Notes: generated by a model from the sequence alone, not told the origin. A stretch of DNA of 36,146 bases from Gammaproteobacteria bacterium (GCA_003646305.1 QNFJ01000003.1:1-36146); one strand, 5' to 3'; shown: positions 1-36,146, numbered from the stretch's first letter. Numbers and translations: made by a program.

Positions 1-419
1 TCTACAAAAAAAGCCGCTAGAGCCTCTTCTGTATCGGTCTTTTTTCCCTTTTGGTGGTAGGCGTCAAAGAGGTCTGCATGAATTTTGTCGGTTACCCCTA
101 AGGTTTCTGCCGCAAAATAGGCCTTGGCGTGCGCTTTCCAGCTTTCTCTGAATACAGCAGGTGTTCTGACGAAGGCAACATCACTGGGTAGTTTCTTTAG
201 CCAGGCTGCTAAAGTGGGTTCGAAGTGGTAGCAATGAGGGCAGCCGTACCAAAAGAACTCCCTGACTTCGACCTTGTCTTTATCTATTGTACTTTGTGGT
301 TTTGACAATAATTTATAATCCTGGCCTTCTTGAAAAGGCGCTGCCTGAGCAACGAGTGGTAATGATGTTGTCACCAATAATGTGAGTAACAGGCCGATAT
401 TCTTCAATATAAATCTCAT
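1..419 (-). CDS. dsbA: Thiol:disulfide interchange protein DsbA (3' end runs off the window; not in ORF track)
   Basis: Manual translation from ATG at 419: MRFILKNIGLLLTLLVTTSLPLVAQAAPFQEGQDY...KVEVREFFWYGCPHCYHFEP. Signal peptide plus CPHC active site. Start lies 1 nt after the resC stop. Confidence 0.93.
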   Translation of the reverse strand, partial: MRFILKNIGLLLTLLVTTSLPLVAQAAPFQEGQDYKLLSKPQSTIDKDKVEVREFFWYGCPHCYHFEPTLAAWLKKLPSDVAFVRTPAVFRESWKAHAKAYFAAETLGVTDKIHADLFDAYHQKGKKTDTEEALAAFFV

Positions 420-420
420 T

Positions 421-1599
421 CTAAAGCTCTCCGTATGAATGCAAACCAGACAAAAACATGTTCACACCTAAAAATGCGAACAGCGTAACAAAAAGGCCGA
501 TAACCGACCACCAGGCCATGGGGCGACCCCGCCAGCCTTTCGTTAAGCGCATATGAAGCCAGGCTGCGTAGTTTAGCCAAACAATCAATGCCCAGGTTTC
601 TTTGGGATCCCATGACCAGTATCCGCCCCAGGCCTCTGCCGCCCACAAGGCACCCAGGATCGTCGCCAGTGTAAAAAAGGCGAAGCCTAAGGCGATCGAT
701 TTATACATAACATCATCGAGCATATTGAGCTCTGGAAGTCGTAAAGCCATCACCCCTGTTGGGTTGTGATCCAGTGCTCGTTTTTTAAGCAGATAAACAA
801 CACCTACCATTGCGGCTAACGCAAAAGCACCGTATCCCACAAAATTTGCTGGAACATGGATTTTCATCCAGTAGCTTTGCAGCGCGGGTACCAGCGGTTG
901 TATGCCAGCGGCATTGCGATCAAATGCGTACCAAAGAAGAAAGCCGACAGCAGCACTGATGATCAACAGAACAAAACCGCCTAACGAGCGTGTGTTGTAT
1001 CGTTTTTCATAGTGCAGATAAATCAGCGCAGTAATTATCGAAAAGAGAATGAAGACTTCGTACAGGTTGCTGACAGGGATGTGCCCTACATCTGTACCAA
1101 TTAGATAAGACTCGTACCAGCGCACCATCAAGCCAACAAAACCCATCGCCGTGGCGATCCAGGTCATGCTGCTCGCAACCCGCCCGACAAATTCAACCTG
1201 GGAAAATAGCCAGCCAAAGTAGGCAATTGTTGCCATCACATAGAGCGCACTCATCCACATAATTGCGGATTGGCTTGAAAACATAAATTTCAGGAAAAAA
1301 TCCTGTTCAACCTGTGCCAGCTCACCGCCATAACGAGAGAGCGCAAACAGACTTAATAAAGCGATAAGGGTAGTTAGGATCTGCAAAGCCCGCCATGAAA
1401 AGCCCATCACTAGTAGCGTGGCAGCTGTCAAAATGAGAATTCCTTTCTCATAGATATCCATCAACTCATTGTATTCACCATAAACAAAGAACGTTCCAGC
1501 CAAAAGCATCGCTGCCCAAATCCAGTCGGTTAATTTTAGTCTTTGTAGTAAGGAGCGCTGATCTAGCTCCAGTTTTAAGGTTTGGTTTGATGTCACCAT
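421..1599 (-). CDS. resC: System II cytochrome c synthase subunit ResC/CcsA (often annotated CcsB)
   Basis: Polytopic membrane protein with WWD motif WAAEAWGGYWSWDPKETW, WMKIHVP and C-terminal GLHSY. Confidence 0.95.
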   Translation of the reverse strand: MVTSNQTLKLELDQRSLLQRLKLTDWIWAAMLLAGTFFVYGEYNELMDIYEKGILILTAATLLVMGFSWRALQILTTLIALLSLFALSRYGGELAQVEQDFFLKFMFSSQSAIMWMSALYVMATIAYFGWLFSQVEFVGRVASSMTWIATAMGFVGLMVRWYESYLIGTDVGHIPVSNLYEVFILFSIITALIYLHYEKRYNTRSLGGFVLLIISAAVGFLLWYAFDRNAAGIQPLVPALQSYWMKIHVPANFVGYGAFALAAMVGVVYLLKKRALDHNPTGVMALRLPELNMLDDVMYKSIALGFAFFTLATILGALWAAEAWGGYWSWDPKETWALIVWLNYAAWLHMRLTKGWRGRPMAWWSVIGLFVTLFAFLGVNMFLSGLHSYGEL

Positions 1600-1609
1600 A
1601 ATTCAGTCT

Positions 1610-3601
1610 CTAAGTATGTGGAGAGAAGACCTCATCCAGTTTTTCATGTATCTCTTGGTATTCATTAGCGAAGTCCATTTCGTTTCGTACAGCATTCCCC
1701 GATAAAATGACTTGAACAGAGCCATCTTTCTTTCGTAACCAGACCCACAACCGGCGCTGAGGCATATAGAACATCAGAAATACGCCCAACGCCAGCATAA
1801 AGCAACCCGGATAAACCAGATTTTTACCGGGAGACCTTGTTAGCTGCAGTCCCGTCGCCTGAATATGCTCATAATTCACCAGCTGAAAATAGAAGGGTGA
1901 ACCATATCGTTCAATCGCCCCTATCGCAGCACCCGCATCCTCGAAAAATTGTGAATCAAACTCACTCATTCCTTTTTCTATCGACTGACCCTCTTCTTTT
2001 AATAGGTCGAGATACACTGTTCCCAGCAAGTGGCGGAGAATCTTCACATAAATGCCGGCAATCTCCTCACGCTTCTCTTCAGGGATGCGAGACTCAATAG
2101 CACCAATCACCGCATCCATTCCACCCTGGACATAAATGCGGACAAGCATGCTCATCATATTCGCGATCTCTTCTTGCCCTCCTTCCGGTACGGCACCGCT
2201 ATCTGTAGTTGCCGAAGCAGCCTTTAATGCAAGCTGATGTAACCCTTTACTGTCTTTCAGTCGATTATAGAATGTCATAAAACGATGAATAGAAGCTGAA
2301 GAGTCCGCAGGTAGATAAAGATACTGAAAAGGTTCGGCCGGACTACTGCGGACACCACTCATAAAATAGAGTCGCCCATCGGTACTGATTGGGCTCATAT
2401 AGTTTAGGTATTCCTTTGCCTCACCCGTTGCTGCCCTCAACTTAAACTGAATGCTTGAGCCAATATTGTGAAACTTTCGTCCCTCTTCTGGAGAGGGCTG
2501 AATATTGAAGAGCCGAAAATCGTTCAGTTCCAGATCCATCTCGCCGATGCTGGTTTGTATCTTCTGGCTCTGGTTGATAATCCCTTTTATGGCCACAGGC
2601 TCCTTTTGGGCGCCAGCCAAAGACCACCCTTTAAGCTCTATTTTTGAGCCTCCATCACCAAAACTGGCCTGATAAATTGAGACACCTTTGTAGGTAAGAG
2701 GGTGATTGACAGAAATCGTTTCTCTAAGTGGCGCTTCTAGCTCATCATCAACAATCACCAGATCACTCTCAAAGGATTTCGGCTGACCACTTTCGTAATG
2801 TTCAATCCTAAAGTCCTCAACCTCAATGGTGAAGGGTAGTTGCTGAACCAGATAACCATCTTTATAGCCGAGGAAAACAACATTAGCGCCGCCCCCTTCA
2901 GGAATGCTCACATTCCCCCGGTACGAGAGATTACTGCTAGCCAGCCGGCTAATATCCGGCACCTCATTAGCTAAAATATTACGTTTCTCTACCTTTATTT
3001 CACCAAGAGATTCGGCAATTTTTAATAGCACATTGCCATCCATCAACCCACCAATGCAGATCAGCACGATCGCAATATGTGTAAGAAGGTAGCCCCAACG
3101 ACTTCCTGCTCCTTTGATTGCGGACAAGAGCTGGTAATTGTCTCCCGCTTTCTCCCTCAACCGGAAGCCATGGTGTGCTAAAAGCTCTTGCGATACGGAC
3201 AGGCATTCTTCAATCGGTGCAGCCACTTCCCATTCATTGTGATGCTTATGGTTTCTAAGTGATTTTTCCTTGACCTCCAGCCGGAAGTCCTGCATCTCAC
3301 GAAACATTCTTGGCATATTTCGGTAAATACAAACGCTGGTCGATAAAACCAGAAAGCCAAGAATAATTAGAAACCAAATCGCAGAATAGACTTGGAATAA
3401 TCCTAACGCCTTAAAGACTTCAAACCAGAAGGGACCAAACTTTAAGAGATAATCCGAGTAGGGCTGGTTTTGCTGAAGAACCGTACCAATAATTGAGGCG
3501 AAAGAAATCGCAACCAACAGCGTAATTGCCAGGTTCATTGAACCTAGAAACTTTAGTAAAATTGCTCGCCTACTGGCGTGATGGGTATTGCTGTTGGTCA
3601 T
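1610..3601 (-). CDS. resB: System II cytochrome c biogenesis protein ResB/Ccs1
   Basis: N-terminal FLGSMNLAITLL...SIIGTVLQQ, conserved TM His (LLTHIAIV), VNHPLTYKG..YQAS, large periplasmic domain, C-terminal TM. Adjacent to resC. Confidence 0.93.
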   Translation of the reverse strand: MTNSNTHHASRRAILLKFLGSMNLAITLLVAISFASIIGTVLQQNQPYSDYLLKFGPFWFEVFKALGLFQVYSAIWFLIILGFLVLSTSVCIYRNMPRMFREMQDFRLEVKEKSLRNHKHHNEWEVAAPIEECLSVSQELLAHHGFRLREKAGDNYQLLSAIKGAGSRWGYLLTHIAIVLICIGGLMDGNVLLKIAESLGEIKVEKRNILANEVPDISRLASSNLSYRGNVSIPEGGGANVVFLGYKDGYLVQQLPFTIEVEDFRIEHYESGQPKSFESDLVIVDDELEAPLRETISVNHPLTYKGVSIYQASFGDGGSKIELKGWSLAGAQKEPVAIKGIINQSQKIQTSIGEMDLELNDFRLFNIQPSPEEGRKFHNIGSSIQFKLRAATGEAKEYLNYMSPISTDGRLYFMSGVRSSPAEPFQYLYLPADSSASIHRFMTFYNRLKDSKGLHQLALKAASATTDSGAVPEGGQEEIANMMSMLVRIYVQGGMDAVIGAIESRIPEEKREEIAGIYVKILRHLLGTVYLDLLKEEGQSIEKGMSEFDSQFFEDAGAAIGAIERYGSPFYFQLVNYEHIQATGLQLTRSPGKNLVYPGCFMLALGVFLMFYMPQRRLWVWLRKKDGSVQVILSGNAVRNEMDFANEYQEIHEKLDEVFSPHT

Positions 3602-3616
3602 AACACCCGAAGAAAC

Positions 3617-3645
3617 AGGGGGAGAACGATTATCGTTATCCCCCT
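3617..3645 (-). terminator. Stem-loop between c4 and resB (terminator/attenuator-like)
   Basis: Minus strand AGGGGGA-T-AACGA-TAA-TCGTT-C-TCCCCCT followed by GTTTCTT. Confidence 0.5.
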
Positions 3646-3709
3646 AAATAATTGAAACTTTTTGATCGATAGCCACCAATAAAAATGAGGCGGCTACCGT
3701 TAAGTGAGC

Positions 3710-4312
3710 TTAGTGCAACCCTGAAATATAAGAAGAGACCGCCTTAATTTCTTTTAGCGTCATTTTACCCGCTGTATTTCTCATCATCTCAGAGGCATCA
3801 TTTGTGCGGGCCTCTGACTTGAAGTCATTAAGCGATTTTTCCAGGTAAGTGACATGCTGTCCGCTTAGAGATGGAAAACCAGCGGGTTCATTGCCTGATC
3901 CTGTCGGGCTGTGGCATGACAAGCAGGCAGCCAGGCCAGTTTCTGGGTTGCCACCCCGATAAAGTTTTTCACCTAGCGTGATCTTTTCAACATCTGCAAC
4001 CTCGAGAGTCTTTTTCTGGCTCGCATAATAGGCAGATAGGTCGGCAATATCCTCATCACTAAGGGCTGCTGCCATACCCGTCATAGTTGGGTCATTTCGC
4101 TTTTGAGATTTAAAATCCTGGAGTTGCTTTTCCAGATAAGAGGCATGCTGTCCAGCCAGCTTTGGAAACATTGGTGCTGGGCTATTCCCATCCAGGCCAT
4201 GACATGCTGCACACATTCCTGACTTTGTTTTTCCCGCAGCCACATCTGCCGCTTGTGCCGCCCCCATTCCAAATGCCAGAATTAACCCGGCAAATAGTAT
4301 CTGTTTTTTCAT
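3710..4312 (-). CDS. Diheme cytochrome c4
   Basis: Start MKKQILFAG (signal peptide). Two heme motifs CAACH and CLSCH, PKLAGQH and PSLSGQH, Met axial-ligand regions. Confidence 0.93.
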   Translation of the reverse strand: MKKQILFAGLILAFGMGAAQAADVAAGKTKSGMCAACHGLDGNSPAPMFPKLAGQHASYLEKQLQDFKSQKRNDPTMTGMAAALSDEDIADLSAYYASQKKTLEVADVEKITLGEKLYRGGNPETGLAACLSCHSPTGSGNEPAGFPSLSGQHVTYLEKSLNDFKSEARTNDASEMMRNTAGKMTLKEIKAVSSYISGLH

Positions 4313-4334
4313 CACCAACTCTCTATCAATAAGA

Positions 4335-4367
4335 AAGCATAAAGCCTCCAAAGGAGGCTTTATGCTT
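4335..4367 (-). terminator. Perfect 15-bp inverted repeat downstream of the monoheme cytochrome gene
   Basis: AAGCATAAAGCCTCC-AAA-GGAGGCTTTATGCTT, followed by TCTT on the minus strand. Confidence 0.6.
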
Positions 4368-4385
4368 AAAACAATTAACCTGGAA

Positions 4386-4697
4386 TTACTTCAAGCTTGA
4401 GTAATAAGAGGATAAATTATCGATGTCCGCATCAGACAGCGCAGCAGCTGTTGGGTTCATCATTGGGTTTTTACGTGTGCCCGCTTTGAATGCTTTTAGC
4501 TGTGCAACTAAATACTGTTCGTTCTGTCCTGCCAGGTTAGGATAGCCAGGGATAGAGCTAATGCCCGCTGCCCCATGGCACGCCGCACACATTCCTGATT
4601 TTGCTTTACCTGCTGCTGCATCTGCATGTGCTGCGCTGGCAACACCGGTAATACCTGTCAAAAGGCTCACTGCCACAACTGCTAATACTTTTTTCAT
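4386..4697 (-). CDS. Monoheme class I cytochrome c (c4 half-domain/c553-like)
   Basis: GGAG SD before MKKVLAVV signal peptide. Single CAACH, PNLAGQN, RKNPMM. Confidence 0.92.
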
Positions 4698-4837
4698 TTT
4701 TATCTCCAAAGTTTATCTGTCTAGCTCTTCAAAAACTACACCTGTCAGCCTGAATAGTCGCTGAACATTTATCTGCCCAAGGAGGGGCATTAATGGAGCA
4801 TTATAGTCACTCACTCCACGATTAACTACCACTACGC

Positions 4838-5173
4838 CTATTTTTTCAGGCTTGCATAATAAGCAGCCAATTCGATGATCTCTTTATCCGTCAAAGAGGT
4901 GGCTGCTGGTGTCATCATTAAATTGTTCCGGTAACCTATTCTAAACGCTTTTAACTGCTCGACCAGATATGCCTCACTCTTTCCTGCGAGATCAGGTAAA
5001 CCTTCCTGATTGCCGGTACTTTCAGCGCCATGGCACCCTGCGCATTTCGATTTTGCCAGCATTTTTCCGGCTATAATCTCTCCGGGGCCAGTGGCCTTCG
5101 CGGGCTCTGCATTGGCCAACGAAGTCAAACAGCTTGCTCCAAGTAACGCTGAAACTATTAATGTTTTTTTCAT
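4838..5173 (-). CDS. Second monoheme class I cytochrome c
   Basis: GGAG SD before MKKTLIVSAL signal peptide. Single CAGCH, PDLAGK, RNNLMM. Confidence 0.88.
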   Translation of the reverse strand: MKKTLIVSALLGASCLTSLANAEPAKATGPGEIIAGKMLAKSKCAGCHGAESTGNQEGLPDLAGKSEAYLVEQLKAFRIGYRNNLMMTPAATSLTDKEIIELAAYYASLKK

Positions 5174-5280
5174 CCTATCTCCTGAATTATCTCTTTTTAT
5201 TTTGCTAAATAGCTGCATGTGCTGCTTATTATTAACTGATCTGAACAACCTGTCTATTCTGCAATAGCACGGTGCATTGT

Positions 5281-5309
5281 ATTATAGTTCCCCTTAAATT
5301 AATGATTAA
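5281..5309 (-). promoter_or_regulatory. Putative sigma70 promoter for the cytochrome c cluster
   Basis: Minus strand TTAATC-N17-TATAAT (perfect -10 at 5286-5281). Confidence 0.45.
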
Positions 5310-5330
5310 CCTGATCCCAACTAAATTAGT

Positions 5331-5933
5331 ATGAATAATCTTTATAGAACAGCCCAATTTTTATTGAGCACCCCAGACCTTAAAAGTGCCCCACCTGATG
5401 AGGGTCTTGAGGTTGCTTTTGCAGGGCGTTCAAATGCAGGAAAATCTAGCGCCATCAATGCAATTACCTCTCAGAAAGCCCTTGCTAGAACGAGCAAAAC
5501 ACCTGGGCGGACACAGCAGCTTGTCTTTTTTAACCTCGATGATGAACGGCGGCTCGTTGATCTTCCCGGATATGGGTACGCTAAGGTGTCACTAAAGATG
5601 CAGAAAAACTGGCAACTTAATATGCAGCGGTACTTAAACGAGCGCACAGCACTTAGAGGGCTGTTCTTGTTGATGGATATTCGCCGGCCGCTCACGCCAT
5701 TTGATGAGCAGATGATTGCCTGGACACAGAGTCGTCAACTCCCGCTGCATATTGCCCTGACCAAAGCAGACAAACTGAGCAGAGGGAACGCAAAAAGTAC
5801 GTTATTGAGCACCCGTGACCAGCTTGAAAAACAGGGTGTTCCCTGTTCTCTTCAGTTGTTTTCCGTGCCCGGGAAAATAGGCGTTGATGACGCGCATGAA
5901 ATCCTTGATGAGTGGCTAGTGGTGCGAAAATAA
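5331..5933 (+). CDS. engB: Ribosome biogenesis GTP-binding protein YihA/EngB
   Basis: GRSNAGKSS, SKTPGRT, DLPGYG and TKAD motifs. Divergent from c4 as usual. Confidence 0.96.
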   Translation: MNNLYRTAQFLLSTPDLKSAPPDEGLEVAFAGRSNAGKSSAINAITSQKALARTSKTPGRTQQLVFFNLDDERRLVDLPGYGYAKVSLKMQKNWQLNMQRYLNERTALRGLFLLMDIRRPLTPFDEQMIAWTQSRQLPLHIALTKADKLSRGNAKSTLLSTRDQLEKQGVPCSLQLFSVPGKIGVDDAHEILDEWLVVRK

Positions 5934-5980
5934 CTCAGGGTTGCAGCTTGTTGGAGCGACTTTTTATTTCTCAAAAATCC

Positions 5981-6008
5981 TTGACGTTGATTATTTGTAA
6001 TCTATACT
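5981..6008 (+). promoter_or_regulatory. Sigma70 promoter of the metK operon
   Basis: TTGACG (5981-5986)-N16-TATACT (6003-6008). Implied TSS near 6014-6015, just 5' of the aptamer. Confidence 0.7.
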
Positions 6009-6018
6009 TAGTTGGAGA

Positions 6019-6071
6019 AGCGCTGATTTGAACCGGCTTGCAGGCGCTATATAAATTTTGCTAAATATGGG
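6019..6071 (+). ncRNA. SAM-II (SAM_alpha) riboswitch aptamer
   Basis: AGCGCT-GATTT-GAA-CCG-GCTTGC-A-GGCGCT-ATATAAAT-TTT-GCTAAA-TAT-GGG. P1 is 6019-6024/6043-6048, L1 is GAUUU, pseudoknot UUGC pairs with GC(U)AA, and CCG pairs with UGG. Located upstream of metK. Confidence 0.88.
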
Positions 6072-6073
6072 TG

Positions 6074-6109
6074 AAAACCTGCTTTAGCATACGCTTAGCG
6101 GGTTTTTTT
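6074..6109 (+). terminator. Intrinsic terminator in the metK leader (riboswitch expression platform)
   Basis: AAAACCTGCT..AGC-ATAC-GCT..AGCGGG followed by T7 (6103-6109). Confidence 0.78.
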
Positions 6110-6165
6110 GTGCCTTGTGGGTTGATCGTGAAAGACGCTCGAAGGCTTTTGAAAAGGTTTGTAAC

Positions 6166-7326
6166 ATGACTGATAACTTTATATTTACCTCAGAATCTGT
6201 ATCAGAAGGACACCCTGACAAGGTGGCCGATCAGATCTCTGATGCGGTATTGGATGCGCTGCTTGAGCAAGACCCTGAGTCACGCGTGGCATGTGAAACG
6301 ATGGTTAAGACCGGCATGGTGATATTGGCGGGTGAAATCACCACCAGCGCTTGGGTAGACACCGAAGAGCTGGTTAGAAATGTTGTTAGAGAGATCGGTT
6401 ACGATGACCCCTCGATCGGTTTTGACTGGCAAAGCTGTGCGGTACTGAATGCGATTGGTAAGCAGTCACATGATATTGCAATGGGCGTTGATGAGGCTGA
6501 AGGACACGAGCAGGGAGCGGGTGACCAAGGGTTGATGTTTGGTTATGCCAGTAATGAGACTGATGTTCTGATGCCGGCGCCGATCACCTATTCTCACCGC
6601 CTTGTTGAGCGCCAAGCACAAGCCCGTAAGGATAAGACGCTCCCGTGGCTACGGCCCGATGCAAAAAGCCAAGTGACCATGCGCTATGAAAATGGCAAAC
6701 CGGTTGCGGTTGATGCGATTGTTCTTTCTACGCAGCACTCACCTGATATTGGCTTAAAGGAATTACAAGAAGCGATTATGGAAGAGGTTATTTTGCCGGT
6801 GATTCCCGCAGAATGGCTGCATAAAGAGACAAAATACCTGATTAACCCAACAGGCCAGTTCATTATTGGTGGCCCTGTAGGTGATTGTGGCTTAACAGGT
6901 CGTAAGATTATTGTGGATACTTATGGCGGTATGGCGCGTCATGGTGGGGGAGCATTTAGTGGTAAAGACCCCTCAAAAGTGGATCGTTCTGCTGCCTACA
7001 TGGGGCGCTATATTGCCAAGAATATTGTTGCAGCCGGTTTGGCGGAGCGTTGTGAAATTCAAATCTCTTATGCAATTGGTGTGGCAGAGCCCACCTCAAT
7101 CAGCATCGAGACTTTTGGAACGGGTAAAATAGGTGAAGAACGTTTGGTCGATATTGTGCGTGACCATTTTGAGATGCGCCCTAAAGGGTTGATTGAAATG
7201 TTAGATCTTAAGCGACCTATTTATAGACAGACTGCAGCGTATGGCCATTTTGGACGTACTGAAGCAGATTTTACTTGGGAAAGAACTGATAAAGCTGAAG
7301 CGCTTAAAGCGGCAGCCGGCATTTAG
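6166..7326 (+). CDS. metK: S-adenosylmethionine synthetase
   Basis: [28 protein letters not shown]. Start reassigned to ATG 6166. Confidence 0.98.
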
Positions 7327-7342
7327 AGATAAAGGAATTAAA

Positions 7343-8653
7343 ATGACACAACCGATAGAAAATTTAACACCTGATTATAAAGTAGCCGATATCTCCTTGG
7401 CTGAATGGGGTCATAAAGAGACCCGTATCGCTGAGATTGAAATGCCTGGGCTGATGGGACTAAGAGAAGAGTTTAAAGGACAGTTTCCTTTAAAAGGCGC
7501 GCGTATTGCCGGCTGCCTGCATATGACTATTCAGACAGCGGTACTGATTGAGACGTTGATCGACTTAGGTGCAGAAGTGCGCTGGTCTTCATGCAATATC
7601 TTTTCTACACAGGATCAAGCGGCTGCGTCGATCGCAGATCAAGGCATTCCTGTTTTTGCTTGGAAAGGTGAGAGTGAAGAGGAGTTTTTGTGGTGCATTG
7701 AGCAGACAATTTTTGGCCCTGATGATTGGCGTCCAAACCTGATTCTGGATGATGGCGGCGATTTGACGCAGATGATGCACGAGAAATACCCAGAACTTTT
7801 AGGTGATGTGCGTGGCCTATCAGAAGAGACCACAACCGGTGTTCACCGTCTGTATGAAATGGTCAAAGAGGGTAGTCTGAAGGTTCCAGCGATCAATGTG
7901 AATGATTCGGTTACAAAATCGAAATTCGATAACCTTTATGGTTGCCGTGAATCGTTGTTAGATGGGATTAAACGGGCAACCGATGTGATGATTGCCGGAA
8001 AAGTCTGTATCGTTTTAGGTTATGGCGATGTGGGTAAAGGCTGTGCGCAGGCCTTTAGAGGCATGGGTGCAACGGTTTGGGTTACAGAGATTGACCCCAT
8101 TTGTGCGTTGCAGGCAGCAATGGAAGGTTACCGTGTGGTTCGCATGGATGAAATTGCTGGGCAAGGTGATATTTTTGTCACCACAACCGGTAATGTAAGC
8201 GTGATTACCCATGACCATATGGCGGCAATGAAGAATGAGGCCATTGTTTGCAATATTGGCCACTTTGATTCTGAAATCGATATCGCCTCTGTTCGGGATT
8301 ATGAATGGGAAAATATCAAGCCACAGGTTGATCATGTGATCTTTCCAGATGGCAAGAAGCTGATCGTGCTGGCAGAAGGGCGTTTGGTAAACTTGGGTTG
8401 TGCAACAGGCCACCCTAGCTTTGTGATGTCGGCTTCATTTACCAATCAGGTGATGGCTCAGATTGAGTTATGGGAAAAAAGTGCAGACTATAAGAATGAC
8501 GTGTATGTTCTGCCTAAGCATCTTGATGAGAAAGTGGCTCGTTTTCACCTTGCAAAAGTGGGTGCAAACTTGACGGTACTGAGCCAAGAGCAGTCTGATT
8601 ATCTTGGACTTGCTGTTGAAGGTCCTTATAAGCCAGAGCATTACCGTTACTAG
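7343..8653 (+). CDS. ahcY: Adenosylhomocysteinase
   Basis: [44 protein letters not shown]-terminal [15 protein letters not shown] before ATG 7343. Confidence 0.98.
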
Positions 8654-8666
8654 GTTTTAATGGGTT

Positions 8667-8694
8667 GAGCCACCTCGACTTGTCGAGGTGGCTC
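8667..8694. repeat. Perfect 13-bp inverted repeat between ahcY and metF
   Basis: GAGCCACCTCGAC-TT-GTCGAGGTGGCTC, with no adjacent U-tract. Confidence 0.75.
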
Positions 8695-8720
8695 GCCAGC
8701 AGTTTAAAAAAAATAGTTAA

Positions 8721-9587
8721 ATGGACAGTCAAAAACAATATAAACCGGTCTTTAGTTTTGAATTTTTCCCACCAAAATCTGAAGAGGCAGCTGGAAAGTT
8801 GGCCATTGTGCGTGATCGCCTTGTTGAGCTAAATCCTCGCTTTTTTTCTGTCACGTTTGGGGCCGGTGGCTCAACGCAAGCAAAGACCTTTGAGACGGTG
8901 CTAGAGATTCAGAAGGAGACTTCTGTTCGTGCAGCGCCGCATCTTTCCTGTGTTGGCTCAACGCGCGAGAATATCCGTAGCCTCCTGAACCAATACAAAG
9001 AGAATGATATTAACCAGATCGTTGCGCTGCGAGGGGATATCCCGTCAGGAATGCGCGATGCGGGAGAGTTTTGTTACGCTAATGAACTGGTTGAGTTTAT
9101 CCGTGAGGAGACGGGCGATCATTTCCATATTGAGGTGGCGGCCTATCCAGAATTTCATCCACAAGCGGCTAATGCCACTGCGGATCTGCAGAACTTTAAG
9201 CGCAAAGTAGAAGCGGGTGCGGATAGCGCCATTACGCAGTATTTTTACAATGCAGATAGTTACTTTCAGTTTGTTGAAAGCTGTGAAAAGCTGGGATTAG
9301 ACTTACCGATCGTGCCGGGCATTATGCCGGTCACAAACTACACGCAACTCGCCCGTTTTTCTGATATGTGTGGTGCAGAACTACCACGCTGGATGCGTAA
9401 ACGGCTTGAGGCGTATGGAGATGATCGCGACTCAATTCGGGCATTTGGTCAGGAAGTGGTCACAAGGCTCTGCGAGCGACTGCTTGAGCAGGGAGCGCCT
9501 GGATTACACTTTTACACCATGAACCAATCTAAGCCGATCTTGGCAATTTGTGAGAACCTGGATTTGGGAGGAAGTGGCGATGAGTGA
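8721..9587 (+). CDS. metF: Methylenetetrahydrofolate reductase
   Basis: FSFEFFPPK, SVTFGAGGS, VALRGD, AITQYFY, GLHFYTMN. Confidence 0.97.
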   Translation: MDSQKQYKPVFSFEFFPPKSEEAAGKLAIVRDRLVELNPRFFSVTFGAGGSTQAKTFETVLEIQKETSVRAAPHLSCVGSTRENIRSLLNQYKENDINQIVALRGDIPSGMRDAGEFCYANELVEFIREETGDHFHIEVAAYPEFHPQAANATADLQNFKRKVEAGADSAITQYFYNADSYFQFVESCEKLGLDLPIVPGIMPVTNYTQLARFSDMCGAELPRWMRKRLEAYGDDRDSIRAFGQEVVTRLCERLLEQGAPGLHFYTMNQSKPILAICENLDLGGSGDE

Positions 9588-9879
9588 TGTGAGCTGTTTT
9601 ATCTACAAAACTGAAAAATGGGATGGGATGTACCTGTACGTCCTGGGAGAAGATGATTTCTCGGAAGTTTCAGAAGAAATCATGAAGAAATTCCCTCACC
9701 CAGAATTTGTTTTTGAACTCTCGCTTTCAGCCGATCGACCGCTGGCACGTGAGAATGTGGTGAAGGTGCTTGAAAATTTGAAAATACTCGGTTTTCATCT
9801 GCAAATGCCACCGAGTACTAAAGAAGTTATTCGCACCTTTCCAACACGTGATGAGCTGGATACTTTAAAAGAAGACTGA
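9580..9879 (+). CDS. YcgL domain protein
   Basis: CFIYK...MYLYV...DFS.V...L.GFHLQMPP pattern. ATG overlaps the metF end. Confidence 0.85.
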   Translation: MSDVSCFIYKTEKWDGMYLYVLGEDDFSEVSEEIMKKFPHPEFVFELSLSADRPLARENVVKVLENLKILGFHLQMPPSTKEVIRTFPTRDELDTLKED

Positions 9880-9977
9880 TCTTCTTGGTTAGGGCATCTA
9901 GGTCTGAGAATGCCTTAAGCCCCTCCCTGCATTCATGGTATTCTCGCGACAACCATCACAACTCTCTTTTTCCCGAT

Positions 9978-10112
9978 ATGAGCTCAAATAAATTCCTGAT
10001 TGAGCGTGATCTTGCCGTTCTCTGGCGTCACTGTACGCAAATGAAAGGCCATGAGTGGTCAGTATTAATGGCATCAGGCTCGAGAGATCGCGGGACACAG
10101 TGCGCTAGTTAA
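9978..10112 (+). pseudogene. bioA: N-terminal remnant of bioA (DAPA aminotransferase)
   Basis: MSSNKFLIERDLAVLWRHCTQMKGHE resembles the BioA N-terminus (RDL.VLWHPCTQMKDHE). Homology is lost after about 26 codons. It sits where bioA often precedes rsmE. Confidence 0.8.
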
Positions 10113-10113
10113 T

Positions 10114-10842
10114 ATGCGAATCAGTCGACTGTTCTTGCGAGAGGAGCTTAAAACAAACCTGTTCATTACGTTGAATAATGACTCGGCTCATTATCTGCGT
10201 TCTGTTTTGAGACTTAAAGCGGGTTCAGAAATCAGAGTTTTTAACGGCTCAGGTGGTGAGTTTGCAGCTTCTTTGATGGACGTCTCTCGCAAAGTGGTTG
10301 TAGTCAAGATTGGTGAATGGTTCGATAAAAAAAGTGAGCCAAAATTAAATATCACACTTGGGCTGGCAATCAGTCGTGGTGAGCGAATGGATATCGCTAT
10401 ACAGAAGGCGGTGGAATTAGGTGTTTCATCAATTATCCCGATTATCACCGAGTATTGTGCTGTTTCGGTGCGGAATGAACGAATGGTAAAAAAAGAGAGC
10501 CATTGGCAGAAGATAGCGCAGGGGGCCAGTGAACAAAGTGGTAGAACGGTTGTCCCTGATGTGGGTGAGATTGTTCGAATGGATCAATGGTTGGAGAACA
10601 AAGAGGAAGCGCTCAAGCTTTTTCTTGATCCCCGTGCAAAGCAATCCTTACAGCAGGCCGAACTAGTCGAGCAGACAATTATCCTGTTATCTGGTCCAGA
10701 AGGGGGGTTTAGTGAAAGCGAGCAGCGTAAGGCTGTTCAGGCCGGTTATCAATCGGTAACATTGGGGCCACGTATTTTGCGGGCAGAAACAGCTTGCATC
10801 GCTGCAATAACGGCAGTCCAGTTGTTATGGGGCGATTTGTAA
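10114..10842 (+). CDS. rsmE: 16S rRNA m3U1498 methyltransferase
   Basis: HYLRSVLRL, QKAVELGV, ASEQSGR, GPEGGFS, LGPRILRAETA. Confidence 0.96.
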   Translation: MRISRLFLREELKTNLFITLNNDSAHYLRSVLRLKAGSEIRVFNGSGGEFAASLMDVSRKVVVVKIGEWFDKKSEPKLNITLGLAISRGERMDIAIQKAVELGVSSIIPIITEYCAVSVRNERMVKKESHWQKIAQGASEQSGRTVVPDVGEIVRMDQWLENKEEALKLFLDPRAKQSLQQAELVEQTIILLSGPEGGFSESEQRKAVQAGYQSVTLGPRILRAETACIAAITAVQLLWGDL

Positions 10843-10877
10843 ACAGGGTCTAATCAAAGGGCCTAAAAGGAGAGAGT

Positions 10878-11828
10878 TTGACTATTAAACTTGGCATTGT
10901 GATGGACCCGATTGAGGGCATCAAAATTAATAAAGAGAGTAGCTTTGCCATGTTGCTAGAGGCACAGTCGCGTGGTTGGGAGCTTTACTACATGGAGATG
11001 CGCGACCTTTATTTGCGAGATGGCCGAAGCGGTGCCCGAATGAGGCGGCTTGAAGTTGAGCGAAACGAGAAAGAGTGGTTCCGCTTTACCGATGAGAAAG
11101 ACTGGCCGCTGGATGAGCTGGATGTCATCTTAATGCGCAAAGACCCGCCGTTTGATCCGGAATATATTTACGCGACCTACCTGCTGGAGCGAGCAGAAGA
11201 GAAAGGGGTTTTGGTTGTTAATAAACCGCAATCGTTGCGTGATGCCAATGAGAAGCTATTTACCGCCTGGTTTACGCAGTGTTGTGCGCCAACGCTTGTT
11301 GCTCGCGATTCAAATCGAATACGGGGTTTTTTAAAGGAGCAGGGAGAGATTATTCTTAAACCTCTGGATGGTATGGGGGGAACCTCTATCTTTAAATTGA
11401 AAGAGGGTGACGTGAATCTAAGTGTTGTGCTGGAAATTATGACTCAACATAATAGCCAGTTCGTGATGGCACAGCGCTACCTTCCTGAGATAATTGATGG
11501 GGATAAGCGTATTTTGCTGATTAATGGAGAGCCTGTTCCCTATGCTTTAGCCCGTATTCCGGCTAAAGGAGAAAGCCGCGGGAACCTCGCTGCTGGTGGA
11601 CGAGGGGAGGGGCGTGAGTTGACCGAGAGAGATCTCTGGATTTGTAGCCAGGTTGGACCCGTTTTGAAAGAGAAAGGGTTGGTTTTTGTCGGTCTGGATG
11701 TGATTGGTGATTACCTGACCGAAATTAATGTGACGAGTCCAACTTGCATTCAAGAGCTGGATCGTCAATATGGCCTGAATATTAGCGGGCTTTTGATGGA
11801 TCAGATCGAGCAGAAAATTTCCCAATAA
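10878..11828 (+). CDS. gshB: Glutathione synthetase
   Basis: GIVMDPI, MRKDPPFD, KPLDGMGG, RGNLAAGG, EINVTSPT. TTG start after AGGAG. Confidence 0.97.
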   Translation: MTIKLGIVMDPIEGIKINKESSFAMLLEAQSRGWELYYMEMRDLYLRDGRSGARMRRLEVERNEKEWFRFTDEKDWPLDELDVILMRKDPPFDPEYIYATYLLERAEEKGVLVVNKPQSLRDANEKLFTAWFTQCCAPTLVARDSNRIRGFLKEQGEIILKPLDGMGGTSIFKLKEGDVNLSVVLEIMTQHNSQFVMAQRYLPEIIDGDKRILLINGEPVPYALARIPAKGESRGNLAAGGRGEGRELTERDLWICSQVGPVLKEKGLVFVGLDVIGDYLTEINVTSPTCIQELDRQYGLNISGLLMDQIEQKISQ

Positions 11829-11864
11829 GTAGAAGTTGGACAGAGAAAAGGTGAAGAGCGGACA

Positions 11865-12713
11865 GTGCGTAGAGCATTAACAGTTACATCGGCGGATAGA
11901 TTGGTTTCAACGCTATTCTTAGCGGGTATCGTGCATGCATTAGTTATTTTAGGCATTACTTTTGATCTGCCAAAGCCTGGCCAGGCAAGTAAATCGCTTG
12001 AAATTGTTCTGGTTCGTCAGAGTAGCGATAGAGTCCCGGATAAGGCGGACTTTTTAGCGCAGGCAAACAGCCTGGGCAGTGGTGAAAGCCTGGAAAAGAA
12101 AAAAATTGAGGAGAGGGGGAGGCCTCAACAGATTGCCAGGAATAGTGGGCAACAGGCGATTGAAATGGAAAAACAATCCTCACAGAGCAGCCAGAAAAAA
12201 GTGTTAGTACAGCAGAAGTCGACAAAGAAAATAAGTACCGCGGATAAAGAGAAAAAAGAAGATAAGCCCCGCAAAATTTCTGCCGAAAGCCTCGCCATGC
12301 AGATTTCGGAGTTAAGTAAAGAGTTGAATATGGCGGAGCAGAATTATGCGAAGCGACCCCGTATTAAATTTATAAATTCGATGAGTGCAAAAAGCTATAT
12401 CTTTGCGCAATATGAGGCAGAATGGCAACGGAAGATTGAGCGGATAGGCAACCTTAATTATCCCGATGAGGCAAGGCGCAAAAGATTGGCTGGGCGACTG
12501 CTACTGGTTGTCTTGATTAATAGCGATGGATCATTGGAGAAGGTTGAACTAAGAAGTTCTTCTGGACATAAGATTCTGGATGATGCAGCCATTAGAATTG
12601 TTCAGCTTGCCGCACCTTTTGCTGTATTTCCGGCTGAAATAAGCAAAGAATATGATCAATTGGCAATCACCAGAACATGGCGTTTTGCCAGCGATAAGGT
12701 CTCTACAAAGTAA
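11865..12713 (+). CDS. TonB-family protein (gshB-linked)
   Basis: N-terminal TM with His (GIVHAL), KIERIGNLNYPDEARR, SSG..ILDDAA..IV..AAPF. Conserved position between gshB and algH. Confidence 0.85.
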   Translation: MRRALTVTSADRLVSTLFLAGIVHALVILGITFDLPKPGQASKSLEIVLVRQSSDRVPDKADFLAQANSLGSGESLEKKKIEERGRPQQIARNSGQQAIEMEKQSSQSSQKKVLVQQKSTKKISTADKEKKEDKPRKISAESLAMQISELSKELNMAEQNYAKRPRIKFINSMSAKSYIFAQYEAEWQRKIERIGNLNYPDEARRKRLAGRLLLVVLINSDGSLEKVELRSSSGHKILDDAAIRIVQLAAPFAVFPAEISKEYDQLAITRTWRFASDKVSTK

Positions 12714-13276
12714 TGAAAAAAAACGATAGCTTAGCTAACCATTTTTTAATAGCAATGCCGGCCCTGAAGGACCCCAATTTCTTTCACACGGTAACCTATA
12801 TTTGCCAGCATAATCACGAAGGTGCGCTGGGGGTCATTATTAACCGCCCTGCTGAAATGGCGCTTAATGAAATTTTTGAGCAGATGGATATCGCGCCAAA
12901 AACAAAAGCTGTTGGAGATTATCCAGTCTGCTTCGGTGGCCCTGTTCAAATGGAGCGAGGGTTTATCTTGCACCGCTCGGGGAGTGAGTGGAAGTCAACA
13001 TTGCCAGTGACGGAGACAGTTTCATTGACAACCTCCCGTGATCTATTGGAAGCGATGGCGGTTGGTGAGGGGCCAGAGTCGCCTCTTATCACTTTAGGGT
13101 ATGCCGGTTGGGCTGCAGGGCAGCTTGAAGAGGAGATTCTTGATAATGCCTGGTTGAGTGTTCCGGCCAGTGAGTCAGTCCTTTTCGACCTGCCTTTTAA
13201 AGATCGCTGGAAGGCTGCGGCAGGAGGCTTGGGTATTGACCTTGATCTTCTTTCGTCTGAAGCGGGACATGCTTGA
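12713..13276 (+). CDS. yqgE: YqgE/AlgH family protein
   Basis: HFLIAMP..DPNF, GGPV, LGYAGW..GQLE.E...NAWL, C-terminal AGHA. Confidence 0.95.
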   Translation: MKKNDSLANHFLIAMPALKDPNFFHTVTYICQHNHEGALGVIINRPAEMALNEIFEQMDIAPKTKAVGDYPVCFGGPVQMERGFILHRSGSEWKSTLPVTETVSLTTSRDLLEAMAVGEGPESPLITLGYAGWAAGQLEEEILDNAWLSVPASESVLFDLPFKDRWKAAAGGLGIDLDLLSSEAGHA

Positions 13277-13310
13277 TCTCGAGTAAAAATCGGGTTAGCT
13301 GAGGGCTTCT

Positions 13311-13757
13311 ATGTCGCTGGATTCACTATTATCTCAAACAGACGACAACGGCTACCTTGGTTTTGATTTTGGGACAAAAAAGATTGGTGTCGCTGTGGGT
13401 CAAACGGTAACGGGGATGGCGAGCCCGTTGGAGACAATTCCGGCGGTTAATCAGAAGCCAAACTGGGAAGCGATAAGTCGATTGGTTAAAGAGTGGCGTC
13501 CTGCTGGCTTTGTTGTGGGGATATCCTATCAGGAGGATGGCAGTAAGAACCCTGTGACAGATAAAATTTTAAAATTCTGCCGGCAACTGGAAGGGCGCTA
13601 TAATCTTCCCGTTCATACGATGGATGAAGCACTGACAACCTATGAATCTAAACAACTGTTGTTTGACGAGCTTAAAGTGAATGCGACAAAATTATGGAAG
13701 GTGCAGGATCAACTTGCGGCAACATTAATTTTGCAGAGTTGGTTGAATCAGGAATAA
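13311..13757 (+). CDS. yqgF: YqgF/RuvX pre-16S rRNA nuclease
   Basis: LGFDFGTKKIGVAVG, DE.LTT, D..AA..IL..W. Confidence 0.93.
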   Translation: MSLDSLLSQTDDNGYLGFDFGTKKIGVAVGQTVTGMASPLETIPAVNQKPNWEAISRLVKEWRPAGFVVGISYQEDGSKNPVTDKILKFCRQLEGRYNLPVHTMDEALTTYESKQLLFDELKVNATKLWKVQDQLAATLILQSWLNQE

Positions 13758-13767
13758 GAAGGTAAAA

Positions 13768-14280
13768 ATGAGTAATAATCTGGATATTCAGCAGCTTTTG
13801 AACCATCTTGAGTCGGGCCTCAGAGATGTCATCTCAGAGAGAAGAATAGCAAAGCCTCTGATGATCGGTATTCATACTGGGGGTGGCTGGGTTGCAGAGG
13901 TTCTGCATAAAAGGTTGGAGTTAGAAGAGCCACTTGGGCTATTGAATATCTCATTTTACCGAGATGATTTCTCGCAAATAGGTATGCACCCGCAGGTTGC
14001 GCCAAGTAGCCTCCCTGTTGCAGTAGAGGGAAGAGATATTCTCTTGATAGATGATGTTCTGTTTACCGGACGAACAATCCGTGCGGCGCTGAATGAAATT
14101 TTCGATTATGGTCGGCCAAATCAGGTCGCTTTAGGAGTTTTGCTTGATCGTGGGGAACGCCAGCTCCCCTTTCAGCCAGACGCTGTCGGTGGGCGAGTGG
14201 CGCTATCATCCGGGGAGCAGATTAAGCTATCGGGACCAGAACCGCTGGCGCTTTCCATTAATTTGCAGGAGAGCCGATGA
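13768..14280 (+). CDS. pyrR: PyrR / uracil phosphoribosyltransferase-like regulator
   Basis: [31 protein letters not shown]. Confidence 0.93.
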
Positions 14281-15284
14281 ACGTTGGGACATTAACGGTT
14301 TTTCCTGAACCTGGTGGGCAGGGAACTCCCGCAGATTTACAGCTTAACTCAGTTGGAAAGCTGAAGCACTTTCTCTCTATTGAAGGGCTAAGTCGGCAGC
14401 TGTTGACGGAAATCATGGACAGAGCAGAATCTTTCTCCAGCGTTGCCGAGCAGCAGGTTAAGAAGGTTCCTCTGCTTAGAGGAAAAACAATCGTTAACCT
14501 CTTTTTTGAAAATAGCACACGAACTCGGACGACTTTTGAGCTAGCTGCCAAGCGGCTTTCGGCGGACGTTTTGAATATCAATATTGCCACCTCGGCGACC
14601 TCGAAAGGCGAAAGTTTGCTGGATACAATCCGCAATCTTGAGGCGATGCACGTTGATATGTTTGTTGTCAGGCATGCAATGAGTGGTGCTGCGCACTTTA
14701 TCGCTGAACAGGCAGCTTCTCATATCAGCGTGATTAATGCTGGGGATGGGCGGCACTCACACCCTACGCAGGCGATGCTGGATATGTTCACGATTCGGAG
14801 AATGAAGGGTGATTTTAGCCAGTTGAAGGTAGCTATTGTCGGAGATGTTCGATATTCGCGAGTTGCCAGAGCGCAGGTTCATGCTTTGAATATTCTAGGG
14901 GTGGAAGAGGTGCGATTAGTCGCCCCGGCCACGTTGCTTCCGGACGAGATAGAATCGTTAGGGGTTACGGTTTGTCATGACATGCATGAAGGGCTTGCCG
15001 ATATTGATGTTGTCATTATGCTGAGATTGCAACGTGAGCGAATGAAAGGCGCATTGTTACCCAGTGCGCATGAATACTATAACTTCTATGGGCTGACCGA
15101 GGCACGTTTATCACAGGCAAAAAGTGATGTGATTGTGATGCATCCGGGGCCGATTAATCGTGGGGTTGAGATTGACTCAGCGGTTGCTGATGGTGACAGG
15201 TCGGTTATCTTGCAGCAGGTTACACATGGGATTGCGATTCGAATGGCTGTGATGTCGATGGCAATGCAGCGAGGTGAAGGCTGA
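14277..15284 (+). CDS. pyrB: Aspartate carbamoyltransferase catalytic subunit
   Basis: [30 protein letters not shown]. Confidence 0.97.
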
Positions 15285-16570
15285 TGGGCATGAGCATAAT
15301 GATCGAGAACGGGAGAGTTATTGATCCGGCTAATCAAGTTGATGTCGAAGCTTCACTTTATGTTGCCGATGGGAAAGTGCTTTCGCTTGGTACGAAGCCT
15401 GAAGGTTTTGTAGCAGATCGCACGATTGATGCGAGTGGACAGGTCGTATGTCCTGGTTTTGTCGATTTGTGCACCCGTCTGCGCGAGCCTGGTTTGGAAC
15501 ATAAAGGAACTATCGCGAGTGAAACGAAGGCGGCAGTTAGCGCCGGCTTCACAACACTTTGTTGCCCACCTGATACCGACCCTGTCATTGATACACCAGC
15601 CGTTGCGAACTTGATTCAGGAGCGGGCTCAATTGGCTGGGAGCTGCTGTCTGTTGCCAATAGGTGCTTTAACGAAAAATCTCGAAGGAGATAGTTTAAGC
15701 GAAATGGGTGCGTTGCAGGCGGCGGGTTGTCTTGCTGTTAGTAATGCCGGCTCTGCTATCAAAAGCACACTGATTTTGAGAAGAGCAATGGAATACGCCG
15801 CAACGTATGACTTGCTGGTCATTATTCGCCCGGAAGATCAAGGATTAAGTGCAGGAGGCTTCGTTCACGAAGGTGCCGTCAGCGCCAGATTGGGATTGCC
15901 TGGTATTCCTGATATAGCCGAAACAACAGCTGTTGCACAGGCACTAGAGCTAATCCGGCATACAGGCGTCAGAGCGCATTTTGGGCAGCTGTCGAGCGTA
16001 AAAGCAGCGAGAATGATAGGAAGAGCGCGACATGAAGGGGTGCCGGTTAGCGCAGATGTCAGTGCACACCAGCTTTTTCTAAGCGAACTCGATATTAGTG
16101 GCTACAACGCGCAGTGCCATGTTAGACCGCCGTTAAGAGCTGAAAGTGACCGAGAAGGCTTAAGGTTGGCGGTCGCCGAGGGTGTGATCGGTGCAATATG
16201 CTCCGATCACCAACCGCATGAGTCAGATGCTAAACTGGATCTGTTTCAGTCCACAGAGCCCGGAATTGCAGGGCTAGAAACTGTTTTACCATTACTTTTA
16301 AAACTGGTTGATGATGGGGTTCTTGAGTTGAATGATGCCATCGCCAGATTAACCGCTGGGCCGGCCGATATTCTGGGGTTTGAATGCGGGCAATTAAAAG
16401 AGGGCTCTCCCGCTGATGTGACAATTTTTGATCCTCAAAAGCAGTGGCAGGTTGGGGATGAAAACTGGTTAAGTGCAGGACGGAATAACCCATTCAATGG
16501 GCAAATCGCTACAGGTCAGGTGACGTTGACTCTGCAATCAGGTCGCGTTGTTTTTGACCGAAACAGCTAA
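15284..16570 (+). CDS. pyrC: Dihydroorotase-like protein, probably inactive PyrC' (ATCase structural subunit)
   Basis: Amidohydrolase fold (PGFVDL..RLREPG, SDHQPH), but the HxH metal motif reads CTR. Confidence 0.85.
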   Translation: MGMSIMIENGRVIDPANQVDVEASLYVADGKVLSLGTKPEGFVADRTIDASGQVVCPGFVDLCTRLREPGLEHKGTIASETKAAVSAGFTTLCCPPDTDPVIDTPAVANLIQERAQLAGSCCLLPIGALTKNLEGDSLSEMGALQAAGCLAVSNAGSAIKSTLILRRAMEYAATYDLLVIIRPEDQGLSAGGFVHEGAVSARLGLPGIPDIAETTAVAQALELIRHTGVRAHFGQLSSVKAARMIGRARHEGVPVSADVSAHQLFLSELDISGYNAQCHVRPPLRAESDREGLRLAVAEGVIGAICSDHQPHESDAKLDLFQSTEPGIAGLETVLPLLLKLVDDGVLELNDAIARLTAGPADILGFECGQLKEGSPADVTIFDPQKQWQVGDENWLSAGRNNPFNGQIATGQVTLTLQSGRVVFDRNS

Positions 16571-16627
16571 CTTCTTTAAAGAATGAACGCCACTCCAATG
16601 AGCTGGCTGCCAAATAGATAAAATCAA

Positions 16628-17500
16628 ATGAATCGACAAGAAAATAGCATCTTTGTGGAAGAGGCGCGGATTACGGCCCGCCAGACTTTTGCTGGGGGGC
16701 AGCATACTATGCGTTTGGCCGCGCCTAAGTGTGCAGCTAAGGCAGAGCCGGGTTCTTTTATTCATCTCCGCTGTGAAGAGCTGCTGGCAATGCGCAGGCC
16801 AATCTCCATTATGCGAGCAAACAGCGATGAAGGCTGGATAGAGATTCTATTTAAAGAGTTGGGAAAGGGAACCAGGTTGCTTGCTCAGCGGCAGGTGGGC
16901 GAGTCTCTCAGTTTAATGGGGCCTATTGGCAATCCGTTTGTTCTCTCTGAAAAGCGCAAACGACCACTGCTAATTGGAGGAGGTGTTGGTATTCCTCCGA
17001 TGGTCTATTTGGCTGAATCTATTTACACCGGCAAGTTTAGTTTTCAACCGCTGGTGCTGATGGGTTCAGAGATCCCTTTTCCTTTTGAGGTTACACAGTC
17101 AAAACTAGCTGTTTCAGGGGTTGATAAGAGCTGTTCTGCGACGATGCCACTTTTGGAGGAGTGGGACATTCCAGCCCGTTTGGCGAGTAATGCCGGTTTC
17201 GATGGTTGCTTTGAAGGATTTATAACCGATCTTGCCCGTTGCTATTTACGTTCACTTTCTCCATCTGAGCAGCAAGAGGTAGAGCTCTTTAGTTGTGGGC
17301 CTCATCCTATGTTATCGGCGGTTGCGGCTTTGGCAAAAGAATTTGACCTGCCTTGCCAGCTTTCACTGGAAGAGTATATGGCTTGTGCTGTCGGTGGTTG
17401 CGCAGGCTGCGTTGTTAAAGTGAAAACCGCAGAAGGTGAGGTGATGAAGCGTGTCTGTGTCGATGGGCCGGTCTTTAGGGCAGAAGAACTTTCTTTCTAA
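16628..17500 (+). CDS. pyrK: Dihydroorotate dehydrogenase electron-transfer subunit (PyrK-like)
   Basis: RRPISI FAD motif, GGGVGIPP, SCGP..M, [2Fe-2S] motif MACAVGGCAGC...RVCVDGPVF. Confidence 0.88.
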   Translation: MNRQENSIFVEEARITARQTFAGGQHTMRLAAPKCAAKAEPGSFIHLRCEELLAMRRPISIMRANSDEGWIEILFKELGKGTRLLAQRQVGESLSLMGPIGNPFVLSEKRKRPLLIGGGVGIPPMVYLAESIYTGKFSFQPLVLMGSEIPFPFEVTQSKLAVSGVDKSCSATMPLLEEWDIPARLASNAGFDGCFEGFITDLARCYLRSLSPSEQQEVELFSCGPHPMLSAVAALAKEFDLPCQLSLEEYMACAVGGCAGCVVKVKTAEGEVMKRVCVDGPVFRAEELSF

Positions 17501-17526
17501 TCAGTACGATTATTGAGTGGGTTAAA

Positions 17527-17557
17527 AGCGGAAGGAGGCGATAGCCCCACTTCCGCT
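17527..17557. terminator. Hairpin between convergent pyrK and pilU
   Basis: AGCGGAAG...CTTCCGCT stem, followed by TTT on the minus strand. Confidence 0.55.
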
Positions 17558-17568
17558 GAAGGGTCTGT

Positions 17569-18687
17569 TTAGTCCTTTTCGACGATAAGTATTTCATCAT
17601 CAGGGCTAAATTTATTGATGCCCCCTTCTCCGCCAAGTTTGATCATCAGGCGAACTTCGTTGGTTGAATCTGCGTGTGCGAGTGCATCTTCGTAGCTGAT
17701 TTTACCCTCGGTATAAAGGTCATAGAGAGCCTGGTCGAAGGTTTGCATACCCTGTTCACGAGAGCGTTTCATTAGTTCTTTCAACTTATGTATTTCGCCT
17801 TTATGAATCAGATCGGACGCAAGTGGTGTGTTGAGCAGTATTTCGACGGCCGGGTGGCGCCCTTTCCCGTCAGCAGTTTTAATTAGCTGCTGGGCGACAA
17901 TCCCCTTCAGGTTAAGAGACAGATCCATAAAGAGTTGGCTGCGACGGTCATCAGGAAAGAAGTTGATGATCCTGTCGAGTGCCTGATTGGCATTATTGGC
18001 GTGTAACGTAGTAAGACAAAGGTGCCCTGTTTCTGCAAAAGCGATGGCGTGCTCCATGGTTTCTCTGGTACGAACCTCACCAATTAGAATCACATCAGGG
18101 GCTTGTCTCAAGGTGTTTTTAAGCGCAATGCCGTAAGACTCAGTGTCGAGACCCACTTCCCGTTGAGTAATAATGCAACCTTCATGGTTATGAATATACT
18201 CAATTGGATCTTCGATGGTGATGATATGGCCACTACTATTTTGATTGCGATATTTTAGCATCGATGCCAAAGAGGTCGATTTACCGGTTCCGGTTGCACC
18301 GACAAAGATAATAAGCCCTCTTTTTTGTAGTGCTAGATCTTTCAGAATAGGTGGAAGATGGAGCGATTCTATTGAGGGGATCTCTGATTCGATGCGGCGT
18401 AACACCATGCCAGCAGCATCACGCTGAATAAATGCGCTGACGCGAAATCGGCCAATTCCGTGCTCACTGATGGCGAAATTACACTCCTTTGTATTATCAA
18501 ACTCCTCTCTTTGGCGGTTACTCATAATGCTGGTAACCACCTCGTAGGCTTGCTCCATGGTCAGGCGCGTTTTAGAGATGGGCTGCATCGAGCCGTTAAC
18601 CTTTATGGCGGGAGGCCAGCCGGTGGTGATAAATAGATCTGATGCTTTTTTATGCGCCATCAGTTGCAGCAGTGATTTAAAATCCAT
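17569..18687 (-). CDS. pilU: Type IV pilus retraction ATPase PilU
   Basis: GATGTGKST, TIEDPIE, LRQAPD, GMQTFDQ. Follows pilT. Confidence 0.95.
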   Translation of the reverse strand: MDFKSLLQLMAHKKASDLFITTGWPPAIKVNGSMQPISKTRLTMEQAYEVVTSIMSNRQREEFDNTKECNFAISEHGIGRFRVSAFIQRDAAGMVLRRIESEIPSIESLHLPPILKDLALQKRGLIIFVGATGTGKSTSLASMLKYRNQNSSGHIITIEDPIEYIHNHEGCIITQREVGLDTESYGIALKNTLRQAPDVILIGEVRTRETMEHAIAFAETGHLCLTTLHANNANQALDRIINFFPDDRRSQLFMDLSLNLKGIVAQQLIKTADGKGRHPAVEILLNTPLASDLIHKGEIHKLKELMKRSREQGMQTFDQALYDLYTEGKISYEDALAHADSTNEVRLMIKLGGEGGINKFSPDDEILIVEKD

Positions 18688-18699
18688 TTGGTTCCCCCG

Positions 18700-19734
18700 T
18701 TAGAATGTGGTTTTATTAACCGCTTTTGAGCGCGCATCTTGTCTCGAAATTCGGCCTTGATCGACCAGTTCGATAAGGTGCTGGTCGAGGGTTTGCATGC
18801 CCTCTTTACGACCTGTTTGAATGGCAGAGTACATCTGTGCAATCTTGTCTTCACGAATCAGGTTACGGATGGCGGGCGTTCCCGTCATGATTTCCCACGC
18901 AGCGGTTCGGCCGCCCCCTATTTTCTTCATTAAGGTTTGAGCGATTACAGCACGTAGAGACTCCGAAAGCATTGAACGGACCATACTCTTTTCAGCAGCA
19001 GGAAAAACATCAATAATACGGTCGATGGTTTTAGCCGCCGATGTGGTGTGGAGTGTGCCAAAAACAAGGTGCCCTGTTTCGGCGGCGGTTAATGCCAGAC
19101 GGATTGTTTCAAGATCTCGCATTTCACCGACCAGAATAACATCGGGATCCTCACGAAGTGCAGACCGTAATGCTTCACTAAAGCCCAGGGTGTCTCTGTG
19201 AACCTCACGCTGATTAATAAGACACTTTTTGCTCTGGTGAACAAACTCGATGGGGTCTTCGATAGTCAGGATGTGCGAGTACTTATTCGCATTGATATAA
19301 TCGACCATGGCGGCGAGCGTGGTCGATTTACCCGAGCCAGTCGGGCCGGTGACCAGCACAATCCCTCGAGGGGTGTTGGCCAGATCTTTAAAGCCTGCCG
19401 GACAGCCTAATTCTTCGAGCGATAGAACTTTTGAAGGAATGGTTCTAAATACAGCCGCGCAGCCTCTGTCCTGATTAAAGGCATTTACACGAAAGCGAGC
19501 AACACCTGGGAGCTCAAAAGAGAAATCCACTTCAAAAACTTCTTCGAAGTCACGCCGCTGTTTATCGTTCATAATGTCGTAAACTAGCGCATGAACTTCT
19601 TTGTGCTCCAGTTCAGGAACGTTGATTCGCCTCATATCACCATCCACGCGAATCATAGGAGGTAAGCCCGCAGAAAGATGTAGATCCGATGCGTTATTTT
19701 TAACAGAAAAAGCGAGTAGTTCAGTAATATCCAT
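18700..19734 (-). CDS. pilT: Type IV pilus retraction ATPase PilT
   Basis: MDITELLAF start, GPTGSGKST, LREDPD, AIRNLIRE motif. Confidence 0.97.
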   Translation of the reverse strand: MDITELLAFSVKNNASDLHLSAGLPPMIRVDGDMRRINVPELEHKEVHALVYDIMNDKQRRDFEEVFEVDFSFELPGVARFRVNAFNQDRGCAAVFRTIPSKVLSLEELGCPAGFKDLANTPRGIVLVTGPTGSGKSTTLAAMVDYINANKYSHILTIEDPIEFVHQSKKCLINQREVHRDTLGFSEALRSALREDPDVILVGEMRDLETIRLALTAAETGHLVFGTLHTTSAAKTIDRIIDVFPAAEKSMVRSMLSESLRAVIAQTLMKKIGGGRTAAWEIMTGTPAIRNLIREDKIAQMYSAIQTGRKEGMQTLDQHLIELVDQGRISRQDARSKAVNKTTF

Positions 19735-19827
19735 CCATTTATCCCCAAAATTTAAAGGCCGGCCATGAGAAAAACAGAACCGGCTGGATAATTTCCTAAT
19801 GATAAGTATAGACAGGTGAAGAGAAAA

Positions 19828-20514
19828 ATGAATGCAGTTGTTAACCAATTGGCAGAAGTTAGGAAAAAGATCGCAGATGCAACTTTGTCTGCAGGGAGAG
19901 AATCTGGCTCTGTCCGGTTGCTGGCTGTTAGTAAGACGAAAACAGCGGCTGAGCTGTTATGTGTATACCGAGAGGGACAAAGAGACTTTGGTGAGAATTA
20001 CCTTCAGGAGGCACTGGATAAACAAAAACAGTTGAGTGATTGTGAGATAATGTGGCACTTTATTGGCCCAATCCAGTCGAATAAAACGCGGGCAATTGCG
20101 GAGCATTTTGATTGGGTACATAGTGTTGATCGTCTTAAGATTGCCAGACGTCTGAGTGAACAGCGCCCAGAAGAGAGAGGGCCTTTGAATATTTGCTTGC
20201 AGGTCAATATAAGTAATGAAGTCTCTAAATCTGGCCTCTCTTTACAGGATCTTCCTGACTTGGTGAAAGCAGTCTCAGAGCTGCCTAACTTGCGCCTGCG
20301 TGGTTTGATGGCAATTCCAGCTAAGCTGTTTGCCAATAGAGATGAACAACGAATCCCTTTTGCTCGTTTGAGAGAAACGCTCGAGAAAATGAAAGAGCAG
20401 GGGTATTCTGTAGATACATTATCAATGGGCATGACTGAAGATCTGGAAATAGCGATTTCAGAGGGTGCGACGTGGGTTCGAGTGGGTAGGGCAATTTTTG
20501 GTGAAAGAAACTAG
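19828..20514 (+). CDS. yggS: PLP homeostasis protein YggS
   Basis: LLAVSKTK, FGENYLQE, WHFIGPIQSNK, LSMGM, VRVG.AIFG.R. Alternative GTG start at 19816. Confidence 0.96.
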   Translation: MNAVVNQLAEVRKKIADATLSAGRESGSVRLLAVSKTKTAAELLCVYREGQRDFGENYLQEALDKQKQLSDCEIMWHFIGPIQSNKTRAIAEHFDWVHSVDRLKIARRLSEQRPEERGPLNICLQVNISNEVSKSGLSLQDLPDLVKAVSELPNLRLRGLMAIPAKLFANRDEQRIPFARLRETLEKMKEQGYSVDTLSMGMTEDLEIAISEGATWVRVGRAIFGERN

Positions 20515-20562
20515 AGCCGTTCTGAAAGAAGCGGGTTCGTATTTTTATATGGATAAAAGTAA

Positions 20563-21387
20563 ATGAAGAAAGCGAAAATCGGATTTATTGGTGGCGGCAA
20601 TATGGCTGGAAGCCTGATCAAAGGGCTTATTGCTGATAGTTATCCGGCAGATGATATTTGGGTCTCAGACCCAGATGAATCGAAATTAAAGGCTTATCGT
20701 GACCAGCTTGGTGTCAATGCAACAATCGATAATGACGAACTGGTTAATGAGGTTTCGGTTGTTGTTCTGGCGGTAAAACCTCAGATACTTAAACCGGTAT
20801 CTATGGGCATAAAAGAGGCTGTGAAAAAGAGCGCACCACTTGTGGTATCAATTGCGGCCGGAATACGATCTAAAGATATCGCCAATTGGCTTGGTGGAGA
20901 CGTGGCTATCGTTCGTTGCATGCCAAACACACCGGCTTTAGTTGGGAGCGGGGCGACAGGGCTTTATGCAAATGAGCAGGTGAGCGCTGAACAGAATGAT
21001 CAAGCTGAATCAATTATGAGGTCAGTAGGGTTAATTGTCTGGCTTGATGATGAGCAACTTCTGGATGCGGTGACAGCTGTATCGGGCAGTGGTCCAGCCT
21101 ATTATTTTCTAATGATGGAGGCGATGGAAAAAGTGGCTGTCGAAATGGGGATTTCTCAGGAGTCAGCTAGATTGCTTGTGCAGCAGACCGCTTTTGGCGC
21201 GGCGAAACTTGCCATGGAGGCGAGTGATTCACCGGAAACATTGCGCGTAAAGGTTACTTCACCTGGTGGCACCACTGAGCGGGCGATCTCTTCATTTGAG
21301 GGAGATGATTTTCGCAAAATAGTGCGCTCGGCGCTTGTGGCAGCACAAAACCGCTCTGCCGAACTGTCAGATGAGTTGGGAGGTTAA
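20563..21387 (+). CDS. proC: Pyrroline-5-carboxylate reductase
   Basis: GFIGGGNMA, RCMPNTP, SGSGPAY, VTSPGGTT. Confidence 0.97.
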   Translation: MKKAKIGFIGGGNMAGSLIKGLIADSYPADDIWVSDPDESKLKAYRDQLGVNATIDNDELVNEVSVVVLAVKPQILKPVSMGIKEAVKKSAPLVVSIAAGIRSKDIANWLGGDVAIVRCMPNTPALVGSGATGLYANEQVSAEQNDQAESIMRSVGLIVWLDDEQLLDAVTAVSGSGPAYYFLMMEAMEKVAVEMGISQESARLLVQQTAFGAAKLAMEASDSPETLRVKVTSPGGTTERAISSFEGDDFRKIVRSALVAAQNRSAELSDELGG

Positions 21388-21389
21388 GT

Positions 21390-21962
21390 ATGGACCATTA
21401 CGGAAACCCCTTTATTTTCCTGGTTGATACGCTATTTGGCCTATATATCCTTGCGGTAATGCTGAGGTTTTTATTTCAGTGGGTACGAGCCGGTTTTAAT
21501 AACCCTATTTCTCAATTTCTGGTGAAAATTACACAGCAGCCGTTAAAGGCTTTTCGCCGTGTTGTTCCTCCGGCTGGGCAGATCGATCTTGCTAGCATTG
21601 TGCTGATGCTAAGTTTGCAGATGATTGCAGGATTCCTGATGTTTTCGTTGCAGGGCATCGGTATTGATCCAGTCTCTCTATTGTTTTGGTCACTGGCAGA
21701 GTTAGTGAGCCTGACCATTAACATTTTTATTGTGGCAATTATTATTCAGGTGGTGATGAGTTGGTTTAACCCGGGTGGATACAGCTATGCTACTTCATTG
21801 GTATATAGTTTGACCGATCCTTTGCTTGGCTGGGTTAGGGGTTTTCTACCTGCAATGGGTGGGTTGGATTTTTCCTCATTAATTGTGCTGATAGGGCTTC
21901 AGTTCCTTAAAATGGCTGCACTTCCTCCGCTTTACCATCTTGTTGGAACCTCTCTTTTTTAA
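21390..21962 (+). CDS. yggT: YggT family membrane protein
   Basis: Two YGGT repeats (NPISQF..KIT.....RR..P..G.ID; LTDP......P.MGGLDFS). Confidence 0.92.
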   Translation: MDHYGNPFIFLVDTLFGLYILAVMLRFLFQWVRAGFNNPISQFLVKITQQPLKAFRRVVPPAGQIDLASIVLMLSLQMIAGFLMFSLQGIGIDPVSLLFWSLAELVSLTINIFIVAIIIQVVMSWFNPGGYSYATSLVYSLTDPLLGWVRGFLPAMGGLDFSSLIVLIGLQFLKMAALPPLYHLVGTSLF

Positions 21963-22252
21963 TGGCAGAGTGGTTACTAAAGAAAGAGGGTGACTATTTT
22001 TTAGCTATTTATCTTCAGCCTCGTGCCAGTCGTGATGAAGTTGTGGCCCCATATGGTGAGTGTTTAAAGGTTCGAATTAAGGCGCCTCCGGTGAATGGAA
22101 AGGCTAATCAAGCATTAATCCGTTATTTTGCCAGACTATTTGATGTGGCTAAGCGAGATGTTACTTTGCTAGCGGGTGATACAGGCAGAAGGAAAAAGAT
22201 CTGTATAAAAAATGCGTGCAAGCTCCCTGCGGAATTAAGAGAGTTTCTATAG
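21962..22252 (+). CDS. yggU: DUF167/YggU family protein
   Basis: LQPRASRD, LKVRIKAPPVNGKAN, G.TGRRK. Confidence 0.92.
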   Translation: MAEWLLKKEGDYFLAIYLQPRASRDEVVAPYGECLKVRIKAPPVNGKANQALIRYFARLFDVAKRDVTLLAGDTGRRKKICIKNACKLPAELREFL

Positions 22253-22339
22253 CACTAACCTTTTTTAAAATTACTTCTATACTTCTATTTTAACGATAAA
22301 TTAATGTGCCGTATACCGTATGGAAGTTAGGGTGAGCCA

Positions 22340-24346
22340 ATGAGTGTGAAACATTTTGAAGAGCAGCTGCAGGAATATGACGAATGGAAAAGTCGTTTAA
22401 TTTGCGCTGTCGAAGACTATCAGGACTGGTTGAACGAGTTTGGTATTGGTCGACCAGATATAGACCTGAAAATCATGGAGACACTAAATGCGTTACGTAA
22501 TGATAAAATTACAGTTGCCTTTGTGGCAGAGTTTTCACGTGGCAAGACGGAGCTAATCAACGCACTGTTTTTTGCCAATACAGGTACTCGGCTTTTGCCT
22601 TCTTCACCTGGCCGCACAACAATGTGTCCGACAGAAATTTTTTATGATAATACTGATGAAGGGGCTTACATCCGTTTATTAGCGGTAGAAACGCGCATGG
22701 AAGAGGCTCCAGTAAGCGAGCTAAAGAAAGATCAGCGTCGATGGATGCAGATCGATCTTGATCCAAATGATCCTGCGCAGTTGCGGGAGGCATTTCGAGA
22801 GCTGGTGTCGGTCAAAGAGGTTTTACTGGATGAGGCGGTTCAACTAGGTCTTTATAGTGAGGATATGCACCCTCACCAAAAAGAACCACCAAAAACGCTA
22901 GAAATCCCCTGTTGGCGCCACGCGATAATCAGTTACCCCCATCCTTTGCTCGAGAAAGGGCTCACAATTCTTGATACCCCCGGGCTTAACGCACTAGGCT
23001 CAGAACCTGAATTGACACTGAGTATGCTACCCAGTGCTCAAGCGATGATTTTTGTCTTAGCAGCCGATACAGGTGTCACAAAAAGTGATCTTGAAATCTG
23101 GCAGAAACATATTAAAAGTTACCGCTCGAGTAATGAGCGAGGCTTAGCTGTGGTGATGAATAAAATTGATACATTGTGGGATGATTTAGATGATGCAGTG
23201 ACGATAGATGCATCGATTCGTGCACAGGTGACAATGACCGCTAGAACATTGGATATAGATGGTGATGCTATTTTTCCTCTTTCAGCAAAACAGGCTTTGT
23301 TGGGGAAGGTGAAAAATGACGCTGAGCTTGTTGATAAAAGCCAGTTGGCAGCTTTGGAAAACTACCTTTCCGAGAGTGTGTTGGGAGAGAGGCAGACTAT
23401 CCTGAATGGACTGGTATCTGAGGATATTGGGCAGCTGGTTGATGAGTCAATTAGCATCGTTTCATCCCGAGTCGGTAATTTATCAGAGCAGCTTGAGGAT
23501 TTACGTAAGCTTGAAGGTGAAAATGAGGCGCAAACGCTCGAGTTGATGCGTAAAACACGTGAAGAGCAGAAAATATATCAAAAAAATGTCGAACGCTTGC
23601 GAGCAAGCAGGAAAGTGTTTGTTGGACAGGCTCAAAAATTGATTGATGCACTTAATCCTGCAACTGCAGAAGAGATTATTCAGCGCTCCAAGCAAAAAAT
23701 GGTTGGCAGCTGGACAACGTCTGGCATGAAGGCAGCGATGAAAACAGTGTTTGAGGAACTGCATGGGATGCTAAATGATGCAGTTGATAATTCGGAGGAA
23801 ACTCAGCGGTTGGTTAAGGCTATATATCGAACCTTTGAAGAGGAGCATGGATTCGAGCCTGTTTCTCCAAGGCTTTTTGCAATCGTCCGTTATCAGTTGG
23901 AACTTGAGCGGTTATTTAACGAGGGGGAGCAGTTCAGGCAGAGCGCATCAACAGCATTGATGGGCCAGGGTGCAGTAGTTAAAAAGTTATTTGGCTCGAT
24001 TGTTGGTCAGGCTTATGACGCCCTTGAGCACGCACATCGTGAGGCTACGGTGTGGGGTGGAGTTGTTCTTAATCCGCTTCTACAGCAAGTGAAAGAGCAC
24101 AAACAACAGACGGAGCACCGGTTGGAAATGCTTCGTAAGATTAGTGAGTCATCTGGGGAGCTGGGTGAAAATACAGAGAAAATCAGCCGGCAACTTTCTG
24201 AGTTTGAGCAGCAACAGGAAAGAATTCTAAAAATTCAGGCGCTTATCGAAGGGAATGATGAGAGCGCCTCCTCTGCAGGTCAAGAAGTTGAAGGTAGTGA
24301 GTGCGTAGAAAGTGAAATAGATCCGTTTGCTGTTAGACTCGCCTGA
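22340..24346 (+). CDS. Bacterial dynamin-like GTPase
   Basis: G1 AEFSRGKT, G2 GRTT, G3 DTPG and G4 NKID, followed by a long helical/coiled-coil C-terminal region. Confidence 0.85.
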   Translation: MSVKHFEEQLQEYDEWKSRLICAVEDYQDWLNEFGIGRPDIDLKIMETLNALRNDKITVAFVAEFSRGKTELINALFFANTGTRLLPSSPGRTTMCPTEIFYDNTDEGAYIRLLAVETRMEEAPVSELKKDQRRWMQIDLDPNDPAQLREAFRELVSVKEVLLDEAVQLGLYSEDMHPHQKEPPKTLEIPCWRHAIISYPHPLLEKGLTILDTPGLNALGSEPELTLSMLPSAQAMIFVLAADTGVTKSDLEIWQKHIKSYRSSNERGLAVVMNKIDTLWDDLDDAVTIDASIRAQVTMTARTLDIDGDAIFPLSAKQALLGKVKNDAELVDKSQLAALENYLSESVLGERQTILNGLVSEDIGQLVDESISIVSSRVGNLSEQLEDLRKLEGENEAQTLELMRKTREEQKIYQKNVERLRASRKVFVGQAQKLIDALNPATAEEIIQRSKQKMVGSWTTSGMKAAMKTVFEELHGMLNDAVDNSEETQRLVKAIYRTFEEEHGFEPVSPRLFAIVRYQLELERLFNEGEQFRQSASTALMGQGAVVKKLFGSIVGQAYDALEHAHREATVWGGVVLNPLLQQVKEHKQQTEHRLEMLRKISESSGELGENTEKISRQLSEFEQQQERILKIQALIEGNDESASSAGQEVEGSECVESEIDPFAVRLA

Positions 24347-25010
24347 ATAGAAGGTCGCGTATTGAGTGGCCGAGACGAATTCCTCGGCGTTCAAACTTTG
24401 TTTCTGGGCGGCTTTCTGGCCGCTTAATAAATGTGCCGTTACCCGCACAGTTTTCAACGCGCTCATCAGCCGTTAGGACTTCCATCATCTGCTCTGCGTA
24501 ATCTTCCCAGTCCGTCGCCGCATGGAATTTCCCATCTTCTTTGAGTTTTTTTACGATGAGATCGATAAATGAATTGCGGACGATTCTACGCTTATGATGT
24601 CTCTTTTTAGGCCAGGGATCAGCAAAGAAAAGATTGATTGTATCGATGGATTGATCTGGGATAACTGCCTCAATAATTTCGATGGCATCACCGCAATAAA
24701 TCCGAACATTGCGAATATTATGCTCTTTTAACTTAAGCATAAGGTGGCCAACGCCCGGTTTGTGAACCTCAATGCCGATAAAGTTTCTATCTGGGCTTGC
24801 TTGAGCCATTTGCGCCAGGCTTTCGCCATCCCCAAAACCTATTTCGACCGTTAAAGGCGCATCCTGTTCAAAAACAGTTTCTGTCGAGAGTGACTTGTTG
24901 GGATCAAGGACATATTGATCCCAGAGCGTTTTTAGTGCAGCTTGCTGGCCGGGGGTAACCCGTCCTGCACGGCGCGCAAAACTTTTAATATGCGGGTGTT
25001 CTACAGCCAT
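24333..25010 (-). CDS. trmB: tRNA m7G46 methyltransferase
   Basis: EIGFGDG, GIEVH.PG, F.DPWPKKRHHKRR, ATDW, TKFERRG. Confidence 0.96.
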   Translation of the reverse strand: MAVEHPHIKSFARRAGRVTPGQQAALKTLWDQYVLDPNKSLSTETVFEQDAPLTVEIGFGDGESLAQMAQASPDRNFIGIEVHKPGVGHLMLKLKEHNIRNVRIYCGDAIEIIEAVIPDQSIDTINLFFADPWPKKRHHKRRIVRNSFIDLIVKKLKEDGKFHAATDWEDYAEQMMEVLTADERVENCAGNGTFIKRPESRPETKFERRGIRLGHSIRDLLFRRV

Positions 25011-25016
25011 CGGTTG

Positions 25017-25811
25017 TTAGAGGATTAGCCCTTCGATAGGAGATGAGGCTGAGGCAAAACGTTTGCGCGGCATACGGCCGGCCAGAAAGGCTTCTCTGCC
25101 CGCTTCGACACCTTTACGCATAGCCGAGGCCATTAAGACAGGGCTTTGAGCCTGAGCGATCGCTGTATTCATCAGAATGCCATCACAACCCAACTCCATC
25201 GCAATGGTTGCATCCGATGCGGTTCCCACGCCGGCGTCAACCAGAATAGGAACGTTGGCATTCTCAATAATGGTGAGAATGTTGTATGGATTGCGAATAC
25301 CGAGTCCAGAGCCGATTGGTGCGGCTAAAGGCATCACAGCAACACAGCCGATCTCTTCTAATCTCTTTGCGATCAAAGGGTCGTCGTTGGTATAGACCAT
25401 CACATCAAAATCATCTTTAACCAGTATTTCCGCCGCTTCGAGTGTTGCCGTAACATCAGGAAACAGTGTTTTCTGATCACCAAGCACCTCCAGCTTAACC
25501 AGTTTATGACCATCTAATAACTCCCTCGCCAGGCGACAGGTGCGAACGGCATCTTCGGTGTTAAAACAGCCGGCGGTATTAGGCAGGATGGTATAGCGAT
25601 CAGCGGGTAAAATATCGAGGAGGTTTTCCTCGTTCGGATTTTGGCCAATATTGGTGCGACGGATGGCAACGGTGACGATTTCTGCACCACTGGCCTCAAT
25701 CGCTTTGCCGGTCTCCTCTAGATCGCGGTATTTTCCCGTTCCAACGAGTAACCGAGATGAGTAACTTTTCCCTGCGATAATCAGGGAGTCATTGGGAGAA
25801 TCTGTATTCAT
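25017..25811 (-). CDS. thiG: Thiazole synthase
   Basis: [39 protein letters not shown]. Confidence 0.97.
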
Positions 25812-26012
25812 TTAGCCGCCTCCTATTGCGTGGACGATTTCAACGCGGTCTTCCGCCTTGATGTGACTGTTTTGGTATTGCCCGTGAGGGACAATTTCGC
25901 GATTAAGTTCAACCGCAACCCGTTTTTGAGAGATAGAGAGTGATACCAGAAGTTGCTCAAGTGTTAGAGGCTTTTCAAGCTCATGTGCTTCGCCATTGAT
26001 GAAAATTTTCAT
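25812..26012 (-). CDS. thiS: Sulfur carrier protein ThiS
   Basis: 66 aa, VAVELN.EIVP, C-terminal GGG. Directly upstream of thiG. Confidence 0.95.
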   Translation of the reverse strand: MKIFINGEAHELEKPLTLEQLLVSLSISQKRVAVELNREIVPHGQYQNSHIKAEDRVEIVHAIGGG

Positions 26013-26025
26013 GGAACGGGTCTGG

Positions 26026-27408
26026 TTAAATGACTTTCGAGAATCGCTGCTCTTTTTGCTGGCGTAGATAGAAGTCGAAGGTCATGCAGATATTGCGAAT
26101 CAGCAAGTGGCCAGCAGGTAAGACCTCAATACCCTGCGAGCTGATTTTAACCAGGACATCCTCTTCAAACTGTTTGAGCTCGGTCAGTTCTTGAGAAAAA
26201 TAGTCTTGAAAGTCGATGGCCCACTGTGTCTCTATAGCCGAAAAATCGAGCGTGAAGTTGCAGATAAGTTGTGTGATAACAGAGCGCCTGAGGAGATCAT
26301 CTTTGGATAGTTCAACACCTCTAAAGATGGGGATTTGTCCCTGCTTTATCTGCTGGTCGTATTCTTCGAGCGTTTTAACATTCTGGCTATAACTATTGCC
26401 AACCTGGCCAATAGAGGTGATTCCCATCGAGACCATATCGCAGTCAGCATGCGTACTATAACCTTGAAAATTACGGTACAACGTGCCATTTTTTTGAGCT
26501 AGCGCCAGTTCATCTTCCGGTTTGGCAAAGTGATCCATACCGATATAGACATAGCCCGCACCGGTTAGCTTTTCGATAACCATTTTGAGGATATCGAGTT
26601 TTTCTGCTGCAGAGGGCAGACGGCTTTCATCTATTTGTCGCTGAACTTTGAATAACTCGGGTAGGTGAGCGTAGTTAAAAACGGAGACACGGTCTGGATC
26701 GGCCTCGATGATTTCATCAACTGTCTTACCAAAGCTCTCTTGAGTCTGCTCGGGCAGGCCGTAGATTAAATCGACACTGATGGATTTAAAGTGGTTATCT
26801 CTAGCTGCCTGTAGCGCAGAAAGTGTCACTTCACGAGGTTGAATTCGGTTGACCGCTTTTTGAACGATGGGGTTGAAGTCCTGAACCCCCATACTTAAGC
26901 GGTTAAAGCCAATCTCGCGTAATGTTTGAATGATTTCTGGATTGGCCTCGCGGGGGTCAATTTCAATAGAGTATTCACCCTGGTCATCATCAAGCAGCTT
27001 GAAGTGCTTGCCCGTCTTAATCATCAGTTCCCGCATTTGCTCAGGGCTGATAAAGGTAGGTGTGCCGCCACCCCAGTGGAGTTGGCGCACTTCTCTTTCT
27101 GCGGAAAAAAGCCGCGACTGCAGCTCTATTTCACGATGTAAGTTATCCAGATAAGGGGCAGAGTGGCGACGGTTTTTGGTGATGATTTTGTTACAGCCAC
27201 AAAAGAAACAGACGGTATCGCAAAAAGGAAGATGAAAGTAGAGAGACAGAGGTCGTCCGCTTTCGTTGCTCGCTAATGCTTTTTGTCGATACTGCTCAGG
27301 ACCAAATTCATTGTGGAACTGGACGGCTGTAGGATATGAAGTGTAACGAGGCCCTGCCTTGTCATACTTGCGAATCAGCTGTTCATCAAACTGAATATGG
27401 CTGTTCAT
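26026..27408 (-). CDS. hemN: Oxygen-independent coproporphyrinogen III oxidase
   Basis: GPRYTSYPT, CDTVCFFC radical SAM motif, GGGTP, RNFQGY, C-terminal FSKVI. Confidence 0.96.
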   Translation of the reverse strand: MNSHIQFDEQLIRKYDKAGPRYTSYPTAVQFHNEFGPEQYRQKALASNESGRPLSLYFHLPFCDTVCFFCGCNKIITKNRRHSAPYLDNLHREIELQSRLFSAEREVRQLHWGGGTPTFISPEQMRELMIKTGKHFKLLDDDQGEYSIEIDPREANPEIIQTLREIGFNRLSMGVQDFNPIVQKAVNRIQPREVTLSALQAARDNHFKSISVDLIYGLPEQTQESFGKTVDEIIEADPDRVSVFNYAHLPELFKVQRQIDESRLPSAAEKLDILKMVIEKLTGAGYVYIGMDHFAKPEDELALAQKNGTLYRNFQGYSTHADCDMVSMGITSIGQVGNSYSQNVKTLEEYDQQIKQGQIPIFRGVELSKDDLLRRSVITQLICNFTLDFSAIETQWAIDFQDYFSQELTELKQFEEDVLVKISSQGIEVLPAGHLLIRNICMTFDFYLRQQKEQRFSKVI

Positions 27409-27419
27409 TGGCGCCCTGT

Positions 27420-28487
27420 TTAGCCGTTAACTGTGCGGCGTGCTTTGACTGCTTGAGCAAGCTGATTGAGCAGTATTTCACTATCTTCCCAGTCAATGCA
27501 GGCATCGGTAATGCTTTGGCCGTAAGTGAGCGGTTCTCCAGGAATCACTTTCTGATTGCCGGCAACAAGGTTGCTTTCAATCATGACACCTGTGATTCGG
27601 TCATCACCATTTGAGATCTGTTCTGCTACATCGGTGCCAACGAGTAATTGCCTTTTATGTTGTTTAAGGCTGTTGGCATGACTGAAATCGATCATAAGAC
27701 CATCATTGAGCCCCGCTTTTTTAAGTGCAGTTGCCGCTTCATTGACGCTAACTGCGTCAAAGTTAGGCTGTTTGCCGCCACGAAGGATGATATGGCAATC
27801 TTCATTTCCGGCAGTGGTGAAGATGGCCGATTTGCCACCTTTGGTGAGTGAAAGGAAGTGGTGTGGGCGTGTGGCAGAGCCAATTGCATCAATGGCGATG
27901 GTTATGGTTCCGTCGGTGCCGTTTTTAAAGCCGACAGGGCAAGAGAGGCCGGAAGCGAGTTCCCTATGTCCCTGACTTTCGGTTGTGCGTGCACCGATCG
28001 CACCCCACGCGATGAGGTCAGAAACATATTGCGGGCTGATCAAGTCTAGGTACTCGGTTGCGGTGGAAAGGCCTACTTCATTTAAATCGAGCAAAAGCTT
28101 GCGGGCGAGCCGTAACCCTTTGTCGATGTTATAGCTTTCATCCAGATCAGGGTCATTGATGAGTCCTTTCCAGCCAACAGTTGTTCTGGGCTTTTCGAAA
28201 TAGACGCGCATGACAATGTGCAAATCGTTTTTTAATTGCTCTGCGATGGGTTTTAGTCGCTTCGCGTATTCTATGGCCGCTTCGGGGTCATGAACTGAGC
28301 AGGGGCCAATCACAACCAGCAGGCGGTCATCGGTTTTTAGCAGAATATTATGGATGGCTCGGCGAGAATTGAGTGTTGTTTTTGCAGCGCGATCAGTTAT
28401 CGGGAATTCATTGTGGATTTGATCAGGTGTGGCAACTTCGTGCTGGGCGACGATCCGAAGGTCATCAGTATTGAGTTTGTTATCCAT
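27420..28487 (-). CDS. aroG: DAHP synthase, class I-alpha (feedback specificity not determinable)
   Basis: IGPCSVHD, RVYFEKPRT.VGWKG, IGARTTES, DFSHANS, SITDAC. Confidence 0.92.
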   Translation of the reverse strand: MDNKLNTDDLRIVAQHEVATPDQIHNEFPITDRAAKTTLNSRRAIHNILLKTDDRLLVVIGPCSVHDPEAAIEYAKRLKPIAEQLKNDLHIVMRVYFEKPRTTVGWKGLINDPDLDESYNIDKGLRLARKLLLDLNEVGLSTATEYLDLISPQYVSDLIAWGAIGARTTESQGHRELASGLSCPVGFKNGTDGTITIAIDAIGSATRPHHFLSLTKGGKSAIFTTAGNEDCHIILRGGKQPNFDAVSVNEAATALKKAGLNDGLMIDFSHANSLKQHKRQLLVGTDVAEQISNGDDRITGVMIESNLVAGNQKVIPGEPLTYGQSITDACIDWEDSEILLNQLAQAVKARRTVNG

Positions 28488-28509
28488 AATATTGGCTGTT
28501 GTGAGGATG

Positions 28510-28551
28510 AAAATAGGTCATATAACGCACTTATTGTTTGATTTCCTTCAA
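28510..28551 (-). promoter_or_regulatory. FNR/Anr-like box and putative class II promoter for the aroG-hemN operon
   Basis: TTGAT-TTCC-TTCAA at 28538-28551 (9/10 to consensus). A TATTTT hexamer (28515-28510) lies at the spacing expected for a site centred at -41.5. Confidence 0.45.
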
Positions 28552-28678
28552 ACTTTGCAATGCATCTAGTTTAATCGCACCATTTTACCCTCAATTCTGG
28601 TTTTATGCTTGCCTATCATTTTTTTGGGTGATAGCTTGCTAGTTCTTCGCCAATTTAAAGAATATTTAGCAGGTACAC

Positions 28679-29455
28679 ATGATTAATAACTCATGGCTGA
28701 GTTTGCGGCCACTGATTCTTCTTCTCTCCGTTTTCGTGATATCACCTGCATGGTCTGATCATTTGGGTGATGCGGTTAAAGAGACGATTAAAAGCAATAA
28801 GTTGGCCGCAAAATCGCAGACAAAGGTAGATGGATTAAGCGATGAGACAAGACAGATGCTTGAGGAATACAGGCTGCTGTTGAAGGAAACGGAAACGCTG
28901 CATATTTATAATCAGCAGCTCAAGAACCTTCTGGTATCTCAGCATCGTGAAGAAGAATCTTTGCGGAGACAATTGCAGGAAATCGAGGTGACACGGCGTG
29001 AAATTGTTCCACTTATGCTGAACATGCTCGATAGCCTTAAAGTATTCATCTCCCTGGATGTTCCTTTCCTGACGAAAGAGCGTCATCAGCGGCTTGCACG
29101 ATTGCAGGAGATGATGGGGCGAGCTGACGTTACGCAGTCCGAAAAGTTTCGAAGGATACTCGAGGCCTACCAGATTGAAAATGAATATGGCCGAACCATT
29201 GAGGCCTATCGTGCGGACCTTGATTTGAATGGAATGCGTTATACGGTTGATTTTTTAAGACTGGGACGATTAAGCCTTTACTACCAGACACTCGATGGCA
29301 AGAAGACAGGCGTTTGGAGCCAGAAAGAAAAGTCATGGCAATCCCTTTCCGATAGCTATAAGCGAACGGTTTCAAATGGCTTGCAGATTGCGCGCAAACA
29401 GGTTGCGCCTGATTTACTGAAATTACCCATTCCAGTGCCGGAGGCAAAACAATGA
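28679..29455 (+). CDS. DUF3450 family protein (TtpB-like)
   Basis: Signal peptide, coiled coil, D.PFL..ER..R, SEKFRRILEAYQIE.EYGRT, LRLGR. Confidence 0.88.
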   Translation: MINNSWLSLRPLILLLSVFVISPAWSDHLGDAVKETIKSNKLAAKSQTKVDGLSDETRQMLEEYRLLLKETETLHIYNQQLKNLLVSQHREEESLRRQLQEIEVTRREIVPLMLNMLDSLKVFISLDVPFLTKERHQRLARLQEMMGRADVTQSEKFRRILEAYQIENEYGRTIEAYRADLDLNGMRYTVDFLRLGRLSLYYQTLDGKKTGVWSQKEKSWQSLSDSYKRTVSNGLQIARKQVAPDLLKLPIPVPEAKQ

Positions 29456-30798
29456 AAATAGTGATGCGCTCAGCACTTTTATTGCTTTTGAGTTGGGTGA
29501 CAGTGAGCCTCGCTGAGGCTCCCACCAGTTTGGATCAGTTGCTGCAACAGGTTCGAAAAATGCACAGCCGAGAAGCCACAGCAAACAGAGTGCGGGAGCG
29601 CCAGTTTTTGCAGGAAAGGAATGCGCAAAAGAAGCTTTTAGCTAAAGCACGAAAGGAAAAAAATGCTGCAGAGACGTTGAGTATTGACCTTAAACGCCGT
29701 TTTGATGGAAAAGAAAAAGCACTGCTTGAACTGGAGGACGAGTTACGGGAAAAGACAGGTGTGCATGGAGAGCTGTTTGGTGTTGCGCGACAGGTTGCGG
29801 GTGACTTAAGTGCAAATCTGCAAACCTCTTTGATTTCGTCGGAGTACCCGGGGCGTCTGGAGGCATTGGATCAGATAGCTAACAGGAAAGATTTGCCAAC
29901 TATCGAACAGCTCGAATCTCTCTGGTTTACGCTTCAACAGGAGATGACGGAATCAGGAAAATCGGTGAAGTTTCAGGCGGAGGTGATGTCGCCAAGCGGT
30001 GAACCTGAAATGAAGCAGGTTGAGAGATTGGGGTTGTTTAATATTTTGGCAGATGGCCGTTATCTTAAATATCTTCCCGAGACAGGGCGTTTGGTCGAGC
30101 TGGAAAGACAGCCCCCTCCTCACTATTTACGCTTGACAAAAAACCTTCAAAATCCAGAAGGGGAGCGAGTTGAAATCGCTATTGATCCAACAAGAGGTGC
30201 TTTGCTCGGTATGTTGGTTCTGGCACCGGATGTGAGTGAGCGAGTTCGACAGGGTGGAATTATTGGTTATGTCATTATTGCGCTAGGTATCATCGGCTTG
30301 ATCCTGGCGATTGTTCGCCTTGTTTACCTCTATCGAGTTAACAGGAAAGTTAACGCTCAACTGGCGGATCTTTCAAATCCACGAGATGACAACCCGTTGG
30401 GGCGAGTTTTGGAGGTTCCGCAGCAGCTAAAGACCTATGATATGGAAACACTTGAGTCGTTGCTTGATGAGGCAATTCTGCGCGAGACTCCTAAGCTGGA
30501 AAGTGGCCAGTCACTCCTCAAGCTATTTGCCGCTGTTGCGCCATTATTAGGTTTATTGGGGACGGTTACCGGCATGATAGCGACATTTCAATCAATTAGT
30601 CTGTTTGGGACGGGTGACCCAAAGCTGATGGCGAGTGGGATTTCTCAAGCACTTGTGACGACCATGCTCGGCTTGATTGCAGCAATTCCGCTGCTCTTTA
30701 TGCATGCGCTGGTTGCGAACCGAAGTAAAACACTGGTGCAAATTCTCGATGAGCAGAGTGCTGGACTGGTTAGCCGAATTATTGAAACCAGGAAATAG
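29452..30798 (+). CDS. TtpC-type long MotA/TolQ/ExbB family protein
   Basis: Signal peptide and periplasmic domain, DPTRG, C-terminal APLLGLLGTVTGMI..F and GISQALVTT.LGL. Confidence 0.9.
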   Translation: MKIVMRSALLLLLSWVTVSLAEAPTSLDQLLQQVRKMHSREATANRVRERQFLQERNAQKKLLAKARKEKNAAETLSIDLKRRFDGKEKALLELEDELREKTGVHGELFGVARQVAGDLSANLQTSLISSEYPGRLEALDQIANRKDLPTIEQLESLWFTLQQEMTESGKSVKFQAEVMSPSGEPEMKQVERLGLFNILADGRYLKYLPETGRLVELERQPPPHYLRLTKNLQNPEGERVEIAIDPTRGALLGMLVLAPDVSERVRQGGIIGYVIIALGIIGLILAIVRLVYLYRVNRKVNAQLADLSNPRDDNPLGRVLEVPQQLKTYDMETLESLLDEAILRETPKLESGQSLLKLFAAVAPLLGLLGTVTGMIATFQSISLFGTGDPKLMASGISQALVTTMLGLIAAIPLLFMHALVANRSKTLVQILDEQSAGLVSRIIETRK

Positions 30799-30806
30799 AT
30801 AGAAAC

Positions 30807-31331
30807 ATGATCGCTCTTCTTGATTTGATTGATTCAATGCGCGCCTTTATGGAGACAGGTGGAGATGTGCTATGGGTTATTTTGCTACTGGCAATTGTAC
30901 TGTGGAGCCTGGTTGTTGAGCGTTTTATCTATCTAAGAAAGGTCTGGCCGGTTCAGAAGGCGGAATGGGTCAGTAGTTGGGCAAACAGACAAGATAAGCA
31001 TTCATGGAAGGCGCGTTGTATTCGTGAGCAGCTGATTTCAGAAGCGAAACAACAGCTGGAAAAAACGGTCCCGATTATCAAAATGCTCATTGGTCTCTGT
31101 CCGCTGCTAGGCCTTTTAGGCACAGTGACGGGGATGATTCACCTGTTTGATGTGATGGCGGTGACAGGGACAGGCAATGCGCGTGCGATGGCTTCGGGCG
31201 TCTCGCAGGCAACCATCCCAACAATGGCCGGAATGGTCATCGCGATTGCAGGGCTTTACTTTAGCAACCGCATAGAGGGACGGACAAAGGATGCAGCTCG
31301 CCACCTTAGTGATTTACTTAAACACGACTGA
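30807..31331 (+). CDS. exbB: ExbB (short MotA/TolQ/ExbB family)
   Basis: CPLLGLLGTVTGMI, MASGVSQATIPTMAGM. Confidence 0.88.
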   Translation: MIALLDLIDSMRAFMETGGDVLWVILLLAIVLWSLVVERFIYLRKVWPVQKAEWVSSWANRQDKHSWKARCIREQLISEAKQQLEKTVPIIKMLIGLCPLLGLLGTVTGMIHLFDVMAVTGTGNARAMASGVSQATIPTMAGMVIAIAGLYFSNRIEGRTKDAARHLSDLLKHD

Positions 31332-31346
31332 CATTAGAGGTTAATT

Positions 31347-31760
31347 ATGCGTCGTCGAATAAACCGAAAACAGGGTGCCGAGGAGTCAGAGATTAACCTG
31401 ACTCCCATGCTCGATATTGTTTTTATCATGCTGATTTTTTTCATTGTCACAACCTCTTTTGTAAAGGAATCGGGCATTGATGTTAATCGCCCATCTGCGC
31501 AAACAGCGGAAAGGAAAGAGCGGGCAAACATCATTGTTGCGATTAAAGCGGATGGTGAGGTGTGGATCGATAAACGTGTCGTGGACAGACGTGCCATACG
31601 GGCTAATGTGGCGAGGCTTCATGCTGAAAACCCGCAAGGGTCTGTTGTTATTGCAGCAGACCGAGAAACCAAAACACATGTGCTGGTAGAGGTTATGGAT
31701 CAGATTCGTCTTGCCGGTATTTATAACGCCTCGATTGCGACGGAGACGGCCACTCAATGA
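31347..31760 (+). CDS. exbD: ExbD
   Basis: INLTPMLDIVFIMLIFFIVT. Confidence 0.93.
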   Translation: MRRRINRKQGAEESEINLTPMLDIVFIMLIFFIVTTSFVKESGIDVNRPSAQTAERKERANIIVAIKADGEVWIDKRVVDRRAIRANVARLHAENPQGSVVIAADRETKTHVLVEVMDQIRLAGIYNASIATETATQ

Positions 31761-32389
31761 TTCAAAGGCTGTTTCCTGCTATTACAGCGGGTGTTGCCAT
31801 TTCATTGGCACTTTTCTGGTTGATGAATTTTATGATCTCAAATGATCAGGCGGTGCTGAAGAAAAGTGAAACACTGCATATGGTCGATTTTATTCGCCTA
31901 AAGCATGAATCCTTGTTTGAGACAAAAGAACGCCACAAACCTAAAAAAAGGGAGCCAGATCAAAAGCCGGCAACCCCGAAAATGTCGGTTGCAAAGAATA
32001 TTGTTCAGGCGGATAGCCCTGATATCGATATGCCGAATCTGGATATACCATTACAGCCGAGCAATTTCTCAGGCTCGTTGGTTGGTGGATTGAAGATGGG
32101 CTCGGGAATTGCCATGGGTGCAGAGCTGATGCCATTGGTCAGGATTCCGCCAAAATACCCAATGAGGGCAGCTATGGATCGGATTGAAGGCTGGGTGAAA
32201 GTTGAATTTACGATTACAGAAACCGGCATGGTTAAGGATGCAATTGTGGCGGAATCAAAACCATCAAGGGTTTTTGATAGGGCGGCACTTCGAGCAATCG
32301 TCAAGTGGAAATTTAGGCCCAAGCTGGTTGATGGCCGCCCAGTTTCTCAGCGGGCCCTGCAGCTACTCGAATTCAAGCTGGTCAAATGA
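31757..32389 (+). CDS. tonB: Energy transducer TonB (short, TonB2-like)
   Basis: N-terminal TM, P.YP..A....IEG.V.VEF, FD.AA..A..KWKF.P. Confidence 0.9.
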   Translation: MIQRLFPAITAGVAISLALFWLMNFMISNDQAVLKKSETLHMVDFIRLKHESLFETKERHKPKKREPDQKPATPKMSVAKNIVQADSPDIDMPNLDIPLQPSNFSGSLVGGLKMGSGIAMGAELMPLVRIPPKYPMRAAMDRIEGWVKVEFTITETGMVKDAIVAESKPSRVFDRAALRAIVKWKFRPKLVDGRPVSQRALQLLEFKLVK

Positions 32390-33618
32390 GACAAGTCAGA
32401 AACGGGTATTCTCGGCTCCTGGTTATTCTTTTTATTCTGCTATTTTCTAGCGCGAGTTTCTCGGCGGGTGGCAACAAAACGGTCTCCTCGTGGCTTTACA
32501 AACGGCTGGAGGCGGTGGAGAAGCAACTGGTTCTCAAAGAATACGCAAAAGCGACTTTGTTGTTACAGAAAACCTTAAAAAAGCTACCCAACAAGAATTA
32601 CGAAAGAGCCGTTGTTTTACGCTCTTTGGCATCGGTAAATGCCATGCAGGGGCATTATAAAAGAGCACTTCCGCTGCTAGAGGAAAGTCTGGAAACAGGT
32701 GCGTTACCGAAGGAGCAGGCGTCGCGTGCCCGATTGAATTTGGGGCAACTGTACATGGCCGATGGGCAGTACCAGAAAACTGTGAGCATTATGGAAAAGT
32801 GGTTGCGTGAGACTGAAAAACCGGCGCCTCAGGATCAAATATTACTTGCACAGGCCTATGCTCAGCTTAAACAGTATAAAAAAGCGTTGCCACTAGTCGA
32901 TAAGGCTGTTGCGGCATCGCCCAAACCGGTTGAATCCTGGTATCAGCTACAACTTGCGCTGAATTATGAACTGGGGAGATATCGGCAGTGTGCAGTTGTT
33001 CTTCAGAAGCTGGTTCGTTTTTATCCAGATAAAAAAAGATACTGGAAGGATCTGGTCGGTATTCATCAACAGCTCAAAGACTATAAAAGTGCTTTGGCGG
33101 TGATGGAGTTGGCACATCAGAAAGCACTGCTAATTGAGGATAAAGAGCTTATTCAGCTAGCAAACCTTTACCTCTATCTCGATATGCCACTAAAAGCCTC
33201 GCGACTTCTGGAAAAGGAGCTTGGCTCGGGTAAGGTGGAAAAAACAGAAAAAAATCTGGAGCTACTCGCCAATAGCTTTATTCAGGCGAAAGAATACAAG
33301 CGGGCAGAGCGACCACTGAGAGAGGCGGCAGAGTTATCCAAAAATGGCTTGCTATATATTCGTTTGGCGCGGATTTTAATTGAGCAGGAGCAGTGGAGAA
33401 GTGCTCAACGTAACCTCATGAAAGGGATTAAAAAAGGAAATCTAAAAAATCCTGGTGAGGCTTGGCTATTAATGGGCGTGAGCTGTTACGAGCGGAATAA
33501 GTCGGTCTGTAGCCGAAGGGCATTTAATAAGGCGGCTAACTATAAAAAGCAAAAGAAGTCAGCGCAGCAGTGGTTGCAGTATATCAACGAGGAAGATGCT
33601 TCCAATAATCCCGACTAA
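32386..33618 (+). CDS. Periplasmic TPR protein (TtpD-like)
   Basis: Signal peptide and multiple TPR-like helical repeats. Last gene of the TonB operon. Confidence 0.82.
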   Translation: MRQVRNGYSRLLVILFILLFSSASFSAGGNKTVSSWLYKRLEAVEKQLVLKEYAKATLLLQKTLKKLPNKNYERAVVLRSLASVNAMQGHYKRALPLLEESLETGALPKEQASRARLNLGQLYMADGQYQKTVSIMEKWLRETEKPAPQDQILLAQAYAQLKQYKKALPLVDKAVAASPKPVESWYQLQLALNYELGRYRQCAVVLQKLVRFYPDKKRYWKDLVGIHQQLKDYKSALAVMELAHQKALLIEDKELIQLANLYLYLDMPLKASRLLEKELGSGKVEKTEKNLELLANSFIQAKEYKRAERPLREAAELSKNGLLYIRLARILIEQEQWRSAQRNLMKGIKKGNLKNPGEAWLLMGVSCYERNKSVCSRRAFNKAANYKKQKKSAQQWLQYINEEDASNNPD

Positions 33619-33742
33619 TTTGCTGTGAATAGTGGTATTATTTTCTGCAGAATAGCTTTGCGATGGGTTGGCGTGTTATTTTTGACCCGTTAAGGGTGTC
33701 TTTATTTATTATTGTATTTAGTTTCAGAAATAGGAGATTTTA

Positions 33743-34345
33743 ATGAGCGTTTTAGTTGGCAAAAAAGCCCCAGATTTCACCGCCCCCGCGGTCTTAGGCG
33801 ATGGTAGCATCGTTGATTCGTACACCTTGTCTGATGAAATTAAAGGCAAGTATGCGGTTGTTTTCTTTTACCCGCTCGATTTCACTTTTGTCTGCCCATC
33901 CGAGCTGATCGCGTTTGATCACCGTTTAGATGAGTTCAAAAAACGGGGTGTTGAGGTGATTGGTGTCTCAATCGACTCACACCTTACCCATAACGCATGG
34001 CGGAATACGGCGATCAATGATGGTGGTATTGGTCAAATTGGATACACGTTGGTTGCCGACATGACGCACTCAATTTGTAAAGATTACGATGTAGAATCTG
34101 ACGGTGGTATGGCGTATCGCGGCTCCTTCCTCATCGATACAGACGGTGCTGTTCGTCATCAGGTTGTTAACGACCTGCCTTTGGGGCGGAATGTTGACGA
34201 AATGCTACGTATGGTTGATGCGTTACAGTTCCACGAAGAGCACGGAGAGGTTTGCCCGGCTGGTTGGACTCAAGGTGATAGTGGTATGAGTGCAAGCCCG
34301 GAAGGCGTTGCAGCTTACCTAACAGAGAATGCTGATAAACTCTGA
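33743..34345 (+). CDS. ahpC: Typical 2-Cys peroxiredoxin (AhpC/TsaA)
   Basis: FYPLDFTFVCPSE, GRNVDE, GEVCPAGW. AGGAG SD. Confidence 0.94.
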   Translation: MSVLVGKKAPDFTAPAVLGDGSIVDSYTLSDEIKGKYAVVFFYPLDFTFVCPSELIAFDHRLDEFKKRGVEVIGVSIDSHLTHNAWRNTAINDGGIGQIGYTLVADMTHSICKDYDVESDGGMAYRGSFLIDTDGAVRHQVVNDLPLGRNVDEMLRMVDALQFHEEHGEVCPAGWTQGDSGMSASPEGVAAYLTENADKL

Positions 34346-34369
34346 TTTATAAGAATCTTCAGTAGTGAG

Positions 34370-34401
34370 AAACGCGGTGCTTTTTAGCGCCGCGTTTTTT
34401 T
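34370..34401 (+). terminator. Intrinsic terminator after ahpC
   Basis: AAACGCGGTGCT-TTTT-AGCGCCGCG-TTTTTTT. Confidence 0.85.
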
Positions 34402-34495
34402 ATAAGCCAGCTAAAGTGAGTTTGTGAGGGTGGCTCAATTATAAAAGGCAAGATGCTAGTAACTGCGTTCTATTTTCGAAAGAAAAAGGGTAGAG

Positions 34496-34981
34496 CTATC
34501 TTCGCTCCCACACCGTAAAGTGATAACCAAAATTGGTTTCATCCGAAGCCTCGAAACTCTCCCTTTCAGTCTCTTCCCATTCACCCAAACTGTACTCTGG
34601 AAAAAAAGCATCGCCCTCAATATCCAGCTCTATAAAGGTTAGGTAAAGACTGTCGGCTTTTGAAATAAGCTGCCGGTAGAATGAGTCACCACCAATCACC
34701 ATCACCTCTTCATATGTTCTTGTCGCCTCTAGCGCTTCATCTATTGAATGATAGATGGTGCAACCTTCGGCACTAAAACTTTTGTCGCGTGTCAGAACAA
34801 TATTTTCCCTGCCGGGTAGCGGCCTACCGATCGATTCGTAGGTTTTACGTCCCATCAGGATCGGCTTACCCATAGTGATCTTTTTAAAATGTTGCAGATC
34901 AGCAGATAGCTGCCAGGGAAGTCGATTTTCGATTCCGATAACGCGGTTATTAGCCATCGCGGCGATTAGTGAAAGTCTCAT
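34496..34981 (-). CDS. folA: Dihydrofolate reductase
   Basis: [43 protein letters not shown]. Confidence 0.96.
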
Positions 34982-35149
34982 ATTTTGTTGTTTCTGGGTA
35001 GTCGCATATTCAGGTTTAACTGCGCCACTTTTGCAGGAAGCTGCAAACAGGTACTCACATTGTGCATAATGGCAGAATTAATGTTGTTTATACACAGGGA
35101 AGCCGGCGTTAAATTAGCAACCAATCAAACACCGTTACAAACTATATAT

Positions 35150-36001
35150 ATGAAACAATATCTGGAGCTGTGCCAAAGGATCGTCGATGAAGGTGTCTGG
35201 ATCGACAATAAAAGAACAGGTAAGAGCTGTCTGACAGTGATTAATGCCGACCTCACCTACGATGTCGCTAGCCGAGCATTTCCACTCGTAACAACACGAA
35301 AGAGCTTTTATAAGTCGGCTATCGCGGAAATGATTGGATATATCCGTGGTTATGATAACGCGGCTGACTTTAGAAAACTGGGTACACCTACCTGGAATGC
35401 TAATGCCAATGAAAATGGGGAGTGGCTTGCAAATCCATATCGAAAAGGAAAAGATGATTGTGGTTTTATCTACGGAAAGGTGGGGCGAAACTTCCCAAAG
35501 CCCGATGGGGGTAGCGTTGATTTGCTACGCAAGATAGTCGATGACCTGAGTAATGGCGTAGATGATCGGGGTGAAATCTATACTTTTTATCACCCGGGAG
35601 CCTTCCATATGGGCTGTCTACGTCCTTGCATGTACAGCCATCATTTTTCTTTGCTAGGCAATACTCTTTATTTAAACAGCACCCAAAGAAGCTGCGATGT
35701 TCCGCTAGGCCTAAATTTTAATATGGTGCAGGTCTATTTTTTCCTCGCAATCATGGCGCAAATTACCGGGAATAAGGCTGGACAGGCTTATCATAAGATC
35801 GTCAATGCACACATCTATGAGGACCAACTGGAGCTGATGCGAGATGTGCAATTAAAGCGGAAGCCTCTCCCCGCACCAAAACTGCTCATCAACCCAGATA
35901 TTAAATCCCTGCAAGATCTTGAAACTTGGGTGACGCTTGATGATTTTGAGGTGGAAGGTTACGAGCACCACGAGCCGGTAAAATATCCTTTTTCGGTGTA
36001 G
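35150..36001 (+). CDS. thyA: Thymidylate synthase (283-aa type)
   Basis: MKQYLEL start, [31 protein letters not shown]-terminal YPFSV. Start reassigned to ATG 35150. Confidence 0.96.
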
Positions 36002-36146
36002 TGAGTGGGTACTGCTTTAGCTCACCACTGAGAACACGAGGGCCACAGAGGAACGTCGGTTTAATCTCTAAAAGAGCTCTATTGGCTCGGTGCTGATAAT
36101 GATCCAATCAAGGGCGTGCTGATGTGGAGAGGTCAATGTTTTTACA

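Follow-up and report, generated by a model that had tools for sequence, protein, structure and literature searches.

SAM-II riboswitches (the metA element; Rfam RF00521, SAM_alpha) are H-type pseudoknots built from P1, P2a, P2b, L1 and L3, in which an L1-P2b triplex is bridged by the ligand (part of PMC5352136). Passages of Corbino et al. 2005 (PMC1273637) describe many representatives with intrinsic terminators, acting as OFF switches, and near-consensus promoters a few nucleotides upstream of P1. The same passages place the class mainly in alpha-proteobacteria, with a few members elsewhere in the proteobacteria (Coxiella burnetii and Bordetella bronchiseptica in a figure) and in Bacteroides, and consider that the sporadic gamma-proteobacterial cases may reflect transfer. 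An excerpt of PMC2258182 likewise finds terminators common after SAM-II, implying an OFF switch, and portions of the work published since 2005 report that SAM-II is often, and in alpha- and beta-proteobacteria mostly, followed by a terminator. In the Sinorhizobium meliloti metZ leader, SAM-II is predicted to terminate transcription and a ~100-nt sRNA rises in high SAM (sections of Scheuer et al. 2022, PMC9373788). In SAM-II/SAM-V tandems, SAM-II always precedes a terminator according to extracts of Sherlock et al. 2022 (PMC9481103), which also count 44 tandem SAM-II cases; in some of these, termination is the first platform and control of the ribosome-binding site the second. Coupling to a terminator is thus a commonly reported SAM-II arrangement and not a new mechanism. 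Genes of the methyl cycle can be governed differently: SAH riboswitches control ahcY-metF (parts of Leyn et al.), and control of ahcY by SAH is normally ON (an excerpt of PMC4239095).

Here we analysed a metK leader within a stretch of 36,146 nucleotides (the window). We conclude that a SAM-II class riboswitch with a transcription-termination platform very probably controls metK-ahcY, and probably metF, at this locus.

The metK leader and its operon

The features of the locus are collected in Table 1. The initial annotation had described a TTGACG-N16-TATACT promoter, a SAM-II aptamer, a terminator with a T7 tract and a metK start codon; the promoter is where it had been placed, and the positions given for the aptamer, the terminator, the complementary strands and the metK ATG are all correct, the ATG (6166) lying 95 nt past 6071.

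Table 1. Features of the metK leader and its surroundings (window coordinates)
Feature	Coordinates	Strand	Description or evidence
EngB-type GTPase gene	5331-5933	+	upstream neighbour, same strand as metK
Sigma-70-type promoter, predicted	5981-6008	+	TTGACG (5981-5986), 16 nt, TATACT (6003-6008)
P1 hairpin of SAM-II aptamer	6019-6048	+	covariance match, folds, alignment A1
L3 linker, A/U-rich, AUAUAAAUUU	6049-6058	+	aligned with the conserved UUAAAcAA region of RF00521
3' tail of aptamer, UGCUAAAUAUGGGU, putative switching strand	6059-6072	+	covariance match, alignment, folds
Antiterminator hairpin	6059-6089	+	-9.7 kcal/mol, z -3.44, 0/200 shuffles as good
Intrinsic terminator	6073-6109	+	-16.5 kcal/mol, z -5.58, 0/200 shuffles as good
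metK, S-adenosylmethionine synthetase	6166-7326	+	first gene under the switch; Pfam S-AdoMet_synt N, M and C domains
ahcY, S-adenosylhomocysteine hydrolase	7344-8653	+	17 nt past the metK stop
metF, methylenetetrahydrofolate reductase	8721-9587	+	67 nt past ahcY

The promoter hexamers match the consensus at 10 of 12 positions and form the sole promoter-like site found by the promoter scan in 5700-6400; since 0.7 +/- 0.9 such sites are expected by chance per 700-nt stretch, the site is not significant alone and counts only together with its conservation. Among the genomes compared, a single further species of the genus (G001) is represented; there, the same leader precedes metK, and both hexamers and the 16-nt spacing are kept around a different spacer sequence. 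Transcription would start at about 6014-6016, 3-5 nt 5' of P1. In four DNA runs, the only variation seen in contigs was a low-depth variant contig carrying G6035A and small deletions at 6011 and 6017.

The metK gene has a Shine-Dalgarno sequence AAAGG at 6153-6157. A 403-aa ORF opening at TTG 6115 was rejected as an over-extension, the MetK of relatives beginning at the ATG (6166), and the ORF listing gave no ORF of at least 60 aa on the minus strand below the riboswitch element. Because ahcY starts so close to the metK stop, the two genes are taken to be co-transcribed. Between ahcY and metF lies a 12-bp hairpin devoid of a U-tract (8667-8694), and metF is probably part of the same transcript. 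No SAH riboswitch precedes ahcY, in agreement with the initial annotation: the window contains no Rfam match at gathering threshold, and the metK-ahcY gap measures 17 nt.

Aptamer, terminator and antiterminator

The RF00521 model matched 6010-6085 with 35.0 bits (E 1.5e-6 in a 271-nt search, 3.2e-6 genome-wide). The covariance-model check suggested in the initial annotation therefore returned SAM_alpha with a clear E-value, at a score 1 bit under the curated gathering cut-off of 36 bits; for this reason the whole-window Rfam scan at gathering threshold was blank for any family. All upper-case blocks of the RF00521 consensus (GAUUUG, GCUUGCAG, GCUAAA) are matched, and the G001 orthologue of the leader scores 36.8 bits, above the cut-off. 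Neither RF01057 nor any other SAM/SAH family besides RF00521 matched in the window searches. On the minus strand, a match to 'SAM-II long loop' (6074-6107; 12.7 bits, E 8.5) was set aside: it has no P1 and mirrors the antiterminator complementarity. The assignment to SAM-II made in the initial annotation is upheld by the E-value of this match, by the folds, by how well the sister species has kept the element and by the presence of the module in many families; the leader, which falls 1 bit short of standard Rfam thresholds, is thereby correctly annotated.

The P1 stem pairs 6019-6024 with 6043-6048 (A-U, G-C, C-G, G-C, C-G, U.G), and its loop contains L1 (GAUUUGA, 6025-6031) followed by the 5' strand of P2 (6033-6041, CCGGCUUGC). 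With SAM, the tail would serve as the 3' half of P2. The H-type architecture of the pseudoknot and the alignment together suggest a register in which 6060-61 would pair with 6040-41, 6064-65 with 6038-39 and 6068-70 with 6033-35. In this proposed P2b register, the window is devoid of two G-C pairs (alignment columns 24-55 and 25-54) present in 18 and 20 of 25 relatives, for which three more distal pairs appear to compensate; it would thus form four of the six proposed P2b pairs plus these three.

The terminator described in the initial annotation is likewise found. Its stem consists of 6078-6083 paired with 6097-6102 and 6086-6088 paired with 6093-6095, closed by a loop at 6089-6092, with an A-tract upstream (6074-6077) and U7 at 6103-6109. 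A simple consensus terminator scan of 5700-6400 gave no site, because the stem has an internal loop. The alternative hairpin, the antiterminator, pairs 6059-6065 with 6083-6089 (7 bp) and 6068-6072 with 6077-6081 (U.G, G.U, G-C, G-C, U-A). The complementarity on which the earlier proposal was built is exact: UGCUAAA (6059-6065) is the reverse complement of UUUAGCA (6083-6089). As both hairpins use 6077-6089, they exclude each other.

Folding of successive transcript lengths gave both states. Transcripts from ~6015 that end at 6090 or 6095 have P1 plus the antiterminator as their minimum-energy fold, and the full 6015-6109 transcript, in absence of ligand, has P1 plus the terminator. This order, antiterminator first and terminator at full length, is what a kinetic OFF switch needs. 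The outcome of the switch would rest on kinetics, and since the antiterminator reaches -9.7 kcal/mol against -16.5 kcal/mol for the terminator, basal termination may be substantial.

Comparison with G001 separates the switch from its surroundings. Aptamer and terminator are identical at 91 of 92 positions, the sole difference being C6092 to T in the terminator loop, as against 53-70% for flanking non-coding DNA (26/37 for the promoter stretch, 38/59 for the spacer to the ATG and 27/51 for the DNA further upstream). The first 300 nt of metK are 85% identical (255/301), so that the switch as a whole, antiterminator loop included, has diverged less than the coding sequence.

For comparison among loci, a set of 34 SAM-II loci was assembled and first examined by an alignment-free test (3 from the genus, 29 from the class and 2 metK loci). 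From these, 25 were aligned (alignment A1); the other nine (L034, L093, L096, L097, L101, L106, L107, L111 and L120) were dropped for having no conserved terminator or for high divergence. GAUUUG, UUGC and GCUAA are invariant across the 25 sequences. In A1, P1 is paired in 98.7% of cells (2/6 pairs changed on both sides), the terminator helix in 93.6% (4/11), the antiterminator helix in 78% (3/12) and the proposed P2b in 92% (pairs invariant or broken, never compensatory), and P1, proposed P2b and terminator together reach 94.6% paired vs 35-46% in slid controls, with six pairs changed on both sides and a covariation score reached by 0/500 shuffles; because the sequences are related and the set was chosen for the platform, these figures express conservation of a shared design and are not independent proof. 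Support for the antiterminator comes mostly from conservation.

SAM-II elements in the genome, the class and other metK leaders

A covariance model (R1) was built from the 25 aligned loci, the window's aptamer and the first aptamer of contig C103 being part of its training set. A search of the window's genome with R1 gave four aptamers at three loci. Contig C103 carries a SAM-II aptamer with a terminator near-identical to that of the window (200-295), then a second, divergent aptamer (304-371; 44.4 bits with R1, 16.3 bits and E 0.087 with RF00521), and these tandem aptamers are followed by two ORFs, 49% identical, with Tat signals. Five other genomes of the order carry tandem aptamers of this design; one query found no relative of the Tat-signal ORFs in 300 other genomes of the class. 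At the third locus, on contig C283, the aptamer (2566-2646, 39.8 bits with R1) has a platform that seems to occlude the ribosome-binding site. Downstream of it an orphan protein of ~200 aa is encoded; in a different family of the order, a 43%-identical homologue of this protein is likewise accompanied by the aptamer. For the orphan proteins behind these other SAM-II loci, Pfam and NCBIfam gave nothing beyond the Tat signal, and the protein atlas no match. If these assignments are true, the SAM regulon includes orphan genes, which hints at unrecognised SAM-linked activities, possibly periplasmic; such genes may merit more attention than the metK leader itself.

In the order sample, an RF00521 element was present in 2 of 41 genomes (G000 and G001). 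The class, which we equate with the Gammaproteobacteria as broadly defined in GTDB because the nearest named relatives of MetK are gammaproteobacterial MAGs, was sampled across ~150 families: 42 of 151 genomes gave an RF00521 match at E <= 1e-4, 13 of them above the cut-off, almost always with one match per genome. Downstream genes were counted for the 29 best-scoring of the 42 matches in other genomes. Among these 29 loci, the first gene is metZ in 21, metN in two, and metY, metX, metK or metF in one each (27 in all); in the remaining two it belongs to no known family. In most class loci the platform is built as in the window, with GCUAAAGCGAGG and ACCUGCUUUAGC separated by a short spacer, GCUGAGCGGG following after a loop, and U7 at the end. 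SAM-II modules coupled to a terminator are thus widespread in this class. The initial annotation had held transcriptional control by SAM-II to be uncommon, a view at odds with the terminators commonly reported in the literature and with the frequency of SAM-II in these 151 genomes.

R1 was also run on 80 loci encoding the nearest MetK relatives. At E <= 0.004, an aptamer lies directly 5' of metK in seven of them: a Sulfuriflexus MAG (L017, itself in the R1 training set), Fangia hongkongensis, three Cysteiniphilum, Caedibacter taeniospiralis and a Francisella sp. A Thioglobus MAG (L034) gave an R1 match upstream of metK at E 0.22, and a regex screen of the same 80 loci found two, an undercount. 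A terminator closes the leader in Sulfuriflexus and in Thioglobus; in Fangia, Cysteiniphilum, Caedibacter and Francisella, CCUUUUAGC can pair with the tail or with an AAAAGG ribosome-binding site. The presence of the aptamer upstream of metK in these lineages makes SAM-II control of metK recurrent. In the literature searched, we found no dedicated report of SAM-II before metK in gammaproteobacteria; Figure 2c or the supplementary alignment of Corbino 2005 may list metK as a target.

The neighbours also differ in how SAH is sensed. Half of the 20 nearest metK loci (10) carry Rfam SAH riboswitches, seven after metK and before the next gene and three before metK; SAM_alpha occurs in one of the 20, the Sulfuriflexus MAG, which carries both elements. 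One SAM-II switch over metK-ahcY, and probably metF, with no SAH riboswitch, is the less usual arrangement, if only mildly so. It ties ahcY, and probably metF, to SAM feedback rather than to SAH induction in this genus. We raise as a tentative idea, somewhat less probable than its converse, that a single SAM OFF switch took over metK-ahcY-metF, replacing the SAH ON switches that neighbouring lineages have before ahcY, and forms a small SAM regulon with the other SAM-II loci of the genome.

Switching model, alternatives and comparison with known systems

In the model that we favour, transcription would start at ~6015 and P1 would fold first. When SAM is abundant, it would hold the tail against the P1 loop, giving pseudoknot P2 and the L1 triplex; 6077-6089 would then be free to pair with 6093-6103, and the terminator hairpin and U7 would release a transcript of ~95 nt, turning the operon OFF. 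When SAM is scarce, the free tail would pair with 6077-6089 once that stretch leaves the polymerase, and this antiterminator would delay the terminator, so that the polymerase could read into metK. The OFF logic, in terms of tail, antiterminator and terminator, had been put forward in the initial annotation; the folds, the near-perfect conservation in the sister species and the recurrence in many families all speak for it. The homology of the aptamer, the two alternative hairpins with their mutual exclusion and conservation, and the layout of the operon are observed; SAM binding, the P2 register, the transcription start and kinetic control are the predicted parts of the scheme.

The terminated leader might in addition work in trans, as an sRNA or as a SAM titrator, on top of control in cis. 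We consider this unlikely: the riboswitch-derived sRNAs RZ and RA2 do accumulate and are stabilised in high SAM (sections of Scheuer 2022, PMC9373788), and the whole 92 nt are 99% conserved between the two species, but the cis switch explains that conservation fully, and Scheuer et al. found no MetK interaction in the sections concerned.

A slightly poorer case can be made for a real aptamer placed before a constitutive attenuator that SAM does not control, SAM acting on RNA stability or in another way. In its favour, the terminator exceeds the antiterminator in stability by 6.8 kcal/mol and belongs to the full-length minimum-energy fold without ligand, and for the S. meliloti metA SAM-II a strong terminator lies downstream with no riboswitch-driven antiterminator predictable (same sections of Scheuer 2022, PMC9373788). 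Against this stands the complementarity of the tail to the terminator 5' arm in the window (7 + 5 bp, z -3.44), which recurs elsewhere. In the set of 34 loci, 29 have a hairpin of -6 kcal/mol or better with T5 or more within 115 nt, and in 23 of these 29, from many families, the tail pairs with the terminator 5' arm better than 95% of 1000 shuffles; six (L034, L094, L102, L106, L107 and L114) fail. The window passes with p 0.029, its tail-to-arm duplex reaching -7.9 kcal/mol vs -3.9 +/- 1.7 in shuffles, a weaker duplex than in most relatives (-11 to -17 kcal/mol). Moreover, conservation of the spacer that forms the antiterminator loop equals that of the aptamer. An attenuator blind to SAM is on this evidence improbable, and a SAM-dependent terminator is the reading retained.

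It is very improbable that the aptamer is a variant that senses not SAM but another ligand such as SAH, a fitting signal for an operon with ahcY. The tail does depart from the class consensus directly after GCUAAA (GCUAAAUAUGG rather than GCUAAAGCGAGG), and neighbours put ahcY and metF, both in this operon, under SAH riboswitches (the 10/20 loci above); yet Rfam gives the variable position in lower case, none of the core consensus blocks of RF00521 is disrupted, and RF01057 and the other SAM/SAH families have no match. OFF logic also fits SAM feedback on metK, SAH control of ahcY being normally ON (the PMC4239095 excerpt). Least probable of all is a chance resemblance, an ordinary promoter and terminator or a leader-peptide attenuator with no ligand sensing, to which the sub-threshold RF00521 score, a weak Trp_leader match (15 bits, E 1.7) and a 6-codon ORF at 6067-6087 could point; against it, the RF00521 E-values are 1.5e-6 to 3.2e-6, the whole element is 99% conserved, homologous elements lie 5' of Met/SAM genes in dozens of families, and the small ORF, rejected as a leader peptide, has no Shine-Dalgarno and is absent in relatives.

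The putative SAM-dependent switch of the window can be placed among known systems as follows. With the SAM-II metA element (RF00521 SAM_alpha; Corbino et al. 2005; structure 2QWY) it shares P1, the GAUUUG L1, GCUUGC, an A-rich L3 and the GCUAAA tail, as well as a near-consensus promoter a few nucleotides before P1, a terminator between the proposed P2 and the ORF, the predicted OFF logic and a methionine/SAM gene downstream. It differs in scoring 1 bit under the family cut-off, in the sequence that follows GCUAAA (UAUGG in the window, gAGGCC in the alpha type and GCGAGG in the common type of this class) and in its first gene, which is metK and not metA, metX, metY or metZ. The S. meliloti metZ SAM-II (sRNA RZ, in the sections of PMC9373788 cited) has the same order of aptamer and Rho-independent terminator, with a product of ~100 nt there and ~95 nt predicted here; that system comes from an alphaproteobacterium, precedes metZ and has experimental support, whereas the window's switch precedes metK-ahcY-metF and is predicted from sequence.

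The SAM-I (S-box) metK leaders of Firmicutes follow the same logic on the same target gene, SAM stabilising the aptamer so that the antiterminator is lost and the terminator forms; their aptamer is a four-way junction in contrast to the H-type pseudoknot of SAM-II, and the phylum is different. Control of ahcY-metF(-metK) by SAH riboswitches (RF01057) or SahR concerns the same methyl-cycle genes, but the SAH riboswitch senses SAH and turns genes ON, and none is found in the window. The Sulfuriflexus MAG combines SAM-II before metK with an SAH riboswitch before the next gene, where the window has one SAM-II over both. A further comparison is with the class module, SAM-II followed by CCUGCUUUAGC...GCGGG-U7 and mostly placed before metZ: aptamer, terminator sequence, tail-to-5'-arm antiterminator, U7 and even the GUGCC past the U-tract are as in the window, which differs by a weaker antiterminator and a seemingly shifted P2 register.

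Sequence following the terminator and the metK start

Directly 3′ of the terminator U-tract, a motif RUGCCYG is conserved in the window (6110-6116) and at the equivalent site in 24 related loci. Across these 25 loci, position 2 is T in 21, position 3 is G in 18, position 5 is C in 20 and position 6 is C or T in 23. The terminator 3′ arm GCGGG(C) is a possible pairing partner of GCCYGC after the U-tract. The TTG at 6115 proposed as metK start in the ORF list (403 aa, extension 6115-6165) was ruled out by comparison with relatives, which places the true start at ATG 6166 (386 aa). Between ahcY and metF lies a perfect GC-rich hairpin (see the table), which has a U-tract on neither strand and may be an mRNA stabiliser or a processing site.

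Features in the window and on two other contigs of its genome (RF00521, Rfam SAM_alpha model; R1, covariance model from 25 aligned SAM-II loci)
Feature	Location	Score
Perfect 12-bp hairpin, GAGCCACCTCGA / TCGAGGTGGCTC	window 8667-8694	
SAM-II + terminator (the terminator near-identical to the window's)	C103 200-295 (locus L001, 193-1599)	RF00521 35.3 bits
Divergent second aptamer	C103 304-371	R1 44.4 bits; RF00521 16.3 bits, E 0.087
SAM-II-type aptamer	C283 2566-2646 (= L137 1501-1581)	R1 39.8 bits

Aptamers with platforms that may involve ribosome-binding sites

A SAM-II variant (GAUUUAA..ACAACUUGCGGGCGAC) was found in the metK leaders of Fangia, Cysteiniphilum, Caedibacter and Francisella isolates (loci L036, L037, L038, L045, L049 and L082, at about 1375-1470). 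In these leaders CCUUUUAGC has as alternative partners either the GCUAAAG tail or the AAAAGG ribosome-binding site, a layout that points to SAM-II acting on metK at the level of translation.

In the window's own genome, the aptamer on contig C283, missed by RF00521, carries a platform UGGAG/CUCCA adjoining the ribosome-binding site and lies upstream of a gene whose product, an orphan protein, has a length of 160 aa or more. A homologue of this protein (201 aa, 43% identical) is encoded in another family of the order (L130, genome G440), where the same type of aptamer lies upstream; no Pfam family was found for either protein.

Tandem aptamers

On contig C103, a GCUAAAG/CUUUAGC hairpin follows the divergent aptamer. 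The tandem precedes two adjacent paralogues (195 aa each, 49% identical), both with Tat signals. They belong to no family in Pfam or NCBIfam, and the query used found no relatives among 300 other genomes of the class.

This tandem design is shared by five further members of the order (genomes G035, G037, G373, G376 and G419; loci L125-L129, L132, L133, L135 and L136), with four copies in G037 alone. The genes downstream are differing small ORFs of no clear function, that of L135 bearing a Tat signal. SAM-II and its terminator come first in these relatives, the aptamer behind them is a variant with the pattern CCGAGUUAA..ACAACUUGCAGGGCG..GCUAAAG, and the loci match the published ‘bi-mechanism’ tandem SAM-II class.
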